Virus record (IMG/VR): IMGVR_UViG_3300036846_001134 | Coordinates: 2,379 to 66,378 of that record | Source: a virus | Strand: one strand, 5' to 3' | Length of the DNA: 64,000 bases | Shown here: one piece after another, positions 1 through 64,000 of the stretch | Numbering within the stretch: the first letter of the stretch is position 1 | How the letters are laid out: each line of letters begins with the position of its first letter | Made by a program: the position numbers and the translations under genes | The notes under the pieces: model-generated | The model's database searches: none | The model's input: only the letters and a program-made list of their open reading frames with translations | Told to the model about the DNA's origin: nothing

Positions 1-345
1 GGTCACGATCCAGCGGTACGCCCTGCGGCCGCCGCCCACCACGATGACCAATAACAGGCCCTTGCCGGTGATCCCGTCGGAGGGATCGAGCGGCGGCCAG
101 ACGGTGCCGGGCGGCGGCCAGGTGCCCGGCGGGTTGGGGTCGGGAACGAAGACCGGGAAGTCCGGGGGCCAGACTGTCGGCGGAAGCTCGTTGTCGATTC
201 CGGGCGGCAGCGGGGGCAGCCCGTGCCACACATAAGGCGGCAGCCCCTGGTCGGGGTGCTCGCCGCCGGGTACTCCGTAATCTGGATCGACCGGACCCTT
301 GCCGCCCTCGATCACCGTTCCATACACTAGAGCTTTTTCTGCCAT
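1..345 (-). CDS. Proline-rich phage protein, runs off the window start
   Basis: Hand translation from ATG at 345 gives MAEKALVYGTVIEGGKGPVDPDYGVPGGEHPDQGLPP...WPP repeats, open to position 1; GAGG RBS upstream. Confidence 0.7.
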   Translation of the reverse strand, partial: MAEKALVYGTVIEGGKGPVDPDYGVPGGEHPDQGLPPYVWHGLPPLPPGIDNELPPTVWPPDFPVFVPDPNPPGTWPPPGTVWPPLDPSDGITGKGLLLVIVVGGGRRAYRWIVT

Positions 346-568
346 GTTGGTTTTTCCTCGCTTTCGTTGAATACCGCCATGATTTTCTCGCTTTCGCCTT
401 GGAGCCCGCCGCGTGTGAGCGCGACGGCACGGGACGATCATAACCCACGGCGGTAAACCATAGATGACAAACAATTCGCGCATTTCTTGCAACACTTGCA
501 CGAAGTGTACGCGCGGAACATTTCAAACCTTGCGTTCCTAGCAATTCACATATTTCACATATAGAATC

Positions 569-1054
569 TTGGGCATGAGTCCACGCCATCTCTACACCCG
601 AGAGCAGATCAAGCGCCGCATGGTGCTCGATCTGTTCACTACCACACCACTAGCCGGCGACGCCGAGATCGGGCGCGCCGCCGGGGTCAGCGAGAGCACC
701 GTCAGCCGCATCCGCAAACGCGTCAACGACGGCTGGAGCCGGGAGGAAATCATCCTCGGCCACAAACGCGGCCCCCGTCCGGGACGGCGGGCGCTCGACC
801 GGCTGCGCCAGATATTCGTCTCCCATCCGTTTAGTAAAACCAACCACCTAGTCGAGTGGCTGAACAGCAGCACCGCCTGGGCGGAAGCCTTTCAGTCCGC
901 CGGAATCCTGGGAACGGACCAGGCGGTGGACGCTTCCGGCGTGGACGCCGACATCCGCGAACGCATCAAAAATTGCAACCGGCGGTGGTGCATTCAATTC
1001 AAGCGCCACCACGACCAGGACATCCTCGCTAAACCGTGGAAACTGGAGGACTAA
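569..1054 (+). CDS. Helix-turn-helix DNA-binding protein (candidate repressor/regulator)
   Basis: HTH-like segment DAEIGRAAGVSESTVSRIRKR. Confidence 0.6.
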   Translation: MGMSPRHLYTREQIKRRMVLDLFTTTPLAGDAEIGRAAGVSESTVSRIRKRVNDGWSREEIILGHKRGPRPGRRALDRLRQIFVSHPFSKTNHLVEWLNSSTAWAEAFQSAGILGTDQAVDASGVDADIRERIKNCNRRWCIQFKRHHDQDILAKPWKLED

Positions 1055-1377
1055 GCGGCGGCCGCCGCCGGCAGCACCCCCTCGGCCGCCAGCCCCGCGA
1101 GGAACGCGGCCGCTTCCTGGGAGGAATGAATCACCGCCACCTGGGCACCCGCCCTTTGCCAGGCGAGGAGGCGCGCCTTCTGGAGCGGGGTAGCATCCTC
1201 GCCCGGCACCTTGAGCTCCAGCTCCAGGTGACATCCCTGTATCAACGCATACAAGTCCGGGTCGCCGGCCTGGGAGAAGGCCGTCCCGTGCCGCTTGCGA
1301 ACGACCGCGCCGGGATACTGTGCGCAAATTAACTTGACGACAGTCTGTGTGATCGAACTCTCTCGGGGTCTGGGCAT
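1051..1377 (-). CDS. VRR-NUC / PD-(D/E)XK nuclease (resolvase-like)
   Basis: MPRPRESSI...AGDPDL...LELELK...ATPLQ...AGAQVAV motif pattern. Confidence 0.75.
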   Translation of the reverse strand: MPRPRESSITQTVVKLICAQYPGAVVRKRHGTAFSQAGDPDLYALIQGCHLELELKVPGEDATPLQKARLLAWQRAGAQVAVIHSSQEAAAFLAGLAAEGVLPAAAAA

Positions 1378-1489
1378 GGCTTGCAAAGGCGACCGGGTTG
1401 AGTTACGATTGTCGCGCAGATTTCCCACCATGCGGCAGAAATTCCTCAAGCCGTACTCTTCCACACACAAAACAACCACCCCGGCCCCA

Positions 1490-1742
1490 AAAGGGGGCTC
1501 ATCGGGGGCTCATGGGGGTTCAAAAGTTACACTTTAAGACCCCCGGCCCAACTTGCTGACCCCTCACGGTTTATGAAGCGAGGGGGTTCAGGGGGTTCAA
1601 AAGTTTGTATCCTTAGCGTGAGACAAATTTATCATCTTTATTGATACAAAGTTTAGACCCCCCAAGACCCCCCGCCCTCAAAACAAGCAACTTAGCTCCA
1701 CCCCCCCTTTGAACCCCCCTGAACCCCCTATGGAGCCCTTTT
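1490..1742. repeat. Cluster of short direct and inverted repeats (GGGGGTTCA / TGAACCCCC, AGACCCCC) in non-coding DNA
   Basis: gggggttcaaaag occurs twice; 1582-1603 is a near reverse complement of ~1707-1728; an AT-rich core lies between them. Confidence 0.6.
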
Positions 1743-2522
1743 AATCTTTGGCCAAATTGGGGTGGCTCACCTGGCGAGCTATCGGGAATTTACCCGATAT
1801 GGGTTCCAAACTCGCCCGCGTCGCCTAATAGACTCGCGCGCGCGTCGTCTCGTGCTTCGAAGCTGGCGGCTGGTGCTTGGGACCCCCGGACCACGAGGCC
1901 GACGCCGATGGAACCGGGATGGGACCCGCTCGGGGAATATACCCCCAGGCCGGATGGGACCCCCGTGGGCAGAACCTCGAATCGTGCGGGGGGAATAATA
2001 ACCACACCAGGCCTCGCGCGCGTAGCCTACAGAGAGGCCCTGGGTACGGGGTAGGTCTTGGCCCTGGCGTAGCCCACGGCAAGCCGTCGGTACGAGCCCA
2101 CGGCCAGCACCACAGCCACGTGTTGTCGCCTAGCTTCCGATAAGCAGCATTATGTCAACTCCTGAGTGTTGCAAGCAAAGGACTTAGCTGCAAATCGGGG
2201 TGAAACTACTCGCATTTCGCATATTTCCCACTTTTCGGGCAGGGAAAAGCCCTAGGACGCGTCGCAGACGAGGGGGTCTCTAGACCATCACCCAGCCTCC
2301 GGCGACGCAGTCTAGGGCCATCCCCGCCCCAGCCAGGGCCATTTGGAAACCCCTCCAGAATTCACTCTCCCGAGGTCTATCCCCAGGCTTTGTTAAGACT
2401 TCGTACTATTCCTCACCCATCCTATTCGCGCCATTTTCGCGTCTGCCCTGGTGCGTTTCACCCCAAGAATTTCAAATTTCACCCCAAAGTTTTTTGGCCG
2501 CTAAGTGCCTTTCTTTGCAACG

Positions 2523-2568
2523 TTTCACCCCAAGAAAATTGACAAAAAACCGTCTGCCGTTGCATTCT
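2523..2568 (+). promoter_or_regulatory. Early promoter P1 (TTTCACCCC box, -35 TTGACA, -10 CATTCT)
   Basis: TTGACA at 2539-2544 with an 18-nt spacer; extra TTTCACCCC boxes at ~2456 and ~2477, and an inverted one at ~2197. Confidence 0.7.
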
Positions 2569-2611
2569 GGGATCACGGCAGCCGAGACGGCAGCCGACAA
2601 GGACTTACCCC

Positions 2612-3205
2612 ATGACGACGACGACAGCAACACCGACAGCAACACCCTCCGCCCAGGACATAGCCCGCAAGCTACAGCATGCCCTAGTCTTGGCCGGGCT
2701 CCACGTGACCGAGGGCAAGAGCGAGCAGGCCAAGGACTTACGCCTGGCCTTGAAGCTCATCACCGAGTGCCTTACCCCTGCCCAGGTGGACCAGGCCAGG
2801 GCCACGCTGAAGGCCATGAAGGCGCCCAAAGCCCCCACGGTTACCCCCGTGACCATCACCCACGTGCCCATGCAGACTGGCCGCGCCCCGCAAGCCCCTC
2901 CCAGGCTAGCGGCAGCGCCGCCAGCGCCTAAGCCGACCAGCCTTGAGTCCGCGATTAGCAGCTTTCCCCCTGTGTTCGGCTTCCGGCATTTCGCCGATTC
3001 GATCCGGTTTCGGATTAGCCCCTCCGAAAGCCTGGTTACCCCCGAGGGTAAGATCCTGCTCGCCGTCCACCGCCTGGCCAAGGGCTCGACCACGGAGAGC
3101 GCCTTGTTCGGGAAAGTCAGCCCGGAAGGACTGCGGAGTCAGGTCGCGGCATGGGCCGCGACTAAGACCGGAGAGATAAGCTATGACCAAAGAGATAAGC
3201 TATGA
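2612..3205 (+). CDS. Hypothetical early protein
   Basis: 197-aa ORF directly after P1, with AAGGA RBS and ACCCC-ATG. Confidence 0.7.
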   Translation: MTTTTATPTATPSAQDIARKLQHALVLAGLHVTEGKSEQAKDLRLALKLITECLTPAQVDQARATLKAMKAPKAPTVTPVTITHVPMQTGRAPQAPPRLAAAPPAPKPTSLESAISSFPPVFGFRHFADSIRFRISPSESLVTPEGKILLAVHRLAKGSTTESALFGKVSPEGLRSQVAAWAATKTGEISYDQRDKL

Positions 3206-3300
3206 CCAAAGAGTTACTCCAGAACGTCGCCATCGCGCTACTGATTGTAGCCCTCTGGCTAGGCTTCGCGGCTGTGGTCGCCGAATCGCTCACGCCGTGA
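3202..3300 (+). CDS. Small membrane peptide (32 aa)
   Basis: MTKELLQNVAIALLIVALWLGFAAVVAESLTP; ATGA overlap with upstream stop. Confidence 0.5.
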   Translation: MTKELLQNVAIALLIVALWLGFAAVVAESLTP

Positions 3301-3320
3301 TGGCGCTGGCGACGGGAGAT
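3280..3320 (+). ncRNA. Degenerate hammerhead remnant (3' half only)
   Basis: gccGAAT-stem III-AC-gggagat matches copies 2 and 3; no CUGANGA upstream. Confidence 0.5.
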
Positions 3321-3347
3321 CCACCGGGCATGGCATAACCCATGCGA

Positions 3348-3392
3348 TTTCACCCCCACTCGCTTGACAAAAATCGAGCGATGCGGCAAACT
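3348..3392 (+). promoter_or_regulatory. Early promoter P2
   Basis: TTTCACCCC; TTGACA at 3364-3369; 17 nt; CAAACT. Confidence 0.8.
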
Positions 3393-3440
3393 GGTTTCAG
3401 TGGCGCGAGAAACGCCCAGGACTTAGAGGAGACTTACCCC

Positions 3441-3587
3441 ATGACGAACGCTAACTTCAACGCCGATGACTTTGACCTGATGGAACAGACCGACACCTAC
3501 CTGGCCAGCCTGGACCTGGAGATGGTCTGGGAATATGCGGACGCCCATGACGACCTGGCCAACTGGCTCAAGGCGGACCTGGACTAA
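3441..3587 (+). CDS. Small acidic early protein (48 aa)
   Basis: GAGGAG RBS, ACCCC-ATG; Asp/Glu-rich. Confidence 0.65.
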   Translation: MTNANFNADDFDLMEQTDTYLASLDLEMVWEYADAHDDLANWLKADLD

Positions 3588-3642
3588 ATCCCCTGACGAT
3601 GGCCCACTGGGAAGGGGCCGAAATGCCGCGAGGCATCGGGAT
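3588..3642 (+). ncRNA. Type I hammerhead ribozyme HH1 (AUC, predicted cut after 3637)
   Basis: auccc-CUGACGA-U-ggccc/gggcc-GAAA-ugcc(GCGA)ggca-UC-gggau. Confidence 0.9.
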
Positions 3643-3668
3643 ATTTCCCACAGAGAGAAACACACACC

Positions 3669-3935
3669 ATGACGACCACACAGACCATCGACACCGACGC
3701 CTTGCTGGCCCAGCTGGAGGCCCTCCGGGCGGAGAACGACAAGCTGCGCACGCAGCCCAGGACGGCATCGCCGCTAACCCTGCGGGTAAGCGAGAAGGGC
3801 GCCTTGAGCGTCTACGGCATGGGCCGCTTCCCGGTCACGCTGTACCGCGAGCAGTGGACCAAGCTGCTCGGCTACGCCGACCAGATCCGCGAGTTCATCC
3901 GGGTGAACGACGCCAGCCTCGCGACCAAGCAGTAA
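3669..3935 (+). CDS. Conserved small phage protein (88 aa)
   Basis: Coiled N-terminus plus LRVSEKGALSVYGMGRFPVTLY. Confidence 0.75.
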   Translation: MTTTQTIDTDALLAQLEALRAENDKLRTQPRTASPLTLRVSEKGALSVYGMGRFPVTLYREQWTKLLGYADQIREFIRVNDASLATKQ

Positions 3936-4001
3936 CTCCCCTGACGATGGCCTATGGGGATAGGCCGAATGGCTCATGCCGGGAGGCATTGGCCACGGGA
4001 G
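3936..4001 (+). ncRNA. Hammerhead ribozyme HH2 (U15.1-A16.1 variant, predicted cut after 3996)
   Basis: cuccc-CUGACGA-U-ggccuau/auaggcc-GAA-U-extended stem III (GGGA loop)-A-C-gggag. Confidence 0.8.
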
Positions 4002-4012
4002 ATACCCACACC

Positions 4013-4180
4013 ATGACGACGACTTACAACGGCCTGATTCAGGCCATGACCATCATCCATGCGGCCAAGAGCGAAGTTACCCGCGAGGAAGGCATGATGA
4101 TTACCCCGCACTGGCGCATGCTGCTGCATGCCGGGGAGTACCTGAACAGGCAGGCCACTGACTTACTCCGAGGTGAGTAA
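4013..4180 (+). CDS. Small hypothetical early protein (55 aa)
   Basis: ATG downstream of GGGAG of HH2. Confidence 0.65.
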   Translation: MTTTYNGLIQAMTIIHAAKSEVTREEGMMITPHWRMLLHAGEYLNRQATDLLRGE

Positions 4181-4223
4181 GTCGCAACCGGGTGGGCTAA
4201 GTCTAGCGGCTAGGCCCACCGCG

Positions 4224-4268
4224 TTTCACCCCAAGTTGCTTGACAATTTTCGAGCGATTTGAGAAACT
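4224..4268 (+). promoter_or_regulatory. Early promoter P3
   Basis: TTTCACCCC; TTGACA at 4240-4245; 17 nt; TGn-GAAACT; preceded by GC hairpin ~4191-4220. Confidence 0.8.
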
Positions 4269-4294
4269 GGAAATCGAGCGAGGAGATACACCCC

Positions 4295-4510
4295 ATGAGT
4301 AAGACGAAAGACAAGACGGTAACCTGGAGCGAAAGCTCAAGCGCCTACTGGTTCGACTGCGGCTACCGCACGGCGTGCTGCGGCGACGGCGTGGATATGT
4401 TCTTCACCGAGGACGGTGAGGCTATCAGTCCTGGCACGCCGGAATTCGAGGCGTGCATGGACGCGGCATGCCTGGACCCGGAGACGTGGGAGGCTTACTT
4501 TGGCAGTTAG
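4295..4510 (+). CDS. Small acidic Cys-containing protein
   Basis: GAGGAG RBS, ACCCC-ATG. Confidence 0.7.
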   Translation: MSKTKDKTVTWSESSSAYWFDCGYRTACCGDGVDMFFTEDGEAISPGTPEFEACMDAACLDPETWEAYFGS

Positions 4511-4514
4511 CTAA

Positions 4515-4568
4515 CTCCCCTGACGATGGCCCACGGGGGTGGGCCGAATCGCCGCGAGGCGACGGGAG
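4515..4568 (+). ncRNA. Hammerhead ribozyme HH3 (U15.1-A16.1 variant, predicted cut after 4563)
   Basis: cuccc-CUGACGA-U-ggcccac(gggg)gugggcc-GAA-U-cgcc(GCGA)ggcg-A-C-gggag. Confidence 0.8.
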
Positions 4569-4591
4569 ATACCCACAAGGAGAGTAACCCC

Positions 4592-4852
4592 ATGACGAAC
4601 ACTAACGAACCAATCCGTAGGGCGACCTACGCCAAGATGCGTGCCGCGCTCAAAGCCGCGCTTGAGGACCTGGAGATCCTGAGCGGCGACAAGGTCGGCC
4701 CGAGCGGCGTAAGCTGGCAGGACGTGGCCGGAACCTGCGCCACTAACTTCCAGGTGCTGGTCTGGAACCTGGAACGGGCGCGGCAAGGCTATGCCGAGCC
4801 TAACATCACCTTCCCGTCGCCTGCCGAATGCCTGGAGGAGAGCCATGAGTAA
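4592..4852 (+). CDS. Hypothetical early protein
   Basis: AAGGAG RBS, ACCCC-ATG. Confidence 0.7.
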   Translation: MTNTNEPIRRATYAKMRAALKAALEDLEILSGDKVGPSGVSWQDVAGTCATNFQVLVWNLERARQGYAEPNITFPSPAECLEESHE

Positions 4853-4997
4853 CGGCGCCTGGTACGACTACACCTTGCAGGCCTGGGTGGTGGACGGGCG
4901 CTATGTCCCCTGCGGCCACCCGGCCAGCATGAACTGCGCCTGCTACGGCAGGCTGCATGCCGGGGAGACGGCGACCGAGCGGGAGGAGGGCCAGTGA
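4845..4997 (+). CDS. Small Cys/His protein
   Basis: GGAGGAG RBS; YDYTLQAWVVDGRYVPCGHP..C.CYG. Confidence 0.65.
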   Translation: MSNGAWYDYTLQAWVVDGRYVPCGHPASMNCACYGRLHAGETATEREEGQ

Positions 4998-5152
4998 TCC
5001 GCGACTCTATCGCCTCCGCTTGCACATGGCTATGGGTCGCCTCCCTGATAGTAGCGGCGTTCCTGCCGCACGGCCATTGGACCTTCGACTACGCCTGCTA
5101 TGCGAGCTTCGTCGGTTTCATGGGCTGGATTGTCGCTATGTTGAGCCGCTAA
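4994..5152 (+). CDS. Small two-TM membrane protein (52 aa)
   Basis: GTG start overlapping upstream TGA; hydrophobic; stop abuts HH4. Confidence 0.55.
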   Translation: MIRDSIASACTWLWVASLIVAAFLPHGHWTFDYACYASFVGFMGWIVAMLSR

Positions 5153-5153
5153 C

Positions 5154-5201
5154 CCCCTGACGAGGCCGTGCGAGTCGGCCGAAACGCCGTGAGGCGTAGG
5201 G
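5154..5201 (+). ncRNA. Hammerhead ribozyme HH4 (GUA, predicted cut after 5198)
   Basis: ccc-CUGACGA-ggccg(ugcgagu)cggcc-GAAA-cgcc(GUGA)ggcg-UA-ggg. Confidence 0.9.
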
Positions 5202-5216
5202 AGAAAACCGGACCCG

Positions 5217-5261
5217 TTTCACCCCAAATTGCTTGACAAAAATCGAGCGATTTGCGATACT
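5217..5261 (+). promoter_or_regulatory. Early promoter P4
   Basis: TTTCACCCC; TTGACA at 5233-5238; 17 nt; TGn-GATACT. Confidence 0.85.
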
Positions 5262-5320
5262 GGGTTCAACGGCGCGAACAAGCGCCGCCAACGTTCAGAC
5301 GAGAGATAAGGATACACCCC

Positions 5321-6154
5321 ATGAATACGATCAACATGCGTCACAGCGTCCGTTCCATGACGGCGCTCTCTAACGACCAGCTTAGGGCGGTTGCCCCGAG
5401 CGTGTTTGCCATGGAGCCATGGCACCGGATGAGCGACAAGTACGCCTTCATCCCCACCATCGCGGTCATCGAGCGGATGCGGGAAGAGGGCTTCCAGCCC
5501 GTGCAGGCCATGCAGTCGAGGACCCGCATCGAGGGCAAGGGGGACTTCACCAAGCACCTGATCCGCTTCCGCGACATGCGCCAGGGGGACCAGCCCTTGA
5601 CCCGCCAGCTGGGCGTGGTCTACCCCGAGCTGGTCCTGACCAACAGCCACGACGGGGCCAGCGCCTATAAGCTCGATAGCGGGCTGTTCCGCCTGGTCTG
5701 CACCAACGGCATGGTGGTCGGCGACGGCGTGGTCAATCACATCAGCGTGCGCCACACCGGAAGCCCGGACGGCGTGATCAACGCGAGCTTTGAGGTCATC
5801 GACCAGATGCCCAAGGTGATCGACAGCGTGGAGAACTTCCAGCGGCTGCGGCTAGAGGCGCCGCAGGCCGAGGTGTTCGCCACCGCCGCGCTTCAACTGC
5901 GCTACGACGAGGGGGAGGCGCCTATCACTCCCGCCCAGGTGCTGCAACCGCGCCGCATGGAGGACTCTACGCCCACCCTGTGGAACACCTTCAACCGCGC
6001 CCAGGAAGCCCTGGTCGGCGGCGGTATCCGGGGCCGCAGCGCCGAGACGCGCCGTCGCCTGCGGACGCGCCCGGTGGAAGGCATCACCGAGAACACCAAG
6101 CTGAACAAGGCCCTCTGGACCTTGGCCGAGGAGATGCGCAAGCTGATGAGCTAA
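5321..6154 (+). CDS. DUF932/DUF945 family protein
   Basis: SDKYAFIPT, TKHLIRFR, LTNSHDG, LFRLVCTNGMV, LWNTFNRAQE, KLNKALW motifs typical of this phage/plasmid family. Confidence 0.85.
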   Translation: MNTINMRHSVRSMTALSNDQLRAVAPSVFAMEPWHRMSDKYAFIPTIAVIERMREEGFQPVQAMQSRTRIEGKGDFTKHLIRFRDMRQGDQPLTRQLGVVYPELVLTNSHDGASAYKLDSGLFRLVCTNGMVVGDGVVNHISVRHTGSPDGVINASFEVIDQMPKVIDSVENFQRLRLEAPQAEVFATAALQLRYDEGEAPITPAQVLQPRRMEDSTPTLWNTFNRAQEALVGGGIRGRSAETRRRLRTRPVEGITENTKLNKALWTLAEEMRKLMS

Positions 6155-6202
6155 CCGGGAAGGGGGCCGCGAGGCCCCCACGCCCAACCTAAAGGAAAAC
6201 CC

Positions 6203-6502
6203 ATGGAACAAATTAAACCCTACGAACTAAGCCTGGGCATCGAGCACCTGATGACGGGCGCGGAATTGGTCAGCGAGACTGGGCGCAGCTTTCACTTCGA
6301 GTACGAGAGCCCGAGCGTGGTGCGCGTCACCTGCCGGGAGCCCTTCGCCTGCTACTGGAGGCCGCAAGGCCAGGACAGTGCGCCCATCAAGCTGAATGCC
6401 ACCTTGGCCGACCACGGCCTGACCCTGGAGTTCAGCGAGAGCGAGGTGCGATTCTTCGCCCGCGACATGGCCGAGGCCATGCGGGCCAAGTTCAACAGCT
6501 AA
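6203..6502 (+). CDS. Hypothetical early protein
   Basis: AAGGA RBS; stop abuts HH5. Confidence 0.7.
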   Translation: MEQIKPYELSLGIEHLMTGAELVSETGRSFHFEYESPSVVRVTCREPFACYWRPQGQDSAPIKLNATLADHGLTLEFSESEVRFFARDMAEAMRAKFNS

Positions 6503-6503
6503 C

Positions 6504-6551
6504 CCCCTGACGAGGCCGTGCGAGTCGGCCGAAACGCCGCGAGGCGTCGGG
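6504..6551 (+). ncRNA. Hammerhead ribozyme HH5 (GUC, predicted cut after 6548)
   Basis: Canonical core; stem II as in HH4; GCGA loop III. Confidence 0.9.
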
Positions 6552-6574
6552 ACATATTCCCAAGGACCAACCCC

Positions 6575-6871
6575 ATGACGACGACGATAGAACTCACCCC
6601 GAGCCTGACCTCCATGCGGATCATCGCCTGGACCGACGAGGCCGTATACCTGAGACTGCCGCTCGAACTACAGCGCGACTGCGGCGGCTGTAGCTGCGAG
6701 CAATGCAAGAAAAATCCGAAACTCGCGAAATGGGACACGCTGGCGGTGCCCGTCAAGGGCAAGCCGCGCGGATCGTACAGCGAGAACCACTCCTGGACCG
6801 TCCACATGCCGGACGGCGCGGTGGCGGGCTTCATGGAGTACATGAAGAACAAGGCCAAGGAGAAAGCCTGA
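6575..6871 (+). CDS. Cys-rich hypothetical early protein
   Basis: CGGCSCEQC motif; ACCCC-ATG. Confidence 0.7.
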   Translation: MTTTIELTPSLTSMRIIAWTDEAVYLRLPLELQRDCGGCSCEQCKKNPKLAKWDTLAVPVKGKPRGSYSENHSWTVHMPDGAVAGFMEYMKNKAKEKA

Positions 6872-6990
6872 TGGCCGACAGCGATAGCGGCTGCGCACTG
6901 GTGGGCTGCGGCATCGTGGGCTACTTCGCGTTCTGGGCCGTGGTGATCGTTGCCGCAACCTTGCTCGTGAAGTTCGTCTGGACCTGGTAG
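6871..6990 (+). CDS. Small membrane peptide (39 aa)
   Basis: TGATG coupling; hydrophobic stretch. Confidence 0.55.
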   Translation: MADSDSGCALVGCGIVGYFAFWAVVIVAATLLVKFVWTW

Positions 6991-6999
6991 CCCATCAAC

Positions 7000-7047
7000 C
7001 CCCTGACGAGGCCGTGAGAGTCGGCCGAAACGCCGCGAGGCGTCGGG
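7000..7047 (+). ncRNA. Hammerhead ribozyme HH6 (GUC, predicted cut after 7044)
   Basis: Canonical core; loop II ugagagu. Confidence 0.9.
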
Positions 7048-7070
7048 AGAGAAAGGAATCCCATTACCCC

Positions 7071-7310
7071 ATGACCGCAAACAAAACCTACGCGCTTACC
7101 GATACCTTGCGCACGCCGGCACGCGAGCTTCACCCCTTCCCCGGCCTGTTCTACTACTCGGGCTTTGGCATGGGCCACTACTACTCGACCGACGGCACGG
7201 CCCACTGGGCGGCATCGAGCGAGGCCAAGGACCTGGCCGCGAGCGAGGGCGTCAAGTACGTCTACGTGGACGCGCTCGAAGGCTACCAGGCCGTCTACCT
7301 GGGCGACTAG
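7071..7310 (+). CDS. Hypothetical early protein
   Basis: AAAGGA RBS, ACCCC-ATG. Confidence 0.7.
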   Translation: MTANKTYALTDTLRTPARELHPFPGLFYYSGFGMGHYYSTDGTAHWAASSEAKDLAASEGVKYVYVDALEGYQAVYLGD

Positions 7311-7315
7311 GCGCA

Positions 7316-7359
7316 TTTCACCCCAAGCACTTGACAAAATTCGAGCAACGTGAGAAACT
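7316..7359 (+). promoter_or_regulatory. Early promoter P5
   Basis: TTTCACCCC; TTGACA at 7331-7336; 17 nt; TGn-GAAACT. Confidence 0.85.
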
Positions 7360-7381
7360 GGAAATCGAAAGGAAACACCCC

Positions 7382-7672
7382 ATGAACTGGAGCGTACCCG
7401 CTACCGACTACGCGGTAATCGTCAAGATTGCCCAACGCGCCACGGCCCTCGCCAGGCGCTACAACGTGAACTACCCGCAGGGCACCGCCCTGATGGACCT
7501 GACGGCCTGCCACGCCAATGCCTTCCGCCTGCGCGTGGAGGAGTTGCTCAAGGCCGATGACTCTAACTTCGCCCATGACGTGTTCGGCATCCGCCGCCAC
7601 CTCGACCGCGAGACGGGCAAGCTCGCGGATTGCTTCGTGCCGCGCTTCGCGAGCAAGGAGGCGGTGAACTAG
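7382..7672 (+). CDS. Conserved phage protein (DUF6874-like)
   Basis: MDLTACHAN..LLKADDSNFAHDVFGIRRHLDRETGKL..CFVPRF; family name recalled, not searched. Confidence 0.6.
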   Translation: MNWSVPATDYAVIVKIAQRATALARRYNVNYPQGTALMDLTACHANAFRLRVEELLKADDSNFAHDVFGIRRHLDRETGKLADCFVPRFASKEAVN

Positions 7673-7674
7673 CC

Positions 7675-7842
7675 ATGCGGAAGTACATCATCGTGCGCAA
7701 CACCGACCGTCCCGGTCACTGCCATGTCGAGATCCACAAGTACATCGGCCAGGAGGAAGGCATCCCGTGCTATGAGCACTACCGGACGATGAAGAACTTC
7801 CCCGAGGCGGCGGACCTGATCCGGCGTCTGGAAGCCGCCTAA
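7675..7842 (+). CDS. Small hypothetical protein
   Basis: GGAGG upstream; stop abuts HH7. Confidence 0.6.
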   Translation: MRKYIIVRNTDRPGHCHVEIHKYIGQEEGIPCYEHYRTMKNFPEAADLIRRLEAA

Positions 7843-7843
7843 C

Positions 7844-7902
7844 CCCCTGACGAGCCCGTGAAAGTCGGCGCGAAACGCCCCGTCGAGATGACGGCGCGTC
7901 GG
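7844..7902 (+). ncRNA. Hammerhead ribozyme HH7 (GUC, predicted cut after 7899)
   Basis: Canonical core; bulged stem II; stem III extended by ccguc/gacgg. Confidence 0.88.
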
Positions 7903-7926
7903 GACATTATCCCAAGGACATACCCC

Positions 7927-8313
7927 ATGACAGAACGATTCTTTATCGACAGGCCCGTACAGACGGGCGCAATGAGCCAGCCGCGCGACCTGGACGACGC
8001 CGTCTTCCCCACTTACGCGGAGATGGACGGCAACCTGCTCAAGTGGAGCGGCAGCTTCCCCCTGCCCGAGGTGGGCGCCCACGTCTACATCACCATGAAC
8101 AACATCGGCTGGGCCTACGTGGAAGGCTACTTTGCGAGCGCTGGCTACCTGGGCGTGATGACTCGTGCCACCAACCCGCCCGCGTGGCTGCGCAGGCAGC
8201 AGCGCGAGCGCGCCAACTGCCCCAACTCGCCCGAGTGGGTGCGCAAGGGCATCGGCTGCGAGTTCGGGACCGAGATCGCGCTGACCAAACCCAGGCGCAA
8301 GGAGGTGGCATAG
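7927..8313 (+). CDS. Hypothetical early protein
   Basis: AAGGA RBS, ACCCC-ATG. Confidence 0.7.
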   Translation: MTERFFIDRPVQTGAMSQPRDLDDAVFPTYAEMDGNLLKWSGSFPLPEVGAHVYITMNNIGWAYVEGYFASAGYLGVMTRATNPPAWLRRQQRERANCPNSPEWVRKGIGCEFGTEIALTKPRRKEVA

Positions 8314-8315
8314 CC

Positions 8316-8579
8316 ATGACGATAGACCAAGCCTGCGAGAGAGCCCGCCAGCTGCGCGGCAAGCAATTCCTGATGCCCCAGGACCGGGACGCGCTGGATA
8401 GCCTGATGGGCGCGGCGCTGGTGGCCCAGCGCCTGATGGCCCGCCTGGAAACCCTGGAGTCGCTGACGGGCGCGCTCCAGGATACCAACGAAAGCTCCGA
8501 CGGTGGCGAGAGCTACATGGTGATGGGCAATGTGGACACGGCCCTATTGATCGAGGTTGGGCTGCGGAGGGCGAAATGA
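8316..8579 (+). CDS. Hypothetical protein
   Basis: GGAGGT RBS. Confidence 0.65.
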   Translation: MTIDQACERARQLRGKQFLMPQDRDALDSLMGAALVAQRLMARLETLESLTGALQDTNESSDGGESYMVMGNVDTALLIEVGLRRAK

Positions 8580-8890
8580 CCAAGACCATCGACATCACCC
8601 CCAACTTCGCGCATCTGTTCGCGATGTTCATAGAGCAGGCCCGCACCCAGGGCCTGCACATCACCCGCTACCTGCCGCTAGAGGAGGTGGTCAACAAGCC
8701 CGCCACGCTCGCGGCCGTGCTGCGCGGCTTTGAAGGCCCTATCGTGGCGCTCAACATCGCCGCGAGCGCCATGACCACGGCCGAGGAGGTCGAGCAGCTG
8801 CGCAGCGTGCTGAGCGAGTTGGCGAGCTACCTCGACCAGACCGCAGGCCGCCTGGAGAAGCAGGCCGAGGGGGAGGACGGCAAGCGATGA
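8576..8890 (+). CDS. Hypothetical protein
   Basis: ATGA overlap, GGAGG RBS. Confidence 0.7.
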   Translation: MTKTIDITPNFAHLFAMFIEQARTQGLHITRYLPLEEVVNKPATLAAVLRGFEGPIVALNIAASAMTTAEEVEQLRSVLSELASYLDQTAGRLEKQAEGEDGKR

Positions 8891-9033
8891 GTTGGTGCAT
8901 GTATTGCTGCCTCGCGCTTCATCCAACGATGTTGACTGGGTATTGCCTGACCCGGTGCAAGTGCGACAACTGTGGCCGTACGGCGGATCTGGCGATGGTG
9001 AAACCTAAGATGAGCACCGAGGAAAAGCAGTAA
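8887..9033 (+). CDS. Small Cys-rich (zinc-ribbon-like) protein (48 aa)
   Basis: CMYC...CKCDNC; ATGA overlap; stop abuts HH8. Confidence 0.6.
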   Translation: MSWCMYCCLALHPTMLTGYCLTRCKCDNCGRTADLAMVKPKMSTEEKQ

Positions 9034-9034
9034 C

Positions 9035-9083
9035 CCCCTGACGAGGCCGTGAAAGTCGCGCCGAAACGCCGTGAGGCGTCGGG
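9035..9083 (+). ncRNA. Hammerhead ribozyme HH8 (GUC, predicted cut after 9080)
   Basis: Canonical core; loop II ugaaagu; bulged stem II. Confidence 0.9.
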
Positions 9084-9108
9084 ACACATTCCCAAGGAAA
9101 CAAACCCC

Positions 9109-9288
9109 ATGACAACGACAACCTACGTGGCCGTGCAGCAGACCGGAAAGCGCACGACCTTCGAGCGCGAGGAGGAGGCCAGGACCTTCGCCGAGCGCTG
9201 CCGGAGAGACGACATGTTCACCTACATCCTGGAAGTCAAGACGCGGTTCCTGGCGAGCTATTGCCCCGAGCCGGCGGAGGTGAAATAG
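9109..9288 (+). CDS. Small hypothetical protein
   Basis: AAGGA RBS, ACCCC-ATG. Confidence 0.65.
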   Translation: MTTTTYVAVQQTGKRTTFEREEEARTFAERCRRDDMFTYILEVKTRFLASYCPEPAEVK

Positions 9289-9290
9289 CC

Positions 9291-9545
9291 ATGCCAAAAC
9301 CCAAGGACCTGATTGCCTACATCGTCGCCAAGGTGCGGATCGCGCCGCGCGATGGCGAAAAGTACGACTTCGACCATGTGGCCGGGTATATCGAGGGCGC
9401 GCTCTCGCGGGCCATGCGGGAGAACGATCCCGAGGACGACGTGGTGGACCTGATTACATTCCACCAGAACCGCGCGCCGCTTGAAACCGCCGCGCTCGAC
9501 AGGCTGTTGAGCACCGGGATGATCGACGAGGAGACGAAATCATGA
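9291..9545 (+). CDS. Hypothetical protein
   Basis: GGAGGTGA RBS. Confidence 0.7.
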   Translation: MPKPKDLIAYIVAKVRIAPRDGEKYDFDHVAGYIEGALSRAMRENDPEDDVVDLITFHQNRAPLETAALDRLLSTGMIDEETKS

Positions 9546-9775
9546 CCACCACCGAGAAACTGATCCAGTCCCAGGTCAAGCGCCTGGGCGAGAGCTTCGA
9601 GCGCCTCAAGGTCTGGACCGACTTCAACTATCAGGCCACGCGCGCCTGTCCCGCCAACCCCGAGCAGATCCTGCGCGAGAGCAACCGCGTCGCGCAGCTG
9701 GCCGAGGGTATCGAGCACCTGATCGAGCGCCGCGCCAAGGAGATAGCGGCGGCCAAGAAGGTGAAGCAGCCATGA
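9542..9775 (+). CDS. Hypothetical protein
   Basis: ATGA overlap. Confidence 0.7.
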   Translation: MTTTEKLIQSQVKRLGESFERLKVWTDFNYQATRACPANPEQILRESNRVAQLAEGIEHLIERRAKEIAAAKKVKQP

Positions 9776-10101
9776 GCAAACTGATTGGCAAGCGCTTCCG
9801 CACCCTGATTCCTGATTACGAGGAGGACGAGGAGTACGGCGAGGTGACGCATCCCATAGGCAGCGAGTTCATTGTCGTCGCCAACCTGGACTACCAGTGG
9901 GGCGAGCCGGGGGACAAGGGCTACGGCTACGCGCACAGCGTGTCCTGGCAGGGGACCGCCCTGCCGGGAAGCTGGCAGGGCGGCAAGAAGAAGCTGTTCG
10001 TCGTCACCGGGACGCCCGTGCCAGCCGAGGGTATGTGGTGCATCTGGACCGACGTCGAGATTGCCCGCGACGCCGTGGAGGTGACGGAACCAACCCCCTG
10101 A
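9772..10101 (+). CDS. Hypothetical protein
   Basis: ATGA overlap; its TGA stop is the UGA of the HH9 core. Confidence 0.7.
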   Translation: MSKLIGKRFRTLIPDYEEDEEYGEVTHPIGSEFIVVANLDYQWGEPGDKGYGYAHSVSWQGTALPGSWQGGKKKLFVVTGTPVPAEGMWCIWTDVEIARDAVEVTEPTP

Positions 10102-10143
10102 CGAGCCCGTGAAAGTCGGTGCGAAACGCCGTGAGGCGTCGGG
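10095..10143 (+). ncRNA. Hammerhead ribozyme HH9 (GUC, predicted cut after 10140)
   Basis: ccc-CUGACGA-gcccg(ugaaagu)cggugc-GAAA-cgcc(GUGA)ggcg-UC-ggg. Confidence 0.88.
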
Positions 10144-10147
10144 AGCA

Positions 10148-10192
10148 TTTCACCCCGCTGCGCTTGACAAAATTCAAGCGCAATGCGAAACT
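10148..10192 (+). promoter_or_regulatory. Early promoter P6
   Basis: TTTCACCCC; TTGACA at 10164-10169; 17 nt; TGn-GAAACT. Confidence 0.85.
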
Positions 10193-10214
10193 GATTATTG
10201 AAAGGCAATACCCC

Positions 10215-10544
10215 ATGACAAACACGCAACGAAGACGCAACGGCGCAGTCGCGTTCAAAGCTTACGCCGACCGTATGAAGCTGGACGCCATCGAGCGCAA
10301 GCAGGACTACTCGATCACCGACTGCATCACCGACCTGCTGCACTACGCGCGTGCCCGTAAGCACGACACGAACAGCATCCTGCGTAGCGCGGACAATCAT
10401 TTCTCGGCCGAAACCCTAGCCGTGGAGCACTGCGCCGTCTGCGGCGCTGGAATCAGCATGGCCGAGTTGGAGGAGGGCACGCTCGTTTCCAAGAGCGGGA
10501 ATAAGTTTTACTGCTCGGCGAAGTGCGAGGAGAAGAACGCATGA
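10215..10544 (+). CDS. Hypothetical protein with C-terminal TRASH/YHS-like Cys motif
   Basis: ITDLLHY motif; CAVCG...FYCSAKC. Confidence 0.65.
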   Translation: MTNTQRRRNGAVAFKAYADRMKLDAIERKQDYSITDCITDLLHYARARKHDTNSILRSADNHFSAETLAVEHCAVCGAGISMAELEEGTLVSKSGNKFYCSAKCEEKNA

Positions 10545-10933
10545 AGACCACCGACAACCCACGCGCCCACGGCCGCACGCCGCGAGTGCTCGTGCCCGTG
10601 ACGACGCTCGACTTCGCCGCCCGCGCCTTCACCACTGCCGTGCGCAAGCTCGACGGGCCGCACGCGGACACGGAGTTGATCCGCGAGCTGCTCATGATCC
10701 GCGAGCGTCTTTCCCTGCTGGCCGCCCAGAAACCCGCGCGGCCCCGCGCCCCCAAGGGCCATGCCATCGTGCCCAAAGCGCTACTGCATGAGGCTATCGG
10801 CGACATCCTGGATGGAGCCAATGAGTTCGAGGACGCTGCGGGCTACTGCAACGACACGGACGCGGAGTCCTGCGAGTCCCACGGCGACGGCATGCGCCAG
10901 ACGGCGAGCAAGCTACGGAGGTACGCGAGATGA
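10541..10933 (+). CDS. Hypothetical protein
   Basis: ATGA overlap, GAGGAG RBS. Confidence 0.65.
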   Translation: MKTTDNPRAHGRTPRVLVPVTTLDFAARAFTTAVRKLDGPHADTELIRELLMIRERLSLLAAQKPARPRAPKGHAIVPKALLHEAIGDILDGANEFEDAAGYCNDTDAESCESHGDGMRQTASKLRRYAR

Positions 10934-10966
10934 GCAAATACTCGCGGGCGGTGGAGGGCAAATAAG

Positions 10967-11212
10967 ATGACGAAATTGCGTTTCAAGCAGAATCACGTCT
11001 TCGTGATGGGACAGGGGAGAGTGCTGCGCGGCGAGGTGCGCCTGCCGAATCCCTTCACGGAAAAGCGCAGCAGAATCTGGGAGCAGGAGGTGGAGGTTGA
11101 ACTGGAAGGACCTCACGCCCGCGTGAGCATGGTCCTGCGCCGCGACGCCGCGCTTCAGCTTGCCGATGCAATCCGCGCATTGGCGGAAAGGTTGCCGGAA
11201 TGCCAACCCTGA
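10967..11212 (+). CDS. Hypothetical protein
   Basis: GGAGG RBS. Confidence 0.55.
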   Translation: MTKLRFKQNHVFVMGQGRVLRGEVRLPNPFTEKRSRIWEQEVEVELEGPHARVSMVLRRDAALQLADAIRALAERLPECQP

Positions 11213-11436
11213 TCAACCCCGCGCGCACCGTCAAGCGCGAGACGGCCTCGACCTACCGGGGCATCCCGCTGATCGTGGAACTCCACCCCGGCTACCTGAC
11301 CCTGCGCCAGAAGGGCAGGCGCCGCAGTGTCTCAATCGAGTACGGGGCCGTGCTCGACCTGGGCTATAAGATCCTGGCCAGGGCCGAGCGCGCCGAGAAG
11401 CTGGCCAGTAAGGCCGAGAAGAGGAAACCACGATGA
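11200..11436 (+). CDS. Hypothetical basic protein
   Basis: ORF in coupled run. Confidence 0.65.
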   Translation: MPTLINPARTVKRETASTYRGIPLIVELHPGYLTLRQKGRRRSVSIEYGAVLDLGYKILARAERAEKLASKAEKRKPR

Positions 11437-11792
11437 ACCGAAAGAAGCCGAAGAAGCCGAAAGCGCTCACCCACTGGAAGAACGCGCCGCCCGAGGCGCG
11501 CAGCGCGCACGCCCGCATGATGGGCCAGCTGCGCTGGAAGGACGTGCCGGTCGAGGACCGCAAGCAGCAGATGAGCGAGCTGGGCCAGCTGGGCCTGGGC
11601 ATCAAGCGCCCGCACCAGGGCAAGGACCACTGCCCCTGCGGCGCGATGACGCTCAAGCGCGCCCAGACCAGGGCCGGCAAGGACGGCAAGGGCTGGGGCC
11701 ACAAACCCAAGTGCCGGTTTTACAAGCCCGAGCCGGTGAACCGCGTGATCAAGCGGCGCAACATGGGGCCGCGCCAGGAGAACGCCGCTTGA
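11433..11792 (+). CDS. Basic protein with CPC...H..C motif
   Basis: ATGA overlap. Confidence 0.65.
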   Translation: MNRKKPKKPKALTHWKNAPPEARSAHARMMGQLRWKDVPVEDRKQQMSELGQLGLGIKRPHQGKDHCPCGAMTLKRAQTRAGKDGKGWGHKPKCRFYKPEPVNRVIKRRNMGPRQENAA

Positions 11793-11899
11793 ATTGTGTA
11801 AATTTTAACTGTCACCTGAATTAGCAGAAACAAAAAGAAATAGCCAAATACGAGCTATGCGAATATGATTAGGGCTTAAATCCAAAAGGAAAACCTGAA

Positions 11900-12442
11900 A
11901 TGTCAAACCGAAAACCCAAGAAGCGGCGCATCTGGACCGAGCAGGAGAAGCGCATGCTGATTGCCGCATTCGAGGCGCAGTCTGTCAACACGAGAATGCA
12001 GTATCTCAAAACGCGCGGCGTCTCTAGCGGCTGGTTCTACGGCATGCGCAGGAAGATGAACGCGACGCCAGCGACGCCCGCGCCCGTAGCTGAAGGCGGC
12101 TCGCTCGATTCCATCCTGGCCGACTACGTCGCCGCGCCCCGGACGGGCAGGGAGAAGTCGGTCATCCTCAAGCAGTACGGCATCAACCACCAGCAGATGT
12201 GGGACTGGCGGCACCTGGGCCGCATTCCCCCGAACTTGCGGCACCTGGCCAATGGCCACTCCAAGGCGCTGGTGACGGTGCCGCGCGGACGCCCCAGGCG
12301 GCAAGCCATCGACATCCCCGTGTTCCATCTCGAACCGGCGGCCGAGCGCGCGGTGACGCTCGACGATGCCATCAATGTCATCCAGGTCAAGCGCGATGTC
12401 TACACCGAGGTCATCGAGCTCCTGAAACACCTAAAACAATAG
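11900..12442 (+). CDS. DNA-binding protein with two HTH-like repeats
   Basis: RRIWTEQEK...GVSSGWFY and LKQYGINHQQMWDWR; AT-rich upstream region. Confidence 0.6.
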   Translation: MSNRKPKKRRIWTEQEKRMLIAAFEAQSVNTRMQYLKTRGVSSGWFYGMRRKMNATPATPAPVAEGGSLDSILADYVAAPRTGREKSVILKQYGINHQQMWDWRHLGRIPPNLRHLANGHSKALVTVPRGRPRRQAIDIPVFHLEPAAERAVTLDDAINVIQVKRDVYTEVIELLKHLKQ

Positions 12443-12456
12443 AGAGGAGAAAAGCA

Positions 12457-12777
12457 TTGCCAGAACCGCCTAAACTACGCAATCTGTCGCGCCACCAGTA
12501 CGGCACGCTGAAGTTCATCCACGAGCACAACGTCACGCTGAGTTACCTCGGGCGGGCGCACGCCAACACGCTCGGCTCGCTCGCCTACCACGGCTGGATA
12601 CGCCGCGTGGGCACGGGCGAAAGCGCGCTGATCATGCTGACCGCGAGGGGCGAGGAGGAGCTACAGAGCTACGTGCTCGGCGGCATGAACGAGCGCCAGA
12701 AAGCAGGCGAGCTGACCGAGCGCGTGCGGCGCCTGCTGCACGTCTCGCGCGTGATCGCCATGAAGGGAGCGGCGTGA
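12457..12777 (+). CDS. Winged-helix-like protein
   Basis: TTG start after GAGGAG; LAYHGWIRR...LTARGEE. Confidence 0.55.
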   Translation: MPEPPKLRNLSRHQYGTLKFIHEHNVTLSYLGRAHANTLGSLAYHGWIRRVGTGESALIMLTARGEEELQSYVLGGMNERQKAGELTERVRRLLHVSRVIAMKGAA

Positions 12778-12983
12778 TGACTCCCGATACCTGGAAGCTA
12801 ATCGCATCCATCGGTGGGGTGCTCCTCACCGTCGTGACCGGCCCCATCATCTGGGCCATTCGCGCAGAAGCCGGCAAACTGCGGACGGAGATGAAGCTCC
12901 TTCAGGCAGAACTAGAAGTGCACCTGACCTTAATGGAAAAGCGTCTCAATGAGCGTATCGATACCCGGTTGGTGCATAGGTAA
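12774..12983 (+). CDS. Small TM plus coiled-coil protein
   Basis: N-terminal hydrophobic helix followed by heptads. Confidence 0.6.
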   Translation: MMTPDTWKLIASIGGVLLTVVTGPIIWAIRAEAGKLRTEMKLLQAELEVHLTLMEKRLNERIDTRLVHR

Positions 12984-12985
12984 AA

Positions 12986-13924
12986 ATGCCCCGCCTGATC
13001 GACCGCATCCGCAGCGAGCGCGCCTTCCAGATGCCCGTCTGGGTGGCGCCGTACTTCGAGAAGGCCTGGGAGCGGCAGGTCCACAATCTCATGCCCCTGA
13101 TCGAGGACCCCCAGCTGCCCGTGCTATTGATCGACAACGTGGCGGATTACTACTATTTCGGCAGCGACCAGGAGTACTGGGATCTGAAGCACGACTTCCC
13201 CAACCTCGCGCCGCCCTTCCCCGCGTTCTGGGCCGAGCACCGCATGGTCACGCGCATCCACAGCAAGGACGCGGGCGACACCGACATGAGCTCGCTCGTG
13301 GGCCACAACGGCAAGATCGGCGCGCTAGTCCACGCCATCGACCCCGCCGACGCCACGTTCGACCACGGCGACGGGCCGCCCGAGGGCACCAGGTGGATTC
13401 TGTGGTGCGAGCTGTTCATCGACTACGGGAACAGGACCGACCGCCCCACCGGGCCGCACGGCAGCACCTTCCTCTGTATCGACGCCGAGGGCCGCTGCCT
13501 GGACCGCCCTTGGATGCGCGGCTTTGCGAGCGACTCTGACGCCGATAGCATGCGCGCGCTGATGACCTACTTCTACCCCACGCTGTTGACCATCTGTTTT
13601 TTGCACTGCAAGAACGTCGAGGTCGCCGAGGAGCGCGTGGACAAGCCGCTCGCCAAGAAGTACCACGCCAAGACCGGCAAGTGGCCCGTGCGCTACAAGA
13701 CCCTGGTGATCGAGCCGCTCAAGAAGATCCTGCGGCACCAGGGCAATAGCGACAGCGTGGGCGTGGCCAAGGCCATGCACATCTGCCGGGGCCACTTCAG
13801 GGACTATAGGGAAGGGCGCGGGCTGTTTGGGAAATACAAGCAGCTGGTGTGGACGCCCATGACCGTGCGCGGCACCAGGGGCAAGCAGGCGCCGCCCGCG
13901 CGCGAGATCGAGGTGAGGATATGA
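12986..13924 (+). CDS. Conserved phage hypothetical protein
   Basis: 312 aa; C-terminal HICRGHFR...WTP..VRG motif common in phage proteins. Confidence 0.7.
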   Translation: MPRLIDRIRSERAFQMPVWVAPYFEKAWERQVHNLMPLIEDPQLPVLLIDNVADYYYFGSDQEYWDLKHDFPNLAPPFPAFWAEHRMVTRIHSKDAGDTDMSSLVGHNGKIGALVHAIDPADATFDHGDGPPEGTRWILWCELFIDYGNRTDRPTGPHGSTFLCIDAEGRCLDRPWMRGFASDSDADSMRALMTYFYPTLLTICFLHCKNVEVAEERVDKPLAKKYHAKTGKWPVRYKTLVIEPLKKILRHQGNSDSVGVAKAMHICRGHFRDYREGRGLFGKYKQLVWTPMTVRGTRGKQAPPAREIEVRI

Positions 13925-14931
13925 GAAAACGAAGGAAGAAGCAGGCAACTCCAACTCCCAGGCCGCCCCGTATCTTTCAGTCGGTGGCCGCCGATCCGAA
14001 AGACGACCTGAATCAGTGGTTGAACGATCTGGTCGATCCAGCCAAGTGCCGCATTGATCCGGCCATCGCCAAGGCCCTGGTGCGCTGGGTCACGCCGGAG
14101 GACGCCGAGGAATGGATTGCGCGGCTGCCCCCTTACCAGCGCAACATCAAGTCGCGCAGCATGGAAGAATTCGTGACGGACATGCAGGAAGGGTACTGGA
14201 TCGACGGCGTGCCCGTCATCGCCTTCAATCGCGATGGAGAACTCATCAACGGACATCACGTCCTGGGGGCATTTCTTAAGGCTAAGCTGGCAAAAATTCT
14301 CTGCATCGTGGTGGTCAATTGCGACCCCAATGCCTACCTGGGATACGACCTGGGGATCAAGCGCTCGCTCGCCGACAACCTCAAGGGGGAAACCGATTCA
14401 CCGGCGCAAGTGGGTAAGGTTCTCAACGTCCTGCGCCAATGGGATCTCAATGAATATGAGGGGAGGGGGTACATGACCGCGCGCGAGGGCACCATGCATC
14501 TCCAGGGCCGGCGCGGCCGCGAGTTTCTGGCAAAGCACCCCGGCATTGAGGGTCACCTGTTTCCGAATCCGTTTCGGACCAATGCGGGCTATCGCTCCGT
14601 CGCCGCCATGCATGCCGCATCGTACCGCCTGCACCAGATCGACCCGGAAACAGCCCAGAAGTTCTTTCACTGTTTCGTCAGCGGAGCCGATATGCCCGCA
14701 GGCCATCCCGTGCTGGTGCTGCGCGGCGTGTTCCAGAATATGGACAAGGACATGCGGTGGCGCAGCGGGCCGACGCTCGCGCACGTCATCACCGCCTGGA
14801 ACCTGTTTGTGGCCAAATCGAAAGTCGCGGCTGGCAGGTGGCCTTTCCGCATGGGCCAGAGCAGCTTCCCAGAGATAGCCGTCCCACTGCCAGTGCCGGA
14901 ATCCTCGCGGTCGGGTAAGGGAGTGAATTAA
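13921..14931 (+). CDS. ParB-N-like domain protein
   Basis: VTPEDAEEW, YQRNI, DMQEGYW, IAF..DGELINGHH.L (divergent DGQHR), YDLGIKRS. Confidence 0.6.
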   Translation: MRKRRKKQATPTPRPPRIFQSVAADPKDDLNQWLNDLVDPAKCRIDPAIAKALVRWVTPEDAEEWIARLPPYQRNIKSRSMEEFVTDMQEGYWIDGVPVIAFNRDGELINGHHVLGAFLKAKLAKILCIVVVNCDPNAYLGYDLGIKRSLADNLKGETDSPAQVGKVLNVLRQWDLNEYEGRGYMTAREGTMHLQGRRGREFLAKHPGIEGHLFPNPFRTNAGYRSVAAMHAASYRLHQIDPETAQKFFHCFVSGADMPAGHPVLVLRGVFQNMDKDMRWRSGPTLAHVITAWNLFVAKSKVAAGRWPFRMGQSSFPEIAVPLPVPESSRSGKGVN

Positions 14932-15458
14932 ATGAGCGACCGGGAAGTTATGACCATCCATGATGCCATGCGCGCCATAAACGACGAGTACAACGCCGAG
15001 ACCATGCGGGCGCGGCGGGACCCGGCCTTCAACCGGCTGATGTCTGCGCAAATCCTGGAAGAGTACCTGGAAATCGACCGGGAACTGCCGGGATACGTCG
15101 GCGACATAGCGGCAATGTCAGGAGTAAAAAAGGGCACGATCCTGCCGGATTACGTCTACCAGATGGCGCGCATGTGCTTCCGCCTGGGCATGCGGACGCA
15201 GCGCAAGCTGGATCACCCTGACCAGGCCAGCTCGATCTTCATGACGCCCGAGCCCCTGCGCCTCTACACGGTCTACGACCACCCAAGCGATTTCCCTGAT
15301 TGGTACGTGGTGCGCGAGTTCAATTATGATCAGCCAGGGGAGATCGTCGCCGCCGCGCCGGACCTGGAAGAAGGCGGGCGCTATTGACCCACATGGGTCT
15401 GACCTGCATCCCGCGCCACGCCGATGACGACCCGGTGATTGTGGAGGTCTGGGTGTGA
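14932..15458 (+). pseudogene. Hypothetical protein with an apparent 1-nt frameshift near 15370
   Basis: Frame stops at 15387; the alternative frame continues LTHMGLTCIPRHADDDPVIVEVWV to TGA 15456-15458, coupled to the next ATG. Confidence 0.55.
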
Positions 15459-16126
15459 TGCCGGACATCGAAGTCTTAAAGCGCCAGAAGCGCTGGCGCG
15501 AGCAGGAACGCGCACAAGAGCGAAAGCTCGCGCGGTTCCACCCGGTGACCGGCCGGCTCCTGCCCAAGGACAGCCGCAACCGCCTGATCTCTGACGACGC
15601 CCTGGCGCGCGAGCCCATTGGCAAGCACGGCGCGGAATTGTGGATTACCTACACGCCAGGGCGCGAGGAGTTTTTGCGCGTCCGCAGACTTTATCCCGAG
15701 CTTGATAGCACGTTGAAGTTCTGCGACCCTGACGCGCTCAATGGCTACGTCGCCTTCCCCAAGCGGCACGCGCCGCGCCTGCCCATGGACATCGGTAACA
15801 TCGTGCAGTACATTCCAGTTCACGGCGGCGTGAGTTATGCCCACAAGGACGCGACCGCAGCGGTATGGGGCTTCGACACCATGCATGCCGGCAGCGAGGA
15901 TGTGCCGCGCACCGACCGCGACTGGATGCGCCACCAGTGCCACATCCTGCACCATGGCCTGGAAATCGCCGCAGGGCTCTGGCCTGAGTTCCGCCGCGCG
16001 GGCCAGGCCCGGCGCATCGAGATGGCGCAGGGCCTGTTCGACATCGACCCGGCGGCGGAAGGCGGGCTCGACAAGCGGCTGGGCTTCCAGGCACTGGTTA
16101 ATTTGATGTGCGGGAGGATCGGATGA
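15458..16126 (+). CDS. Hypothetical phage protein
   Basis: NGYV...VHGGVSY...WGFDTMH motif. Confidence 0.7.
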   Translation: MPDIEVLKRQKRWREQERAQERKLARFHPVTGRLLPKDSRNRLISDDALAREPIGKHGAELWITYTPGREEFLRVRRLYPELDSTLKFCDPDALNGYVAFPKRHAPRLPMDIGNIVQYIPVHGGVSYAHKDATAAVWGFDTMHAGSEDVPRTDRDWMRHQCHILHHGLEIAAGLWPEFRRAGQARRIEMAQGLFDIDPAAEGGLDKRLGFQALVNLMCGRIG

Positions 16127-16713
16127 CCGTACCCGCGCGCATCGCCCGCTTACCGCGCGACAAACGCGGCTACCCGATCCCGTGGAACGTGCTGCGCGCC
16201 GACGATGGCACGCCGTTCTTCACGGTCAATGACGACCGCAAGGCATGGCGCGCGGTTCGCGAAGGCCTCTGCCCGGTCTGCGGCGAGCGCCTGGGGCACT
16301 GGTGCTGGCTCGTCGGCGGGCCGCGCAGCGCGTTCGATTCCCACGGCGCTTACATAGATCTGCCGCTGCATCGCGAGTGCGCCGAATTCGCCCTGGCGAC
16401 CTGCCCGTATCTCGCATTGCCGAAATACCTGGGCCGCATCGATGTGGCCAATCCAGAGAAGCTGCCGCCCGAGGCGCGCATCCTGCTGGATGAAACCATG
16501 ATCCCCGAGCGCCCCGAGCTGTTCGTCGCCGTTCTCAGCGAGAAGATCCAATTGCTGGACAACAGCCCGCTGGTCCCGCATTTCAGGCCGGTGCCGCCGT
16601 TCGTGGAGTGGACTTTCTGGCGGCACGGGCAGCAGATCCCGCAGCATCGCGCGATGCCGATCCTGCGCGGCATCTTCGGAGCGGACTGGGAGCTTCCCAG
16701 GAGGGCAGCGTAG
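16123..16713 (+). CDS. Conserved Cys/His phage protein
   Basis: RGYPIPW, LCPVCG, GGP, PLHRECAEFALATCPYL. Confidence 0.7.
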   Translation: MTVPARIARLPRDKRGYPIPWNVLRADDGTPFFTVNDDRKAWRAVREGLCPVCGERLGHWCWLVGGPRSAFDSHGAYIDLPLHRECAEFALATCPYLALPKYLGRIDVANPEKLPPEARILLDETMIPERPELFVAVLSEKIQLLDNSPLVPHFRPVPPFVEWTFWRHGQQIPQHRAMPILRGIFGADWELPRRAA

Positions 16714-16727
16714 GAGAGGCGGAAGGT

Positions 16728-18269
16728 TCAGTAGTACGCGCGCGGCGCGGGCGGCTCGTACTCTTCCTCGCTCTCGTCGCTCGCGATGCGGATCAGCCCG
16801 CCCTGGCGCAGCCGCGCGAGGCCGTGGACCGCCGCATCGTGCAGGTCGTCATACTGGCCGTTGGGAAACGAGGCCATCTCCTCCCGCACCTCTTCCACCC
16901 AGCGCCGCCCGAGCGGCGCCCAGATGGTCCCGGTGCTGAACAGGTCAGCCACGGCGTTGGTCCGGGTGATCTTGTCACTGCCCCGCACCGGCACGGTGTC
17001 GCTCACCGGGATACCCATGCGCCAGAGCTCCTGTTGCAGGGGCTTGCCGGTGGCCCGGCCCTCGACCAGCAGGCAGTCCGGCGCCCACTGCTCGTAGAGG
17101 CGGCGCGCCTGCTGCTTGAGCTCGGGGAAATTCATGCGGCCCGCCCAGGCGTCGAGCAGCATGATGCCGGTCATGATGCGCGGCGGGTCGCTGCGGTTCT
17201 TGTAGCGGAAGAGGCCCCAGGTAATGCAGGCGCTGCGGTTGGAATTCTGCTTGTCGCTGAAGGCCGTGTCCCAGGACTGCACGATGAACTCGCAGGCCGG
17301 CGGGTCGGGCTCGCGCCAGTCCATCCACCACTCGCGCTTGATGATGGCGCCCTCTTCCGAGGTAGGCGACTGCTGGTATTGCGCCATCCAGCGGCCGATG
17401 GGCAAGGTCGCCTTGGTGCGCAAGAGCTCTTCAATCGGCCAGTACTCGGGCCACAGCGGCTCGCCGCTTGGCAGGATGGCCGGCAGCTCGATCACCTCCC
17501 ACTGCTCGCCCGAGTCCTCCTCGATGGCCTGTTGCAGCAGCATGCCGGTGAGGTCGCGCACGCCCCACCGGGTCATCACGATCAGGATGGCGGCGCCGGG
17601 TTGCAGGCGCTGGCGGGGGCCGGCCAGGTACCACTCCCACACCTTGGTGAAATTCTGGTCGGCGTTCTTGAGCACGTCCTGCTCGCTGTGGGGGTCGTCC
17701 AGGATTACCAGGTCGCCTCCGCGCCCGGCCGCGCCGCCGGTGGTGCCGATGGCGAAGAACTCCCCGCCCTGCTGGGTGCTCCAGCGGTGGGTCGCCTTAC
17801 TGTCCTTCGATAGCGTGATGCCGGGGAAGATCTCCTGGTACTCGGGCGACATGATCAGATTGCGCATCTTGCGGCCGAAGCCGCTCGACAACTCGACCTT
17901 GTGACTGCCCTCCAGAATCTTGGTCCTGGGGTGGCGGCCCAGGTACCAGGTGGGCAGCAGGAACGATGTGAACTCGCTCTTGGTGTGGCGCGGCGCCATG
18001 TTGATGATGCAACGCTTGAGCTCTCCCCGGTCAATCCGTTCAAAAGTCTCGGCCATCACCTGGTGGTGGCGCCCGCTGATGAAGTCCGGCCAGACGCGCT
18101 TGACGAACGCAAGGAAGCTCGTGCGCGCGCTCTCCACGTCCGTGCCCGTGCCGCCGAACAGCTTGGCCATGTAGCCGCGCATGGCCCGCTGTTTCTCGGG
18201 CGGCAGATCGGGGAAATAGCGCTCCAGAAATTCGATCTCCTGCGCGGGCGTGGGCTTGGTGACGGGCAT
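16728..18269 (-). CDS. terL: Terminase large subunit
   Basis: Walker A INMAPRHTKS, Walker B LVILDDP, IVMTRW, QSWDTAF, FPNGQYDDLHDA nuclease motif. Confidence 0.95.
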   Translation of the reverse strand: MPVTKPTPAQEIEFLERYFPDLPPEKQRAMRGYMAKLFGGTGTDVESARTSFLAFVKRVWPDFISGRHHQVMAETFERIDRGELKRCIINMAPRHTKSEFTSFLLPTWYLGRHPRTKILEGSHKVELSSGFGRKMRNLIMSPEYQEIFPGITLSKDSKATHRWSTQQGGEFFAIGTTGGAAGRGGDLVILDDPHSEQDVLKNADQNFTKVWEWYLAGPRQRLQPGAAILIVMTRWGVRDLTGMLLQQAIEEDSGEQWEVIELPAILPSGEPLWPEYWPIEELLRTKATLPIGRWMAQYQQSPTSEEGAIIKREWWMDWREPDPPACEFIVQSWDTAFSDKQNSNRSACITWGLFRYKNRSDPPRIMTGIMLLDAWAGRMNFPELKQQARRLYEQWAPDCLLVEGRATGKPLQQELWRMGIPVSDTVPVRGSDKITRTNAVADLFSTGTIWAPLGRRWVEEVREEMASFPNGQYDDLHDAAVHGLARLRQGGLIRIASDESEEEYEPPAPRAYY

Positions 18270-18433
18270 CCTTAACCAGCTCTAGCACATGCGCGGCGCG
18301 CGGTTGAATTTCACACTTCAAGTAATACTTGCAATTCGAGCGTGGTAGAATGGTTTCGGGTGAGGTGTGAGCCACCCCGGCGGCCGCCGTTTCTCTCGTC
18401 ATGGGGTGTGGCGGCGGTCGCCCTAAAAACCAA

Positions 18434-18670
18434 ATGCTGACAGACGAAGACAAGCAGTGGATCACCGACCAGCTGGAGCGCAGGGAGCACGCGCTGACCG
18501 AGCGCATGCGCGACATGCAGACCGAGCTGCTCAAGGCCTTCCTGCCCTTCCGCGAACAGGTTTCCCTGCGCGAGCAGGCGCTTGAAGCGCGCCAGCACAC
18601 GCTCGATGCCCGCCAAGGGGTGCTCGAACACCGCCTGGGCGAGATCGAGAAGAAGCTGTTACTCCCTTAA
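18434..18670 (+). CDS. Small coiled-coil protein
   Basis: MLTDEDKQWI...LLKAF...RLGEIEKKL. Confidence 0.6.
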   Translation: MLTDEDKQWITDQLERREHALTERMRDMQTELLKAFLPFREQVSLREQALEARQHTLDARQGVLEHRLGEIEKKLLLP

Positions 18671-18694
18671 AAAATCGGCGGTAATCTGGTAGGC

Positions 18695-19210
18695 GTGAAA
18701 GAGGTTGCACTCTCACGCCGCGACCAGTGGGAAGTCCACTTCGACTGGCCCCAGATCGTCAAAGCGCTTACCCGCTGGCAAAGCAACGGCAAGGGCAGGC
18801 ACGGCAGCGGTCCCGGCCTTAAGCTGGCCCAATTGCGTGCCCGATGTCTTGCGGGAACCTACGACCTCTGGGTCGCCCCCCATCCTGACTTCCCCGCGCG
18901 CCTCGGGAGTGTTATCGTTACAACAATCGTGGCAATCCCTAAGATTAGGGCTGCGCGGGCGGAAATTAAAGCCTTGCAGGTGGAACTCTTAGCCTGCCGC
19001 GATATCGGGTCGTGGCTCAAGAGCGCGGCCTGCACTCTCAGCGCGTTTGCACTGGCGAACGGCTGCACGCATTTGATCCTGGTTGGCCGGGCGTGGCGAT
19101 ACGAATACGAACGCCTCTTTGGCCTTCCAATCATCTGGGAGGAAAAGCAGCTTGCCCACTACAACCACCACCAGTTCCAGCAACGCCACCACACAGAACA
19201 TCCCAAGTAA
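18695..19210 (+). CDS. Putative GNAT-like protein preceding ejection genes
   Basis: FALANGCTHLILVGR motif and position. Confidence 0.45.
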   Translation: MKEVALSRRDQWEVHFDWPQIVKALTRWQSNGKGRHGSGPGLKLAQLRARCLAGTYDLWVAPHPDFPARLGSVIVTTIVAIPKIRAARAEIKALQVELLACRDIGSWLKSAACTLSAFALANGCTHLILVGRAWRYEYERLFGLPIIWEEKQLAHYNHHQFQQRHHTEHPK

Positions 19211-21203
19211 TCTTCAGCAGGACCTGTGGGGCGGGATCGTCGGCGCGGGCACCGGGCTGATCTGGCCGAACGGCAACTTCCTCCAGACCCCGGAATATCC
19301 CGGCGGCGGCGCGGGACTGACCGCGCCCATGTCGCCCGCCATGCTGGCCTACCTGAAGCAGGCGGGCGGCCTGCCGGGCATGAATCCCGACTACTCGGGC
19401 GTGATGGGCAACGCCAACGTGATGGCGCAGCAGGCGAGCGCGGGGATCGCCAACCCCAACGACATCAACTTCAACGGGGGCTATCAAAACCAGCAGTTCA
19501 ACGTTAACCCGTTCTCCATGACCGACCCCTTCGCCGGGTACAACGGCGGCGGGCCGGGGATGCAGGTGCAGCCTGGCCAGGGCGTGGGCGGGACGGCGGC
19601 CGACTACCAGACCAAGGTGGACCAGGTGCAGGCCCCGCAGGGCGTGGGCTACGACCGCATCAGCGGCCTGCCGCAGATCTCCGGGCCGAACCTCCAGCAG
19701 TACCAGATGGGACCGGCGCAGCAGGTGCAGGCGCCGGGCGGCCTGTCGAGCTACCAGATCGCGGCCGCGCCCATGGCGGTGCAGACCGGCACGGTGGGCA
19801 CCCAGTCGTGGACCCAGCCGGGCACGGCGCAGCAGTACATGAGCCCCTACACCCAGCAGGTGCTCGACGCCCAGAAAGCCAACGTCAACGCCGACTACGC
19901 GGCGCAGCAGGTCCAGTCTCACGCCCAGGCGGCCCAGGCCGGCGCCTTTGGCGGCTCCAGGCAAGCGGTACAGGACGCCGAGAACCAGCGCAATCAAAAC
20001 CTCCAGTTGCAAAACATCGAGGCGCAGGGGCTCCAGGGGGCCTACCAGCAGGGCGCGCAGCAGTTCAATACCGAGCAGGGCCTGGGGATGCAGAGCCAGC
20101 AGTTCAACGTGCAGACCGGCATGCAGGCGGGCCTGGCCAACCAGCAGGCGCAGATGCAGACCGCGCTCGCTAACCAGCAGGCGGCGCTCGCCGCGCAGGG
20201 CCTGGGCACCAACACCAACATGCAGGCCCAGCTGGCCAACCAGCAGGCGGGCCTGACGGTCGGCGGCCAGAACCTCCAGAGCTACCTCCAGACCCAGGGC
20301 CTGGGCGCCAACCTGGGCCAGCAGGCGCAGATCGCCAACCAGCAGATGGCGTACAATCAGCAGCTGGCCAACCAGCAGGCGGGGATCAACACCGGCGAGT
20401 TCAACAACCAGCAGCAGATGCAGGCCTCGCTCGCCAACCAGGGAGCCAACCTCCAAGCCGGGCTGAACGCCACCAACCTGGGCGCGCAGGGCGCGCAGTT
20501 CAATGCCTCTCAGCAGATGCAGGCGCAGCTCGCCAACCAGCAGGCTCAGCAGGCCCAGTACCAGCGGCAGTACGGCGCCATGACCACGCAGTACGGCGGC
20601 AACCTCCAGGCGGGCTTGCAGACCCAGAACCTGGGCATGACCGCGCAGCAACTGGCCATGCAGTCGGCGCAGTACGGCGCGGGCCTCAACCTGCAATCGC
20701 AGGTCGCCCAGCAGCAGGCGCGCAACGCCCAGCAGGGCATGAACCTGGGCTACCTGAACTTCGAGGGCACCCAGAACCAGAACATCGGCAACTGGCAGAC
20801 CCAGGGCTTCAACAACCAGATGGCGACCACCGGGGCCATGGGCCAGGCGGCGGGGATGCAGCAGGGCTACGACCAGAGCGCGGCCGACAGGGCCTACCAA
20901 TACTGGCAGTATCAGCAGAACTACCCCTTCCAGAGCGTGGACTGGCTGGCTAACCTCGCGACCAAGCTGCCGGCGCAGGGTTCGACCACCACCGCGCAGC
21001 AGGGTGTCAACTACCAGAACACCCCCAACCCGTCGATCTGGAACACCCTCATCGGCGGCCTGGCGACGGTGGCGGGCGGGGCCGCCAAGGGGTTTGCCTC
21101 CGGCCGGAAGGGCGGCCTGGCGGCCATCGATACCGCCAAGGCCCCGCGCCTGCGCCGCCCCAACTACACCGCCGGCCTGACGGCCTACCGCAAGGCCGCG
21201 TAG
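19152..21203 (+). CDS. Q/G/N-rich internal virion (ejection/pilot) protein
   Basis: Probable TTG start after GGAGG; YMSPYTQQV, GAFGGSRQ, many LANQQA repeats. Confidence 0.75.
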   Translation: MPTTTTTSSSNATTQNIPSNLQQDLWGGIVGAGTGLIWPNGNFLQTPEYPGGGAGLTAPMSPAMLAYLKQAGGLPGMNPDYSGVMGNANVMAQQASAGIANPNDINFNGGYQNQQFNVNPFSMTDPFAGYNGGGPGMQVQPGQGVGGTAADYQTKVDQVQAPQGVGYDRISGLPQISGPNLQQYQMGPAQQVQAPGGLSSYQIAAAPMAVQTGTVGTQSWTQPGTAQQYMSPYTQQVLDAQKANVNADYAAQQVQSHAQAAQAGAFGGSRQAVQDAENQRNQNLQLQNIEAQGLQGAYQQGAQQFNTEQGLGMQSQQFNVQTGMQAGLANQQAQMQTALANQQAALAAQGLGTNTNMQAQLANQQAGLTVGGQNLQSYLQTQGLGANLGQQAQIANQQMAYNQQLANQQAGINTGEFNNQQQMQASLANQGANLQAGLNATNLGAQGAQFNASQQMQAQLANQQAQQAQYQRQYGAMTTQYGGNLQAGLQTQNLGMTAQQLAMQSAQYGAGLNLQSQVAQQQARNAQQGMNLGYLNFEGTQNQNIGNWQTQGFNNQMATTGAMGQAAGMQQGYDQSAADRAYQYWQYQQNYPFQSVDWLANLATKLPAQGSTTTAQQGVNYQNTPNPSIWNTLIGGLATVAGGAAKGFASGRKGGLAAIDTAKAPRLRRPNYTAGLTAYRKAA

Positions 21204-21212
21204 GAGCAAAGC

Positions 21213-23327
21213 ATGCCCGATCTGATTCAGGTCGCCGACGATCTCAAGAACATGCCCGACCAGTGGCTGGGCATGCAGGCCCAGAACCCGACCGGCGTGG
21301 TCCCGCCCTACCTGGTGGTGGCCGAGATCCAGCGCCGCCAGAAGCTGCGTAGTGGGGCCAGCAAGGCCCAGGCCCCGCAGTCGTCGGTCAGTCAGGACCT
21401 GATCCGCTCGCTCCAGGCGCGCATGCCGCCCGCGCAGGGATTGCCGCCGGGCTCTGTGCCGCCCGAGGCGGTCCCGCCCGGCATGCCGCCGCCCAACCTC
21501 TCGGGCAGCCCCGGTTCTCTCGGCCCCTCGGCCCCCGGCACCCCGCCGGCCAGCATGCGGATGCCGGGACGGATGGCTGCCGGCGGTTCGGTAGACGACG
21601 ATAATAATCAGGACGACTACACGTCGAGCGACCCCGGTGGTGACAGCAGTCAGGATGATCCCAACGCGATCTATAACCTGGCCCTGCAACGCAACCCCTC
21701 GCGCGACCAGATGCTGGCCCAGCTGTACTCGGTCAACAACATCCCCGCCATCCGGCGCAGCGACCCGCGCTTTCAGCCGATGGACCCCTGGGCTCCGGGG
21801 GCGGCCGGCAAGGACGTGTACGGCCGTAGCGTCGCCCTGCCCGCGCAGCCGCAGCCGCCCGACGTTTCCTCCCTGCTGGCCGAGCAGGAGCGCGCCGAGG
21901 AGGCGGCCAACCAGAAACCCGAGGACATGACCTCGGACGAGAATGTGGCGAAAGCCCGCAACCTGGCCGAGCAGGTTTCGGGCGGCGAGCCGGACACGGG
22001 TGCGTTCCAGAAGGAGGCCGACTACCTGCATAGCGAGGCGCTCAAGGCCAAGCCCACCTGGCAGAACGCGCTGATGGAGTGGGGCATGCGCCTGATGTCG
22101 AGCAAGGAGCACAATTTTGGCGTGGCCGCCGGACAGGCCGGCGTGGGCACGCTCACCTGGGCCGACCAGCAAAGGCAGCAGGCGCGGCAACTGGAGCTCG
22201 CGCGGCTCAAGACCCAGGCCGCCATGGTGGACAAGCTCGCCAACTACAAGGAGAAGGTGGGCGCGGAAACCGTCTCCATCATGAACACCCGGCAGCGCCA
22301 GCAGGAAGCGGGCCAGAACGCCAACCTGCAACACCTTTACAAAGTCTACGGCTCGGTGGACAAGCAGGCGCAGGACTGGGAGAAGCGGCAGGACGCGGCC
22401 AACAAGGCGCTCAACGCCGAGCTGGTGAAGTCGCAGGACAGGCACATGACGTTCGATATCGCGCTCGCCGGCAAGAACAACCCGGACGCAGCCATCAGCG
22501 GGCCGAGCCAGCGTTTCCTGGACGATAAGGCGCATTGGGACGAGGCGGCGGCCAACGCCAAAGAGGAGGACCGGGCCGCCATTCGGAAGGAGCAGTTCGA
22601 CTACGAGGAAGAGGTAAAGCAGCGCAACCGGATCACCACCAAGCAGACGCCGGGCGCGAGCGCCACCGGCAGCGGCAAGGAGCGGGCCTGGACCGACGCC
22701 GACCGGCGCACCGCCGGGCTCTCCATGATCACCGACGAGCTGGGTAAGTTCACCAAAATCGGCGGCACCTACTACAACCAGGACGGATACCCGGTGAAGG
22801 ACGCGGCTGGCAACGATGTCAAGGCCCCGCAGCAGCTCTACCAGATCGCCAAGGAGATCGCCGCCGGCCACGTGATGGACCCGAACCTCTACGCCGACCA
22901 TCCGCACTTCGGCGATGCCAATCCCAACGGCGCCGCCGAGCGGGAGCGCGTGCATAACCGCATCCGCGCCGCCATCGCCCCCAAGGACCTGAGCAACGTG
23001 CTGGTGGGGCGCCACTTCCATCCCACGCCCGAGGGCATCACCAGGGTCCCGGCGCTCAAGGACGCCGAGGCCAAGGAGCCGCCGCAGCAGCAAGTGCAGC
23101 CGCAGCAGCCCAAGCCGGCAGCAGCGCCGCAGCACCCCACGGCGCAGGGCCAGCAGGCGCCCGCCGGATGGGCCGCGCCAGGCACCCCCGGCGTGCCTCT
23201 GGTGCCGTACCAGATGGCCGCCAGGGAACCCGGCTCCAAACCCATACGCATCAAGAGCACGGGCGACATCTGGTGGAAGGACCCCAACGGCAATATCTTG
23301 TACCGGAAAGAAAATGCCGTTCAATGA
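21213..23327 (+). CDS. Internal virion (ejection) protein
   Basis: 704 aa, helical and Pro-rich, lying between ejection genes. Confidence 0.65.
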   Translation: MPDLIQVADDLKNMPDQWLGMQAQNPTGVVPPYLVVAEIQRRQKLRSGASKAQAPQSSVSQDLIRSLQARMPPAQGLPPGSVPPEAVPPGMPPPNLSGSPGSLGPSAPGTPPASMRMPGRMAAGGSVDDDNNQDDYTSSDPGGDSSQDDPNAIYNLALQRNPSRDQMLAQLYSVNNIPAIRRSDPRFQPMDPWAPGAAGKDVYGRSVALPAQPQPPDVSSLLAEQERAEEAANQKPEDMTSDENVAKARNLAEQVSGGEPDTGAFQKEADYLHSEALKAKPTWQNALMEWGMRLMSSKEHNFGVAAGQAGVGTLTWADQQRQQARQLELARLKTQAAMVDKLANYKEKVGAETVSIMNTRQRQQEAGQNANLQHLYKVYGSVDKQAQDWEKRQDAANKALNAELVKSQDRHMTFDIALAGKNNPDAAISGPSQRFLDDKAHWDEAAANAKEEDRAAIRKEQFDYEEEVKQRNRITTKQTPGASATGSGKERAWTDADRRTAGLSMITDELGKFTKIGGTYYNQDGYPVKDAAGNDVKAPQQLYQIAKEIAAGHVMDPNLYADHPHFGDANPNGAAERERVHNRIRAAIAPKDLSNVLVGRHFHPTPEGITRVPALKDAEAKEPPQQQVQPQQPKPAAAPQHPTAQGQQAPAGWAAPGTPGVPLVPYQMAAREPGSKPIRIKSTGDIWWKDPNGNILYRKENAVQ

Positions 23328-26300
23328 TTATTCCGACCCCGAGCCAGACATCCCGGCGCTGCTCGACCAGGCCGCCGAGAAGTACGGTTTAGACCCGGCC
23401 CTGGTCCACACTGTCGCCGGGATCGAGAGCAACTACAACCCGAATGCGATCTCGCCCAAGGGCGCCAGAGGCGTGATGCAGGTGATGCCCGCCACCGCCA
23501 AGAGCTACGGCGTGACCGACCCCAAGAGTGTGGCGCAGAACATCGACGCGGGCGCCCGCTACCTGCGCGATCTGAACCAGAAGTACGGCGGCGACCCGGC
23601 GTCCATCCTGGGAGCCTACAATGCGGGCGAACCTCGCTTCGACGCCTGGAAGGGCCACGTCCCCTACAAGGAAACCCGCGAGTACGTGGCCAAGGGAATG
23701 AAGCGCCTGCGTGAGCTGGGACCCAAGGACGACGACATCGAAGAAGTCAACGACGCCCCTCGGTACGACACCTCGATCAAGGATAGCGACCTGGAGGAGT
23801 TGCCGATGGCCGCGCCCCAAAAGCCCCAGGCGGCGGCGCCATCGGGGAAGGTCGGCCCGCCTTCGCCCGAGGGGGTGTACCAGATCCCGGCTGGCTTCGG
23901 CGAGAAGCTGCGCGGCTTCAACTACTTCGGCCCCGGCGACGCCACCCAGCTGAGCACGGAAGAGGAGAAGAAGCACCAGCGGTGGGCGCAGAACCAGCCG
24001 CAGCCCGCCGCCCCCGCGCCGGTACGCGGCATGGAGCAATTGGGTCCGCTGCCAGGGGCGCCCCAGACCCCGGCCCTGCCCCTGCCTATCGAGCAGCGAA
24101 TCCAGCAGACCACCCCCGGCAACGTCCCCGAGGTGGGGTCGTTCCTGCATAAGCTGGTAAACACCAAGGACATCCCGCAGGCCATCCTCGACACCACGAC
24201 CGGCGCTGCGGGCCAGTTCGCGCAGGGGGTGGAGAACTTCGCGACCGTTCCCAACAAGGCCGCCATCGCGCGCGCCCTGACCAAGGTGGTGATCAACCCG
24301 CGCGACCCGAGCGCCTACACCGAGCTCGGCGCGCAGGAGCCGGGTCTGCGCCAGACCGCCGAGGCCGGGCACCAGGCGGTATCCGGCGCCTTCGGCATAG
24401 CCGCGCCCTTCATGCTGGGGGCGGGGGCCGCCGCGCCGGTCACCACCGCCGTCACCCTGGGCGCCGGCATCGAGAGCCAGCAGCTGGTGGAGGATGGCCT
24501 GGTGCGCCTGGGCCTGCCCAAGGAATACGCGGCCGTGGCCGGCGACCTGACCGCGCTGATTGTGGGCCACTACTCGATGGAAGGCATGGCGGCGCTGCGC
24601 GCCAAGATCGCGCCCATCCTGCAAGCCCGCATGCAAACCGGGACCCCGCCGCCGGCCGAGGCTCCCATCGAGGGCCGGGTACGCGCCACCACCGCCGATG
24701 GCACGGTGGTCGAGGGCGAGCATGCGCCTCACCTGGCGCAGTTCTCCGGTCAGCATGTGGGACCGGATGAAACCGCCATCCTAACCGGCGAGGGCGACGA
24801 CACCAATATCGTCATCGTGCCAAAGAAGAGCGTTACACCTGTCGAAGAGACCCCCGCCGCAACGTCGGAAGCCCCCGCTGCAACAACTCCGCCCCAAACT
24901 GCAACACCGGAAGCCCCGTCTGCAACGGCCTTGCCCACAACTGCAACAACTCCGCCCGAAACTGCAACAACCGGGACCAATCTTGCAGCCCAGCTCGAAG
25001 CCATGCGGGCCGAGAACGAGCGGCTCAAGGCGCAGCAGCAGGAGGCGGCGCCCCCGGAGCCAGAGGCGCCCAAGCTGCCCAAGGAATTGAGCGGCGCCAG
25101 GCCGAAGTTCGGCTACGGGCCGGACAACTACACGCTCAAGTTCGACAGCGACCTCGACAAGGCGGCCTACATCACCGCGCAGAAGGTGCTGAACAAGCGG
25201 CATGGCGACTATCTCAAATTTGTGATGGACAACACGGGCCTCGACGAGGCCGGCGCCATTCAGCACGGCAACCGGGTTAAGGAGACGATTAAGTACCTGA
25301 TCGAGCACGGTGGGGGCGACGAGAACGGGGTGATCCAGGTGCCGGACCTGACCCAGTTCTCGGAGGTCTCGCTGGGCGAGGAGGCCGCACCTGCCGCACC
25401 TGCCGCGCCTGCTACCGAAACGGTTCGCCTATACCGTGGGCAGCCGGCTGGGGAATTCCCGCCGGCCAATGACCGCTCGGACGCGGGGAGATGGTTCACT
25501 CCAGACAGAGACCAGACCCTTTTTTACGGAGGCGACACTCACCATGTTGACATCCCGCGCGCCCAATACGAGCAGCTGCTGAGTGACGAAGCTGAACACT
25601 CGCGTACCGCGCCGGGGTCCAACCCGCTCCGGGGCGCGGGCGGCGTCTTGCTGCCTCCCGAGGACGCAAACCGGGCCGTCCTGAGCCCCGAGGCGCCAGC
25701 ACTCCCCGAAACAGGACAAGCCACCGCGCCCCCCGGCGTCAACGTGGGGGACCTGCCGCCCGCCGCGCCGCCCGAGCCGTCCGCCGCCGGCTCTACCTAC
25801 ATGGGCAGCCTGTTCGGCGCCTTGCAGCCGGTGTTCGACAAGGTGACGGCGCAGCTCAAGGAGGCCAAGGACCTCTGGAACGAACGCCAGCAGAGCCTGG
25901 CGGCGATAGCGCGGGCCACCACCCCGCCCATGCTGAAAGAGGTCGGCAAGCTGCTCTTGCAGGACTACACCGGCGAGCGCGACTCCTGGGTGGCCTCGGT
26001 CAACCAGGTGATCAGTGAGTTGCGCAAGACCGTGCCCAACAAGCTCGACCAGGAAGCCATCTCGCTGATGCGCGACTTCCGCAACAACCCGCAGGAGCTG
26101 ACCGCCTGGCGCAACGGGGTCCACCCGGCGATCTCGCAGGACCCCGTGGTCCGCGCCAAGACGCTCAAGTTCCTGAACAACCTCAAGCCGGTGATCGACC
26201 GCGCGCTCAACCCCACGCCCGCCATGCAGCAGGCCGACGTGGCGCTTACCGCCATCGCCGCCCAGTCGCTCGCCGAGGGCCGGGCGCGCGGCTTCCTCGA

Positions 26301-28122
26301 TAGCTCCATCGACCCGCACGACTACGTGCCCCACATGTTCTTCAAGGAAGGCGACCTGCCCTTGAGCGACAAGTCGCGCGCGCACGGGGACATCGGCCGA
26401 AACTTCGCCTTCGGCCAGGAGCGCTTCTACCCCACCATGCTCGACGCGGTGGCGGCCGGCGGCAACGAGCTGCGTACCATGAACGCGTTCGACGCGTTTA
26501 ATATCCACGCCAAGAAGTTCGCCACCGCGCGCGCCACCCGCATGATGGGCGACCAGCTGAGCGCGGGCGGCATCGGCAAGTGGGCCATGAGCTCGCAGAA
26601 CGTGCCGCGCGGCTGGCAGGTGCTCGCCCCGCAGACGCGCCTGTTCCACAAGCTCGGCGCCTACACCGACCAGGCGGGCGTGGCGCACCCTGTCGATTAC
26701 GGCTACTACGTGCATCCGTTCGTGGCCGAGGCCATGCGCCCGGTGACCGACGCCTATAACCCCGGCAAGGTCACCCAGTGGTTCAGGGACCTGCAACGCA
26801 AGAGCAAGGCCATCGAGCTCTCGGTCTCGCTCTTCCACCTGGGCGCGGAGACCCATATGGCGGTCGCCAACATGGGCTGGAAGTTCCCCAAGGCCATCGT
26901 TAATGCCGTCAAGAGCGACTGGAACAACCCCGTCAACCGGGGCAACGAGCTCGACCTGATTCACCACGGCGGCACCACCTCGGTGCAGGGCGAGACCTAC
27001 GAGGCCTTCAAGAACCTGCGGCCGAGCGCCACGCCCGGCTGGGACCGCATCCTCAACAAGGTCCCCGGCCCGCGCCAGGTCAACCAGCTGGCCGAGGGGA
27101 TCACCAAACTCACTTTCGACCGCGTGCAGCGCTGGTACAAGGTCACCGACTACGCCATGAAGCGCGACGCCTGGCTTAAGGACAACCCCAATGCCACGCC
27201 CTTTGAGATTACCCAGGCCAAGCGCAGTATCGCCAAGCAGATCAATTCCACCTACGGCGGCCTGCACTGGGAGAACCTGGGGTGGAACCGCTCCAACGTG
27301 GAGACCGCGCGCCTGCTGCTACTGGCCCCTGACTGGCTGTTCAGCAACGTGCAGAGCGTGAAGAATATCTGGGACCCGCGCAACCTCGGCTACGCCGGCG
27401 CCAAGGCCATGCGCGAGCGCTTCGCCGGCTCGCCCGCCGCGCGCGCGCAGCGCGCCTTCTGGGTCAAGACCGCCGTTTACGGCGCGGCCTCTACGCAGGC
27501 CCTGAGCCTGATGTACACCGGGCAGCCCTCCGACCGGCCGACCGAGGTCTACATGGGCGAGGACTCGCTCGGCCGCAAGATCTACCAGAACGTGTTTTTC
27601 AAGGGCGCGCCCGGCGACCTGGTGACGCTCGTCGGCGACATGCACGACTACGGCGCGCTGGTCGGGACGATGCGTTTCATGGCCAACAAGATGGCCCCGC
27701 TGATCCGCGCCGCGCCGCGCTTTGCGAGCGGCGTGGACTACACCGGCCGCAAGCTGATCGACCCCAACATCAGCCCCACCGCCAAGAACCTGCGCGGCCT
27801 CGGCATCCTGGCGCGGGAAACCCTGCCGGTGCCCTTCGTCGGGCAGACCATCGTGCTGCCCACCCTGCGCAAGACCGCCGAGGCGCTCGGCATGGAGCGC
27901 ACCGCCGAAGCCATCGGACTGGACATGTCGCCTGCGGGCGAGCGCCAGTGGAAGGAGATCCTGCAAAGCGTGATCGCGGGACAAGCCCCCAAGCACATCG
28001 CGCCCGAGGGAATGCGGCTGTCATCGGATAAGGACAGCCTGGTCACCGCGCCGCCCAAGCCCGAGCCGACCTGGGACGACTGGAGCCAGGCCTACTACAA
28101 CCGGCCCACGCCGCCGCGCTAA
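23314..28122 (+). CDS. Large ejection protein with N-terminal lytic transglycosylase (SLT) domain
   Basis: AGIESNYNPNAISPKGARGVMQVMPATA, NIDAGARYL, AYNAGE, ETREYV. Confidence 0.9.
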   Translation: MPFNDYSDPEPDIPALLDQAAEKYGLDPALVHTVAGIESNYNPNAISPKGARGVMQVMPATAKSYGVTDPKSVAQNIDAGARYLRDLNQKYGGDPASILGAYNAGEPRFDAWKGHVPYKETREYVAKGMKRLRELGPKDDDIEEVNDAPRYDTSIKDSDLEELPMAAPQKPQAAAPSGKVGPPSPEGVYQIPAGFGEKLRGFNYFGPGDATQLSTEEEKKHQRWAQNQPQPAAPAPVRGMEQLGPLPGAPQTPALPLPIEQRIQQTTPGNVPEVGSFLHKLVNTKDIPQAILDTTTGAAGQFAQGVENFATVPNKAAIARALTKVVINPRDPSAYTELGAQEPGLRQTAEAGHQAVSGAFGIAAPFMLGAGAAAPVTTAVTLGAGIESQQLVEDGLVRLGLPKEYAAVAGDLTALIVGHYSMEGMAALRAKIAPILQARMQTGTPPPAEAPIEGRVRATTADGTVVEGEHAPHLAQFSGQHVGPDETAILTGEGDDTNIVIVPKKSVTPVEETPAATSEAPAATTPPQTATPEAPSATALPTTATTPPETATTGTNLAAQLEAMRAENERLKAQQQEAAPPEPEAPKLPKELSGARPKFGYGPDNYTLKFDSDLDKAAYITAQKVLNKRHGDYLKFVMDNTGLDEAGAIQHGNRVKETIKYLIEHGGGDENGVIQVPDLTQFSEVSLGEEAAPAAPAAPATETVRLYRGQPAGEFPPANDRSDAGRWFTPDRDQTLFYGGDTHHVDIPRAQYEQLLSDEAEHSRTAPGSNPLRGAGGVLLPPEDANRAVLSPEAPALPETGQATAPPGVNVGDLPPAAPPEPSAAGSTYMGSLFGALQPVFDKVTAQLKEAKDLWNERQQSLAAIARATTPPMLKEVGKLLLQDYTGERDSWVASVNQVISELRKTVPNKLDQEAISLMRDFRNNPQELTAWRNGVHPAISQDPVVRAKTLKFLNNLKPVIDRALNPTPAMQQADVALTAIAAQSLAEGRARGFLDSSIDPHDYVPHMFFKEGDLPLSDKSRAHGDIGRNFAFGQERFYPTMLDAVAAGGNELRTMNAFDAFNIHAKKFATARATRMMGDQLSAGGIGKWAMSSQNVPRGWQVLAPQTRLFHKLGAYTDQAGVAHPVDYGYYVHPFVAEAMRPVTDAYNPGKVTQWFRDLQRKSKAIELSVSLFHLGAETHMAVANMGWKFPKAIVNAVKSDWNNPVNRGNELDLIHHGGTTSVQGETYEAFKNLRPSATPGWDRILNKVPGPRQVNQLAEGITKLTFDRVQRWYKVTDYAMKRDAWLKDNPNATPFEITQAKRSIAKQINSTYGGLHWENLGWNRSNVETARLLLLAPDWLFSNVQSVKNIWDPRNLGYAGAKAMRERFAGSPAARAQRAFWVKTAVYGAASTQALSLMYTGQPSDRPTEVYMGEDSLGRKIYQNVFFKGAPGDLVTLVGDMHDYGALVGTMRFMANKMAPLIRAAPRFASGVDYTGRKLIDPNISPTAKNLRGLGILARETLPVPFVGQTIVLPTLRKTAEALGMERTAEAIGLDMSPAGERQWKEILQSVIAGQAPKHIAPEGMRLSSDKDSLVTAPPKPEPTWDDWSQAYYNRPTPPR

Positions 28123-28331
28123 TTGAAGATGGAGAGGATCGACATCAGGGCCTGACATCCAAACCAGATCAGGAACAGGACGCCCGTGAGCTTGATGGTA
28201 AGCTCGGGAAACTCATGCAGGAGAAATTTGCCGAGGCTTGAAAGGAACGGCTCGTTGGCCGAGAGTTGGCCGATGCCGCCCACCAGGACAAAAAGGGCCA
28301 CGCCAGCGGGGATGACAATCAGCAGGTTCAA
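28119..28331 (-). CDS. Small two-TM protein
   Basis: Hydrophobic 70-aa ORF. Confidence 0.5.
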   Translation of the reverse strand: MNLLIVIPAGVALFVLVGGIGQLSANEPFLSSLGKFLLHEFPELTIKLTGVLFLIWFGCQALMSILSIFN

Positions 28332-28501
28332 TGTTTTTGCCCCATCATCTCGTAGATCTTGCCGGTCAACAGTTTCATGTCGCCACGGATCTCGCGGATG
28401 TCCTCGCGGATGCCGGAGATCTGAAACAGGCTAATAGCCAACGAGGCCAAGACCACGATGACCGGCAGCCCCACGGCGATCCAGAGTTGCGTGTTGCTCA
28501 T
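28328..28501 (-). CDS. Small TM plus coiled-coil protein (paralog of the next gene)
   Basis: MSNTQLWIAVGLPVIV...DMKLLTGKIYE. Confidence 0.65.
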   Translation of the reverse strand: MSNTQLWIAVGLPVIVVLASLAISLFQISGIREDIREIRGDMKLLTGKIYEMMGQKH

Positions 28502-28695
28502 CGTGGTACGATCCCCAGCTTGTCTTCAATCCGAATCACCCGGTTGTCTACTTCGGCCACCTTGCCGGTGAGTAAGTCAAGTTTGTCCTCAACACGGTTG
28601 ATGCGCTGGAAAGCCACCAGGAAGAGCAGCCCGTTGAACAGCAGGTTGACCACAACGGGCAGGCCGACCGCGAGATACATCTGAGCGTCTGTCAC
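28498..28695 (-). CDS. Small TM plus coiled-coil protein
   Basis: MTDAQMYLAVGLPVVV...LDLLTGKVAEVDNRVIRIEDKL. Confidence 0.7.
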   Translation of the reverse strand: MTDAQMYLAVGLPVVVNLLFNGLLFLVAFQRINRVEDKLDLLTGKVAEVDNRVIRIEDKLGIVPR

Positions 28696-28742
28696 AAATC
28701 CATTTTAAACCAATTCCTCGCAATTCGCGCGATTCGAGCAGG

Positions 28743-29207
28743 TTACTCCTCGGGGATCACAATCGGCCCGGCAATCGCCCGCACGTCGATGGGGTCGTTC
28801 TGCCCGTCGTCCTCCAGCACCAGCCGGTCGTTGGGCAGCTCCTCGATCTTCGAGTAGAACTTGCGCAGATTCTGGAGCACCTGGCGCTCCTCGTTGACGC
28901 TCAAGTTCGGGTCGGCCGCGCGCTCGGTCTTCTCGGCCAGCTGGAGCAGGGCCATGGCGCACTTGAACCTCATCTCCTCGTTCTTGGCGAAGCGCGAGAG
29001 GTCCGTGATCACGCGCACGGCGTGGCCGCGCATGCCGGCGATGTCTCCGAGCGGCGGGCAGGAGAGCCAGGTCTCGGCGCGGATCAGGGCGACCTGCTCC
29101 TTGAGGCCGAGCTTGCCGGTCTCCTTCTGGTTGAGCGCGCGGGCGATCCGCGCGGCCAGCATGGCGTCGTCGCCCTTGAGCGGTGGTTTTGGTTTTGAAG
29201 CGGGCAC
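28743..29207 (-). CDS. Hypothetical helical protein (possible small terminase)
   Basis: 154 aa; function is a guess. Confidence 0.5.
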   Translation of the reverse strand: MPASKPKPPLKGDDAMLAARIARALNQKETGKLGLKEQVALIRAETWLSCPPLGDIAGMRGHAVRVITDLSRFAKNEEMRFKCAMALLQLAEKTERAADPNLSVNEERQVLQNLRKFYSKIEELPNDRLVLEDDGQNDPIDVRAIAGPIVIPEE

Positions 29208-29208
29208 C

Positions 29209-29709
29209 TTACTGCGGGAAGACTAGCGCGGGCACGCTGTAGTTGATCATCACCGTCGCCTTGCCCTGGGTCACGGTGCCGAGGGCGACCGTCAAAAAGA
29301 AAGTCCAGTTGCTGGTCAGGTTGCCGGTGATGGGCGTGGTGACCAGGCCGGGCGCCGCACTCAGGTCGATGTTGGCGCACAGGGTCGCGCCGCCCTGGGT
29401 GACCTCGATCTTGAGCGTGGGCGTCAGGCCATTGAAGCTCTGCTGGATCTGGGTGTAGACCGCGAGCGGGATGGCGCTCGCCGGCAGCACGATGGGGATC
29501 GAGAAGCTGCCGTTGGCGCTGGTAAACTTGGCACGCTTCTGCAAGACCGCGATGCCGGCCGCCTGGTCCATGGGGCCGCTTAGGAGCGGGCCAGTCCAGC
29601 GCGCGCCCTGCACGGCGTCGGGGTCGATCAGCTGGCCTAGGCTAGTGGGCGCGGCGGCGAGAGATACTACCGGCGGCGCGGTATCAAGATCGTCAGTGGT
29701 GGTCGGCAT
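29209..29709 (-). CDS. Putative virion structural protein
   Basis: RWTGPLLSG N-terminal motif; beta-rich; GKATVMINY end. Confidence 0.6.
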   Translation of the reverse strand: MPTTTDDLDTAPPVVSLAAAPTSLGQLIDPDAVQGARWTGPLLSGPMDQAAGIAVLQKRAKFTSANGSFSIPIVLPASAIPLAVYTQIQQSFNGLTPTLKIEVTQGGATLCANIDLSAAPGLVTTPITGNLTSNWTFFLTVALGTVTQGKATVMINYSVPALVFPQ

Positions 29710-29761
29710 CAGTGGCCCTCCCTTACAAGCGCGATTCTACCGCGTTTAGTAGGATGGTGGC

Positions 29762-29995
29762 ATGCCGCTCGACGCCACCGATAAGATCGTGATGGAAGAC
29801 CTGAACAACCGCTTCACCTACCACGCGCCCGAAGGCGACCAGGTCAAATCCTATCAGGCCATCCGCTCTGGGGCGCTCGACTTCGCGCGGCTGATTGTCA
29901 ACGCCTGCCCGTCGTCGCCCGAGAGATCGACCGCGCTGACGCATCTGGACGCCGCCGTCTTCTTTGCCAACGCGGCAATTGCGCGCAACGGGTGA
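29762..29995 (+). CDS. Acb2/Tad1-hairpin-like protein (putative signal-nucleotide sponge)
   Basis: RFTYHAP...Y..IR...CP.S.ERSTALT.L..AVFFANAAIAR. Confidence 0.65.
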   Translation: MPLDATDKIVMEDLNNRFTYHAPEGDQVKSYQAIRSGALDFARLIVNACPSSPERSTALTHLDAAVFFANAAIARNG

Positions 29996-30007
29996 TATGC
30001 TTTCGGC

Positions 30008-30283
30008 ATGCCCGCTCTCGGCACTTACAACACCGTTACGCTCGGGGCCAACACGGCCACGCAGCTTACTCCGCCCGGCCCCGGCAACTACGTGCTGTAC
30101 CTGTTGAACAGCGTGGCCGCCGGCAAGCTGTATATCTCTGACAAGAACACCGTGGGCGCCAACGCGACCAGCTTCATGCTGCCCACCGGCGTGTATGCGC
30201 CCGCCATCCCGGTGCAAGGCTCGGTCTGGGTGAACAGCGACACCGCAGGCCCCATCTCGGTGCTCTGCGTGGCGGCGCGCTAG
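30008..30283 (+). CDS. Small beta-rich protein (putative decoration protein)
   Basis: Homologous to the C-terminus of the next gene. Confidence 0.65.
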   Translation: MPALGTYNTVTLGANTATQLTPPGPGNYVLYLLNSVAAGKLYISDKNTVGANATSFMLPTGVYAPAIPVQGSVWVNSDTAGPISVLCVAAR

Positions 30284-30292
30284 GAGGAAGCC

Positions 30293-32215
30293 ATGGCCAT
30301 CTGGCGCGTCGCCTTCAAGACTCCCTATGCCCCGGTCGCGCCCATCTCCTCCATCCCGTGGGCCAACCTGACGCACGTGATTCACGTCGGCTACCAGCCG
30401 CAGACCTCGGGCGCCATCACCGACTTCACCGGCGGTAACCAGGCCGCGCTGGTCAGTGCTGCGCACGCGAGCGGCGTCAAGATCCTGGTCGATCTCAGTG
30501 ACGCGACCGGCGGCGACTTCGCGGGAGCGGTATCCGGCAACCAGGCGACGCTCGTGACTAACCTGGCGAACGTGGTCAACTCCTTCGGGTACGACGGTAT
30601 CGACATCGACGCCGAGCACAGTGGCACGGTGGCGCAAATGGCCTCGCTCGCGGGCGCGCTGCGCACCGCGTTGCCATCGAAACTGATCACCATCTGCGCG
30701 CTGATCAATACCTATGCCAGCTGGAGCGCGGCCAACGTGGCGAACATCGACCGCCTCAATGTGTTGACCTACGACATGAGCGGCACCTTCGACCCGTACA
30801 GCTGGTTCCACAGCGCGCTCTACGGGCCGACGCCGGTCACCGTCAATTCGATGGAGTTGACCAGGACGCGCTTTATCGGCGCGGGCGTGCCGGCGGCGAA
30901 GATCAACCTGGGGATTCCCTTCTACGGCTATCGCAGCCTCGGGGGCAGCCCGGTGATCAACGGCCCACGGCAAAGCTACACCGCGACCTTGCCGACGTTC
31001 ACGCAGATGGACTACCCCACGCTGCTCGGCAACTGGGACCTCTCCACGCCCACCGTGGACCTGCCTTCTGGCGGCGCGCCGTGGATCGCGATCAGTGGTG
31101 GCTGGGTCTACTGGGACACGGCGGCGTTCATCGCCGCCAAGGTGAACTACGTCATCAACCAGGGCCTGGGCGGTTTTGTCTGCTGGTCGATTGAGAAGGA
31201 CTACATCTCTACCGGCGTGACGCTCGCGCAGAAGCACCCGCTGCTCGCCGCCACGGCGGTGGGCGCGAGTACGCCCAGCCTGCTGGTCTCTCCAGGCGAC
31301 ATCACCAATGCGGCCTGGCAGAGCGCGGGCACGGGCTGCGCCAAAACCAACGCGACGACCTACACCACGGTCTCGGCCGTGTGCTCGCTCTGGCAGGTGG
31401 TCACGGTCGCCGCCAACACCACCTACGTCGCGACCATCACGCTGAACCAGACCAGCGGCGCGCCGCAGCCCATCACCTTCTCGATCAGTACCACCGGCTT
31501 CGCGCAATTATGCAGCGCCGCGTTCAATTTGGTCTTGGGCACGCCGCACACGTTTACGTGCAGCGTGTCGAGCGGTGCCAATACGCAACTCCAGCTGGAG
31601 ATCGATTCGGGCGCCGCCACGGCCTCGTCGATCACCATCAGTGGCGCGAGCTTCCAGGCGGTGCAGGCCGCCGCCCCCACCGTGGATAAGCCGGCCGGCA
31701 GTTACTCGGGCAGCGTCACCGTGGCCATCACGAGCGCCACCTCTGGCGCGGCCATCTGCTACCGCACCGACGGCACCGACCCCACGGCGAGCGCGCCGGG
31801 GACCTGCGGCGCGGGGTCCACCACCTACGGCGCGCCGGTGACGTTGAGCGCCAACGCCACGCTCAAGGCCATCGCCACCAAGGCGGGCCTGGCGACCAGC
31901 GACGAGCTGACGCAGGCCTACACCGTGACCGCCGCGCCGCCCGCCGGCCCCATCGCGGTCCCGCCGCCCTACCAGACGCTCGCGCTCAGTGCCGGCGTCG
32001 CGGTGCAAATTGTGAGCTCCGGCTACCTGGTATATTTGCTCAATACCGGCCCCGGTAAATTGTACGCCTCGGCAACTGCGACACCGGGCGCCAATGCGCA
32101 AAGCATCCTGGTCCCCCCAGGCAGCTTTCTACCGGCGCCGGTAGGGGCCAAGTCGTCGTTCTGGATCAGTGCCGATGCCGACGGCGGGGTGAGCCTCGCC
32201 GCCGTCCCGCGCTAG
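30293..32215 (+). CDS. GH18 glycoside hydrolase with CBM-like and Fn3-associated domains
   Basis: LTHVIH, GYDGIDIDAE (DxxDxDxE), VLTYD, KINLGIPFYG, GLGGFVCW; AICYRTDGTDPT. Confidence 0.88.
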   Translation: MAIWRVAFKTPYAPVAPISSIPWANLTHVIHVGYQPQTSGAITDFTGGNQAALVSAAHASGVKILVDLSDATGGDFAGAVSGNQATLVTNLANVVNSFGYDGIDIDAEHSGTVAQMASLAGALRTALPSKLITICALINTYASWSAANVANIDRLNVLTYDMSGTFDPYSWFHSALYGPTPVTVNSMELTRTRFIGAGVPAAKINLGIPFYGYRSLGGSPVINGPRQSYTATLPTFTQMDYPTLLGNWDLSTPTVDLPSGGAPWIAISGGWVYWDTAAFIAAKVNYVINQGLGGFVCWSIEKDYISTGVTLAQKHPLLAATAVGASTPSLLVSPGDITNAAWQSAGTGCAKTNATTYTTVSAVCSLWQVVTVAANTTYVATITLNQTSGAPQPITFSISTTGFAQLCSAAFNLVLGTPHTFTCSVSSGANTQLQLEIDSGAATASSITISGASFQAVQAAAPTVDKPAGSYSGSVTVAITSATSGAAICYRTDGTDPTASAPGTCGAGSTTYGAPVTLSANATLKAIATKAGLATSDELTQAYTVTAAPPAGPIAVPPPYQTLALSAGVAVQIVSSGYLVYLLNTGPGKLYASATATPGANAQSILVPPGSFLPAPVGAKSSFWISADADGGVSLAAVPR

Positions 32216-32409
32216 AGCTTCCAGGTCTCATCCGGGTAGACGACCGTTTCCACCACTGCGGGGTCGAGCGACACTAGCCTCATCCAGGCAAAACAAGCCG
32301 AGCAGTGGTTGACATTGAAAAGGGTGCCAATGCAGGCTCGCTGCATGAAGCTGGCCGCGCCGCATTTCGGACAAAACACTTCCACGTAATCAGGCGACTC
32401 AGGCATCAC
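32212..32409 (-). CDS. Small zinc-ribbon protein
   Basis: CPKC...CSAC. Confidence 0.55.
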   Translation of the reverse strand: MMPESPDYVEVFCPKCGAASFMQRACIGTLFNVNHCSACFAWMRLVSLDPAVVETVVYPDETWKL

Positions 32410-32596
32410 TCACCATGATAAACTTTTCCGGGTCGAGCGAGTCACTCTCGCCCCACACGCAGGGGGCGCAGGCGGTCCAGCGCAGCGCCACCGAGAGCTC
32501 CCCGTCGGCCGGGTTGTCGCATACATCGCAGAGGACCAGGCCGTCCTTGATCCGGCCCTCCCGTTTGGCGCGGGCGATGATTTTCTCAATGGTCAT
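32399..32596 (-). CDS. Small zinc-ribbon protein
   Basis: CDVC...CAPC. Confidence 0.55.
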   Translation of the reverse strand: MTIEKIIARAKREGRIKDGLVLCDVCDNPADGELSVALRWTACAPCVWGESDSLDPEKFIMVSDA

Positions 32597-32849
32597 GGGA
32601 GGGGTCGAACTTACAGGCGACCTTGACACTGGTCGGGTCATCGGGACGGCCGGCGGCGGTCACCGCCATGCGCAGATCACACAGCTCGCAGGCGACCAGA
32701 AAATACCCGCACTCGGGCGCCGGGTAGGGCAGCGTGGCCGTGCAGGATGCCCGGCCCTGCGCGAAGTCGATGGCGATGCCGTGGGGATAGTCGGGGTCGG
32801 GCGGGCACTGCGCCTTGCCGCGACCGGAGGGGTGGAAGGTGACGGTCAT
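32586..32849 (-). CDS. Small Cys-rich phage protein
   Basis: AAAGGAG RBS; CPPDPDYPHG...LPYPAPECG...AAGRPDDP. Confidence 0.7.
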   Translation of the reverse strand: MTVTFHPSGRGKAQCPPDPDYPHGIAIDFAQGRASCTATLPYPAPECGYFLVACELCDLRMAVTAAGRPDDPTSVKVACKFDPSHDH

Positions 32850-32867
32850 GGGGCTCCTTTCGGATTT

Positions 32868-33146
32868 TGTACCCCTTACTGTACCCAAAGCCCTCAACCC
32901 CGCGCCAATGTGCGGGTTCGTGTTTAGCTCCAGGGGGTACATTAAGGGTACAAAAAAAGCTCAAATCACATGTTCTGAGGGCAGTTTCGTACTGCCCTCT
33001 CTTTTTTGCTTGTTGATTCTTAAGGGGTTCTGGTGAGCCGGGCGGGACTCGAACCCGCGACCCTGTGATTAAAAGTTGTAGGGTCACTGAAACTAACCTA
33101 CTAAGAATCAATCAGTTACAAACCATCTGGGTACAATAAGGGAACA
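32868..33146. mobile_element. attP site: core plus arm-type repeats and IHF box
   Basis: TGTACCC at 32868 and 32880; GGGTACA at 32935, 32946 and 33129; GGGAACA at 33140; AATCAATCAGTTA (WATCAANNNNTTR) at 33106-33118. Confidence 0.85.
33031..33076 (-). tRNA. 3' half of tRNA-Lys(TTT), the att core (not a complete tRNA)
   Basis: Reverse complement ACTTTTAATCACAGGGTCGCGGGTTCGAGTCCCGCCCGGCTCACCA: anticodon loop, T-arm, CCA. Confidence 0.9.
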
Positions 33147-33158
33147 GAAAACGCATTT

Positions 33159-34493
33159 TTAGTTCACCGGCCCCTGCGGCTTTTGCCCCAAAAGCTGGTC
33201 ATCCAACTGGTTCACCAGGACGCGGCGGCGGTCCAAACTCGTCTTGGTGTACTTCATGGTCATGGCCGCGTCGCCATGGCCCATCATCGCCACGCGGTCG
33301 CTAAGCTCCATGCCCATTTCATCCAAAATGGTGGTGTGAGTTCTCCGCAAAACATGCCATGACAACCACGGCATGTCGAGCTTTTTGCCGATTGTTTTCA
33401 GCTTGCGATTCGCGAGGTTGTGCGCGTCAACCGGCGTCCCCTTGCGCGACACCAGCACGTAGTCATCTGGCGACGTGTACTTTTCGCGCTGCTTCAGCTC
33501 GGCGAGAATCGAGAGCATAATCGGCGGAATGGGCAACGCCCGCTTGCGGCTTTTGCGCTTGGTCGTATCGAGCTTGCCCAGGTTCCACTGCTTCCGCACC
33601 AGGACCGTGAAAGGCGGAAGCGTCTCGCCGTCCACCGTCGCGAAGCGATCCGTAATATTCACGCGCTTCCATTGCAGCCCGCAAATTTCTGCGATGTTCA
33701 TCGAGGTCAGAATCGAGATGACGGAAATGTGGTATTCGGGATACTGCATCTGCCCGAGTACCGTCTTCGCCTCTTCGAGAGTGAGCGCGCGCAGGTCCTT
33801 CACCGGCTCAACCGCAGGCGTGCGTACCGACTCAGCCGGATTGTCGCCTCTAAAAAAGCGCTTCTCTTTGGCATAGGTGACAATCGCCGAACAAACCGTT
33901 CGGATGTGATTCACCGTCGCCGGAGAATAATCGCGCCCCATCGCGGCGGCGATCACCCGCTGCACATGGCTCTGGTCCAGATCGCGAAGACGAACGTCAT
34001 CCAGGTAAGGCCACCCTTTAATTTCGACGCGCGCATTCTTGTACTTCTTGGCGTAGCCCTCGCTCTTTTTTCCAAACGCACGCACGACCCGGTCTGGAGT
34101 CAGCACGTCCTTCAGCCGGCTCCGGTAAAAAAGCCGCGTGTGCGCCTTCTTCATCATGACGTGCTCGGGAATAAAAAACTGTTCCACAAACTGCGCCACG
34201 GTCATGACGCTTTGCGGCGTGGTCGTGTTCTGATCGAGCTTCGATAGGTAGTCTTCCCACCCGATGCGCTTGGCCTCTTTCTGCGTCAGCCTCTCCGGCC
34301 CGGTACATGGACCGATACGCACGCGCGGCGCCCACTCGCGTGCGAGGCTGCCGTCCGGCTTGATGACCTCCTCGCGCCAGCGCAGCATCCACCAGTCGCC
34401 GCGCTTCTCCAAATTCCCACTCTGTTGCAATCGTCGTCTGCCCAAGTTTTCTACCTCGGGCCACATCGTAACAGGTTCAAATATATTTTTCAT
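33159..34493 (-). CDS. int: Tyrosine integrase
   Basis: N-terminal arm-binding domain, HVLR, MMGH, KY; adjacent to attP. Confidence 0.92.
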   Translation of the reverse strand: MKNIFEPVTMWPEVENLGRRRLQQSGNLEKRGDWWMLRWREEVIKPDGSLAREWAPRVRIGPCTGPERLTQKEAKRIGWEDYLSKLDQNTTTPQSVMTVAQFVEQFFIPEHVMMKKAHTRLFYRSRLKDVLTPDRVVRAFGKKSEGYAKKYKNARVEIKGWPYLDDVRLRDLDQSHVQRVIAAAMGRDYSPATVNHIRTVCSAIVTYAKEKRFFRGDNPAESVRTPAVEPVKDLRALTLEEAKTVLGQMQYPEYHISVISILTSMNIAEICGLQWKRVNITDRFATVDGETLPPFTVLVRKQWNLGKLDTTKRKSRKRALPIPPIMLSILAELKQREKYTSPDDYVLVSRKGTPVDAHNLANRKLKTIGKKLDMPWLSWHVLRRTHTTILDEMGMELSDRVAMMGHGDAAMTMKYTKTSLDRRRVLVNQLDDQLLGQKPQGPVN

Positions 34494-34613
34494 CAGTTAA
34501 ACCGCAATTCGCACATTTCGTGCAATTTATATTTTTCTTTAACGGTGGCGGGAGCGCCCGTATAGCGCACTTATGGGTGCTGCTCCCCTTACCGCGCGCG
34601 CGGCCACCGATTT

Positions 34614-34796
34614 TTATTGGGGCGGCTTTTCCCAGCGCTTGGCCCAAAGCTCCACCAGCCTATCGGCCATCTGGGAGGCAATCTCCGGGCTCGAACCCGA
34701 TTGCCTGTCAGAGGCCATGGCCCCGCCCAGCGCCGCTACCGCCGCCTTCTCCCAGAAGTCCTTCTTCCTCAAGCGAGCCGCCTCTTCGTCATACAT
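34614..34796 (-). CDS. Small hypothetical protein
   Basis: AAVAALGG...ASQMAD motif; GAGGTGA RBS. Confidence 0.55.
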   Translation of the reverse strand: MYDEEAARLRKKDFWEKAAVAALGGAMASDRQSGSSPEIASQMADRLVELWAKRWEKPPQ

Positions 34797-35448
34797 GACT
34801 TTCACCTCGCTGGACTGCCGGCTGCTCCGCCGGCTGCTGCCGCGCGGCGCGCGCCGCCGCCTTCTCGGCCTTGCGCTGGGCCTCCTCGGCCCGCTCAACC
34901 TGCCGCTGGGCCTTGCGCTCGGCCTTGCGGTGGGCCTCCTCGGCCCGCTCAACCTTCCGCCTGGCCCGCTCGATCTTCCGCTCGGCCTTCTCCCGAGCCT
35001 CCCGTTCCTTCTCCTCCCTGATCGCCTTCAGCGCCTCGGCCCCTTTGAGCTTCACCGCCTGAATGGCGTCGTCGCCGAGCGGCGCGCCGTCGCTAAAGAT
35101 CAGCGACTTCCAGCGCCGCTCTGGCTTACCGTGCGTTGCCGGGCGCTGGCTCGGCCGGGAATCGTCGGGCACGAGCTCGATCACGAACTCATTGGAGGCG
35201 ACCTGCATAATCGGCCCCATGCCGCTGCCGTTGTCGCGCCCGCCCAGGTGCAGGTCGCCCACCGCGCCCCGGATTTTCCAGATCTGGTCCACGGTGAAGT
35301 AGGGATGCCGGCGGGCGGCATCCACGATGGCCTCGTAGTATTCCTGCTTGCGGGCTTCATCGGTGAGAAATGTCGCCCGGTAGATCGCGTCCCCGGTGAC
35401 CGCACTGGTCATCGCCGGGTCGAGAATGGGACTCTGTCCGTTGCTCAC
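34789..35448 (-). CDS. Hypothetical protein with charged coiled-coil tail
   Basis: FTVDQIW...SQRPATHGKPERRWKS; KAER repeats. Confidence 0.7.
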   Translation of the reverse strand: MSNGQSPILDPAMTSAVTGDAIYRATFLTDEARKQEYYEAIVDAARRHPYFTVDQIWKIRGAVGDLHLGGRDNGSGMGPIMQVASNEFVIELVPDDSRPSQRPATHGKPERRWKSLIFSDGAPLGDDAIQAVKLKGAEALKAIREEKEREAREKAERKIERARRKVERAEEAHRKAERKAQRQVERAEEAQRKAEKAAARAARQQPAEQPAVQRGESHV

Positions 35449-35654
35449 GTTACCTCCTCGGCCACAATCCGCGCCTTGGGGATGAGCGCGATCTGCTGCT
35501 CGACCATCCCATAAATATTGACCACCGAGCCGTCCGCCGCCCCCTTCAAAACCTCCCCGGCCCAGCGGCTCATCTCGTCGTAGTTGTTGCCCAGAACCTG
35601 GAGCGGCCGCTCCCGCTTGCTGCCAGGCTCGATCAACTTGGCGCGATATTTCAT
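35445..35654 (-). CDS. Small hypothetical protein
   Basis: GGAG RBS. Confidence 0.6.
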   Translation of the reverse strand: MKYRAKLIEPGSKRERPLQVLGNNYDEMSRWAGEVLKGAADGSVVNIYGMVEQQIALIPKARIVAEEVT

Positions 35655-35744
35655 GTCCTCTCCTCCCGGCGGGTACAGCTCCGTCAGAACCCTCGACACC
35701 GCTTCCCAGTTGCTAGGGTGGTTCAGGTCATACGCCAGCATCCT

Positions 35745-36017
35745 TCACAACTCCATGGCGATCTCGCCGTCCTCGCTAAACTCGTCGCGCGCCGGGATAG
35801 CCAGCCACGCGGGATCAAGAAACTCCATCTCCACCGGCGTGAGCGAGCGCCGCATATGCAGCGCCGCTTTCCTCAACGTCCCCACGGTCGGCGCCTGCCC
35901 CACGCCATCGAGAGCGCGGCCCAGCTGCCGCTTGGCTTCCCGCATCACGCCCTCGCCCCAGCGCCCGGTCATAATCAGCCCTGCCTTTGAGAGCCTTGCA
36001 ATTGAGGCGTGCCACAC
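35745..36017 (-). CDS. Small hypothetical protein
   Basis: WHASIA...L.GVG...HMRR.LT..E; start may lie further upstream. Confidence 0.55.
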   Translation of the reverse strand: MWHASIARLSKAGLIMTGRWGEGVMREAKRQLGRALDGVGQAPTVGTLRKAALHMRRSLTPVEMEFLDPAWLAIPARDEFSEDGEIAMEL

Positions 36018-36154
36018 GGGCCGCCCGCTGTTGACGGTCAGTCATTTATTGACCGTCAAGATAATCGACCAGGGAGGATCGAAGAGACGAAACTCCTGGG
36101 CATCGGCATTAGCCCTAGCCAACGGGTTGGCGAGAGCGTGTATCTGCATCCGGT

Positions 36155-36292
36155 TCATTGAAGGAGAATGGCGAGGGACCAGAAGGACAGGCCCAGCCAC
36201 CCCAGGCTCACGCGCGGCGCGCTCACATTCAGCGCCGCGAGCAGCAGACAGAAAAATCCCAAAAGCATCAGAACCAAACGTAGACTAATCAT
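36155..36292 (-). CDS. Small two-TM peptide (45 aa)
   Basis: MISLRLVLMLLGFFCLLLAALNVSAPRVSLGWLGLSFWSLAILLQ; AAGGAG RBS. Confidence 0.55.
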   Translation of the reverse strand: MISLRLVLMLLGFFCLLLAALNVSAPRVSLGWLGLSFWSLAILLQ

Positions 36293-36648
36293 GCGACTCT
36301 CTCCTTAAACTTTTGAATGGTCTTGCCGAAGCGCCCGAGGCACAGCGAGCAGACGCCGGGCGGCATGTCCCTCACCAGGAAGCGCTGGCGCTTCATGGGC
36401 GTCCTGACCGGGCGGATGCCGCAGTAGGCCAGCTCGTGGTCGCCCAGCAGCGCAATGTGGCGCACGTGCTTTTTGTCCTGCGCCACTTCGATCTTGAGCG
36501 TGTCCAGATCGCTGATCAGGTCGCCTTCATGCGCCAGCGTCTCTTCCATGTAGACCTGGTTGCAGCAGTTGACGCACAGGGTCACGAGCGAACGCTCGGG
36601 CAGCACGTCGCTGCAACGCGGACACCGCAGATAGCTGTCCGGGGACAT
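36289..36648 (-). CDS. Zinc-finger protein
   Basis: CPRC..CVNC, H...YCG...CSLC. Confidence 0.65.
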   Translation of the reverse strand: MSPDSYLRCPRCSDVLPERSLVTLCVNCCNQVYMEETLAHEGDLISDLDTLKIEVAQDKKHVRHIALLGDHELAYCGIRPVRTPMKRQRFLVRDMPPGVCSLCLGRFGKTIQKFKERVA

Positions 36649-36681
36649 ATCATTATTCCTTCAGTTACAAATCAATGAATA

Positions 36682-36963
36682 TTATTTCTGGCGCCGGCCG
36701 GACAGGATCGCCGGACGCACCAGGGCCAGGCCGTCCAGGTGCTTCTGGAACAGGCCGTCAGAGTCCAGGCCGAGCACCCAGTCGAGCGCGTCGAGCACGC
36801 CGCTCTCGTAAGTCAGCGACGGCATGATGGTGCGCCCGCTGGTGGCCACGTTGCCCTTCAAAAACTGGACCGCCGCCCGCACGTCGAAGCGCGCCTTGAT
36901 GAGGCGCGCCGGGTCGGCGCCGCAGAACGCGCAACGATCCAGCTCCACCTCACACGGCAACAC
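36682..36963 (-). CDS. Hypothetical protein
   Basis: TYESGVLDALDWVLG motif. Confidence 0.6.
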   Translation of the reverse strand: MLPCEVELDRCAFCGADPARLIKARFDVRAAVQFLKGNVATSGRTIMPSLTYESGVLDALDWVLGLDSDGLFQKHLDGLALVRPAILSGRRQK

Positions 36964-37285
36964 TGAGCATCATTGGATCGATCCCGCTTTCAATCAGGTA
37001 ATCGACCAATGCCTCTTGAGAGATCAGCATGCTTTTCTGCGAATCGCCGCGCGGCGGCTCGATCACCCCGCTGCGCCCCCGGAAGCGCCGCACCACCGTG
37101 GTCGGATGGACGCGCAGGCGCTTGGCCACCTCGCTGACCTTCCAATAGTAGGGGAGATCCTCGATGGCGCTGATGGGGACCTTGGGCTTGGGCTTGACCT
37201 TGGGCTTCGCCCCGTTAGCAGAGCTGGCCGTGCCGGGCCGTTTCTTGGACACACGTAGAGCCGGGCGCTTGATTTTAGTCGCCAT
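36950..37285 (-). CDS. Excisionase-like HTH protein
   Basis: YWKVSEVAKRLRVHPTTVVRRF; heads the integrase-oriented operon. Confidence 0.65.
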   Translation of the reverse strand: MATKIKRPALRVSKKRPGTASSANGAKPKVKPKPKVPISAIEDLPYYWKVSEVAKRLRVHPTTVVRRFRGRSGVIEPPRGDSQKSMLISQEALVDYLIESGIDPMMLSVAV

Positions 37286-37658
37286 TAGTAACTCCCTTAC
37301 TTCCGGTAGTTACCCTTGACCGCGCTCAGAATCCGCTGCCGCTCCTCTGACTGAGTGGCATATACTTCGGGCGTGTGGGAGGGTCTTATGTTGGTACAGA
37401 AAGAATTCTATATACGAAAGATACGAAGCGCAAGAAAAATCTGCATTACTTAGATTGCAAGCGATAGAGGCTGTGGTCGATTCAGAACAGTGCGTGCAAT
37501 TTATTGCAGGATCTATTGATTTTGTAAAAATCCGAACTGGGTAAAAGGGGCCATAGCCGAAAGATAGTCCGATAAAAACGCGGGGCCGCGCGCACCGCGC
37601 GAGGCTCCCCCACGCGCCCGGCGGCGCGTGAGAGAATTTGAAACGACAGGTGGAAGCA

Positions 37659-40217
37659 ATGATTGACCGCGCCCTCCCCAACGACATCGGGCTGCCGCCA
37701 AGCGGCCTCATGGCGCTCGACTCGCCCCAGGATGAAGGCTATGCCGTCGAGATGGACGACGGCGGGGTTGAGATCCGCTATGGCACCAAGCACGCCGCCC
37801 CCATCGACACGCCCTTCGACGCCAACCTGGCCGACTACCTGGACTACCAGACCTTGCAGAAGCTGGCGAGCGACCTGCGCCAGGCGGTCGAGGAAGACCT
37901 CAACTCGCGCAAGGAATGGGAAAGCGCGCTGGTCGCCGGCTTGGATTTGCTGGGCATCCGCACCGAGGAACGGACCATACCCTGGCCGGGCGCGTGCGGC
38001 GTCGTCCACCCGATGATCCTGGAAGCCGCCGTCCGCTTCCAGAGTAAGTCGATTACCAGACTATTTCCCCCCGAGGGGCCGGCCAACGTGAAAGTTGTGG
38101 GCGAGGCCACCCACGCCAAACTCCAGCAGGCCGGGCGGGTCAAAGACGACCTGAATCACTGGCTCAATGAAAAAATGCCGGAGTATCGGGATGAGACCGA
38201 GCAGCTGTTGTTCGCCCTCCCGGTGGACGGGAGCGCGTTCCGCAAGACCTACTTCGACCCGCTGTTGAAGCGGCCGGTGGCGCAGTTCGTGCCGGCGAGC
38301 GACTTCGTGATGCCCTACGGGTTCCCCTCGCTAGAGACCTGCCCGCGCTACTGCCACCTGATGCGCCAGGCCTACGGCGACGTGATGAAGTTACAGGGGC
38401 GTGGCTTCTACCGCAGTGACGTGCGGATCAGCGAGGCCCCCATCGAACTCAGCCGCTCCGACGAGAAGGTGGCGCGGTTGGGCGGCGTGCAGCCCAGTTA
38501 CTCGCGCAACGAGCTGTTGACGTTGCGCGAGATCCACGCCGACCTGCACTTTAGCGAGCTCGACGACGGCGACGAGAGCGCGCCCTATATCGTGACCATC
38601 GAGCAGTCGAGCAACGAGGTGCTCGCGGTGCGCCGCAACTGGCGCGAGGGCGACCCCGACAAGAAGAAGATCGCCTACTACACCCACTATCGCTACGTGC
38701 CCTGGAAGGGGGCGTATGGGTTGGGGCTGATCCACCTGATCGGCGGCATCGGCAAGGGGACCACCAGCATCCTGCGCCAGCTGGTGGACGCCGGCACCCT
38801 GGCTAACTTGCCGGGGGGCTTGAAGACGCGCGGCATGCGGATCAAGGGCGACAACGACCCCATCATGCCGGGGGAGTGGCGGGATGTCGATATCTCGACC
38901 AGCAAGATCGCCGACAGCGTGTTTCCGCTGCCTTACAAGGAACCAAGCGCGGTCCTGTTCCAGCTGCTACAGCTGCTAGTAAGCGAGGGTAAGTCGTTCG
39001 CCTCGATTGCCGACCTGGACATCAACGCGAGTAGCCAGAACGCGCCGGTCGGCACCATGCTGGCTTTGATTGAGCGGGCGACGGAAGTCATCACCGCCGT
39101 GCAGGCGCGGCTGCACCAGGCGCTCGGCCACGAGCTGAGTATCCTGGGGGAGATCGTTCGGGACCACACGCCGGAAGAGTACGACTACGATCCGGTCAAC
39201 GCGCCGCGCACCGCCAAGAGTGACGACTATGATCAGCAGCTCTCCATCGTGCCCATCAGCGACCCGGCGAGCGCCACCATGGCGCAGCGCGTGATGGAAT
39301 ACCAGGCGGCGCTGCAACTGAGCGCCACCGCGCCCCAGCTCTATAACCTGCCGCTCCTGCACCGCAGCATGCTGGAGGTTCTGGGCATCGACAACGCCGA
39401 CCAGATTGTGCCCGACAAGGGCGACATCGACCCGGCCGACCCGGTGACCGAGAACATGAACATCCTGTGCGCCAAGCCGGTCAAGGTCTTTGAGTGGCAG
39501 GACCACGACGCGCATTTGCAATGCCACCAGACCTTCCTGCAAGATCCCAAGATCCAGCAGGGCCTGGGACAGACGCCGCTGGCGGCGAGCATTATGTCGA
39601 GCGCCCAGGCGCACATCGCCGAGCACCTGGCCTACCAGTACCGCAAGAACATCGAGGCCCAGATCGGCGTGCCCCTGCCCGCCACCGGCACCAAGCTGCC
39701 GCCCGAGATCGAGGACCAGATGGCGGGCCTGGAGGCGCAGGCCGCGCAGAAGCTCTTGCAGCAAAGCCAGGCGCAGGCCCAGCAGGCGCAGAACCAGCAG
39801 CAGCAGCAGGACCCCATGGTCCAGCTTCAGCAGCAGGAGCTTCAGATCAAGCAACAGGCCAACCAGCAGAGGGCGCAGAACGACGCCCAGAAGCTGCAAC
39901 TGGATCAGGCCAAGCTCACCCAGAAGGCACAGAGCGACCAGGCCAAACTGGAGAGCGAGGACCGCCGCGCCGCCGCCAAGATCCAGGGCGATCAGACGCG
40001 CACTTTAATTACCGCCGGGGCCAACCGGGCGGCGACCGAGAGCGGCGAGCGCCAGGCCGGCCTCGCGCACATCCTCGGCCACGCCAAGCTGGCGAGCGGC
40101 GAACGTCAATCCGCGCTCGAACATCTGGTTAATATGCAGGAGAGCCAGACGGATCGGGACGCACAACTGCCCATGGCGCCCGAGGCGGCGCCACCGGGCG
40201 AGGGTCTGCCACAATGA
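37659..40217 (+). CDS. Portal protein (P22-like podoviral)
   Basis: PWPGACGVVHP, GSAFRKTYFD, RQLVDAGTLANLPGG, PLPYKEPS; Q-rich barrel C-terminus. Confidence 0.9.
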   Translation: MIDRALPNDIGLPPSGLMALDSPQDEGYAVEMDDGGVEIRYGTKHAAPIDTPFDANLADYLDYQTLQKLASDLRQAVEEDLNSRKEWESALVAGLDLLGIRTEERTIPWPGACGVVHPMILEAAVRFQSKSITRLFPPEGPANVKVVGEATHAKLQQAGRVKDDLNHWLNEKMPEYRDETEQLLFALPVDGSAFRKTYFDPLLKRPVAQFVPASDFVMPYGFPSLETCPRYCHLMRQAYGDVMKLQGRGFYRSDVRISEAPIELSRSDEKVARLGGVQPSYSRNELLTLREIHADLHFSELDDGDESAPYIVTIEQSSNEVLAVRRNWREGDPDKKKIAYYTHYRYVPWKGAYGLGLIHLIGGIGKGTTSILRQLVDAGTLANLPGGLKTRGMRIKGDNDPIMPGEWRDVDISTSKIADSVFPLPYKEPSAVLFQLLQLLVSEGKSFASIADLDINASSQNAPVGTMLALIERATEVITAVQARLHQALGHELSILGEIVRDHTPEEYDYDPVNAPRTAKSDDYDQQLSIVPISDPASATMAQRVMEYQAALQLSATAPQLYNLPLLHRSMLEVLGIDNADQIVPDKGDIDPADPVTENMNILCAKPVKVFEWQDHDAHLQCHQTFLQDPKIQQGLGQTPLAASIMSSAQAHIAEHLAYQYRKNIEAQIGVPLPATGTKLPPEIEDQMAGLEAQAAQKLLQQSQAQAQQAQNQQQQQDPMVQLQQQELQIKQQANQQRAQNDAQKLQLDQAKLTQKAQSDQAKLESEDRRAAAKIQGDQTRTLITAGANRAATESGERQAGLAHILGHAKLASGERQSALEHLVNMQESQTDRDAQLPMAPEAAPPGEGLPQ

Positions 40218-40381
40218 AAAAAGTGAAGTTGCTGAAAGGATTCACGCACGACGGCCGGGTCTACCAGATCGACGGGGAGTTCGAGGGATGGCCCTACGAG
40301 ATCGATACGTTGGCGCGGCAGGGCTACTGCAAACAGCCAGACGAGGAAACGGCGGACGAGAATGAAAGCCAAGCTGCTTAA
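40214..40381 (+). CDS. Small protein, paralog of the next gene's N-terminus
   Basis: MKKVKLLKGFTHDGRVYQIDGEFEG...LARQGYC. Confidence 0.65.
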   Translation: MKKVKLLKGFTHDGRVYQIDGEFEGWPYEIDTLARQGYCKQPDEETADENESQAA

Positions 40382-40688
40382 AGCGTTCGCCCACGACGGC
40401 CAGGTCTACCAGGTGGGCGACGAGTACGAGGGGACGCCGCTAGAGATCGAGATCCTGACGCGGCAGGGCTACTGCGCGACGCCGGCCCCGGCACCCGAGC
40501 CCAAGCCTGATCCCGAGCCGGAACCCGAGTCCAAGGCCAAGCCAGAACCCAAATTCAAGCCGCCGGAAACCCACGCCGATCCCGCCAAGGCCGCGAGCAC
40601 TCACGCGCCGAAGCATCGGCCCCCGGCCATGGAGCCCAACCCGCACCGGGTGCCGCCGCCCAAGGCGGGGACATCGCGCCGCCGGTAA
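40362..40688 (+). CDS. Small protein with Pro/Glu/Lys tail
   Basis: MKAKLLKAFAHDGQVYQVGDEYEG...LTRQGYC. Confidence 0.65.
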   Translation: MKAKLLKAFAHDGQVYQVGDEYEGTPLEIEILTRQGYCATPAPAPEPKPDPEPEPESKAKPEPKFKPPETHADPAKAASTHAPKHRPPAMEPNPHRVPPPKAGTSRRR

Positions 40689-40692
40689 ACAT

Positions 40693-40776
40693 AAAAGGCC
40701 GGACGCTCTATCCACCGCAAGCTCCTGATCTCCCCCGAGATTTTAGAACCGCAGCTTCAGGAGGCGTCCGGCCTCT
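40693..40776 (-). terminator. Structured terminator-like element between convergent operons
   Basis: GGCCGGACGC/GCGTCCGGCC 10-bp stem enclosing nested stems; TTTT follows on the minus strand. Confidence 0.5.
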
Positions 40777-40802
40777 TACTCCGAAAGCATACCCGGTGAC
40801 TA

Positions 40803-41714
40803 TTATGCTCCAGGCGAGCCGTAAATGCCAAGCGGATCGCTGGCCCCGAACGAGTACCGTTCCCTTGCCTTATATCTCACGTTGCCGGTATCGAAGTCGC
40901 CGTCGTTGTCGGTCTTCAACGCCACGCGGACAAAATGCTTCAGCCCGTTGGGGATGTCGGTGATGATGAAGAAGGCATCGGGATCGGTCAGGTAGTGATT
41001 CACGAAGTACCCGTCGGGGATGGTCCCGTTGGTGTAGATCGCGTTCACGTCGTTGTCGCTGGTGCCGGGCCGGTACTGCGAACGCAAGGTACGCGTCGCC
41101 GTAAAGACCAGGCCGGCCGGGATGATCAGCTTCCTCGGCTTGGCCGCGACCAGCAGGCCCCGGTCGTCCACCCACTGCGAGATGGTCGTCGCCGCATTCT
41201 CTAGCGAGGTCTCGTTGAGATCGGCCGGCGTGGCCGGGGTATTGGCGTTCTGCACGCCGCCCATCACCAGCGGATGGTTGAGCGAGCAAAGCGAGACACC
41301 GTCCCCCATCGGGTAGAGCGGATCGAAGGCCCGGTTGAGCACCGCCGCGCCCTTGGTTTGTTTCGTGTGCGCCATGCTCCTGGCGAGCGCCTTGGTATAG
41401 CGCGCGCTCAAGCTGTCGTAGAGGTTATCCTCGACCGCTTCCTCGGTGATGCTGAAGCCCACCGCAATGGTCTCGTGGGTGTACCGCGCGACGTAGCTCT
41501 CCTGCGCGTCGTCGTAGTGGAGGGCTTCGCCTTCCGGCTTGACCGGCGCGGGGCCGAAGCCGGTGATTTTCACTTCTTCCTCGAAGGAACGTTCGGAATT
41601 TTCAACCGCGAAAATTTCCTTGTGCTCCTCGGGGTAGCGTTTGTATTCGAGCCCGAACAGAGCGTTCAGTCCGGGCATTAATTCTTTGAGAAGTTGTGCT
41701 CTTGAAATCGCCAT
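40803..41714 (-). CDS. Major capsid protein
   Basis: MAISRAQLLKELMPGLNALFGLEY, GFSITEEAVEDNLY, DFDTGNVRYKARERYSFG. Confidence 0.93.
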   Translation of the reverse strand: MAISRAQLLKELMPGLNALFGLEYKRYPEEHKEIFAVENSERSFEEEVKITGFGPAPVKPEGEALHYDDAQESYVARYTHETIAVGFSITEEAVEDNLYDSLSARYTKALARSMAHTKQTKGAAVLNRAFDPLYPMGDGVSLCSLNHPLVMGGVQNANTPATPADLNETSLENAATTISQWVDDRGLLVAAKPRKLIIPAGLVFTATRTLRSQYRPGTSDNDVNAIYTNGTIPDGYFVNHYLTDPDAFFIITDIPNGLKHFVRVALKTDNDGDFDTGNVRYKARERYSFGASDPLGIYGSPGA

Positions 41715-41726
41715 GACTGAATCTCC

Positions 41727-42323
41727 TTAGAAGCCCGCCTGCGCGTTCCAGCGGTGGACGCCCTGGTTCCAGATGACAAGTAAATCGGTAAAAGGATCGC
41801 CCACCTGACTGCCGGGCTGATCCGCGAAACCGATAATTTTGACGGCCAAAGTGGCCGTCAACGCCACGCCCGCATCCGCGCTCACCAGGCTGTTGCCGGT
41901 GGACGCGTTGCCCGTGCCGACGCCGAGCAGGTCGGTATTGGCGCCGAGCGCGGTGGCCGCGACCGTCCCATTGGCCTGAACCATGAAAACGCAGATGGGG
42001 CTGTCGATGATCTTGAACTTGACCTTGGTGGCCCCGTTCGAGATCCCGTTCGCCGCAAAGGACTGCGCGTTAACGAACCCGCGAATCGGGTCCTGATATT
42101 CGCAGCCCAGAAAGACGCCCACCGGCGAGTTCGCGTTCACGGTCGTGATCGGACTCGCGGTAAGCACCGTCGGTTGCCCGTTAACCAAGGCGACCGGATC
42201 ACCGTAGAAAAAGCCCTTGGCCGAGTTGAGAGTCATCGGGAAGGAACGGATCGCCCCAGCAAAGGGCAGGCCTCCCAGTAACTGCACCGGCCTCAAGCCG
42301 TAGGGACTGGCGGTTTGCGCCAT
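41727..42323 (-). CDS. Capsid decoration/minor capsid protein
   Basis: PYGLRPV...FYGDPV...GVFLGCEY; immediately upstream of MCP. Confidence 0.7.
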   Translation of the reverse strand: MAQTASPYGLRPVQLLGGLPFAGAIRSFPMTLNSAKGFFYGDPVALVNGQPTVLTASPITTVNANSPVGVFLGCEYQDPIRGFVNAQSFAANGISNGATKVKFKIIDSPICVFMVQANGTVAATALGANTDLLGVGTGNASTGNSLVSADAGVALTATLAVKIIGFADQPGSQVGDPFTDLLVIWNQGVHRWNAQAGF

Positions 42324-42443
42324 GAATTTCCTCCCCCATGCTTAAAGACAAGTTGATGGAACGCGGTATCTCGCATCCTGTGCAGTCCGCGCGGCGAACT
42401 CGCTCGGGTTTTAGTCGCCCGGTAGCTTCAGCGAAGGGTGCAG

Positions 42444-42944
42444 TTACGGCTTCGCGAGAGAGGGCAGTTGCGCGCTTGCGCCGGGATCGCGGCGTGCGTC
42501 CGGGCCAAAGCGGGTGGTCGAGCTCGCCTTCCTGTACATCGTCCTGAGCCGGGGATCTTCCTCGGCCATCAGTTGCGAGTTTACCGCCTGCATCTGATCC
42601 TGGTTCTGATTGCGGTAATACTCGTTGCGCGCCCGAACGTTTTCGTCGGGCGTAACACATAGTAACAGTCCCCCGACCTCAATGGAATCGGGGAAGCGGC
42701 TGTCGCGGTCGGTCATGATTTGCAGCTCGGGATATTCGGCGAACTTCACCGGGACCCATCCCTCCCTGAGACGGCGCGATACGTTGGTCGCGTCGGGTTG
42801 ACCGCCAGCCGAAGTGCGAATCCAGCGGAATCTCTTCCCTGGCCGTTGGTGCGGATCAGGCAGTGAATTGGACGGCGCCCATGCCGCCACTCGCGCCTCC
42901 GAAGCGCGGGTAGTTTCCTCACGCGGTGTACGATTGTCAGCCAT
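42444..42944 (-). CDS. Conserved head-module protein
   Basis: FRWIR...NVSRRLREGWVPV...GGLLLC. Confidence 0.75.
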   Translation of the reverse strand: MADNRTPREETTRASEARVAAWAPSNSLPDPHQRPGKRFRWIRTSAGGQPDATNVSRRLREGWVPVKFAEYPELQIMTDRDSRFPDSIEVGGLLLCVTPDENVRARNEYYRNQNQDQMQAVNSQLMAEEDPRLRTMYRKASSTTRFGPDARRDPGASAQLPSLAKP

Positions 42945-42945
42945 G

Positions 42946-43896
42946 TTACGAGGCCTCGCTTTCTATTGCAACCTGGTTGGCGTACTGCTCGGGCGTGAGA
43001 CCCAGGCGGCGCGCCAGCCGCACCTGCGACTCTGATAACCGGATCACGCGGGTGCGGCTGGTGGACGTAGCTCCGGTATTGCTACGCGTACCGCCCGCCA
43101 CTGCCAGCGGGCGGGAGCCTGAAGGTTCCTTTTCCTCGGCGTGCTCCTCGGCGTGAGGGGCGTTCCCGTTGGTGCCGTTGCGCTCGGGGAAGACCGCCTG
43201 GAGGCGCTCGTCGATGGTGCGCCAGTAAACCTCGGGATTACTGATCGGGCCGATGCCCCGCGCCACCAGGTTATTATGCACCCCCATGGCGAAGGCGGAG
43301 CGCTCCTCCTCGCCCGGTTTGTTGTACCAGGTGTTCTTGGCGAACCATTTTTTGGTGTGCTCGTCGGCCTCGGGTTGGGGCGCGGGCGGCTTCTCGCCAG
43401 CCGGCGGCTCGGCGGCCGGCGGCTCCTTGAGCATGGAGAGGCGGTCCTTCTCGGCCACGGCGCGCGAGAGCTCCTCGTGCGAGCTCACGATGTCGTCGGC
43501 CACGCCGCTCTCGTGCGCCGCCTTGGCCTTGGCCTTGGCCTGCGCAATCTCGGCGTCGGCGCGAGAGATCGCCTGGTGGACCACGGCCTGCTCGCCCGCG
43601 CGCACATTTTTGCGCAGCTCGGCGTTCTCCCGGAACATGCGCTGCGCGTAGTCGCTCGTGACTTGCAGGTCGCGTTCCTTCTGCTCGCGCTGGCGTTTTT
43701 CCTCATGGAAGGCGAAGCGCAGCTTCTTGATGCGGTCCTGCACGCCCTTGCCGTAGCCCGCGATCTCGTCGTCCTTCACGTCCAGATTGCTGGTGTCGCC
43801 ACTACGCAAGCGCGGCTTCTGCTCCTCCGGCTCGGGATCGATCTGAACCTCGATCTCCTCCGGCTCCTCCACCATGGTGTCTTTTTCTTCTGCCAT
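42946..43896 (-). CDS. Scaffolding protein
   Basis: Acidic coiled coil; C-terminal RLSESQVRLARRLGLTPEQYA. Confidence 0.8.
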   Translation of the reverse strand: MAEEKDTMVEEPEEIEVQIDPEPEEQKPRLRSGDTSNLDVKDDEIAGYGKGVQDRIKKLRFAFHEEKRQREQKERDLQVTSDYAQRMFRENAELRKNVRAGEQAVVHQAISRADAEIAQAKAKAKAAHESGVADDIVSSHEELSRAVAEKDRLSMLKEPPAAEPPAGEKPPAPQPEADEHTKKWFAKNTWYNKPGEEERSAFAMGVHNNLVARGIGPISNPEVYWRTIDERLQAVFPERNGTNGNAPHAEEHAEEKEPSGSRPLAVAGGTRSNTGATSTSRTRVIRLSESQVRLARRLGLTPEQYANQVAIESEAS

Positions 43897-43905
43897 AAGA
43901 TCCCC

Positions 43906-44259
43906 TTACAAACTGCGCGAGACGCGGTCGGGCTGGCCTACCACCGCCTCCACCGTGTCGTCGTTGATTAAGCGGTATTCCTCGCCATCGATCTTGAACG
44001 AGGTTCCCGAGTAGGAACGCATCATGATGTGGTCACCCGTCTGGCACCAGGCCCCATCGGGAAACTTCTCCGCGTCCAGGTAGGCCATCGAGCCGCAGGC
44101 CACGACCTCGCCCAGCTGCGATGCAATCTCTTCGGCCTTGCGTGTCGCCTCGGGCAGAATTACCCCACCCTTGGTCTTCTCGCTGGCCACCAGCAGTCGC
44201 ACCAGCAGCCGGTAGCCGACCGGCCGCACGGCGGAAAGAACATCGGTTGCTGTCGTCAT
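43906..44259 (-). CDS. groES: Phage GroES-like co-chaperonin
   Basis: RPVGYRLLV...KTKGGVILP...GEVVACG...DGEEYRLINDD. Confidence 0.88.
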   Translation of the reverse strand: MTTATDVLSAVRPVGYRLLVRLLVASEKTKGGVILPEATRKAEEIASQLGEVVACGSMAYLDAEKFPDGAWCQTGDHIMMRSYSGTSFKIDGEEYRLINDDTVEAVVGQPDRVSRSL

Positions 44260-44450
44260 TCCTGATCCCCATCCTGGCCGAGGCGCTTGCGGGCCTCGAC
44301 GATCAGATCCATTGCAAAACGTATACCACGAATTTCGCCGACCTTCTCGCGATAGGTGCTGTAGTCCTCGGCGGTGCCGCGCGATATGCCGTCTTGTAAG
44401 ACCATCAAATGCTCCTCTAACCCCCGGCTCAAGATATAGTCGAGGTTCAT
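44256..44450 (-). CDS. Conserved small head-module protein
   Basis: YREKVGEIRG motif. Confidence 0.7.
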   Translation of the reverse strand: MNLDYILSRGLEEHLMVLQDGISRGTAEDYSTYREKVGEIRGIRFAMDLIVEARKRLGQDGDQE

Positions 44451-45265
44451 TGGTTCAGGGCGGCGAACTTCAGCGCCCTGCCGCCCCCCTTCATCGGCTT
44501 CGCCTGCTGGTCATGGCCATAGGACAGACGCCGCACTTCCTTGCGCAGGGCATCCAGGCGCTTGGCGCCCGCGTTGGTCGAGCCGTCGCCCAGCGCGGCG
44601 ACAGTGGGCGCATCGACCACGTACTCCCCATCGCTCAACAGCACCCGGCGGCCGGCCGGCGTGGTCGCCTCGATCTCGTCGCTCTGGCCCGAGCCCGGCC
44701 CATGCAACAGGCCGCCCACCTGCATGCCGGCGGGCGGGGGAGCCGCAGGCGGCTGGCCGGGAGGGGGTCCCACTGGCGCCCCGCCCGGCTCGGCCGAAGG
44801 CTCGTCGTCCTCTTCCTCATCCGGCTCCTTCCCCTGCGAGAGCACCATCTGGCGCAGCTCGCGGAACTGCTCCTCGCCGAAGGTATCGATGAAGCGCTTG
44901 ACGGCTTCCTTGGGGTTGGGATGCTCCCCGCGTAGCGCCATCATGGCCTCGCCAACAATCTTCTGCAGACCAGCGTCGTGCGGCGAGAGATCGTCGGGCG
45001 AGCCTTTCAGGTCGCCGGGGTCGGGGGTGTCCACTTCCCCGCCCTCCGCCATGCCGAAGAGGCCGGTCTTGGCAAGCGTCTTGATCTTGGGCAAGGCCTT
45101 CTCCTTGGGCATGCTGACGCGCACCACGGTGGCGCGCCGCACCGGGTAGTTGTGCGGCTCGTGCCGCGCCGGGCTCGGTCCCCTGTCGGAGGGAATGTCC
45201 AGGCCGCGCTCGGGGCCTCCCGGCCCCATCATGCGCTCGATATTGCGAATCGGGTTATCGGGCAT
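44447..45265 (-). CDS. Putative virion protein
   Basis: GPGSGQSDEI...LSDGEYVV...LGDGSTNAGAKRLD motif. Confidence 0.75.
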   Translation of the reverse strand: MPDNPIRNIERMMGPGGPERGLDIPSDRGPSPARHEPHNYPVRRATVVRVSMPKEKALPKIKTLAKTGLFGMAEGGEVDTPDPGDLKGSPDDLSPHDAGLQKIVGEAMMALRGEHPNPKEAVKRFIDTFGEEQFRELRQMVLSQGKEPDEEEDDEPSAEPGGAPVGPPPGQPPAAPPPAGMQVGGLLHGPGSGQSDEIEATTPAGRRVLLSDGEYVVDAPTVAALGDGSTNAGAKRLDALRKEVRRLSYGHDQQAKPMKGGGRALKFAALNQ

Positions 45266-45267
45266 AT

Positions 45268-45516
45268 CTATGGATCTCCTTCCTGCACGATACTGATCAC
45301 CGGCGCGCCGCTCACGGTACGCACATACAACGTCCCGACCTTCAGACCTACCGTACTGGTCGGCTGGTCGGTCATGATGTAGCGCGCCGCAGTGACTTCC
45401 GCCAGCGCCTGGGCCTGGCCCATGTAATGGTTCACCGAGCGCACCAGCGCGGCAATATACTCCTGATTGTAAGTCGGCGGTGGATCGGGCAGCGTCTGTC
45501 TGACTTGTCGCGCCAT
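45268..45516 (-). CDS. Small virion protein
   Basis: LPDPPPTYNQEY; position in tail module. Confidence 0.65.
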   Translation of the reverse strand: MARQVRQTLPDPPPTYNQEYIAALVRSVNHYMGQAQALAEVTAARYIMTDQPTSTVGLKVGTLYVRTVSGAPVISIVQEGDP

Positions 45517-45518
45517 GG

Positions 45519-47429
45519 TTACCTCTTCCCGTCCGCTTGCAGGTCGGCGCGCAGCTCGCCCAACCGCCAGCCCACGCCAATGTCGTCGCTCTCGATCCGC
45601 ACCGAGAGCTGCCGCGCCCGCACCCGAATCCAGGCCTGCTGGGTCACCGGCGTCACAGTGAAGCGCGCGGCCACTTCCTTGTTGCCCAATGCCGCATTGC
45701 GCTTCAGGACGCTGACGCCCACCGTCTGCGTGGACGAGCTTCCGCGAAACTGCACGTCGGGAATCATGCGCCCCAGAAACAAAAAGTGATCGCCGCCGTT
45801 CTGGTCGAGATCGCTCGACTCCACCCAGGCCGGCAGGGCCGCGCCGTCGTTGTCGGTCCCGAGCTCGTGGTAGTAAAGCAGCTTGCTGGTGGTGCTCGCC
45901 GCAATCGGGTAGGCCGAGCGGCCCATATCCAGCCAGGCGGTGCGTTCCAGGTTGCCGATGGACCAGTTCTGATCCACGTAGTTATAAATCACGTACTTGT
46001 CGATCTCGTCCGACGACGACGAGGGATAGAACCAGATGACCTCGCTGAATGCGTGATTATGGCCCACGCAGATCTTATACTGCTGGGTGTAGTTGAGGTC
46101 GCTAAAAACATAGTCCTTCACCGCGCATGGCAGCTCCTGGACCTGGCCCGTATAAGCGTAAAAAATGCCCCTGTCCATCCAGAACAGCATGTTGCCCGCA
46201 TTGACCGCCGCGTTGGGGCCGATGATACTCAAGCCCTCGGCCACCACGTCAAAGCCGAAGATATAGGGCGTGCCGATGTATTTCATCGACCACAGACCCA
46301 GGTCGGTCCAGATCAGAATCTCCTGGCGCGTGCGCAGGGAGCTGATAATGTAAGACCCGCAAGACAGGCGCTGGCCGCCGGCCGAGGTGTCGCGGCGCGG
46401 CTCCCACTCGTAGGCATCTTCCTCGTTCGACCAGCGGACCAGCAATGGGTCCGGCTCGGTCGCCCCAATGTCGTCGCAGCCAAACGCGATCAGGTGGCGG
46501 TCATTGGGCGAGACCAAAATCTGCGCCGCGAAATTGGGCACCAGGTGGGGCGTGAAAGTAATGCTGCCTATGGTGATCGCCTGGTTGAGCGGCACGGCGG
46601 GGCTGCCCACTGTGGTCGCCTGGTGCCAGTAGTAGATCGGGCCGTGGCGGATGTTGGCCACCAGGTCCTCGCCAAAATTGTCCATGTCCCAGAGGCGCAA
46701 TTGAGATACGTCGAAGCCCACCGGATATAAGAGACGCGGATCGAAGCTCGCGCCCCAGCCGGTCCATTTAGTGCTTGGGTCCGGCGGAAGGGGGCCGGGA
46801 ATCAGATTATTGCCGCCGTTCCAGGGCGGGATGCCCCAGCCGGTGCCGACCACCGCGTTGTCCGGCCCCACCGGGACCTGGAAGGTGGCCGTAACCGCAG
46901 GCCCGCCGCCATTGACACCACTCCCCACCACGCCTGGCGCGGTGACCGTGAAATAGTTCGGATCGACAATCGAGACCACCTGGTATTGCTGATTCAGCTG
47001 AGCGGCGGTGATCGCGCCGACCGGGGTGGTCGCGCCCGAGAACGTCACAAAATCGCCAGGGGTGGTCATGCCGTGGAGGGGGCAATGGACCAGCAGGGTA
47101 TCGGTGCCGTGAGTCTGGAACGGATCGGCGCCCATGACAATCACCGCCCGCACCGGCGTGATGTCATAGTAAGTGTTGCCCCAATAGATATAGAGCTTCG
47201 CGTTGGTCCCCATTCCCACGTAGCGGTCAAATTCCACGCTCGACCACTGGTGCAGGCAGCGGCAGCTGCCCTGATAGGTCGCACGCGACACCGCCTCCCA
47301 GCCGCCGATCTTCTCCGGGAAGCCGGCGCGGAAGCGGATTTTGTCGGCGTCGTACCAGCCGCCCGAGTTGGCATACTCAGTCAACTCGCGCACGATCCCC
47401 GGCTTGAAGGTCAGCTTCTGAAGACTCAT
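45519..47429 (-). CDS. Tail nozzle / DNA stabilization protein
   Basis: GGWYDADKIRFR.GFPEKIGGW, LLVRWS, beta-propeller-like, WRLG.LRAD..DGKR end. Confidence 0.75.
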   Translation of the reverse strand: MSLQKLTFKPGIVRELTEYANSGGWYDADKIRFRAGFPEKIGGWEAVSRATYQGSCRCLHQWSSVEFDRYVGMGTNAKLYIYWGNTYYDITPVRAVIVMGADPFQTHGTDTLLVHCPLHGMTTPGDFVTFSGATTPVGAITAAQLNQQYQVVSIVDPNYFTVTAPGVVGSGVNGGGPAVTATFQVPVGPDNAVVGTGWGIPPWNGGNNLIPGPLPPDPSTKWTGWGASFDPRLLYPVGFDVSQLRLWDMDNFGEDLVANIRHGPIYYWHQATTVGSPAVPLNQAITIGSITFTPHLVPNFAAQILVSPNDRHLIAFGCDDIGATEPDPLLVRWSNEEDAYEWEPRRDTSAGGQRLSCGSYIISSLRTRQEILIWTDLGLWSMKYIGTPYIFGFDVVAEGLSIIGPNAAVNAGNMLFWMDRGIFYAYTGQVQELPCAVKDYVFSDLNYTQQYKICVGHNHAFSEVIWFYPSSSSDEIDKYVIYNYVDQNWSIGNLERTAWLDMGRSAYPIAASTTSKLLYYHELGTDNDGAALPAWVESSDLDQNGGDHFLFLGRMIPDVQFRGSSSTQTVGVSVLKRNAALGNKEVAARFTVTPVTQQAWIRVRARQLSVRIESDDIGVGWRLGELRADLQADGKR

Positions 47430-47776
47430 TTGGGCACGTTGACGTTGGCTAACTGCTCTAGGATCGGCTCCAGCCACTTACGGTCAGTCGCCGTGAAAAA
47501 CTGCGGCCAGTCATCGATGCATTTTTGGATGCGCGTCGTCTCAGCCTCAGAGAAGTCGAACCCCTTGACCGGCAGAGTTTTCGCCTGGTTCCAGGAAGGG
47601 ATCTCAACCCCGTTCTGTGAGGCGATGCGGTATTCGATGGCCTCCTTCTCTTCGTCAGTCAATTCCAGCCGGTCCTGCATCTTCCAGAACATCCGCATCT
47701 CGGCGACATTGGCGCGCTGCGCGCCCAACAGGGCAATCAGGTTCAGGCGTTGCTGGTGATCTAAAAACAGAGTCAT
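47426..47776 (-). CDS. Hypothetical tail-module protein
   Basis: AAGGAG RBS. Confidence 0.7.
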   Translation of the reverse strand: MTLFLDHQQRLNLIALLGAQRANVAEMRMFWKMQDRLELTDEEKEAIEYRIASQNGVEIPSWNQAKTLPVKGFDFSEAETTRIQKCIDDWPQFFTATDRKWLEPILEQLANVNVPK

Positions 47777-47784
47777 AGGTCTCC

Positions 47785-48072
47785 TTACATCAACTTATTG
47801 ACGACAGCCTCAACACTGCCTTGCAGCGCCGCATCGGTAATTTCCGCACCATCAGCCTGCACCGCAGAATCCATCACCACGGGCGGCTGGATTTGCATGG
47901 CGGCCTGATCGGGCTGCTGTAATGTGCTCGTCGCCCAGCGCAGGCGCGTGTTGTGCGCGGCGGTGCCCGTCGGCTCGCCGATGATACTGTCCGCATACTT
48001 GAGGGCGGCCACCTTGACCCTGCCCCGGAATTCCATATCCGTCATCAGCGCCGCGCTTTCTGTGTAAGTCAT
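47785..48072 (-). CDS. Hypothetical tail-module protein
   Basis: 95-aa ORF after the fiber gene. Confidence 0.7.
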   Translation of the reverse strand: MTYTESAALMTDMEFRGRVKVAALKYADSIIGEPTGTAAHNTRLRWATSTLQQPDQAAMQIQPPVVMDSAVQADGAEITDAALQGSVEAVVNKLM

Positions 48073-48085
48073 AATTCGCTTCCTT

Positions 48086-51000
48086 CTAACTTGCGTTGAG
48101 AGTTACAGTCTTGACCGTGCCGTTGGAGTATTTCAGGTAGATGAACATGACATTGGTGCTGGTGTTAATGTCAAAACTAATGGTTTGGTTGGGCTGGCCA
48201 GCCGGGATGGTCTGATTCTCCATCATCGTCAGATAGACGGTTGAGTCATCAGCCGACAGCATTGAATGGCCAGAAGTAGTGTTAAAGATAGAGAACTTGC
48301 CCGAGCCGACGACCCCGCCTGGGTTAATCCCCAGCTTCCATCTTCTGACAGAGTCCCAGACGATCAGTCCGGTGTCCTGCGTCCCGTTGGCGTTCTGTAT
48401 ATAGGCTTCGGTGTACCCCGAAATCGCATAAACATGGAGCAGGCCGGAAGGGCTTACCGTTCCGAGGCCCATGTAACCGTTCGACTGGATGATGGTGACA
48501 AGGTTGGCTGCGAAGGCCCCGGCGTCAGTGAGCCCCTGAAAGATCCAGCCGCCGCCAGTTATATTTTGTCCGCCATCGTAGACTAGCCTTCCTCGTTGAT
48601 GAGTAGCCACTCCGCTCGGGCTATAAAAGCCTAAACCGGGCTGCGTTTGGCTAAGCTCCAAAATCGTCTGCGGGCTTGCCGTGCCTATGCCGACTAGGCC
48701 CGACGAATTAATCCTCATCACCTCAGTCCACGCGGCAGCGTTCTGGCGCATCCCGAAAGCGAGATCGCTGGCCGCGCCGACCAGGGAGGCGATCTTCCAG
48801 CCGTACCCCGTTCCACCCGCGTACGCGAACTCCAGTCCACCGACCCCCGCCAAAGCGCCAATGGCCGCGCCCGCAATTTGCACCACCCCCGGATTCGTCG
48901 CCGCGCCAGAACCGCCGGTAGTAGCGCCTGCCTGCAAGAGGGCTGCGGGTGCTGCCGTCCCGATGCCCACGTTACCGCCCTGTTCACACAGTGTGATATT
49001 TCGGAATGAAACACCCTGCTCGACGCAGCTTATCGCAAGCCTGCGGTTTCCAGCCGTGGGATCACACTGAAGAGAGAAGAAAGCCTGCAACTGGTTGGAA
49101 GCATCCGAACTGGAAATGGAATATGGATAATTTCCTGAGGTAGCCTTCGCGCCTCCAGTAATGATCACGCCATTCAGCGCCCCGATCTGGCCAGACACAT
49201 CGAGCTTTTGCGCGGGGCTTGTCGTCCCGATGCCCACGTTACCCCCCGCCGCGTTGAGCATTATGTCCATGCCGACTGGCGCGGCGTCACCGTTGACGGC
49301 CTGAATGTAAGCACGGTTTTGCGCTGAGTCCATGCCCAGAATCAGCCGCCGGTTAGAGTCATTGTTCTGGCCGAGAGTAAGCGTGCCAGCGATGCCCGTA
49401 TAGGGATAGTTTGTCGCGCTATAGACATGCAATGGTCCTGCGGGACTTGCCCCCGTCCCGATGCCCACCAGGCCCGCCGCCGTGACCCGCATCCGTTCGC
49501 CCCAGTTACCTGCATTGCAGGTCCAGAAGGCTATCTCAGAAGCGCTGCCATTGCCAGGGTTAGACACAATCGTGCCTACAGGATTACTACCTGCGGTGTC
49601 ATACCCCAACAGGATGCCTCGATAATTAGTGTGGTCCTGCAAAAATGCGGCATTGGTATAGCAGGTGCCGCCAGGACCATGCTGAGTGCCGACTCCTACC
49701 ACCTCAAACTGCCGCACGGGGCTTGCCGTCCCCACGCCCAGCCGGTGATTCGTCGCATCCCAAACGAAGAGCCCCGTATCTGCCGTGAACGCGCCGCTTG
49801 ACCCGCGAAATTGTACGTCGCCGGTAGCACCAGCCGCAGTGCCGCCGCCAGCAGGCACCGCCCACGTCGCATCCTCGCGCAGGAAGCGCGTCGTACCGGC
49901 CGTCGCGCCAGGGTCGGGAACCATGCCCGCCGCGTGAGACGCGCCACTGGCACCCATCAGAACCGTGGTGAACGTGCGATCCGCGCTCAGGTCGCCACCG
50001 CCGCTAAAACCGGGGCCGCTGGCAAGTACCTGGCGAGTGGCCGGCACGGCGCCGATGGAACCCACCGTAACCACCGCCCAGCTTGCATCCTCACGCAGGA
50101 AACGCGTGGCGCCGGCACTGGCGCCAGGGTCGGGCACCATACCCACTGCGTGCGACGCCCCGGAGGCGACAAACATAACCCCGGTGATGGTGCGATCCGC
50201 GCTCAGGTCGCCACCGCCCGTCAGACCGTTGGCCGTCAGGATCTGACGGGTCGGCGGTACGGTGGCGGGAGCGCCCGTGATCTTGCCATAGGCGAGTGCG
50301 GTGATCCAGGCCGGATTTGCATAGGAACCCGTGGAGTCCACCGCGTTGGTCACCTGTGCGGCGCTGTAATCGCCGGTCACCTGAACCACCGCGCCGGTGC
50401 GGCCGAAGACCGTGGTTACATTGCCCGCGCCGCCGCCCACCGCGACCCACTTTATGCCGAGTGCTTGCGTACTGTCGGCGGTCAGCACAAAGCCATCCGT
50501 ACCGACCGGCAGGCGGGCCGCCGGGGCCGGGAGCGCCGCCCCGCGCGTGATCAGATCGCCTTTCGTCGTCGTCGGATCATCCATCCCGCCGCCGCTACCG
50601 CCAGGGGGCACCGCCCAGCTCGCGTCCTCACGCAGGTAGCGTGTGGCGCCCGCAGTCGCGCCAGGATCAGGGACCAGGCCTACTCCGTGCGGCGCGCCGG
50701 AGGCGCCCATCAGAACCGCATCAAGCGTAATGCTGGTTCCAGCAAGGGTTCCGCCACCGACCAGGCCCACGCCCGCAATCACCTGGAAGGTAGTCGGCAC
50801 CACGCCGAGAGAGCTGGGAGTGACCGCGATCCACATCGCGTCCTCGCGCAGGTAGCGCGTGTTTCCCGCCGTCGATCCCGGATCGGGCGCGAGGCCCGCC
50901 GCGTGCGTGGCTCCAGACTTGACCATCACGGGCGCGGAGAGTGTCACATCCCCCGTGAGCGCACCGCCACCAGTGAGGCCGGGGCCGGCCAGCACCTGGC

Positions 51001-51685
51001 GCGCCACCGGCACGTAGGAGTTAGCCGGCAAAGTCACACTGCCGGTAACCGTCAAGCTGCCGATGGTGGCCGTGCCGGGAATGCTCACGCTGCCGCTGAA
51101 GGTCTTATTGCCGGCGAAAGTCTGCGCGGCCGTGGTGACCACACCGCGCGAGACCGGCCCCGCGTCGGGGACGTTGATCGTGGCCGCGTTGCCGAAGATC
51201 ACCGGCGAGCCCACGATGTTCACGTCGTTGCCCGAGCCTCCCGCCGCAAGCGAGATGAAGTTCGGGTTCATGTTGAACGTGCTCGGGTAGGCGGGAATCC
51301 ACTTGGTGCCGTCCCACTCCAGGAACATGCCGGGCTGGCCGCCAAGCGAGGAAAGCTGCAAGGGCGAGATGATTACCGAAGGCGATGGCGGGAAAGAGAC
51401 CCGCACCTGTCCCAGGGTCGCCGTGACCACGTTGGGAATGATCCAGTACTCCAACTGGACCGCGCCGTTTTCCAGCTCGTACTTGGCGGTGTAGTAGCTG
51501 CCCAGCGGCTGCGCGTAGGCGTTAGCCTGAAGCGAAACACTTAGCTGGCCGGCGACGATATCGGTCTCCACCTGACCGCCGACGAACGAGACACCACTTA
51601 CAGTGAACGGCTGCCAGCTAATCACCAGCCGGCCGTTGGCCAGGCTGCCATCTGCGTAATAAACCGTGTCCTGAATCGTCGTCAT
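48086..51685 (-). CDS. Tail fiber protein
   Basis: G.VPDPGATAGATR.LREDASW repeats, VFGRTGAV, TTKGDLI, several G.VGIGT.SP repeats. Confidence 0.85.
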   Translation of the reverse strand: MTTIQDTVYYADGSLANGRLVISWQPFTVSGVSFVGGQVETDIVAGQLSVSLQANAYAQPLGSYYTAKYELENGAVQLEYWIIPNVVTATLGQVRVSFPPSPSVIISPLQLSSLGGQPGMFLEWDGTKWIPAYPSTFNMNPNFISLAAGGSGNDVNIVGSPVIFGNAATINVPDAGPVSRGVVTTAAQTFAGNKTFSGSVSIPGTATIGSLTVTGSVTLPANSYVPVARQVLAGPGLTGGGALTGDVTLSAPVMVKSGATHAAGLAPDPGSTAGNTRYLREDAMWIAVTPSSLGVVPTTFQVIAGVGLVGGGTLAGTSITLDAVLMGASGAPHGVGLVPDPGATAGATRYLREDASWAVPPGGSGGGMDDPTTTKGDLITRGAALPAPAARLPVGTDGFVLTADSTQALGIKWVAVGGGAGNVTTVFGRTGAVVQVTGDYSAAQVTNAVDSTGSYANPAWITALAYGKITGAPATVPPTRQILTANGLTGGGDLSADRTITGVMFVASGASHAVGMVPDPGASAGATRFLREDASWAVVTVGSIGAVPATRQVLASGPGFSGGGDLSADRTFTTVLMGASGASHAAGMVPDPGATAGTTRFLREDATWAVPAGGGTAAGATGDVQFRGSSGAFTADTGLFVWDATNHRLGVGTASPVRQFEVVGVGTQHGPGGTCYTNAAFLQDHTNYRGILLGYDTAGSNPVGTIVSNPGNGSASEIAFWTCNAGNWGERMRVTAAGLVGIGTGASPAGPLHVYSATNYPYTGIAGTLTLGQNNDSNRRLILGMDSAQNRAYIQAVNGDAAPVGMDIMLNAAGGNVGIGTTSPAQKLDVSGQIGALNGVIITGGAKATSGNYPYSISSSDASNQLQAFFSLQCDPTAGNRRLAISCVEQGVSFRNITLCEQGGNVGIGTAAPAALLQAGATTGGSGAATNPGVVQIAGAAIGALAGVGGLEFAYAGGTGYGWKIASLVGAASDLAFGMRQNAAAWTEVMRINSSGLVGIGTASPQTILELSQTQPGLGFYSPSGVATHQRGRLVYDGGQNITGGGWIFQGLTDAGAFAANLVTIIQSNGYMGLGTVSPSGLLHVYAISGYTEAYIQNANGTQDTGLIVWDSVRRWKLGINPGGVVGSGKFSIFNTTSGHSMLSADDSTVYLTMMENQTIPAGQPNQTISFDINTSTNVMFIYLKYSNGTVKTVTLNAS

Positions 51686-51688
51686 GGG

Positions 51689-53131
51689 TCACTGGACGAT
51701 AATGCCGTGCCAGACAGTGAGTGGACCGCTCGGCGAGGAGACCTGCCCGCTAAAGCCGTTGTGCGCAATGTGGCTACTGTCATAAGCGGCGAAATTGCCG
51801 CAAAGGATTGTGCCCTGCGAAGTGATATTGCCTGGTGTTGTGATACTTGCCGGACTGAACGCCCCGCTCACACTAAGGGAGCCACCCACGGTAGCGCCGC
51901 CAGCAAGCGTCAGACTGCCTACTGGATCAAGGCTCGCCATAATCTGGGCTGCTGAATTTTGCCACTGTTGCAGATCGCCGGTCTGGCCGACGGCTCCGCG
52001 TAGAATCAGAATCGGCGCGCTCACCGCCATCGGCGATCCCGCATTGGCCACATTGAGAACGCCCCCGAAATCGACGGCCAGGCCAATCGCAGTATGTCCG
52101 GTATTGCGAAAGCCAAGCAGGTGGGTCCAGCCAACCGAGTTGTCATCGAACTGCGTGCCGATAAAGAGATTGCCTCCCACATTACTACCCGATTCCGCAG
52201 CATTAGTGACACCAAAACTCGCGCGAAGCAGGCCAGCAGTCGCGCAAACCACCCGCTTGGCGGTCCCGCTCGGGCCGTCGAACCAAGCCTCTGGCGCCAG
52301 GCCGCCGCCGACGTGGAGGGGATGCGCCGGCGTCACACCGATTCCCAGGCCTTGCCCCGGCCCCCAGTGGAAGGTTGTATCCTGCGCCAGGTTGCCGGAC
52401 CCGTCCGCAAAGAAAACCCGATTGGCAACGGCCGAAACAATCGGCGCACCAATGCCGATAGAGGTATTGATCGTGGCCCACACTGGGCCGGCCGCAGTTG
52501 CCTCCAGGAACTGACCGACGGCGCCATTCGCCAGGCGCGCCACCCCGCCGGCCGCCGAGCGGTAATACATGTCGTATGGCGCGTCGCTGCCCAGGTTCAG
52601 AGCCAACGAGGGCGAGATGGTCACTCCGTTTGCGAAAGCCGCCGCGCCAGAAAAGGTCTGCGAGCCCTGCACTATAAGCGAAGTAATCACCAGCAAGGTG
52701 TCAGTTTGTAAGTCGCTGGTGAAACCCTTGACTACCGCGCCCGCGCCTCCCCCATCGGCGTAGACAATCGCGGAATGCCCAGCCTGAAGAGTGAATGACC
52801 CGCCGCTCCCCTGCTGAATCACCAGGCTGAATCCACCCGTTGTGTGGTTGCGGATGTAGTAAATTTTTTGCGCCGTGTTGGGCGTGATGTTGATGGTGGC
52901 ATCGGCGCTCAAGGCGCCGGTAAATTCAATGACCTTGTTGCGGCCGGTGCTCGGCACGCCCTGGCTGGTGGCGAGTGAGTAGCTGCTGGACGACAGCGCA
53001 ATGATAAGATTGCCGTCGGTTGCCATGTCCAGAAAGTCATAGCTGCTGTTGGCCGTGACTCCCCAGGTGCCGGCCTGCTCGCCGGTGGCGGGTTTCTCCA
53101 GTCCAAGATTATTCGTATAAGTGGACGGCAT
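51689..53131 (-). CDS. Tail fiber/spike protein
   Basis: STYTNNLGLEKPATGEQAGTWG N-terminal anchor; Gly-rich beta repeats. Confidence 0.75.
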   Translation of the reverse strand: MPSTYTNNLGLEKPATGEQAGTWGVTANSSYDFLDMATDGNLIIALSSSSYSLATSQGVPSTGRNKVIEFTGALSADATINITPNTAQKIYYIRNHTTGGFSLVIQQGSGGSFTLQAGHSAIVYADGGGAGAVVKGFTSDLQTDTLLVITSLIVQGSQTFSGAAAFANGVTISPSLALNLGSDAPYDMYYRSAAGGVARLANGAVGQFLEATAAGPVWATINTSIGIGAPIVSAVANRVFFADGSGNLAQDTTFHWGPGQGLGIGVTPAHPLHVGGGLAPEAWFDGPSGTAKRVVCATAGLLRASFGVTNAAESGSNVGGNLFIGTQFDDNSVGWTHLLGFRNTGHTAIGLAVDFGGVLNVANAGSPMAVSAPILILRGAVGQTGDLQQWQNSAAQIMASLDPVGSLTLAGGATVGGSLSVSGAFSPASITTPGNITSQGTILCGNFAAYDSSHIAHNGFSGQVSSPSGPLTVWHGIIVQ

Positions 53132-53132
53132 G

Positions 53133-53330
53133 TTATTCGGTCTCCCCAAACCGCCAGAGCGGCGGCTCCGACCGCCAGGTCCCGCGCGGCACCGATTTCA
53201 CACTCCAGCGCGCGGAAGGCGGACGCTGCTCGTGCCACAGGTTGGCCACCATGACCTGACCAACCGCGCCCAGCAAGGCGGGCGTGTAAGCCTGCGCGAC
53301 GACGGTGATCTTTGCATTCGGGTCGGTCAT
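53133..53330 (-). CDS. Small tail-module protein
   Basis: Coupled ORF. Confidence 0.55.
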   Translation of the reverse strand: MTDPNAKITVVAQAYTPALLGAVGQVMVANLWHEQRPPSARWSVKSVPRGTWRSEPPLWRFGETE

Positions 53331-53752
53331 GAGAATCGAATCAGCGCCGTGTTCACTCCAGCCGGCGGGAACAGAACGTGGAAATCTCCCAGGTTGCTCA
53401 CCTGGTCGCTGCCGAAATTAATCACCGCCACCGCGCGCTGCTGCTTGGTCTGGTTGTAGAGCAGGGCGCCATACGCGGTAATCTGCGAGTTGGACCAGAT
53501 GGGATCGTTGAAGGTGACGAACGCGACCCGCGCGCCCGGATCGAGCAGCACCTGCGGGCCAGTCAGGATCTTACCGCCCGCCACGTAACCGGCCGCCACG
53601 GCCTCGCCGTCGGGCACGTAGATAATCGTGTTCGGGCCGATTGTCGCCGCCGAGGTGTAGAGCGCGAGCTTGAACTGATCGTTCATGAAATCGTGAATTG
53701 CGAGCAGGGTTTCCTGCTTGAAGCTGGAGCACAAAACCGAGGTGGAGATCAT
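53327..53752 (-). CDS. Virion structural protein
   Basis: CSSFKQE...FKLALYTS...GY.AGG...AYGALLYN. Confidence 0.8.
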   Translation of the reverse strand: MISTSVLCSSFKQETLLAIHDFMNDQFKLALYTSAATIGPNTIIYVPDGEAVAAGYVAGGKILTGPQVLLDPGARVAFVTFNDPIWSNSQITAYGALLYNQTKQQRAVAVINFGSDQVSNLGDFHVLFPPAGVNTALIRFS

Positions 53753-54381
53753 ACCTTCACCCTTATATCTGGCTCGGTGTAGGTATCCTTCTTGGCGCGG
53801 CCCTTGGCATACTGCTGATCCATCGCCAGGTCTTTCTCGAACGCGCTGTTATAGCGCTGGTACAAGTTGTCCTCGGTTTTCATGTAAGTGCAGGCTTCGA
53901 CCAGCGCGCCCGTGACCAGCGCGTGGGCGAAGTGATCACCCATCCAGCTAACACCAGTGACGATGATGGACGGCGGCTGAAAGTAGTAAGCCATATCGAG
54001 CGTACAATCGTTTTCCGGCACCGGCCCGAACAGCATGGCGCTCTCGTTGATCATGGCGTAGAAGCGCGGCATGCCAAGCTCTGACAACGGGTAGCACTCA
54101 CGAATGAACTCGGGGTCCTTGGGAAGCAGGAGCTCCCTCTCCAAGGTGACCAGGTCGGTGACGCGCATCGAATCCGGCGACAGGAAGTCGCCCGGCATGG
54201 CCAGCTGATCGGTACCGAGCGGCAGCGAGCCGGTGGCTTCCTTCCTGAAGTTCGGCAGCCTCACGCGCAGGAGGACGCGGCTCTCCGCCAGCTGAATGAA
54301 CAGGTCCACATTGTCCACGAAGCTGGCCTCGAAGTTCTCGCTGTACTCCTGAATGGCGGCCCGCAGCTCGACGTAGTTCAT
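53749..54381 (-). CDS. Head-tail adaptor (tail tubular A-like)
   Basis: MNYVELRAAI...FIQLAE...GMPRFYA...FGPVP...GALVEA. Confidence 0.75.
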   Translation of the reverse strand: MNYVELRAAIQEYSENFEASFVDNVDLFIQLAESRVLLRVRLPNFRKEATGSLPLGTDQLAMPGDFLSPDSMRVTDLVTLERELLLPKDPEFIRECYPLSELGMPRFYAMINESAMLFGPVPENDCTLDMAYYFQPPSIIVTGVSWMGDHFAHALVTGALVEACTYMKTEDNLYQRYNSAFEKDLAMDQQYAKGRAKKDTYTEPDIRVKV

Positions 54382-56279
54382 CAGTAAACGCCCGAGAAAT
54401 TCTTTCCCTTGGTGGCCACCCCGCAGCCGCGCACGCTGCCGCCGCTCTTGAACTTCTTCGGCTTGGCGAGGGTCTTCGGGAAACCGTGCCTGACCTTAGC
54501 CACGCCGCCCGCCGCCATCTTGTCGCAGCTGCCGCCTTTGTTCATGCCAGGAGGCGGCCCGCCGGGCGGCGGAGCAGCTACCGGCGCCACGCCCGGAGGC
54601 GGGCCGCCCGCCATCGCGGCCATCGACGGCGGCGGGGGCGCATCCATGTCCTCGTCGGTCACCATGGGCGGCGGTACCTTGGGCTTGGCCGCTTTCTTCG
54701 ACCCGGCCGGACGGCGGTGCTTGACCGTGCCGCCCTTGGCTTTCTTTACCGGCGGCAGGTCCTCGGCGGCCTCTTCCTTGGCTCCGAACTTGCGGCCCCG
54801 CTTGGGCGACTCGCCCTCGGCTCTTTCCTCGGCGGCATCGTTCACTTTGCCGCCGCGCGCCATCCCCGGAGGCCGGCCCTGCTGCGCCTGCTGCTGCGCC
54901 TGCTGCATGGCGAGCTGCTGCAATACAGCTGGAGGAATCTGCTGACCACCGCCCGGCGGCATGGCTCCAGAGGGAGGCCCACCAGGCGACGGACCAGGGG
55001 GTGGACCCGGCGGCATCGCACCCAAGCTCCCGCCCATTGCGGGCGGCGGACCACCCGGCGGCGGACCACCCAGCGGCGGACCCGGCGGCATGGCGCCAGG
55101 AGGCGGACCAGGAGGCATCGCGCCCATCGGCGGCCCGCCCGGAGGCGGACCCATGGGAGGCGGACCCGGCGGCGGACCAGGAGGCATCGCACCCAAGCTC
55201 GCGCCGCCTGGCGGCGGTCCAGGCGGCGGTCCCTGCGGTGGTCCAATTACCCCGCCAGGGGCGCCACCACCAGGAAATTGTGCCGGCGCCGCGAGCGGAG
55301 CCGGTGCCACGCCGGCACCAGCCGGCGGCCGCATCGGCCGCACGCCGCGCCCGCGAAAACCAGTTCGTGAATTGTCGGATGGTGTCGGTGACATGTTTCC
55401 TCCTTCTGCTTTCTTGATTGGCGGCAGATCCCACAAGGGCTTGCCCACATCGCCCCACTGACGCTCGCAATCCTCCGCCTTGACTCGCGGGCTGTCGCCG
55501 TCGGCGGCTACATCGCCTCCCTGGCTGTACTCACCGCCGAAGTCGCCGCTCAAATCGAAGCTGCCGGCGGGACGCGATAACTGAGGTTCGTTCGCGTCGG
55601 TAGAAGTGTTCGATGGGTTGTAGGTGTCGGTGTCCGTGCCCCGGCGCCCGGTCAAGCCACGCGGCGAGGTCGCCACATTGTTCTCGGAGCGCTTGCCCTT
55701 CAGGTACTGGCCGAGCAGATTGCCCGCCACGCCGCCGAGCACTCCCACACCGCCAAGGCCGCTCGCCGCACCGGCGGCAGCGACCTGCTTCCAGTCGATT
55801 GGCTTTGCAGCCGCTGGCGAATTGGATAACGACGACTGGCTGGCCGTATTGGGCGCCGTGGCGGGCGAGCTCCCGGCGGCCACGCCACCGGAAGGAGGCG
55901 GAGGCGCGGAAGCAACGGTCGGAGTCGTCGCCGCCGCCGGGGCCGTCGTGGGCGTCACCGTCGGCCGCACCGCCGCTCCCGACGGGGCCGGAGCCGGAGT
56001 GGACGGCGTGGGATTGGGGATGGCCGGCGCGGGAAGGGGCGCCGCCCGTTGCGCCGCATCCACCGGCCGCGTCATGGATTCCAAGGGGTCAAAGCCGTAG
56101 GCCGCGATCCGCAGGGCGCTATCCTCCTCGGGCGAGCGGCGGCGCGTCGGCAGATCGTTGAGCTCACCACCGTCGGCCATGCGCGCGGCCAGCTGACTCG
56201 TGCTCGCCGCATCGTCGGCGAACTTGCGTTTCGGAAAAGCGCGCCGGTGCGACGCGACCGTTATGAAGTTGTCACTCAT
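54381..56279 (-). CDS. Pro/Gly-rich low-complexity protein with repeated xxxGG motifs
   Basis: PPG repeats; ends GGSVRGCGVATKG. Confidence 0.7.
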   Translation of the reverse strand: MSDNFITVASHRRAFPKRKFADDAASTSQLAARMADGGELNDLPTRRRSPEEDSALRIAAYGFDPLESMTRPVDAAQRAAPLPAPAIPNPTPSTPAPAPSGAAVRPTVTPTTAPAAATTPTVASAPPPPSGGVAAGSSPATAPNTASQSSLSNSPAAAKPIDWKQVAAAGAASGLGGVGVLGGVAGNLLGQYLKGKRSENNVATSPRGLTGRRGTDTDTYNPSNTSTDANEPQLSRPAGSFDLSGDFGGEYSQGGDVAADGDSPRVKAEDCERQWGDVGKPLWDLPPIKKAEGGNMSPTPSDNSRTGFRGRGVRPMRPPAGAGVAPAPLAAPAQFPGGGAPGGVIGPPQGPPPGPPPGGASLGAMPPGPPPGPPPMGPPPGGPPMGAMPPGPPPGAMPPGPPLGGPPPGGPPPAMGGSLGAMPPGPPPGPSPGGPPSGAMPPGGGQQIPPAVLQQLAMQQAQQQAQQGRPPGMARGGKVNDAAEERAEGESPKRGRKFGAKEEAAEDLPPVKKAKGGTVKHRRPAGSKKAAKPKVPPPMVTDEDMDAPPPPSMAAMAGGPPPGVAPVAAPPPGGPPPGMNKGGSCDKMAAGGVAKVRHGFPKTLAKPKKFKSGGSVRGCGVATKGKNFSGVY

Positions 56280-56593
56280 GTCACTGTCACCTCCACGCTC
56301 CCCACGGAGAATGTCGCCACGATGGAATCGGTCTCGAACACGCACACCATCGCGCGGCTCGGGCCAAAGTCTTCCGGCCGCGCGACGCGCAACGCCTCGG
56401 CGTCCACGGTGAGCGCGAACGGCAGGAAGTTCTGCGGATGATCGGGGTCCCAGCAGATGGGACACGCCAAGATCCCGGTGGGCTTGCCCCGGATGGTGGT
56501 GCCGCGCAGCTCGTTGAGCATGTAGGCCACACCGCACACGTCACAGATCCCCTTGGCGTATTTGCCGGTCGCGAATTTAGCGAAGGTCGGCAT
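56276..56593 (-). CDS. Conserved zinc-binding virion-module protein
   Basis: GKYAKGICDVCG...CPICWDPDHPQ. Confidence 0.75.
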   Translation of the reverse strand: MPTFAKFATGKYAKGICDVCGVAYMLNELRGTTIRGKPTGILACPICWDPDHPQNFLPFALTVDAEALRVARPEDFGPSRAMVCVFETDSIVATFSVGSVEVTVT

Positions 56594-57270
56594 CAGTATC
56601 GATAGCCCCAGGGCACCCACTTGACGCTCGCGCGATCCCGGTCCTCGTCGCCCGCGAGCGTGAACTGTTCCTCATACGCGGCCTTCAGCATGGGCACGCG
56701 CTGCAAGACATCCTGGTCCTTCGACTTGGCCGCCAGGTAGTAGGCCAGGCCCGCCACCATGGCGGGAATGAAACGGAAGGGGATCTCGGGCGTTCCAGTC
56801 CCGCCCTGCCCCACGCTCGCCATGCGCCGCAGGCGTAAATAGGCGACCGAATAAGGCGCGGTGGTATTGGGCGGCACCTGCCACACCACGAAACTCGGCG
56901 TGATCTTGCGCACGACGTGGATTAGGGTCGGCCGGCCCTGACTCAGCTTTGAGGGGATCGCGGCGTACTCGGAGATGGTGAAGCGCGTCAGCGGGTAGTC
57001 TATCGGGTCGCCCTGTGAATCATAACCGCGCAGGTTGTGCTCGATCAGATCGATGGTGTCGTCGGGCAGGAAGTACTCTCCAACCCCCGGCACGAGGTCC
57101 ATGCTCTCCCGCTCGATGGTCCAGAGATTGAGCCCCCGGTTGCCCCACTCAATACTGAGCAGCTCGATAGAGCGGCGCGCCGTGCGCAGCGCGTAGCCAG
57201 CGCGAAACTCAATACCCGCGCGCTCGGCGGCCTCTTCAGCGATCTCCGCCACATCGAAAACCGGGAACAC
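56593..57270 (-). CDS. Head-tail adaptor-like protein
   Basis: EEAAERAG...TARRS..LL..EWGNRGLNLWT...AGLAYYLA...EDRDRAS. Confidence 0.75.
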   Translation of the reverse strand: MFPVFDVAEIAEEAAERAGIEFRAGYALRTARRSIELLSIEWGNRGLNLWTIERESMDLVPGVGEYFLPDDTIDLIEHNLRGYDSQGDPIDYPLTRFTISEYAAIPSKLSQGRPTLIHVVRKITPSFVVWQVPPNTTAPYSVAYLRLRRMASVGQGGTGTPEIPFRFIPAMVAGLAYYLAAKSKDQDVLQRVPMLKAAYEEQFTLAGDEDRDRASVKWVPWGYRY

Positions 57271-57422
57271 TATTTTTCCTTTCGCGCCTGGTTGAGGGCT
57301 ATCGCGATGGCCTGTTTTTGGTTGCCTACCTTGGGGCCTTTCTTGCTACCGCTGTGAAGCGTTCCGCGTTTAAATTCCCCCATAACCTTGGCCACTTTTT
57401 CGTTGCGCCGCTGCTTGTTCAT
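57270..57422 (-). CDS. Small basic protein (DUF6496-like)
   Basis: KVAKVMGEFKRGTLHSG...KQAIAIAL. Confidence 0.7.
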   Translation of the reverse strand: MNKQRRNEKVAKVMGEFKRGTLHSGSKKGPKVGNQKQAIAIALNQARKEK

Positions 57423-57499
57423 AACACACTCCGGGCCACTCTCGGTAGTTGCATTATACAAATCCGCCGGAGTCAAGTTACCCGCTACCCGCCAGCTCC

Positions 57500-57640
57500 C
57501 GCTAGTTATGCGAGTATTCCAAGAATTGCAAGAAATGCTAGCTTTGCAAGAAATGCGAGAATTACTCAAATTGTAAGTTATGCGAGATAAGTTCGAATTG
57601 CAAGAATTGAAGATAACTTGCAGATTCTGCACGAGTTGTG
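57500..57640. promoter_or_regulatory. Divergent control region with TTGCAAGAA / TGCGAG repeats
   Basis: ttgcaagaa three times and agttatgcgag twice in AT-rich DNA between the late (-) and replication (+) operons. Confidence 0.6.
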
Positions 57641-57798
57641 AAGAATCATCCAGGCTAACACTTGTCCTCCAGAAAAAGGTTGACTTTTGCTTGTAACCCT
57701 ATCAAACTCGATTCTTCCGACCAGACAATTTCAGTCAGGCCGGCCATAAAAGCGAGCGGCTCCCCGGAGCACGTTGGCGGATAGGCCATAGGCTAGTT

Positions 57799-59226
57799 AT
57801 GTCTGCACTTAGTAGCGAAGTCCATCCCGCGATCCCCCACGAGAAACACCCCTCCTGGAACCATCAACGCGCCGCCTATTGGTTTGTCTCGCGGCTATGG
57901 CTCGCAGGGATGAATGGGGCCATGCTCGCCATGGACATGGGCACCGGCAAGACCAAGGTGGCCATCGACCTGGCGGGCTCTCTCGGCCCATCAGCGATGC
58001 TGGTGGTCTGTCCCCTGCGCGTGGTGGGCGTGTGGGAAGCACAACTCCGGCAGCACGCGAGCTTCCCCTACGTCTTTGCCGCGCTCGACGACCGGGTGCG
58101 CGGCACCGACCGCAAGGCCCTGCTCGCGCGCGACATGCTGGCCGGCGCCCGGCAGGCGCGGCGCACCGCCGTGATCTGCGTGAACTACGAGAGCATGTGG
58201 CTAGAGCCCTTCGCTTCACTCGCGCTCAACACCGCCTGGGGCCTGGTGATCGCCGATGAAAGCCACCGTTGCAAGCAGGCTTCCGGCAAGGCGTCGCGTT
58301 TCCTCGGCAAACTCGCGCTGCGCGCGCAGAAGCGCCTATGCCTCACCGGAACGCCTTTTCCCTACTCGCCGCACGATATCTGGGCGCAGTACCGCTTCCT
58401 CGACCGTTCAATCTTCGATGAGACCTATACGGGTTTTAAAACCCGCTACGCCATTTTCGGCGGCTTTGAGAACCGCGTAGTCAAAGCCTGGCGCGACCTG
58501 GACGACTTGAACCGCAAGTTCTACCAGATTGCTTTCCGCGTGGAGGCCAAGGACGTGCTCGACCTGCCGCCCGAGATGGACCAGCCGCTCTACTGCACGC
58601 TCTCCACCAAGGCGCAGCGCATCTACGACGAGCTGGAACGCGACTTCATCACCTGGCTCGACGGCCCGGAAGATCAGCTCACTATCGCGAACGCCATGGT
58701 GCTGTTGCTCCGCCTGCAACAGCTCACCGGCGGCGTGCTCCGGGACGATAACAAAGTCGAACACCGGATCGATACCGCCAAGGAAGACCTGCTCGCCGAC
58801 TGGCTGGAGGACGTGGACCCCGCCGAAAGCGTGGTGGTCTTCGCACTGTTTCACGCCGACCTCGACGCCATCGCGCGGGTCTGCGAGAAGCTGGGGCGCC
58901 CGTACTTCGAGTGCAGCGGGCGCGTCAGCCAGGTCGATCAGTGGAAGGCCGCCAGGGGCGCGGTCCTGATTGCCCAGATTCAGGCGGCCGGCGAGGGGCA
59001 GGACTTCACGCTCGCGCGCCTGGTCTGCTACTACTCGACCGGCTTCCGCCTCGGCAACTATCTGCAATCCCGCAAGCGCGTCCACCGGCCAGGCCAAACC
59101 CGCCCGGTCGTCTACTATCACCTGCTAGCCAAGGACACCATCGACGAGATCGTCCTCCGCGCCATCGAGGCGCGGTGGGACCTGGTCGAGAGCGTCATGA
59201 AGGAGCTCAAACGACATGGAATCTGA
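57799..59226 (+). CDS. SNF2-family helicase
   Basis: MDMGTGKT, IADESH, LTGTP, QS.KRVHRPGQ. Confidence 0.92.
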   Translation: MSALSSEVHPAIPHEKHPSWNHQRAAYWFVSRLWLAGMNGAMLAMDMGTGKTKVAIDLAGSLGPSAMLVVCPLRVVGVWEAQLRQHASFPYVFAALDDRVRGTDRKALLARDMLAGARQARRTAVICVNYESMWLEPFASLALNTAWGLVIADESHRCKQASGKASRFLGKLALRAQKRLCLTGTPFPYSPHDIWAQYRFLDRSIFDETYTGFKTRYAIFGGFENRVVKAWRDLDDLNRKFYQIAFRVEAKDVLDLPPEMDQPLYCTLSTKAQRIYDELERDFITWLDGPEDQLTIANAMVLLLRLQQLTGGVLRDDNKVEHRIDTAKEDLLADWLEDVDPAESVVVFALFHADLDAIARVCEKLGRPYFECSGRVSQVDQWKAARGAVLIAQIQAAGEGQDFTLARLVCYYSTGFRLGNYLQSRKRVHRPGQTRPVVYYHLLAKDTIDEIVLRAIEARWDLVESVMKELKRHGI

Positions 59227-59707
59227 AATCATCCCCTCCGGTGAAGTTGCATTGACCGACACCGAAAGCAGCGCGTTTAAGGACTTCGCCGCCTACGCCG
59301 CGATGATCGACGAACGCAAGGACCTCTCCACCCGCCTGAAGGCCATCGAGATCCAGATCGACAAGATCACGCCGCGCCTGATGAATTACTTCGAGACCAG
59401 CGGGATCACCTCGGTGCGCGTCAACCGCGTGACCATCTTTCTGCGACGCGAACTCTGGGCAAGACCCAAACTCAGCGGCGACCGAAACCGCGTCTGCCTC
59501 GCCCTCCAGGCCGCCGGTATGGGCCATTTTGTTGAGCCCAACTACAACGCGCAGACGCTCTCGGCGTGGGTCCGAAACCTCGAAGACCAGCACATCGAGG
59601 AGATCACCGAGCAAGGCAAAACCGTAGCCGACTTCCTGCCGCCAGGCGTGGCCGCCGTATTGAGCGTCGAGCCCACCTGGAAAATTCAAGGCCGTAAAAC
59701 CGCCTAA
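59216..59707 (+). CDS. Replication-module protein (gp33-like)
   Basis: Coiled N-terminus; NAQTLSAWV motif. Confidence 0.6.
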   Translation: MESEIIPSGEVALTDTESSAFKDFAAYAAMIDERKDLSTRLKAIEIQIDKITPRLMNYFETSGITSVRVNRVTIFLRRELWARPKLSGDRNRVCLALQAAGMGHFVEPNYNAQTLSAWVRNLEDQHIEEITEQGKTVADFLPPGVAAVLSVEPTWKIQGRKTA

Positions 59708-59766
59708 CCTTCAACCCCAAGTCAAACCCACTCCGCTTTTTTGGCGGAGCTAAAGGAGCACGTCCC

Positions 59767-60510
59767 ATGGAAAGAAACACTGCCACCGAAGTCATGACGC
59801 TGCACGAGCGTTTCCCCATCATTGACCCCCTGACCAACAAGGAAATCCTCGCCCTGAGCAACGCCAACATGGGCACGCGCGGCGTGGATCTCACCCAGCT
59901 CGACCGGGTGCTTTGCCCGACCGGCGGCGGGCAGAGCTTCGAGCTGCCCACGCTCGACGGCACTACCAGCGTCAAGCATATTTCCGGTTTCATCGTCGCC
60001 TGGCGCGAAAGCCGCCTGTACTACGACACTCCCTACGGCGAGGGCGGCATCAAGAAAATTCCCAAATGCAAAAGCCAGGACGGCGTCTGGGGCGTGGGCG
60101 ACCCCGGCGGCGACTGCGAACAGTGCCCCTACTCGCAATTCGGCTCCGATCCCAAGGGCGGCCGGGGCCAGGCCTGCAAGCAGATCCGCCAGATGCTGTT
60201 CCTGCGCGACGGCGAAATCGTCCCCAACCTGATCAACATCCCGCCCACCTCGCTCAAAAACGCGCGCCAGTATTTTTTGCGCCTGCTGAGCGCGCGCGTG
60301 CCCCACTGGGCAATCCTCACCAACCTCTCGCTCGAACGCACGCAGAACAGCGACGGCATCAACTACGCGCGCATTGTCTTCTCTAGCGGCCAGCGCCTCA
60401 AGCCCGAGGAACGGGCTCTGATGCAGCCCTTCGCCGAGAAGATGGCCGGCCTGCTCCAGCCAATGGAGGTCGAAACCGACAGCTACGAAATCCGCGACGA
60501 CGAGCGTTAG
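59767..60510 (+). CDS. Putative ssDNA-binding protein
   Basis: CKSQDG...CEQCPYSQFGS...GQACK...IPPTSLK; acidic C-terminus. Confidence 0.65.
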   Translation: MERNTATEVMTLHERFPIIDPLTNKEILALSNANMGTRGVDLTQLDRVLCPTGGGQSFELPTLDGTTSVKHISGFIVAWRESRLYYDTPYGEGGIKKIPKCKSQDGVWGVGDPGGDCEQCPYSQFGSDPKGGRGQACKQIRQMLFLRDGEIVPNLINIPPTSLKNARQYFLRLLSARVPHWAILTNLSLERTQNSDGINYARIVFSSGQRLKPEERALMQPFAEKMAGLLQPMEVETDSYEIRDDER

Positions 60511-60526
60511 CAAAAGGAGCGGCGCC

Positions 60527-63070
60527 ATGATCTTCCCCGCGCACGGCGCATTCCAGCCCACGATCTCCGAGTCGGAGCGCTTCTTCAAGCACGAGTGCCC
60601 GGACGCGCGCGCCATCGGCAGGGACTGCATGGAGAGTCCCTGCACGATGCACGGCGGCGACAACCCGCGCGCGCTCGCCATCGACAACCGCCAGGGGATC
60701 GCCCACTGCCACACCAAATGCGGGCGCGGGTGGGGCATGTACCAATGGGTCGAGCAACGCCACGGCCTGCACGGCGAGGAAGCCTGGCAGTACATCTACG
60801 ACATCATCGGCCGGCCCACCGAGTCGCCCTGGAACCTGCCCTTCCGCGCGCCCACGGAAATCACCACCCAGCCCTGGCGCCTGCGGCTGCTCGCCAAAAA
60901 CATCGAGGAGGGCCGCGCCTGGCTGGCCGTCAAAGCCAAGGGCGGCACCTGGCAGCCGCGCGCGCTCTACGTCTACGGGCAGCGCATCAAGGTGCGCTTC
61001 GACAACACCGAGAAACCCGGCGACAAACAGATGCTCTGGTACGAGCCCGGCCCCAACAAGGGCTGGGCGCGCAAGCTCAACCGCGAAAAGCTGACGCCGC
61101 TCTACCACGAGGGCGAGGTGGTGGCCGCCGCGCAGAATCACGGCGTGATCGTGCTCGCCAACGGCGAGAAGGCGCGCGACCGCGTCAAGAGTAGCGGCTG
61201 GCCGGTGGCCGTGACCTGCCTGCCCAACGGCGAGAAGAGCTGGAACGATCAGTACGCCGAGCGCTTCCGGGGCGCCGAGATGGTCTATGTCTGCTGCGAC
61301 AACGACCTGGTGGGCGCGGGCTGCGGGCGCAAGAACGCGGGCTCACTGATCGCGGCCGGCATCCCGGCCCGCGTGGTCACCCTGCCCGGCCTGCCCGAAT
61401 CGGGCGACCTGTGGGACTGGGATGAGCTCGGCCACAGCTTCGAGGAATTTCTCGCCATCGCCAAGGACAGCCCGCTGGGCGATCCGGCCGACGCCAAACG
61501 AACGCGCAACAGCGCTCCGTCGAACGGCGGGTCGAACGGCCAGCCGGCCCGCGAAGAAGTGCCGCCGGGCGGAGAGCCGCCCGCGCCGCCGTCCGATGCC
61601 GAAGCGGAAACCGGCGAGCCGGACATGACGCGCCTGGAGCGCAATGACACCGGCAACGGGCTGCGCTTGATCCGCTTTACCAAGGGCGACCTGTGCTACA
61701 CGTCCGCGCTCGGCTGGTTTGTATGGAGCGGCGCCTATTGGAAGCCCGACACCGACGAGTGCGCCACCTACCGCTACGCCCGCGACGCCATGGAACTAAC
61801 CCAAATGCAGGCCACCACCAAAAACGACGAGGGCCTCTGGAAGCACGGGCACAAAACCCGCAACATGGGCGGCCTCGACAACATGGTCAAGGCGGCGCGG
61901 CGCATGCTGGCAGTTGATATCGAGGTACTCGACGCCAAGCCCCGCCTGATCCCGCTGTTAAATGGCACCTTCGATCTCGACACCGGGCAACTGCGGCCCT
62001 CGCGGCGCGAGGACTATTTCACGCGCATCATCCCGCACAACTATGACCCCACCCTCGGGCCGCCCAAACGCTTCCTCGAAGTACTCGACGAGCTGATGGG
62101 CGGCGGTCCCGACGCCGGGCAGGAGGCCATCGAAAAGGCCTGGCGCATGATCGAGTACCTGCAAAAAGTCTTCGGCTATGCCATCACCGGCGATGTCAGT
62201 GAAAAAATCTTCTTCTGCTTTTATGGCCGCAGCGGCAACAACGGCAAATCCACCGTGCTCGCCATCCTGGAGATGATTTTCGGCGATTGCTCGCAACGCA
62301 TCAGCGCCAGCATACTGACTAATACGCGCGCGGTCGGCGATAACAACCGGCGCATGGAGCTCGCCACCACGCGCGGCGCGCGCCTGGTAATTTCGAGCGA
62401 GCCGCCCGCCGGCCATAAATTCGATGAGGCCCTGCTCAAAACCCTCACGCAGGGCATCGGCACGATCTCGGCCAACCTGAAGTATCGCGACTCGATTACC
62501 TTCACGCCCACCGCCAAGGTCTTCCTCGAAACCAACGAGGTGCCACGCATCGACACCGAGGACGACGCCTTCATACGGCGCCTGCACGCGATCCACTTTG
62601 CAGTGCAAATCTCAGCCGAACGCATGAATAAACGCCTGGTGGAGGAACTGCGCCCGGAGGCCGACCAGATTACCACCTGGTTCATTGAAGGCGCCATGCG
62701 CCGGGAAAAAGAAGGCCTGATGCGGCCGCTCGACGTGGAGCGCAATGTGCAGACGCTGAAAGAAGAAAACGTGGAAGGCGACGGCCTCGGCGACTTCTTC
62801 CGCGAGGCCTGCACAGTCGGCCCCCAGGAGACCACCAGCTGCACTTTTTCCGAACTGATGGCAGCCTACGGCGCCTGGTGCAAAAAGCAGGAACAGCGCC
62901 CGCTCCTGCCGGTTCACTTCTCGCAGCGCCTGCGCCTGCGGCCGCAGCTGTTTTCCGTTATAAAGCCAACCAGCAAGCACGCCGGCAATTCCACGCGGGT
63001 CAGAGGGATCACGCCCAATGACATGCGCGCATCCATTCAACCCTCACGCCAATACAAGGACGACGACTGA
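60527..63070 (+). CDS. Primase-helicase (Zn finger, TOPRIM, D5/P4-type SF3 helicase)
   Basis: C..H...CHTKC; NGEK...CCDND; D5_N; GRSGNNGKST; LETNEVP...RRL. Confidence 0.92.
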   Translation: MIFPAHGAFQPTISESERFFKHECPDARAIGRDCMESPCTMHGGDNPRALAIDNRQGIAHCHTKCGRGWGMYQWVEQRHGLHGEEAWQYIYDIIGRPTESPWNLPFRAPTEITTQPWRLRLLAKNIEEGRAWLAVKAKGGTWQPRALYVYGQRIKVRFDNTEKPGDKQMLWYEPGPNKGWARKLNREKLTPLYHEGEVVAAAQNHGVIVLANGEKARDRVKSSGWPVAVTCLPNGEKSWNDQYAERFRGAEMVYVCCDNDLVGAGCGRKNAGSLIAAGIPARVVTLPGLPESGDLWDWDELGHSFEEFLAIAKDSPLGDPADAKRTRNSAPSNGGSNGQPAREEVPPGGEPPAPPSDAEAETGEPDMTRLERNDTGNGLRLIRFTKGDLCYTSALGWFVWSGAYWKPDTDECATYRYARDAMELTQMQATTKNDEGLWKHGHKTRNMGGLDNMVKAARRMLAVDIEVLDAKPRLIPLLNGTFDLDTGQLRPSRREDYFTRIIPHNYDPTLGPPKRFLEVLDELMGGGPDAGQEAIEKAWRMIEYLQKVFGYAITGDVSEKIFFCFYGRSGNNGKSTVLAILEMIFGDCSQRISASILTNTRAVGDNNRRMELATTRGARLVISSEPPAGHKFDEALLKTLTQGIGTISANLKYRDSITFTPTAKVFLETNEVPRIDTEDDAFIRRLHAIHFAVQISAERMNKRLVEELRPEADQITTWFIEGAMRREKEGLMRPLDVERNVQTLKEENVEGDGLGDFFREACTVGPQETTSCTFSELMAAYGAWCKKQEQRPLLPVHFSQRLRLRPQLFSVIKPTSKHAGNSTRVRGITPNDMRASIQPSRQYKDDD

Positions 63071-63071
63071 A

Positions 63072-63374
63072 ATGAGCTACGTAATCCGCCTGCTCCAAAC
63101 CCGCCACGGCGAGCCCACCGAGTTCGACGGGCAGTTCGTCAGCGAATACGACCCCGCCTATGTCCACCCCGAGGGGTACGACGGGGGCATCCTTCACACC
63201 ACGCCCGACCTGGCGCGCGCCAAGCGCTTCGATACCATGCTGGAAGCCATTGCCTACTACCGGCAGAAGTACGGCATGCGGGAGAACGGCGAGCCCAACC
63301 GCCCGCTGACCGCCTGGAACGTGGAAATCTTCAGCGAGCCCAGGGCCGCCGACCTGGCCAGGAGGCGCGCATGA
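63072..63374 (+). CDS. Hypothetical protein
   Basis: GEPNRPLTAWNVEI motif. Confidence 0.7.
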   Translation: MSYVIRLLQTRHGEPTEFDGQFVSEYDPAYVHPEGYDGGILHTTPDLARAKRFDTMLEAIAYYRQKYGMRENGEPNRPLTAWNVEIFSEPRAADLARRRA

Positions 63375-63664
63375 GCCCCAACGCGCGCGAGCTGGAGCTT
63401 CTGCAACGCGAGCAGGTCAAGGAGCGCGCCTGGCTCGCGACCATCGAGGCCGCCATCGAGCAGCTGCGCCACGCCGACCACATGCTGAGCGACGCCCACG
63501 CCATGCAGGCCACGCTGTTTGAGAAGATCGCCGAGCTGGAGGAACTGCGCCGCCAGGAAAAAGAACAGCTGATTCTGAAAATTGCTCGGCTGCAAGCGGA
63601 GAACCAGCAGCTGCGCGCGATCAACACCGTGCGGGGCCTTGGCGGCGTTCTGGGGGGCATATGA
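63371..63664 (+). CDS. Coiled-coil protein
   Basis: ATGA overlap, GGAGG RBS. Confidence 0.65.
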   Translation: MSPNARELELLQREQVKERAWLATIEAAIEQLRHADHMLSDAHAMQATLFEKIAELEELRRQEKEQLILKIARLQAENQQLRAINTVRGLGGVLGGI

Positions 63665-63954
63665 CCGCGCGCGAGTGGCTGGACGAGCGGTTTCCCGGCG
63701 AGATCCTGGTGGCCGACGGCTACGACGACGCCAACCTGGGCTACGCCTACACGCCGGGGCGGAGCTACTACGTGGTCTACGACGCCGACAAGTGCATCGA
63801 GCTCTTGCTCGCCGACAGCGACATGACCACCGACGACGCCTGGGAGTACTTCGAGTTCAATGTCGAGGGCGCCTGGGTGGGCGAGGGCGCCTGGGTGGGC
63901 GAGGGCACGCCGGTGTTCATGCGGCGAATCAGTAAAGAGGACCTGGAGGACTGA
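63661..63954 (+). CDS. Conserved small acidic phage protein
   Basis: ADGYDDA...VVYD..KCIE...AWEYFEFNVEGAWVGE.TP; GAWVGE is duplicated. Confidence 0.75.
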   Translation: MTAREWLDERFPGEILVADGYDDANLGYAYTPGRSYYVVYDADKCIELLLADSDMTTDDAWEYFEFNVEGAWVGEGAWVGEGTPVFMRRISKEDLED

Positions 63955-64000
63955 TATGCCGGTTAAGAAACGATCCACCAACAGCAACCGGGGGCGCCTG

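What the first reader, a model, noticed from the sequence alone, without database searches (positions are those of the whole stretch)
3585..10101. Every ribozyme begins at a stop codon: possible translation-coupled cleavage
Seen: stops at 3585, 3933, 5150, 6500, 7840 and 9031 lie 0-1 nt before stem I, and stops at 4508 and 6988 lie within 10 nt. In HH9 the stop (TGA 10099-10101) is the UGA of the catalytic CUGA. Inference: a terminating ribosome would cover the 5' strand of stem I and the core, so cleavage could depend on ribosome occupancy. The upstream product would keep stems II and III as a protective 3' structure.
Basis: partly seen in the sequence, partly recalled or inferred. Interest (0 to 1): 0.7.

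Follow-up and report, generated by a model that had tools for sequence, protein, structure and literature searches.

The report
Phage hammerhead ribozymes flush with stop codons
Nine self-cutting hammerhead RNA motifs fill the gaps between small early genes of a phage, each starting at or just after the upstream stop codon; this layout is common in phages, and no data show that ribosomes control the cutting.

Summary
The window is a complete 66-kb virus record. It carries nine type I hammerhead motifs on the + strand. The upstream ORF's stop lies 4-5 nt before C3 of the CUGA core in six copies, 9 and 12 nt before it in two, and is the core UGA in the ninth. Codon statistics or homologs support eight of the nine upstream ORFs. 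The ORF before HH8 (8887-9033) has no support.

The spacing is not random in relatives. Among 132 callable independent hammerheads from other phage contigs, 75 have the stop within 1 nt of stem I or overlapping the ribozyme. In 91 it is at most 12 nt before C3, in 20 the ORF ends inside the ribozyme, and in 30 it is more than 30 nt away.

In this window, however, all ten gene junctions without a ribozyme or promoter also have spacers of 2 nt or less (coordinates). Ordinary compaction of a stop-ribozyme-RBS-start cassette therefore explains the layout.

A terminating ribosome must melt stem I. That is geometry, not evidence of regulation, and translation-gated cleavage remains untested. Hammerhead clusters between phage genes are known (PMC3088659). 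Notes from this scan report stop-flush hammerheads in other phage windows.

The parts
3585..3642 (+). HH1 with its stop. TAA 3585-3587 ends g1 (3441-3587). Stem I 5' strand 3588-3592, C3 3593, cleavage after 3637, stem I 3' strand 3638-3642.
   Evidence: (46.4 bits with model R1)
3933..4001 (+). HH2. TAA 3933-3935 ends g2 (3669-3935). Stem I 3936-3940, C3 3941, cleavage after 3996. It has a U15.1:A16.1 swap and a long stem III.
   Evidence: (20.9 bits); the only copy whose minimum-energy fold is the hammerhead
4508..4568 (+). HH3. TAG 4508-4510 ends g4 (4295-4510). An unused out-of-frame TAA lies at 4512-4514. Stem I 4515-4519, C3 4520, cleavage after 4563. U15.1:A16.1 swap.
   Evidence: (46.3 bits)
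5150..5201 (+). HH4. TAA 5150-5152 ends g7 (4994-5152). CCC 5154-5156, C3 5157, cleavage after 5198. A promoter-like repeat follows at 5217.
   Evidence: 85.2 bits; g7 homolog in L130, followed by the same ribozyme
6500..6551 (+). HH5. TAA 6500-6502 ends g9 (6203-6502). C3 6507, cleavage after 6548.
   Evidence: (86.9 bits)
6988..7047 (+). HH6. TAG 6988-6990 ends g11 (6871-6990). There are 12 nt to C3 at 7003. Cleavage after 7044.
   Evidence: 85.2 bits; in L130 the g11 homolog ends in a TAA 4 nt before C3
7840..7903 (+). HH7. TAA 7840-7842 ends g14 (7675-7842). C3 7847, cleavage after 7900. Long stem III.
   Evidence: Rfam Hammerhead_3, 20.1 bits, below the gathering score of 48.5; 62 bits
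9031..9083 (+). HH8. TAA 9031-9033 ends the unsupported ORF g18 (8887-9033). C3 9038, cleavage after 9080.
   Evidence: (80.8 bits)
10095..10143 (+). HH9. CCC 10095-10097, C3 10098. TGA 10099-10101 is both the core UGA and the stop of g22 (9772-10101). Cleavage after 10140. A promoter-like repeat follows at 10148.
   Evidence: 80.7 bits; g22 log-likelihood +54.5

Best explanation
These are nine type I hammerhead ribozymes built into standard intergenic cassettes of a phage early region. The cassette order is stop codon, ribozyme, short GGGA..UCCC segment, ribosome-binding site, then ATG.

Early transcripts start at five repeated promoter-like boxes of the TTGACA type. The transcripts are probably cut into one- to four-gene messages. 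Each upstream message keeps its stop codon and ends 45-60 nt later in stems II and III with a cyclic phosphate. Each downstream message starts with a 5'-OH GGG.

The ribozyme sits flush with the stop because the cassette fills the whole spacer in a genome that leaves no spare bases. Stem I has no sequence requirement, so it can begin at the first free nucleotide or even overlap the end of the gene.

Shown here: the motifs, their covarying stems, the stop spacing in this phage and in other phage contigs, and the compaction. Inferred: self-cleavage in vivo, the stabilising role of the 3' hairpins, and the reason for flush placement.
For: - Motif. All nine copies have CUGANGA, GAA, three stems and a non-G base at position 17. 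There are 9 forward, 0 reverse and 0 control-pattern matches in the genome.
- Covariation. In 75 sequences aligned to model R1, 10 of 13 pairs change on both sides, 99.6% of cells are paired, and 0 of 500 shuffles reach the observed score.
- Repeat boundary. The repeat unit starts at the TAA or AA and runs to ACCCCATGAC, with no conservation upstream of the stop.
- Compaction. The ten early-gene junctions without a ribozyme or promoter have spacers of -8 to +2 nt (coordinates).
- Overlap is tolerated. HH9 uses the core UGA as its stop. In L130 a g21 homolog reads through stem I and the core and ends at a UGA in loop II. In 20 of 132 other hammerheads the ORF ends inside the ribozyme.
- 3' structure. 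The 5' products fold into two 3'-terminal hairpins.
- Precedent. Hammerhead clusters flanking single genes in prophages, with in vitro cleavage of ~2-kb polycistronic constructs, are published (PMC3088659, passages read).
Against: - No cleavage data exist for these copies.
- Rfam reports nothing at gathering score.
- Stem I of HH4-9 is only 3 bp. Minimum-energy folds of HH1, 3, 5 and 8 prefer the downstream GGGA..UCCC hairpin to stem I.
- HH2 and HH3 break the NUH rule.
- In other phages the stop-to-ribozyme gap is tighter than ordinary gene-to-gene spacers. It is 1 nt or less in 75 of 132 hammerheads, against 309 of 1110 spacers. Compaction alone may therefore not explain the family-wide pattern.
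- If saving bases were the only aim, stops at the core UGA should dominate. In fact the position just before stem I is the mode.
Confidence: 0.6

Rival explanations
1. Translation-gated cleavage. The flush stop is selected because the terminating ribosome melts stem I. Ribosome traffic on the upstream gene would then delay or steer ribozyme folding, for instance into the competing GGGA..UCCC hairpin, or would drive release of the cut products.
For: - The geometry fits in 8 or 9 of the 9 copies.
- A ribosome at a stop 5 bp before a terminator hairpin blocks that hairpin in vivo (PMC4824070).
- Flush placement is enriched family-wide over ordinary spacers, with binomial p = 4e-12 against a 28% baseline.
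- The gap distribution peaks sharply at 0 nt.
- A competing hairpin is predicted for HH1, 3, 5 and 8.
Against: - There are no functional data.
- Cleavage is irreversible and termination is brief, so a lasting effect needs a kinetic trap that has not been shown.
- 30 of 132 relatives are more than 30 nt from a stop, and 11 more are 13-30 nt away.
- HH6 at 12 nt and HH3 at 9 nt are at or beyond the edge of a footprint.
- Within this window the spacing equals the genome's default packing.
Confidence: 0.15
2. Inheritance rather than selection. The TAA belongs to a repeat cassette that spreads by recombination at gene boundaries, so the stop and ribozyme travel together and flush spacing is a by-product of descent.
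For: - TAA ends 6 of 9 ribozyme-preceding genes against 3 of 14 other early genes (one-sided Fisher p = 0.04).
- HH3 keeps an unused out-of-frame TAA at the cassette position.
- HH6 and HH9 keep the AA without the T.
- Gene order differs between the window and L130, with ribozymes or promoters at the breakpoints. For example, g12 is followed by a promoter here and by a ribozyme in L130.
Against: - Flush stops recur in unrelated AT-rich phages with different stem I sequences and different upstream genes. A single inherited cassette cannot explain that.
- The Fisher test is weak, and the copies within one phage are not independent.
Confidence: 0.2
3. The repeats are hammerhead-like but inactive. 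They would act only as structured intergenic elements, such as 3' stabilisers, protein-binding sites or recombination linkers.
For: - Stem I of HH4-9 is 3 bp.
- Rfam gathering gives 0 matches, and the best scores are 19-20 bits.
- HH2 and HH3 have U15.1:A16.1.
- Minimum-energy folds mostly lack stem I.
Against: The catalytic core is intact in all nine copies and in 8 of 8 copies in L130, while stems II and III covary freely. Strict core conservation is hard to explain without catalysis.
Confidence: 0.05

Closest known systems
Clustered hammerhead ribozymes flanking genes in prophages and phages (Perreault et al. 2011, PMC3088659; passages read)
   Same: Several hammerheads lie in gene orientation between single genes or short gene blocks of unknown function. 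The proposed role is cutting long phage transcripts into gene-length mRNAs. Core variants occur in phage copies.
   Different: Here there are nine type I copies in 6.5 kb, of two subtypes. One subtype has a 3-bp stem I, and two copies carry a swapped 15.1-16.1 pair. The words 'stop codon' and 'translation' do not occur in that paper's main text. Its supplements, which hold the alignments, could not be seen.
Ribosome repression of intrinsic terminators placed next to stop codons (Li et al. 2015, PMC4824070; abstract and section 10 read)
   Same: An RNA structure that starts about 5 nt after a stop codon is kept from folding by the ribosome.
   Different: A terminator acts only in a brief co-transcriptional window. 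A ribozyme can fold and cut after the ribosome leaves, so the same geometry need not change the outcome.
Type I hammerhead spanning a whole 66-nt intergenic UTR in a fusarivirus (PMC13725137; passages read)
   Same: The ribozyme fills the entire spacer between two ORFs, and the cut site lies a few nucleotides before the next start codon.
   Different: That is a eukaryotic RNA virus, where the ribozyme is proposed to serve translation initiation of the downstream ORF. No stop-codon relation is discussed in the passages read.
Synthetic ribozyme insulators such as RiboJ
   Same: A hammerhead followed by a small hairpin is placed in front of an RBS, so that each gene's expression is independent of upstream sequence.
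   Different: RiboJ is engineered and sits after a promoter. It is not flush with a stop codon.

Membership tests
Hammerhead ribozyme, type I | Conserved core: C3-U4-G5-A6-N7-G8-A9 and G12-A13-A14 | tested here: met
   9 of 9 copies. HH1-3 carry one extra U after A9 (ins = 1).
Hammerhead ribozyme, type I | A15.1-U16.1 pair and a cleavage triplet NUH | tested here: inconclusive
   7 of 9 have A15.1:U16.1 with C or A at position 17. HH2 and HH3 have U15.1:A16.1, which gives a GAC triplet.
Hammerhead ribozyme, type I | Three helices around the core, with helices II and III closed by loops and helix I open | tested here: met
   Stems II and III have 9 of 10 pairs with changes on both sides in 75 sequences. 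Stem I is 5 bp in HH1-3 but only 3 bp in HH4-9. Its sequence was fixed by the search pattern, so it has no covariation support.
Hammerhead ribozyme, type I | Match to the curated Rfam hammerhead models at gathering score | tested here: not met
   0 matches at gathering score. Only two sub-threshold Hammerhead_3 matches were found, at 20.1 and 19.2 bits against a threshold of 48.5.
Hammerhead ribozyme, type I | Site-specific self-cleavage | not testable with these tools
   No RNA holder was listed. This needs in vitro transcription or 5'-OH / cyclic-phosphate mapping.
Clustered phage hammerheads (Perreault 2011) | Several copies in the transcription direction between genes of a phage or prophage | tested here: met
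   Nine copies, all on the + strand and all intergenic, in a complete virus record.
Ribosome-gated RNA structure next to a stop codon | The structure begins within about 10 nt 3' of the stop codon | tested here: met
   Stem I begins 0-1 nt after the stop in 6 copies, 4 nt after in HH3 and 9 nt after in HH6, and HH9 overlaps its stop. HH8 depends on the unsupported ORF g18.
Ribosome-gated RNA structure next to a stop codon | The function changes when translation of the upstream ORF is removed | not testable with these tools

The most novel reading that the evidence does not exclude
Flush placement against the stop codon is a selected design of phage hammerheads in general. The terminating ribosome would open stem I at every round of translation. 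It would thereby gate ribozyme folding, through kinetic partition into a competing hairpin, or drive irreversible release of the cut products. Intercistronic cleavage would then be coupled to translation of the upstream gene.
Probability: 0.15. Interest if true: 0.7.

Novelty: new member of a known kind. Interest (0 to 1): 0.38.

Why it matters
The biological role of bacterial and phage self-cleaving ribozymes is still described as open (review PMC6765202, passages read). Two results here sharpen the question.

- About 57% of 132 independent phage type I hammerheads start at the upstream stop codon.
- About 15% overlap the end of the upstream ORF.

This regularity constrains models of how these ribozymes work. 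The ribozyme and a terminating ribosome cannot occupy the same RNA at the same moment, and each upstream message is left with a minimal, structured 3' end.

The regularity also gives a simple test: move the stop or remove the start codon. For this particular window the layout is what its extreme gene packing predicts, so it is an ordinary though dense example.

Tried and rejected
- Rfam. The gathering search found nothing. The E-value search found two sub-threshold Hammerhead_3 matches.
Only 1 of its loci, L124, passed my descriptor.
- Relatives found through the 277-aa protein g8. Of the 18 clear relatives, L130-L147, only L130 carries these ribozymes. Orthologous junctions could therefore be compared in one phage only.
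- The genome-contig scan gave 4 stretches.
- Three early ORF-calling heuristics were wrong and are not used: the last stop per frame, the longest ORF within 300 nt and the nearest ORF of 40 codons or more. They mis-assigned short genes and off-frame ORFs in GC-rich DNA. A codon-model caller replaced them. That caller is still crude, because its training is pooled by GC bin and start codons are approximate.
- Set 2 hits were filtered only by my descriptor, not by the covariance model. A few look false, for example two hits whose stems are weak.
- The whole-window stop-codon tally counted 124 ORFs. That is too many for 64 kb, so it includes off-frame ORFs and is not used.
- PHROGs named none of the ribozyme-flanking genes. 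Three of 20 proteins hit families of unknown function.
- The homolog search for g18 found only g18 itself.
- RNA runs: no RNA holder was listed.
- Paper searches for a published stop-codon rule for hammerheads, and term look-ups in PMC3088659, PMC6765202 and PMC8782182, found no mention of one. Supplements are closed, and subscription journals are not covered.
- I considered extended stem I pairing of the UAA with downstream U-rich bases. It fits one copy in L264 and HH7 but is not consistent across copies, judged by reading. It was rejected as a general explanation.
Full report
**What is there.** The window is nearly all of a 66,378-base virus record rated complete, with 64% G+C. Between 3585 and 10143 the + strand carries nine copies of a 42-56-nt motif. 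Each copy has CUGANGA, a hairpin, GAA, a second hairpin, one non-G base and then GGG. The GGG pairs with the 3-5 bases that precede CUGA. This is the type I hammerhead layout. The genome has 9 forward, 0 reverse and 0 control-pattern matches.

There are two subtypes. HH1-3 have a 5-bp stem I and an extra U after A9, and HH2 and HH3 have U15.1:A16.1 in place of A:U. HH4-9 have only CCC/GGG plus a C.A. Rfam finds nothing at gathering score and only two 19-20-bit Hammerhead_3 matches below it.

**Are they real hammerheads?** I built a covariance model from eight copies. It found all nine window copies, eight copies in the closest relative L130, and 58 more in other phage contigs. On that 75-sequence alignment 99.6% of cells pair, 10 of 13 pairs change on both sides, and 0 of 500 shuffles reach the observed score. 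The alignment is fitted to the model. Stem I was fixed by the search pattern, so the support applies to stems II and III only. The catalytic core is intact throughout. Self-cleavage itself is untested.

**The observation.** The gene map rests on codon statistics trained on the rest of the phage and on homologs in L130.

| Copy | Stop (start) | nt from stop to C3 | Stop to stem I |
|---|---|---|---|
| HH1 | TAA 3585 | 5 | 0 nt |
| HH2 | TAA 3933 | 5 | 0 nt |
| HH3 | TAG 4508 | 9 | 4 nt |
| HH4 | TAA 5150 | 4 | 0-1 nt |
| HH5 | TAA 6500 | 4 | 0-1 nt |
| HH6 | TAG 6988 | 12 | 9 nt |
| HH7 | TAA 7840 | 4 | 0-1 nt |
| HH8 | TAA 9031 | 4 | 0-1 nt |
| HH9 | TGA 10099 | -4 (the stop is the core UGA) | overlaps |

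In the six TAA copies the intervening bases are the 5' strand of stem I. Eight upstream ORFs are supported. The ORF before HH8 (g18, 48 aa) scores -0.2 and has no relative. It does have a GGAGG box and an ATGA overlap with g17, and without it 143 nt would be non-coding in a very tight genome.

**Is it more than chance?**
- In the window plus relatives, 30 of 59 ribozymes with both flanking genes called lie within 1 nt of the stop. Uniform placement within the spacer predicts 7.1.
- I sampled phage hammerheads twice from the viral collection. The first pattern fixed stem I as CCC/GGGA. The second left stem I free. Both samples were clustered at 80% identity over ribozyme plus flanks.
- Of 148 independent clusters outside the window and L130, 132 had a callable upstream gene. 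In 75 the stop is within 1 nt of stem I or overlaps the ribozyme. In 91 it is at most 12 nt before C3. In 20 the ORF ends inside the ribozyme, at the core UGA or later. In 30 it is more than 30 nt away.
- Ordinary same-strand gene spacers in the same loci are 1 nt or less in 309 of 1110 cases.

The gene calls are automatic and crude, and set 2 was not re-checked with the covariance model.

**Why the ordinary reading still wins for this window.** The ten early-gene junctions that hold neither a ribozyme nor a promoter have spacers of -8 to +2 nt (coordinates). A ribozyme that starts 0-1 nt after the stop is simply this phage's normal packing.

The repeat unit begins at the TAA or AA and runs through the ribozyme, a GGGA..UCCC segment and an AAGGA box to ACCCCATGAC. 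Nothing upstream of the stop is conserved. The whole spacer is thus one standard cassette. Stem I has no sequence requirement, so it can begin at the first non-coding base.

Overlap with the ORF is tolerated. HH9 uses the core UGA as its stop. In L130 the g21 homolog reads through stem I and the core and stops at a UGA in loop II.

**What the layout implies.**
- The upstream product keeps its stop codon and ends in stems II and III. The predicted energy is -13.8 to -27.6 kcal/mol, and the last hairpin ends 1 nt from the 3' end. This fits a minimal protected 3' end, which is an inference.
- A ribosome with the stop in its A site protects about 10 nt downstream. A stop placed 5 bp before a terminator hairpin abolished termination in E. 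coli (PMC4824070). A terminating ribosome must therefore open stem I here.
- Whether that matters is unknown. The cut is irreversible and can happen once the ribosome leaves. A lasting effect would need a kinetic trap.
- A candidate trap exists. The minimum-energy folds of HH1, 3, 5 and 8 contain the downstream GGGA..UCCC hairpin instead of stem I. This is only a prediction.

**Descent versus selection.**
- TAA ends 6 of 9 ribozyme-preceding genes and 3 of 14 other early genes (one-sided p = 0.04).
- HH3 keeps an unused, out-of-frame TAA at the cassette position.
- HH6 and HH9 keep the AA without the T.
- Gene order differs between the window and L130, with ribozymes or promoters at the breakpoints.

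Cassette inheritance thus contributes inside this phage lineage. It cannot explain the same spacing in unrelated AT-rich phages with other stem I sequences.

**Comparison with what is known.** Hammerhead clusters flanking single genes in prophages, with the proposal that they cut long transcripts into gene-length mRNAs, were published in 2011 (PMC3088659). The words 'stop codon' and 'translation' do not occur in that paper's main text, and 'stop codon' does not occur in the 2019 review PMC6765202. My searches found no paper that states the rule. Supplements and subscription journals were out of reach.

Earlier notes of this scan describe stop-flush hammerheads in other phage windows. The arrangement therefore recurs and is not special to this DNA.

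**Verdict.** This is a dense new member of a known kind.

Noticed in passing
window 3247-3321: A remnant of the 3' half of an HH2/HH3-like hammerhead (GAA-U, a long stem III, then ACGGGAGA) without a CUGANGA core. It lies inside a small ORF (3183-3338) upstream of the first promoter repeat. Model R1 scores it 17.1 bits, E = 0.039.
   Followed up: partly
window 5199-5277 and 10141-10208: HH4 and HH9 are not followed by a gene start. Each is followed directly by a promoter-like repeat (TTTCACCCC..TTGACA, at 5217 and 10148). They would trim read-through transcripts at operon ends rather than separate cistrons. No intrinsic terminator is predicted there.
   Followed up: partly
L130 6225-6455: In the closest relative, the homolog of g21 has lost its own C-terminus. 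It reads through stem I and the CUGACGA core of a hammerhead and stops at a UGA in loop II. The last eight codons are ribozyme sequence.
   Followed up: yes
window 7840-7861 and 9031-9052: HH7 and HH8 close all three reading frames within 22 nt: TAA at -7, the core UGA at +1 and a loop II UGA at +12 relative to C3. The other copies close one or two frames.
   Followed up: yes
window 6871-9288 versus L130 2519-6425: Gene order is shuffled between the two phages, and ribozymes or promoters sit at the breakpoints. g12 is followed by a promoter here and by a hammerhead in L130. g13 is preceded by a promoter here and by a hammerhead in L130. g19 is preceded by a hammerhead in both, but after different genes.
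   Followed up: partly
window 3638-3649, 4564-4574, 6549-6561, 9081-9093: The GGG that should form stem I is predicted to pair instead with a CCC 5-10 nt downstream in the minimum-energy folds of HH1, 3, 5 and 8. Only HH2 folds as a hammerhead by nearest-neighbour energies.
   Followed up: partly
window 4191-4352: The only stretch of the early region with DNA similarity to named phages is a hairpin, a promoter repeat and the start of g4. It is 70-73% identical to Pseudomonas phages such as Itty13 and MP1412, to Burkholderia phage BcepIL02 and to a Bordetella phage. This hints at a beta- or gamma-proteobacterial host.
   Followed up: no
L264 (minus strand, 2996-6200): One unrelated 35.6-kb phage contig carries six type I hammerheads of both stem I styles (AAUCCC and AACCCC) in 3.2 kb. 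In one of them, stem I continues for five more pairs after the C.A mismatch and includes the stop codon's bases.
   Followed up: no

Follow-up and report, generated by a model that had tools for sequence, protein, structure and literature searches.

Nine type I hammerhead elements, all on the + strand, lie between blocks of small early genes within about 6.5 kb of an uncultured soil phage genome. They are probably genuine self-cleaving ribozymes that define the ends of early mRNAs of one to four genes each, with cleavage as their predicted activity. The DNA comes from virus record IMGVR_UViG_3300036846_001134, whose whole genome of 66,378 bases is described as a complete free-phage genome and encodes the phage-type genes for an SLT-domain virion protein, a D5-type primase, and an SNF2 helicase. 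The window analyzed here is a stretch of 64,000 nucleotides of this record, and all positions refer to it (Table 1). A sequence-only reading of the window had placed nine sense-strand intergenic elements in this region, and all nine begin where it put them, each with a full core and three helices. Eight of its cut sites hold as well, and the ninth, given as 7899, belongs after 7900.

Table 1. Features of the early region (window positions; scores are bits under our covariance model R1; the predicted cut falls after H17).
Feature	Position	Strand	C3	H17	R1 score	Details
HH1	3588..3642	+	3593	3637 (C)	65.2	stem I 5 bp, extra U after A9, A15.1-U16.1
HH2	3936..4001	+	3941	3996 (C)	47.9	extra U after A9, U15.1-A16.1, extended stem III
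HH3	4515..4568	+	4520	4563 (C)	70.5	extra U after A9, U15.1-A16.1
HH4	5154..5201	+	5157	5198 (A)	81	stem I 3 bp, loop II U-GCGA-GU
HH5	6504..6551	+	6507	6548 (C)	83.1	stem I 3 bp
HH6	7000..7047	+	7003	7044 (C)	82.5	stem I 3 bp
HH7	7844..7903	+	7847	7900 (C)	59.4	bulged stem II, extended stem III
HH8	9035..9083	+	9038	9080 (C)	79	bulged stem II
HH9	10095..10143	+	10098	10140 (C)	72.9	bulged stem II
Decayed hammerhead remnant	3248..3320	+			22.6	E 0.0011
Promoter repeat P1	2523..2545	+				TTTCACCCC box, spacer, TTGACAA
Promoter repeat P2	3348..3370	+				repeat match
Promoter repeat P3	4224..4246	+				repeat match
Promoter repeat P4	5217..5261	+				TTGACA, 17-nt spacer, GATACT
Promoter repeat P5	7316..7337	+				repeat match
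Promoter repeat P6	10148..10170	+				repeat match
Plain hairpin	4191..4220					after-stop position
Plain hairpin	6162..6179					after-stop position
Example post-cut leader (HH5)	6549..6577	+				5'-GGGA-N5-UCCC hairpin, AAGGA ribosome-binding site, ACCCC-AUG

The elements fit the type I hammerhead consensus that had been proposed for them. Stem I 5' strand, CUGANGA, hairpin II, GAA, hairpin III, H17, and stem I 3' strand follow one another in 9/9, with stem I open and hairpins II and III closed by loops. CUGACGA, GAA, and the three helices are present throughout, and the full pattern CCC-CUGACGA ... GAA ... N15.1-stem III-N16.1-H-GGG is found in all nine. Together with the eight copies of a related phage, CUGA(C/U)GA and GAA occur in 17/17 copies, compared against the core consensus C3-U4-G5-A6-N7-G8-A9 as set out in the Methods of PMC3088659. 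Loop III is a GNRA loop in 8/9 copies, which agrees with its earlier assignment to most of them. H17 is C in eight copies and A in one; in the relative, it is C in seven and U in one. Pair 15.1/16.1 is A-U in 7/9 copies and a compensated U-A swap in HH2 and HH3, a natural hammerhead variant with less efficient self-cleavage according to PMC3088659.

The copies fall into two type I sub-types. The first (HH4-9) has a stem I of three pairs (CCC/GGG), a U-GNRA-GU loop II, and no insertion next to the core; the second (HH1-3) has five pairs in stem I, an additional U between A9 and G10.1, and a candidate pseudoknot between loop II and the 3' tail. Stem II carries a one-base bulge in HH7-9. The same extra U is present in 16 further elements from 15 viral contigs, a count that speaks for recurrence only because the scan pattern required the U. 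Neither sub-type is captured by Rfam, and both may already be contained in the supplementary alignments of PMC3088659.

A chance origin of the nine elements is excluded. A strict motif pattern, by design blind to the two GAAU copies, gave 7 matches against 0.17 expected, and 0/100 shuffles reached 7. A three-helix descriptor, which misses HH7 and HH9 because of the stem II bulge, found 7 matches on the + strand of the whole 66,378-base genome and none on the - strand; 100 shuffles averaged 0.19 matches, with at most 2 in any one. The search with Rfam hammerhead models that had been suggested as a check (clan CL00010; Hammerhead_1 RF00163, Hammerhead_3 RF00008, and others) returned no match at the gathering threshold for any of the nine copies. 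The top matches (20.1 and 19.2 bits vs a threshold of 48.5) are circularly permuted misalignments that cover two of the nine. The clan has the same catalytic core and three-helix junction as these copies, but all nine stay below its gathering score. Hammerhead_1 derives mostly from type I hammerheads of animals, in which stem I is long and internally looped. Our own covariance model, R1, recovers the nine copies, one decayed remnant, and the eight copies in the related phage.

The helices covary strongly while the core stays constant. The earlier observation of compensated stems around a fixed core extends from the nine copies to the relative's eight and to 57 further model matches on other contigs (E <= 1e-4), where the core invariance is partly circular as the pattern and the model used for finding require the core. 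In a 21-sequence alignment, fitted to the model and thus leaning towards its structure, 90.3% of cells pair vs 78.8% in shuffles (0/500 as high), with double changes at 11/14 pairs. The larger alignment of 74 distinct sequences, fitted in the same way and with the same leaning, gives 94.1% pairing and double changes at 13/14 pairs in 169 cells; 0/500 shuffles reach this, and slid controls pair at 22.9-48.8%. The search for the same array in related phages yielded one 63.6-kb relative, whose eight copies stand at partly shuffled positions. At the orthologous site upstream of the DUF932 gene, with about 80% flanking identity, HH4 and the relative's copy have entirely different stems II and III and an identical core. 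Stem I is CCC/GGG in 17/17 copies of both phages, and stems II and III vary. The remnant, the only copy with a mutated core (CUGGCUA in its 5' part), shows decayed helices too; it retains the 3' half (GAAU, stem III, AC, GGGAGAU) and overlaps a hydrophobic 32-codon frame (3202-3300), and it lies upstream of P2.

The ribozymes occupy a consistent place in the gene map. They start 0-9 nt past a stop codon on the coding strand in 9/9 copies and fill the larger intergenic gaps, no copy lies inside a gene, and the genes within blocks overlap or abut. At HH9, the TGA stop of the upstream gene supplies U4-G5-A6 of the ribozyme core. The blocks between elements, counted gene by gene, contain one to four genes each, in line with the sequence-only reading. 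Its assumption of a single early polycistron is not supported because six near-identical sigma-70-like promoter repeats (6 matches, 0 expected) are interleaved with the ribozymes, and processing is therefore not required for expression of most blocks. HH4 and HH9 stand directly upstream of P4 and P6, respectively, and the relative's first copy likewise precedes a promoter. No intrinsic terminators were found after the genes (6 terminator-like sites vs 10.9 expected). The start context CCCCATGA, with 14 matches in the window vs 2.5 expected, is found at the leading start of 11 units, of which 6 follow a promoter and 5 follow a ribozyme. Leaders similar to the HH5 example also lie downstream of HH1-3 and HH6-8, and GGGA-N3-10-TCCC follows 5/9 cut sites vs 11/259 other GGGA sites. 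Two plain hairpins stand at equivalent after-stop positions.

These features suggest a route from early transcripts to short mRNAs. Transcription would run left to right from the six near-identical host-type promoters without intrinsic terminators, and each ribozyme would fold during transcription, with the CCC/GGG stem I and hairpins II and III arranged around the fixed core, and would cut after H17. In the type I topology, nearly all of the ribozyme would be retained on the upstream RNA, whose compact 3' end would carry a 2',3'-cyclic phosphate close behind the stop codon. The downstream RNA would begin with 5'-OH-GGGA and fold back on the nearby (U)CCC before the ribosome-binding site and ACCCC-AUG. 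Ribozymes would then mark the borders between units, replacing a terminator for the genes before them and opening the next unit much as a promoter does, and the product would be mRNAs of one to four genes with uniform ends. The end chemistry is expected by analogy with what is established about hammerheads, and cutting of early transcripts by these elements is plausible. The sequences show the motif, its covariation, where it is placed, and that it recurs in a relative, and we infer cleavage in the cell and an effect on stability and translation. Tandem phage hammerheads have been reported to cleave in vitro, and a cloned triple arrangement did so in vivo as well (PMC3088659).

The copies could instead be active but mainly selfish modules of ribozyme plus leader, spread by recombination into intergenic gaps and persisting since they are nearly harmless, with an incidental role in expression. 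The repeat unit indeed includes the leader as far as the start codon (non-orthologous copies are ~77-85% identical over 80-95 nt), the two related phages differ in the gene order around their copies, which sit at mosaic joints, one decayed copy is present, and single elements of the same sub-type exist in unrelated contigs and in two bacterial MAGs. However, the perfect core and diverged stems of 17/17 intact copies argue for selection on catalysis, and the placement is ordered, always after a stop codon, on the sense strand, and outside genes. Selfish spread is thus unlikely as the main explanation, and it is not mutually exclusive with a processing role.

Predicted folding bears on whether the elements cleave at all. 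The hammerhead fold is the lowest-energy fold of HH1 and HH2 (z -3.9 for HH2). The nearest-neighbour lowest-energy fold of HH4-9 is non-hammerhead, with the CUGAC core bases paired to GUCGG, and is favoured by 1.4-5.3 kcal/mol over the hammerhead fold. In 6/9 copies, stem I has only three pairs without a helix I internal loop, the element on which characterised type I hammerheads are described as relying for fast cleavage (PMC6155905). Such competing folds, the very short stem I of HH4-9, the missing Rfam match, and the slower U15.1-A16.1 variant in two copies would fit three-way-junction RNA structures without self-cleavage, that is, 3' stabilisers, nuclease or protein recognition sites, or translational insulators, in which the hammerhead core is kept for folding only or cutting is too slow to matter. 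At the sites of the two plain hairpins, structure alone may suffice. Folding can hardly explain, however, why nine unpaired core bases are strictly conserved in 17/17 copies, and the compensated U15.1-A16.1 swap is seen again in other phage contigs, where the sequence of stem III is different. The candidate pseudoknot and the conserved features of loop II also resemble the activating tertiary contacts of known hammerheads. Of the 16 elements of the extra-U sub-type, 14 have a 3-6-nt complement to loop II that lies 2-5 nt into the 3' tail, vs 9/16 in a control window, and at >=4 nt the counts are 3 vs 0. The HH4-9 sub-type has a conserved U-GNRA-GU loop II with A at position 2.6 in 70/74 sequences, and no Watson-Crick partner was found. 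We therefore regard non-cleaving structures as improbable and self-cleaving ribozymes as the better reading.

Rejoining after cleavage, by reversal of the reaction or by an RtcB-type ligase of the host, was raised as a possibility by Perreault et al. (PMC3088659) and is very unlikely here. In its favour, 17/17 copies have the CCC/GGG stem I, which would let each 5'-GGG end pair with the ribozyme-bearing 3' end of any piece, and with type I topology the fragment that carries the cyclic phosphate keeps all of the catalytic part. The cut pieces would then be interchangeable, and a gene block could circularise or be joined to another; if true, this would give exonuclease-proof circular or reshuffled early mRNAs, each with its own ribosome-binding site. 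Against it, a 3-bp stem I holds the products only weakly, and Perreault et al. report that spliced or circular products went undetected in their systems.

Hammerhead arrays of this kind have been described before, although the sequence-only reading knew of no account of them as a system. Perreault et al. 2011 (PMC3088659) report multiple hammerheads flanking single genes or short blocks in prophages, three tandem arrangements of which cleaved in vitro, and take this placement to imply that long phage transcripts are processed to operon- or gene-length mRNAs. Their clusters resemble ours in having several coding-strand hammerheads between small phage genes, the same proposed role, and core variants including U15.1-A16.1 in phage contexts. 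The tested sets described there are tandem, with about three hammerheads in ~2-kb fragments, whereas the present array has nine in 6.5 kb of a complete free-phage genome, with six promoters interleaved; all nine are of type I, and their open stem I is 3-5 bp long. It is a large and orderly case of an arrangement known from prophages since 2011 and not a new principle.

Phage T7 offers a protein-based counterpart. Its early region gives one transcript from promoters clustered at the left end, and RNase III, a host protein enzyme, cuts double-stranded hairpins between the early genes. As in T7, defined cuts between early genes would give mRNAs with structured ends, but here the RNA would cut itself and leave cyclic-phosphate and 5'-OH ends, and the promoters are distributed along the region. 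The hammerhead of RiboJ is derived from a type III satellite-RNA hammerhead. It stays mostly on the downstream mRNA, whereas the natural type I elements would stay upstream and only GGGA would start the downstream mRNA. RiboJ is an engineered insulator of a hammerhead and a 23-nt hairpin that normalises 5' UTRs (PMC7536230), and it shares with the phage leaders the order of ribozyme, hairpin, and ribosome-binding site and a uniform 5' leader whatever is upstream.

The biological role of phage hammerhead clusters is described as open since 2011 (PMC6765202, PMC6155905). The present locus is a clean test case: nine ribozymes and one dead copy lie within 8 kb alongside six equivalent promoters and two plain hairpins. 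Together with the eight-copy relative, it allows unit starts made by ribozymes to be compared directly with those made by promoters. Because both sub-types escape the Rfam models in all nine copies, arrays of this kind are probably under-counted in phage annotation.

The nine elements of the early region are, in our judgement, very probably genuine hammerhead motifs. All nine copies claimed by the sequence-only reading (HH1–HH9, numbered left to right) were found on the + strand, each in the order stem I 5' strand, CUGACGA, hairpin II, GAA, N15.1, hairpin III, N16.1, H17 and GGG, where H17 is the nucleotide preceding the predicted cut and 15.1/16.1 is the pair closing stem III. Eight of its nine predicted cuts agree with ours, and the cut given for HH7 (7899) was one base short. 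Chance origin is excluded: a strict pattern, unable by design to match GAAU copies, gave 7 matches against 0.17 expected, and a three-helix descriptor that by design misses copies with a bulged stem II found 7 on the + strand and 0 on the − strand of the whole genome (shuffle mean 0.19, n = 100). At gathering thresholds, Rfam gave no match in the whole window. An E-value scan of 3000–11000 (E up to 10) produced two weak permuted Hammerhead_3 alignments of 19–20 bits, and the remaining matches were chance hits to unrelated families. Because no Rfam model reached gathering score, we built a covariance model, R1, from the nine copies, which recovered HH1–HH9 at 47.9–83.1 bits; two other R1 hits in the window, at 36999 and 18372, had E-values of 0.86–0.89 and were taken as noise. 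Minimum-free-energy folding is not decisive for the hammerhead fold: it gives that fold for HH1–3 only, and for HH4–9 nearest-neighbour folding favours an alternative with paired core bases by 1.4–5.3 kcal/mol. Another weak point is a stem I of just three pairs in six copies.

The copies fall into two sub-types. HH1–3 have a stem I of 5 bp, carry an additional U between A9 and G10.1, and close a 7-bp stem II with GGGG or GGGA; in HH2 and HH3, U-A replaces A-U at 15.1/16.1. In HH4–9, stem I consists of CCC/GGG only, followed by a C·A mismatch, and stem II has 5 bp and a U-GNRA-GU cap, with a one-base bulge in HH7–9. Loop III is GNRA in 8/9 copies, in line with the earlier description of most copies.

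Positions of the hammerhead copies and promoter-like repeats in the window, and of multi-copy type I elements in metagenome contigs
Feature	Sequence	C3 or element position(s)	H17	Strand
HH1	window	3593	3637	+
HH2	window	3941	3996	+
HH3	window	4520	4563	+
HH4	window	5157	5198	+
HH5	window	6507	6548	+
HH6	window	7003	7044	+
HH7	window	7847	7900	+
HH8	window	9038	9080	+
HH9	window	10098	10140	+
P1, promoter-like repeat	window	2523-2545		
P2, promoter-like repeat	window	3348-3370		
P3, promoter-like repeat	window	4224-4246		
P4, promoter-like repeat	window	5217-5239		
P5, promoter-like repeat	window	7316-7337		
P6, promoter-like repeat	window	10148-10170		
HH4–9 type I sub-type, multi-copy	L134	250, 750, 1409		
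HH4–9 type I sub-type, multi-copy	L090	576, 1130, 1484		
HH4–9 type I sub-type, multi-copy	L096	6583, 7665, 8898, 9787		
HH4–9 type I sub-type, multi-copy	L131	10273-11194		

Comparison with relatives bears out the proposal that the stems vary with compensation while the core stays fixed. The suggested search of related phages yielded eight copies in the last 7 kb of one relative (record of 63,568 bases; 90% identity in the DUF932 protein). Across the 17 copies of both phages, nine unpaired core bases are invariant; either C or U occupies N7, and C, A and U all occur at H17. The forms of stem II include GGCCG/CGGCC, GCCCA/UGGGC, GCCGG/CCGGC and GCUAG/CUAGC, and stem III, unrelated in sequence between copies, varies in length from 5 to 11 pairs. 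One site, the orthologous position ahead of the DUF932 gene, offers the fairest single comparison: its flanks are ~80% identical, both stems are wholly different and the core is identical. Among 17 loci (L010–L026) of more distant DUF932 relatives, from 77 found, R1 gave no convincing match, the sole hit having an E-value of 0.68. Pair counts in 21 sequences, from an alignment fitted to the model, gave 90.3% paired against 78.8% when shuffled, with double changes at 11/14 pairs. A metagenome scan for the HH4–9 sub-type added 45 contigs, which together with 4 single-copy loci brought the R1 matches to 79, of which 74 were distinct. In these 74, likewise fitted to the model, pairing was 94.1%, 0/500 shuffles reached as high a value, double changes occurred at 13/14 pairs, and a slid-partner control gave 22.9–48.8%. 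Core invariance of the outside sequences proves nothing because the search pattern fixes the core; for them, stem covariation alone counts as evidence. Arrays of this type I sub-type are not confined to the phage pair, since four other metagenome contigs carry 3–4 copies within 1–3 kb.

The extra-U sub-type is also present elsewhere, with 15 more contigs in a scan of viral sequences. Five other viral records that contain it have only 1–2 R1 matches each. In L136 and in the second match of L143, both viral records of ~60 kb, the U15.1-A16.1 swap occurs together with a GGGAGAUACCC tail and the additional U that follows A9. The occurrence of this swap in two outside extra-U elements, on different stem III sequences, suggests a maintained variant and not decay. 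In 14/16 parsable extra-U elements, loop II is complementary over 3 nt or more to a stretch that starts 2–5 nt into the tail, against 9/16 for a control window; at 4 nt or more the counts are 3 against 0. Loop II and its partner change in step (GGGG/CCC, UGGC/GCCA, CGGCU/AGCCG and UGGGAA/UUCCCA), which is suggestive of a loop II/3' tail pseudoknot. The candidate agrees with pseudoknots described for all three hammerhead types by Perreault et al. (PMC3088659). For HH4–9, inspection by eye of the flanks revealed no Watson-Crick partner for the U-GNRA-GU loop and no distal extension of stem I. Conservation of the U-GNRA-GU cap, and of an A that precedes the mismatch by two bases (70/74), extends to copies without a stop codon and hints at a non-Watson-Crick tertiary contact.

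A weak extra R1 match at 3248–3320 (22.6 bits) retains the 3' half, from GAAU through an extended stem III to AC and GGGAGAU, has its 5' core mutated to CUGGCUA and overlaps a 32-codon hydrophobic frame (3202–3300); we read it as a decayed hammerhead copy. At ~3173–3210, where a 197-codon gene joins this small frame, 19 bases containing an ATG and a GAGA that resembles a ribosome-binding site are duplicated in tandem. Gene order differs between window 4842–10144 and bases 105–7164 of the related phage (L009), and homologous genes are preceded by different copies of the ribozyme. This arrangement places ~90-nt ribozyme-plus-leader units at mosaic joints, and such units may act as recombination sites.

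The early region is not one operon. The array had been thought to cut a single early polycistron, and the six promoter-like repeats interleaved with the ribozymes contradict this. Each repeat consists of an invariant TTTCACCCC box, 7–8 nt and TTGACAA (6 matches, 0 expected, early region only), with TG-preceded G(A/T)AACT-like −10 hexamers 17 nt past TTGACAA, read by eye and called by a promoter scanner in 1/6. For the TTTCACCCC box, a regulator site and an UP-like element are both possible. HH4, HH9 and the relative's first copy lie directly upstream of promoters, and the decayed copy also precedes one. A terminator scan found no such site following a gene. CCCCATGA marks 11 starts (2608–10218), comprising 6 first genes after promoters and 5 first genes after ribozymes, so that promoter starts and ribozyme cuts would head equivalent units; given six promoters, processing is not strictly required for expression. 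In these first genes the start codon lies within ACCCC-ATG-AC, frequently continued by GACGAC, and the proteins begin MT or MTTT. Only one base separates this context from the ribozyme 5' half (CCCC-CUGACGA), a resemblance that could reflect coincidence, shared ancestry or recombination.

The gene map shows ~25 small + strand genes at 2612–10544, which abut or overlap within blocks and leave larger gaps at the ribozyme sites. All nine ribozymes start 0–9 nt past a stop codon, and in HH9 the core U4-G5-A6 doubles as the TGA stop. Given the type I topology, the upstream product would always keep its stop codon. Two plain hairpins without U tracts (4191–4220 and 6162–6179; −23.2 and −22.1 kcal/mol, z −2.4 and −2.2) also lie right after stop codons, in positions equivalent to those of the ribozymes. 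The RNA 3' of the predicted cut would begin GGGA, with (U)CCC 3–10 nt further on in most copies. GGGA-N3-10-TCCC occurs at 5/9 cut sites against 11/259 other genomic GGGA sites, a contrast inflated by paralogy. When the first 34 nt are folded, the minimum-energy structure pairs the 5' end in 16/17 copies of the two phages, a count without shuffle control and likewise inflated by paralogy. An AAGGA-type ribosome-binding site lies within or just past the 5'-terminal hairpin. The arrangement resembles RiboJ, described as an engineered hammerhead plus hairpin that normalises 5' UTRs (PMC7536230).

The IMG/VR record is 66,378 bases long and rated complete, and the window spans its bases 2379–66378. 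Among the sequencing runs listed, the record occurs in one DNA run, labelled soil metagenome and perhaps its source sample, and in no RNA run. Nearly all early genes except that for the DUF932 protein are orphans: PHROGs matched 1 family of unknown function among 20 early proteins, and DUF932 was the only early-region identification by Pfam among 10 proteins. Megablast of 3000–11000 found nothing in a phage collection. A non-coding stretch at ~1490–1730, ahead of the early region, has an AT-rich centre surrounded by repeats of GGGGGTTCA-type words and of their reverse complements, and could be an origin, packaging site or attachment-type site.

The processing idea of the sequence-only reading is sound, though already published; its hammerhead motifs hold, and its single operon and undescribed system do not. 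Perreault et al. 2011 (PMC3088659), 15 years in print, describe multiple hammerheads flanking single genes or short gene blocks in prophages. Three tandem arrangements are reported there to cleave during in vitro transcription, one also in vivo after cloning, and in the account given there circular or spliced products were looked for and none found. Later reviews (PMC6765202, PMC6155905) still call the function of phage hammerhead clusters open. The ribozymes described here probably self-cleave inside the cell and set the ends of mRNAs. The array is a large, orderly case of the published phage hammerhead clusters, distinguished by type I elements with a minimal stem I, by two sub-types that Rfam misses and by interleaving with promoters.

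What the first reader, a model, noticed from the sequence alone, without database searches (positions are those of the whole stretch)
3936..4568. Two hammerheads with a swapped core pair (U15.1-A16.1) and an extra U after A9
Seen: HH2 and HH3 read GAA-U...A-C instead of GAA-A...U-H, a compensated double change. It is shared by two copies with different stems II and III, and by the 3280 remnant. HH1-3 also carry an extra U between A9 and G10.1. Known: A15.1-U16.1 is nearly invariant (NUH rule), and single-base insertions after A9 are tolerated in some natural hammerheads. Inference: these are rare natural variants, perhaps tuned for slower or conditional cleavage.
Basis: partly seen in the sequence, partly recalled or inferred. 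Interest (0 to 1): 0.72.

Follow-up and report, generated by a model that had tools for sequence, protein, structure and literature searches.

The report
Phage hammerheads with swapped core pair
Two of nine self-cleaving hammerhead RNAs that sit between the early genes of a soil phage carry a flipped core base pair and an extra U; the variant recurs in related phages, but both oddities are already in the literature.

Summary
The window is an IMG/VR soil phage with nine type I hammerheads on the + strand between small early genes. HH3941 and HH4520 read GAA-U...A-C (U15.1-A16.1). HH3593, HH3941 and HH4520 have an extra U after A9. A broken copy at 3246-3326 also reads GAAU...AC.

The variant is not decay. 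Pattern scans found six more U-A copies in six other contigs. All have the extra U, a GGGG loop II and a CUCCC/GGGAG stem I. Stems II and III differ through compensatory changes. Both window copies fold as hammerheads at minimum free energy.

It is not new as a kind. Perreault et al. 2011 (PMC3088659) reported a natural U15.1-A16.1 hammerhead that cleaves slowly. They also described hammerhead clusters flanking phage genes and speculated about conditional activity. An extra nucleotide after A9 is known from a viroid hammerhead. In my scans 32 of 36 complete extra-U folds were otherwise canonical.

Verdict: new members of a known variant kind, probably active inter-gene mRNA processors. Activity and any "tuning" are untested. 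Rfam 15 detects none of the nine at gathering score.

The parts
3936..4001 (+). HH3941: type I hammerhead with extra U (3948) after A9 and U15.1 (3970)-A16.1 (3995). Predicted cleavage is after C17 (3996). It has an 11-bp stem III with one mismatch.
   Evidence: Sequence. Model R1 22.1 bits and R2 55.4 bits. The minimum-free-energy fold equals the hammerhead three-way junction, z -3.48.
4515..4568 (+). HH4520: type I hammerhead with extra U (4527) and U15.1 (4549)-A16.1 (4562). Predicted cleavage is after C17 (4563).
   Evidence: Sequence. R1 46.2 bits and R2 75.5 bits. The minimum-free-energy fold equals the hammerhead junction, z -2.87.
3589..3641 (+). HH3593: type I hammerhead with extra U (3600) but canonical A15.1 (3623)-U16.1 (3636). 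Predicted cleavage is after C17 (3637).
   Evidence: 46.8 bits; hammerhead fold, z -2.05.
3246..3326 (+). Broken hammerhead copy. The 5' core is CUGGCUA, GAAU lies at 3283-3286 and AC-GGGAG at 3312-3318. It overlaps the 32-codon hydrophobic ORF 3202-3300.
   Evidence: Model alignment (E 0.0093; 21.1 bits). No hammerhead fold. ORF.
5148..10153 (+). Six canonical type I hammerheads without the insertion and with A15.1-U16.1. CTGA starts at 5157, 6507, 7003, 7847, 9038 and 10098. They are the comparison set within the same early region.
   Evidence: 72-88 bits.
4013..4180 (+). 55-codon gene that starts 16 nt after the HH3941 cleavage site. The only Shine-Dalgarno-like run before its AUG is the stem I 3' strand GGGAG.
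4592..4852 (+). 86-codon gene that starts 28 nt after the HH4520 cleavage site and has its own AAGGAG.

Best explanation
HH3941 and HH4520 are working type I hammerhead ribozymes. They belong to a small, conserved clade of soil-phage hammerheads in which the core-closing pair of stem III is U15.1-A16.1, so cleavage follows GAC rather than GUC, and a U is inserted after A9.

Like the seven other hammerheads in this temperate phage's early region, each sits directly after the stop codon of one small gene and 12-28 nt before the next start codon. Self-cleavage would cut the polycistronic early transcripts into single-gene or few-gene mRNAs. The downstream mRNA would then begin with 5'-OH-GGGAG.

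The swap keeps the Watson-Crick pair and is a tolerated, inherited variant, most simply from one origin within the extra-U subfamily. It probably costs some catalytic rate, and that cost may be offset by the subfamily's long stems: 5-bp stem I and 7-bp stem II capped by GGGG.

Shown: the sequence, the fold, recurrence elsewhere, compensatory changes and the gene context. Inferred: cleavage itself, its rate and its effect on expression.
For: Fold and core:
- The core is otherwise intact, and the minimum-free-energy fold is exactly the hammerhead junction.

Recurrence:
- There are eight U-A copies in seven contigs: the window (2), viral records G001 and G002, a MAG contig L051, and metagenome contigs L056, L065 and L082.
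- In G001 the U-A copy is the only match of model R2 in a 61-kb record rated 95% complete.

Compensatory change:
- On the ten extra-U copies, 95.9% of cells pair.
- 7 of 17 pairs change on both sides.
- The covariation score is 0.367 against 0.120 in shuffles (0 of 500 reach it) and at most 0.082 for slid partners.
- Position 15.1-16.1 is always a Watson-Crick pair: 8 U-A, 2 A-U, no mismatch. The search patterns allowed A-A and U-U.

Context:
- Flanking genes are unrelated between loci, yet the placement after a stop codon and before a start codon is kept.
- G001, G002 and G003 share a terminase-like protein with the window at 63%, 61% and 84% identity, so hammerhead arrays mark this phage group.

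Literature:
- A natural U15.1-A16.1 hammerhead self-cleaves, 'albeit less efficiently' (PMC3088659, section 8, read whole).
- Clustered hammerheads flank phage genes, and three tandem arrangements cleaved in vitro (same paper, passages).
- Hammerheads cleave NHH triplets, and a tertiary motif raised cleavage of a UAA site more than 100-fold, to about 0.5 per min (PMC3923133, passages).
- At the position after A9 of the CChMVd hammerhead, a U raised the rate 3-4-fold (PMC3705267, passage).
Against: - No cleavage was measured. No RNA data exist for this phage; only one DNA run holds it.
- Core invariance within the clade is not independent evidence. My search patterns fixed the core, the first four pairs of stem II and GGGAG, so only the distal stems, loops and flanks were free to vary.
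- The published natural U-A variant was slow, and earlier mutants at 15.1/16.1 lost at least 10-fold, so activity in the cell could be marginal.
- The closest relative, G003 (84% terminase identity, 8 hammerheads), has no U-A or extra-U copy at R2 E <= 0.1. The variant is therefore dispensable for this phage group.
- All U-A copies are one sequence clade, so eight copies may represent few independent events.
Confidence: 0.7

Rival explanations
1. The swap is adaptive. U15.1-A16.1, perhaps together with the extra U, was selected to slow cleavage or make it conditional, so that the first two early transcription units are processed later or only under certain ionic or factor conditions.
For: - The variant persists across seven contigs with stem compensation.
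- It sits only in the two promoter-proximal units of the window.
- In 5 of 8 extra-U copies that have a downstream ORF, the stem I 3' strand GGGAG is the only Shine-Dalgarno-like run before the AUG. Cleavage rate could therefore set translation of the next gene.
- The published natural U-A variant is slow.
Against: - Persistence shows tolerance, not advantage.
- A-U and U-A copies occupy equivalent junctions: HH3593 versus HH3941, and the two copies in G002.
- The nearest relative lacks the variant.
- No kinetic data exist.
Confidence: 0.2
2. The two copies are catalytically dead relics. They are kept only as structured RNA, for example as 3'-end stabilisers, insulators between genes or recombination joints for gene cassettes.
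For: - A15.1-U16.1 is the most conserved pair of the consensus.
- A broken copy lies 600 nt upstream, so decay does occur in this region.
- Flanking genes differ between loci, as expected for cassette joints.
Against: - Every other core position is intact in both copies.
- The pair stays Watson-Crick in all 10 extra-U copies.
- A natural U-A hammerhead was shown to cleave, and NAH sites are cleavable.
- A purely structural element would not need CUGANGA and GAA. This point is weakened because my patterns fixed those bases.
Confidence: 0.1

Closest known systems
Natural U15.1-A16.1 hammerhead variant tested by Perreault et al. 2011 (PLoS Comput Biol 7:e1002031; PMC3088659)
   Same: Same core deviation: a swapped but still paired 15.1-16.1. 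The tested variants listed for its Figure S6 come from phage, prophage or mobile-element contexts. The same speculation is made that slow phage variants may be conditional.
   Different: I could not see which organism carried the published variant (PaP3, Clostridium scindens or Solibacter usitatus are the candidates in the Figure S6 legend) or its sequence, because supplements are closed. The clade described here combines the swap with an extra U after A9, a GGGG loop II and a CUCCC/GGGAG stem I, and it is documented in seven contigs with covariation. Whether it is the same lineage as the published one is unknown.
Clustered hammerheads flanking genes in prophages, such as the Agrobacterium tumefaciens triple arrangement around ardA (Perreault et al. 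2011, Figure 3 passages)
   Same: Several hammerheads lie in close proximity between single genes or short gene blocks of an early or anti-restriction-type region. The window has a DUF932 gene in the array. RNA processing into gene-length mRNAs was proposed for those clusters.
   Different: This record has nine copies in 6.5 kb, all type I, interleaved with repeated promoters. None reaches any Rfam 15 gathering score.
Extra nucleotide between A9 and G10.1 in the CChMVd (+) hammerhead (De la Pena and Flores 2001, J Biol Chem 276:34586; seen only as cited and summarised in PMC1636495 and PMC3705267)
   Same: A single inserted nucleotide at the same core position. It is tolerated, and a U at that position raised the trans-cleavage rate 3-4-fold.
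   Different: The viroid has an A, which has a second role in viroid conformation. Here the base is a U in a phage mRNA context, and the insertion is common among bacterial type I hammerheads.
NHH cleavage rule for engineered hammerheads (Kore et al. 1998, seen as cited in PMC3923133 and PMC8495972)
   Same: Cleavage after N-A-H triplets when position 15.1 pairs with A16.1. Activity is low in minimal ribozymes and is rescued by tertiary stabilising motifs.
   Different: Those are trans-acting laboratory constructs. Here the arrangement is natural, cis-acting and evolutionarily maintained.

Membership tests
Hammerhead ribozyme, type I (strict consensus) | Three-way junction with stems II and III closed by loops and stem I open | tested here: met
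   The minimum-free-energy folds of 3932-4003 and 4511-4570 are exactly this junction. Compensatory changes occur in stems II and III across 10 copies.
Hammerhead ribozyme, type I (strict consensus) | Core C3 U4 G5 A6 N7 G8 A9 and G12 A13 A14 | tested here: met
   CUGACGA and GAA are present in both copies. One U is inserted between A9 and G10.1.
Hammerhead ribozyme, type I (strict consensus) | A15.1-U16.1 pair (NUH triplet at the cleavage site) | tested here: not met
   Both copies read U15.1-A16.1, giving the triplet GAC. This is the deviation under study. Perreault et al. admitted such hits to their alignments only once activity was measured (Methods passage).
Hammerhead ribozyme, type I (strict consensus) | H (not G) at position 17 | tested here: met
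   C3996 and C4563.
Hammerhead ribozyme, type I (strict consensus) | Match to an Rfam hammerhead model at gathering score | tested here: not met
   There are 0 gathering matches in the whole window. At E <= 10 only HH5157 matches, to Hammerhead_3, at 16.1 bits. The six canonical copies fail as well, so this reflects model coverage, not the swap.
Hammerhead ribozyme, type I (strict consensus) | Site-specific self-cleavage | not testable with these tools
   No RNA run holds the phage. A bench assay is needed.
Natural U15.1-A16.1 hammerhead variants (Perreault et al. 2011) | Otherwise intact core with a Watson-Crick U15.1-A16.1 | tested here: met
   All eight U-A copies keep the pair.
Natural U15.1-A16.1 hammerhead variants (Perreault et al. 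2011) | A genetic context typical of hammerheads (phage or prophage intergenic region) | tested here: met
   The copies lie between small early genes of a temperate phage record with an integrase and a terminase-like gene.
Natural U15.1-A16.1 hammerhead variants (Perreault et al. 2011) | Sequence relatedness to the published example | not testable with these tools
   Figure S6 and Dataset S1 are supplements and are closed. My relaxed type I scan of phage PaP3 found nothing.

The most novel reading that the evidence does not exclude
The U-A copies form a discrete, stable hammerhead subclass rather than a tolerated blemish. In this reading the swapped pair, the U after A9, the GGGG loop II (which may pair with the conserved CCC 2-4 nt beyond stem I) and the long stems work together to give efficient cleavage at GAC. 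Because stem I's 3' strand GGGAG is the only ribosome-binding-like sequence for several downstream genes, cleavage would unmask translation, which would make the ribozyme a kinetic switch for early phage genes.
Probability: 0.2. Interest if true: 0.5.

Novelty: new member of a known kind. Interest (0 to 1): 0.3.

Why it matters
The A15.1-U16.1 pair is treated as essential in most hammerhead search rules, so hits without it are usually discarded. A variant with the flipped pair that persists in at least seven phage-type contigs with compensated stems supports relaxing that rule. It also offers natural sequences for asking how the active site accommodates the swap.

In practice, Rfam 15 detects none of the nine hammerheads in this phage, so arrays like this go unannotated in viral metagenomes. 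The biological role of phage hammerhead arrays is still open, and this compact nine-copy array with two core types would be a convenient test case.

Tried and rejected
- **Rfam.** No usable hit, so I built my own models: R1 from the six canonical copies and R2 from all nine.
- **MAFFT alignment of all nine.** It misaligned the insertion and the long stem III, so I replaced it with model-guided alignments.
- **U-A pattern in viral contigs.** 12 of the 14 matching loci have no stems and were rejected as chance.
- **Generalised U-A pattern.** The 6 new loci have no model match at the site and were rejected as chance.
- **L018/G011.** This is an extra-U 5' half with no convincing stem III (20 bits). 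I treated it as degenerate and did not count it.
- **Class-level pattern search with 2 mismatches around the MAG holding L051.** 173 of 401 genomes 'matched', and the reversed-pattern controls also hit. This is noise and was not used.
- **Core conservation test (Fisher p 0.004).** Rejected as evidence, because the search patterns fixed the core.
- **PaP3 scan.** I wanted to learn which published phage carries the swap. My type I scan found nothing, so the question stays open.
- **Sequencing runs.** No RNA holder is listed, and the single DNA run may be the source sample. No reads were laid.
- **tblastx of the U-A loci against the window.** Mostly weak compositional hits. Only short shared domains appear, at window 1156-1338 and 9781-9921.
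- **Alternative register.** I considered reading the U after GAA as an insertion with a C15.1-G16.1 pair. I rejected it because it puts G at 16.1 and leaves a C-C mismatch at the base of stem I.
- **Not done.** No structure prediction, protein homology search or complex prediction was needed.

Full report
**What is there.**
The window is bases 2379-66378 of a 66,378-base IMG/VR virus record rated 100% complete. It carries an integrase-family gene (33159-34493), a weak terminase-like gene (16728-18269, minus strand) and a DUF932 gene (5321-6154).

Between 3589 and 10153 the + strand holds nine type I hammerhead motifs, with CTGA at 3593, 3941, 4520, 5157, 6507, 7003, 7847, 9038 and 10098. A family pattern matches 9 times forward, 0 times reverse and 0 times in the reversed-pattern control. 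A covariance model built from the six canonical copies (R1) recovers all nine at E <= 1.5e-4 when every position of the window is scored.

Each motif starts at or just after the stop codon of a small gene. It ends 12-28 nt before the next start codon, or before a repeated TTGACA promoter.

**The observation.**
- HH3941 and HH4520 read GAA-U, stem III, A-C. This is U15.1-A16.1 with C17, so the cleavage triplet is GAC.
- HH3593, HH3941 and HH4520 carry a U between A9 and G10.1.
- The six downstream copies have neither feature.
- The model also aligns 3246-3326 (E 0.0093; 21.1 bits with R2). That stretch keeps GAAU...AC-GGGAG, but its 5' core reads CUGGCUA and it does not fold as a hammerhead. 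It overlaps a 32-codon hydrophobic ORF. It is a decayed copy of the same type.

The two intact U-A copies fold at minimum free energy into exactly the hammerhead junction, with z-scores of -3.48 and -2.87. The third match has no stems.

**Is the variant kept elsewhere?**
- *U-A pattern in viral contigs.* A pattern for the U-A form matched 14 viral contigs. Only 2 have hammerhead stems.
  - G001 is 61 kb. Its U-A copy is its only R2 match.
  - G002 is 60 kb. It has one U-A copy and one A-U copy, both with the extra U.
- *Matched A-U pattern.* This gave 41 matches in 37 contigs, of which 20 in 16 contigs pass the same stem test. In this narrow family, outside the window's own record, the swap therefore accounts for 2 of 22 verified folds.
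- *Extra-U pattern in genomes and metagenomes.* A pattern that allowed A or U at both positions found 14 matches in 11 genome contigs and 28 matches in 27 metagenome contigs. Of these 42 matches, 36 are complete type I folds: 32 with A-U and 4 with U-A. The four are L051, on a 1.8-kb contig binned with a Candidatus Sulfotelmatobacter MAG, and L056, L065 and L082.
- *Generalised U-A pattern.* This added only chance matches in viral contigs.

The U-A form is thus documented in eight copies on seven contigs.

**Shared and variable features of the U-A copies.**
All eight share the extra U, a GGGG loop II, a CUCCC/GGGAG stem I and a CCC run 2-4 nt beyond stem I. Their distal stem II triplets are CAC/GUG, UAU/AUA, GGC/GCC, GCU/AGC, AAU/AUU and UAC/GUA, and their stems III also differ.

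On the ten extra-U copies:
- 95.9% of cells pair.
- 7 of 17 pairs change on both sides.
- The covariation score is 0.367 against 0.120 for shuffles (0 of 500 reach it) and at most 0.082 when partners are slid.
- One row, L056, is misaligned by two columns on its 3' side, which lowers these figures slightly.

Position 15.1-16.1 is Watson-Crick in all ten, although the patterns allowed A-A and U-U.

Caveat: the patterns fixed the core, the first four pairs of stem II and GGGAG. The invariance of those bases is therefore by construction and is not evidence of selection.

**Context in relatives.**
The terminase-like protein is 84% identical in G003, 63% in G001 and 61% in G002, so these are one phage group.
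- G003 has eight hammerheads. All are canonical, and none has the extra U.
- G003 is syntenic with the window from the small membrane protein before HH5157 through the DUF932 gene.
- The proteins flanking the U-A copies in other contigs show no similarity to those in the window.

The ribozyme module therefore recurs at equivalent junctions (after a stop codon, before a start codon) between unrelated genes.

**What is known.**
- *Perreault et al. 2011 (PMC3088659).* I read section 8 whole and passages elsewhere.
  - A natural sequence with U15.1-A16.1 self-cleaves, 'albeit less efficiently'.
  - Earlier mutants at these positions lost at least 10-fold.
  - Multiple hammerheads often flank single genes or short blocks in prophages.
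  - Three tandem arrangements cleaved in vitro.
  - Their tested core variants came from PaP3, Bcep176 (A6C), Clostridium scindens and Solibacter usitatus. Which one carries the swap is shown only in Figure S6, which I could not open.
- *Literature search.* A full-text search for hammerhead with U15.1 and A16.1 returned only that paper.
- *Extra nucleotide after A9.* This is known from the CChMVd (+) hammerhead. There the extra A lowers the rate moderately, and a U in its place raises it 3-4-fold (passages in PMC1636495 and PMC3705267). The primary paper, De la Pena and Flores 2001, was seen only as a citation.
- *NHH rule.* Hammerheads cleave NHH triplets (Kore et al. 1998, as cited). A selected tertiary motif raised cleavage of a UAA site more than 100-fold, to about 0.5 per min (PMC3923133 passages; PMC8495972 passage).
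- *Open question.* A 2017 review still lists the role of prokaryotic hammerheads as open (PMC6155905 passage).

**Most likely mechanism.**
The two copies are active self-cleavers. Together with the other seven they cut the early polycistronic transcripts between genes. The swap preserves the pair and is inherited within the extra-U subfamily.

That subfamily has longer helices (5-bp stem I, 7-bp stem II with a tetraloop) than the canonical copies in the window. The canonical copies have a 3-bp stem I, and HH6507 does not even reach the hammerhead fold at minimum free energy. This may offset a catalytic penalty.

I put this reading at 0.7. The adaptive 'slow or conditional' reading is not excluded (0.2). 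The idea that the copies are dead, structure-only relics is unlikely (0.1).

One observation could link cleavage to translation. In 5 of 8 extra-U copies with a downstream ORF, the only Shine-Dalgarno-like run before the AUG is the stem I 3' strand GGGAG, 7-13 nt upstream. This is inference only.

**Verdict.**
However, the extra U is common, the swap is already described with activity data, and tuning is untested.

These are new members of a known variant kind. What this work adds is a defined clade with covariation support, and the note that current Rfam models miss the whole array.

Noticed in passing
window 1-64000 (hammerheads at 3589-10153): Rfam 15 reports no family at gathering score anywhere in the window. 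At E <= 10 only HH5157 matches, weakly, to the type III model (16.1 bits). This phage type I hammerhead family is not covered by current models.
   Followed up: yes
window 3172-3213: A 19-nt unit (agagataagctatgaccaa) is repeated in tandem at 3172-3190 and 3191-3209, followed by a partial third copy. It duplicates an ATG (3183 and 3202) just upstream of the broken hammerhead copy.
   Followed up: no
window 4583-4632 and the start codons at 3442, 4592, 6541, 7049, 7882 and 9065: Many early genes start with ACCCCAUGAC(G/A), which resembles the hammerhead 5' half ACCCCCUGACGA. Model R1 even gives a weak match at 4583-4632 (15.4 bits, E 0.019). The cause of the resemblance is unknown.
   Followed up: no
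window 3997-4015; L016 1559-1576; L051; L065: In 5 of 8 extra-U hammerheads with a downstream ORF, the stem I 3' strand GGGAG is the only Shine-Dalgarno-like run before the AUG, 7-13 nt upstream. Cleavage could free it.
   Followed up: partly
window 3608-3613 with 3645-3650; GGGG loops at 3956-3959 and 4535-4538 with CCC at 4005-4007 and 4572-4574: Loop II of the extra-U copies could pair with a C-run 2-4 nt beyond stem I. In HH3593 this is UGGGAA with UUCCCA. All ten extra-U copies keep a G-run loop and a downstream CCC, but there is no covariation to test the pairing.
   Followed up: partly
window 3350-3400, 4220-4265, 5215-5260, 10130-10175: A near-identical promoter-like repeat (TTTCACCCC, then TTGACA, then a 17-nt spacer) divides the hammerhead array into several transcription units.
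   Followed up: no
G003 (IMG/VR record, loci L021, L027, L032-L038): This is the closest relative found, with 84% terminase-like identity and 90% DUF932 identity. It has eight canonical hammerheads within about 7 kb at one end of its record and none of the extra-U type.
   Followed up: partly
loci L045-L081 (Oscillospiraceae, Clostridiales and other Firmicutes MAGs; gut metagenome contigs): Many canonical type I hammerheads begin CUGACGA-U-GGCC, that is, with the same extra U after A9. Some occur twice within about 1 kb on one contig (L047, L049, L055, L071).
   Followed up: partly
window 4181-4225: A GC-rich inverted repeat (GGGTGGGC...GCCCACC) follows the gene at 4013-4180 and precedes the next promoter. 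It is a likely terminator that ends the first hammerhead-bearing unit.
   Followed up: no
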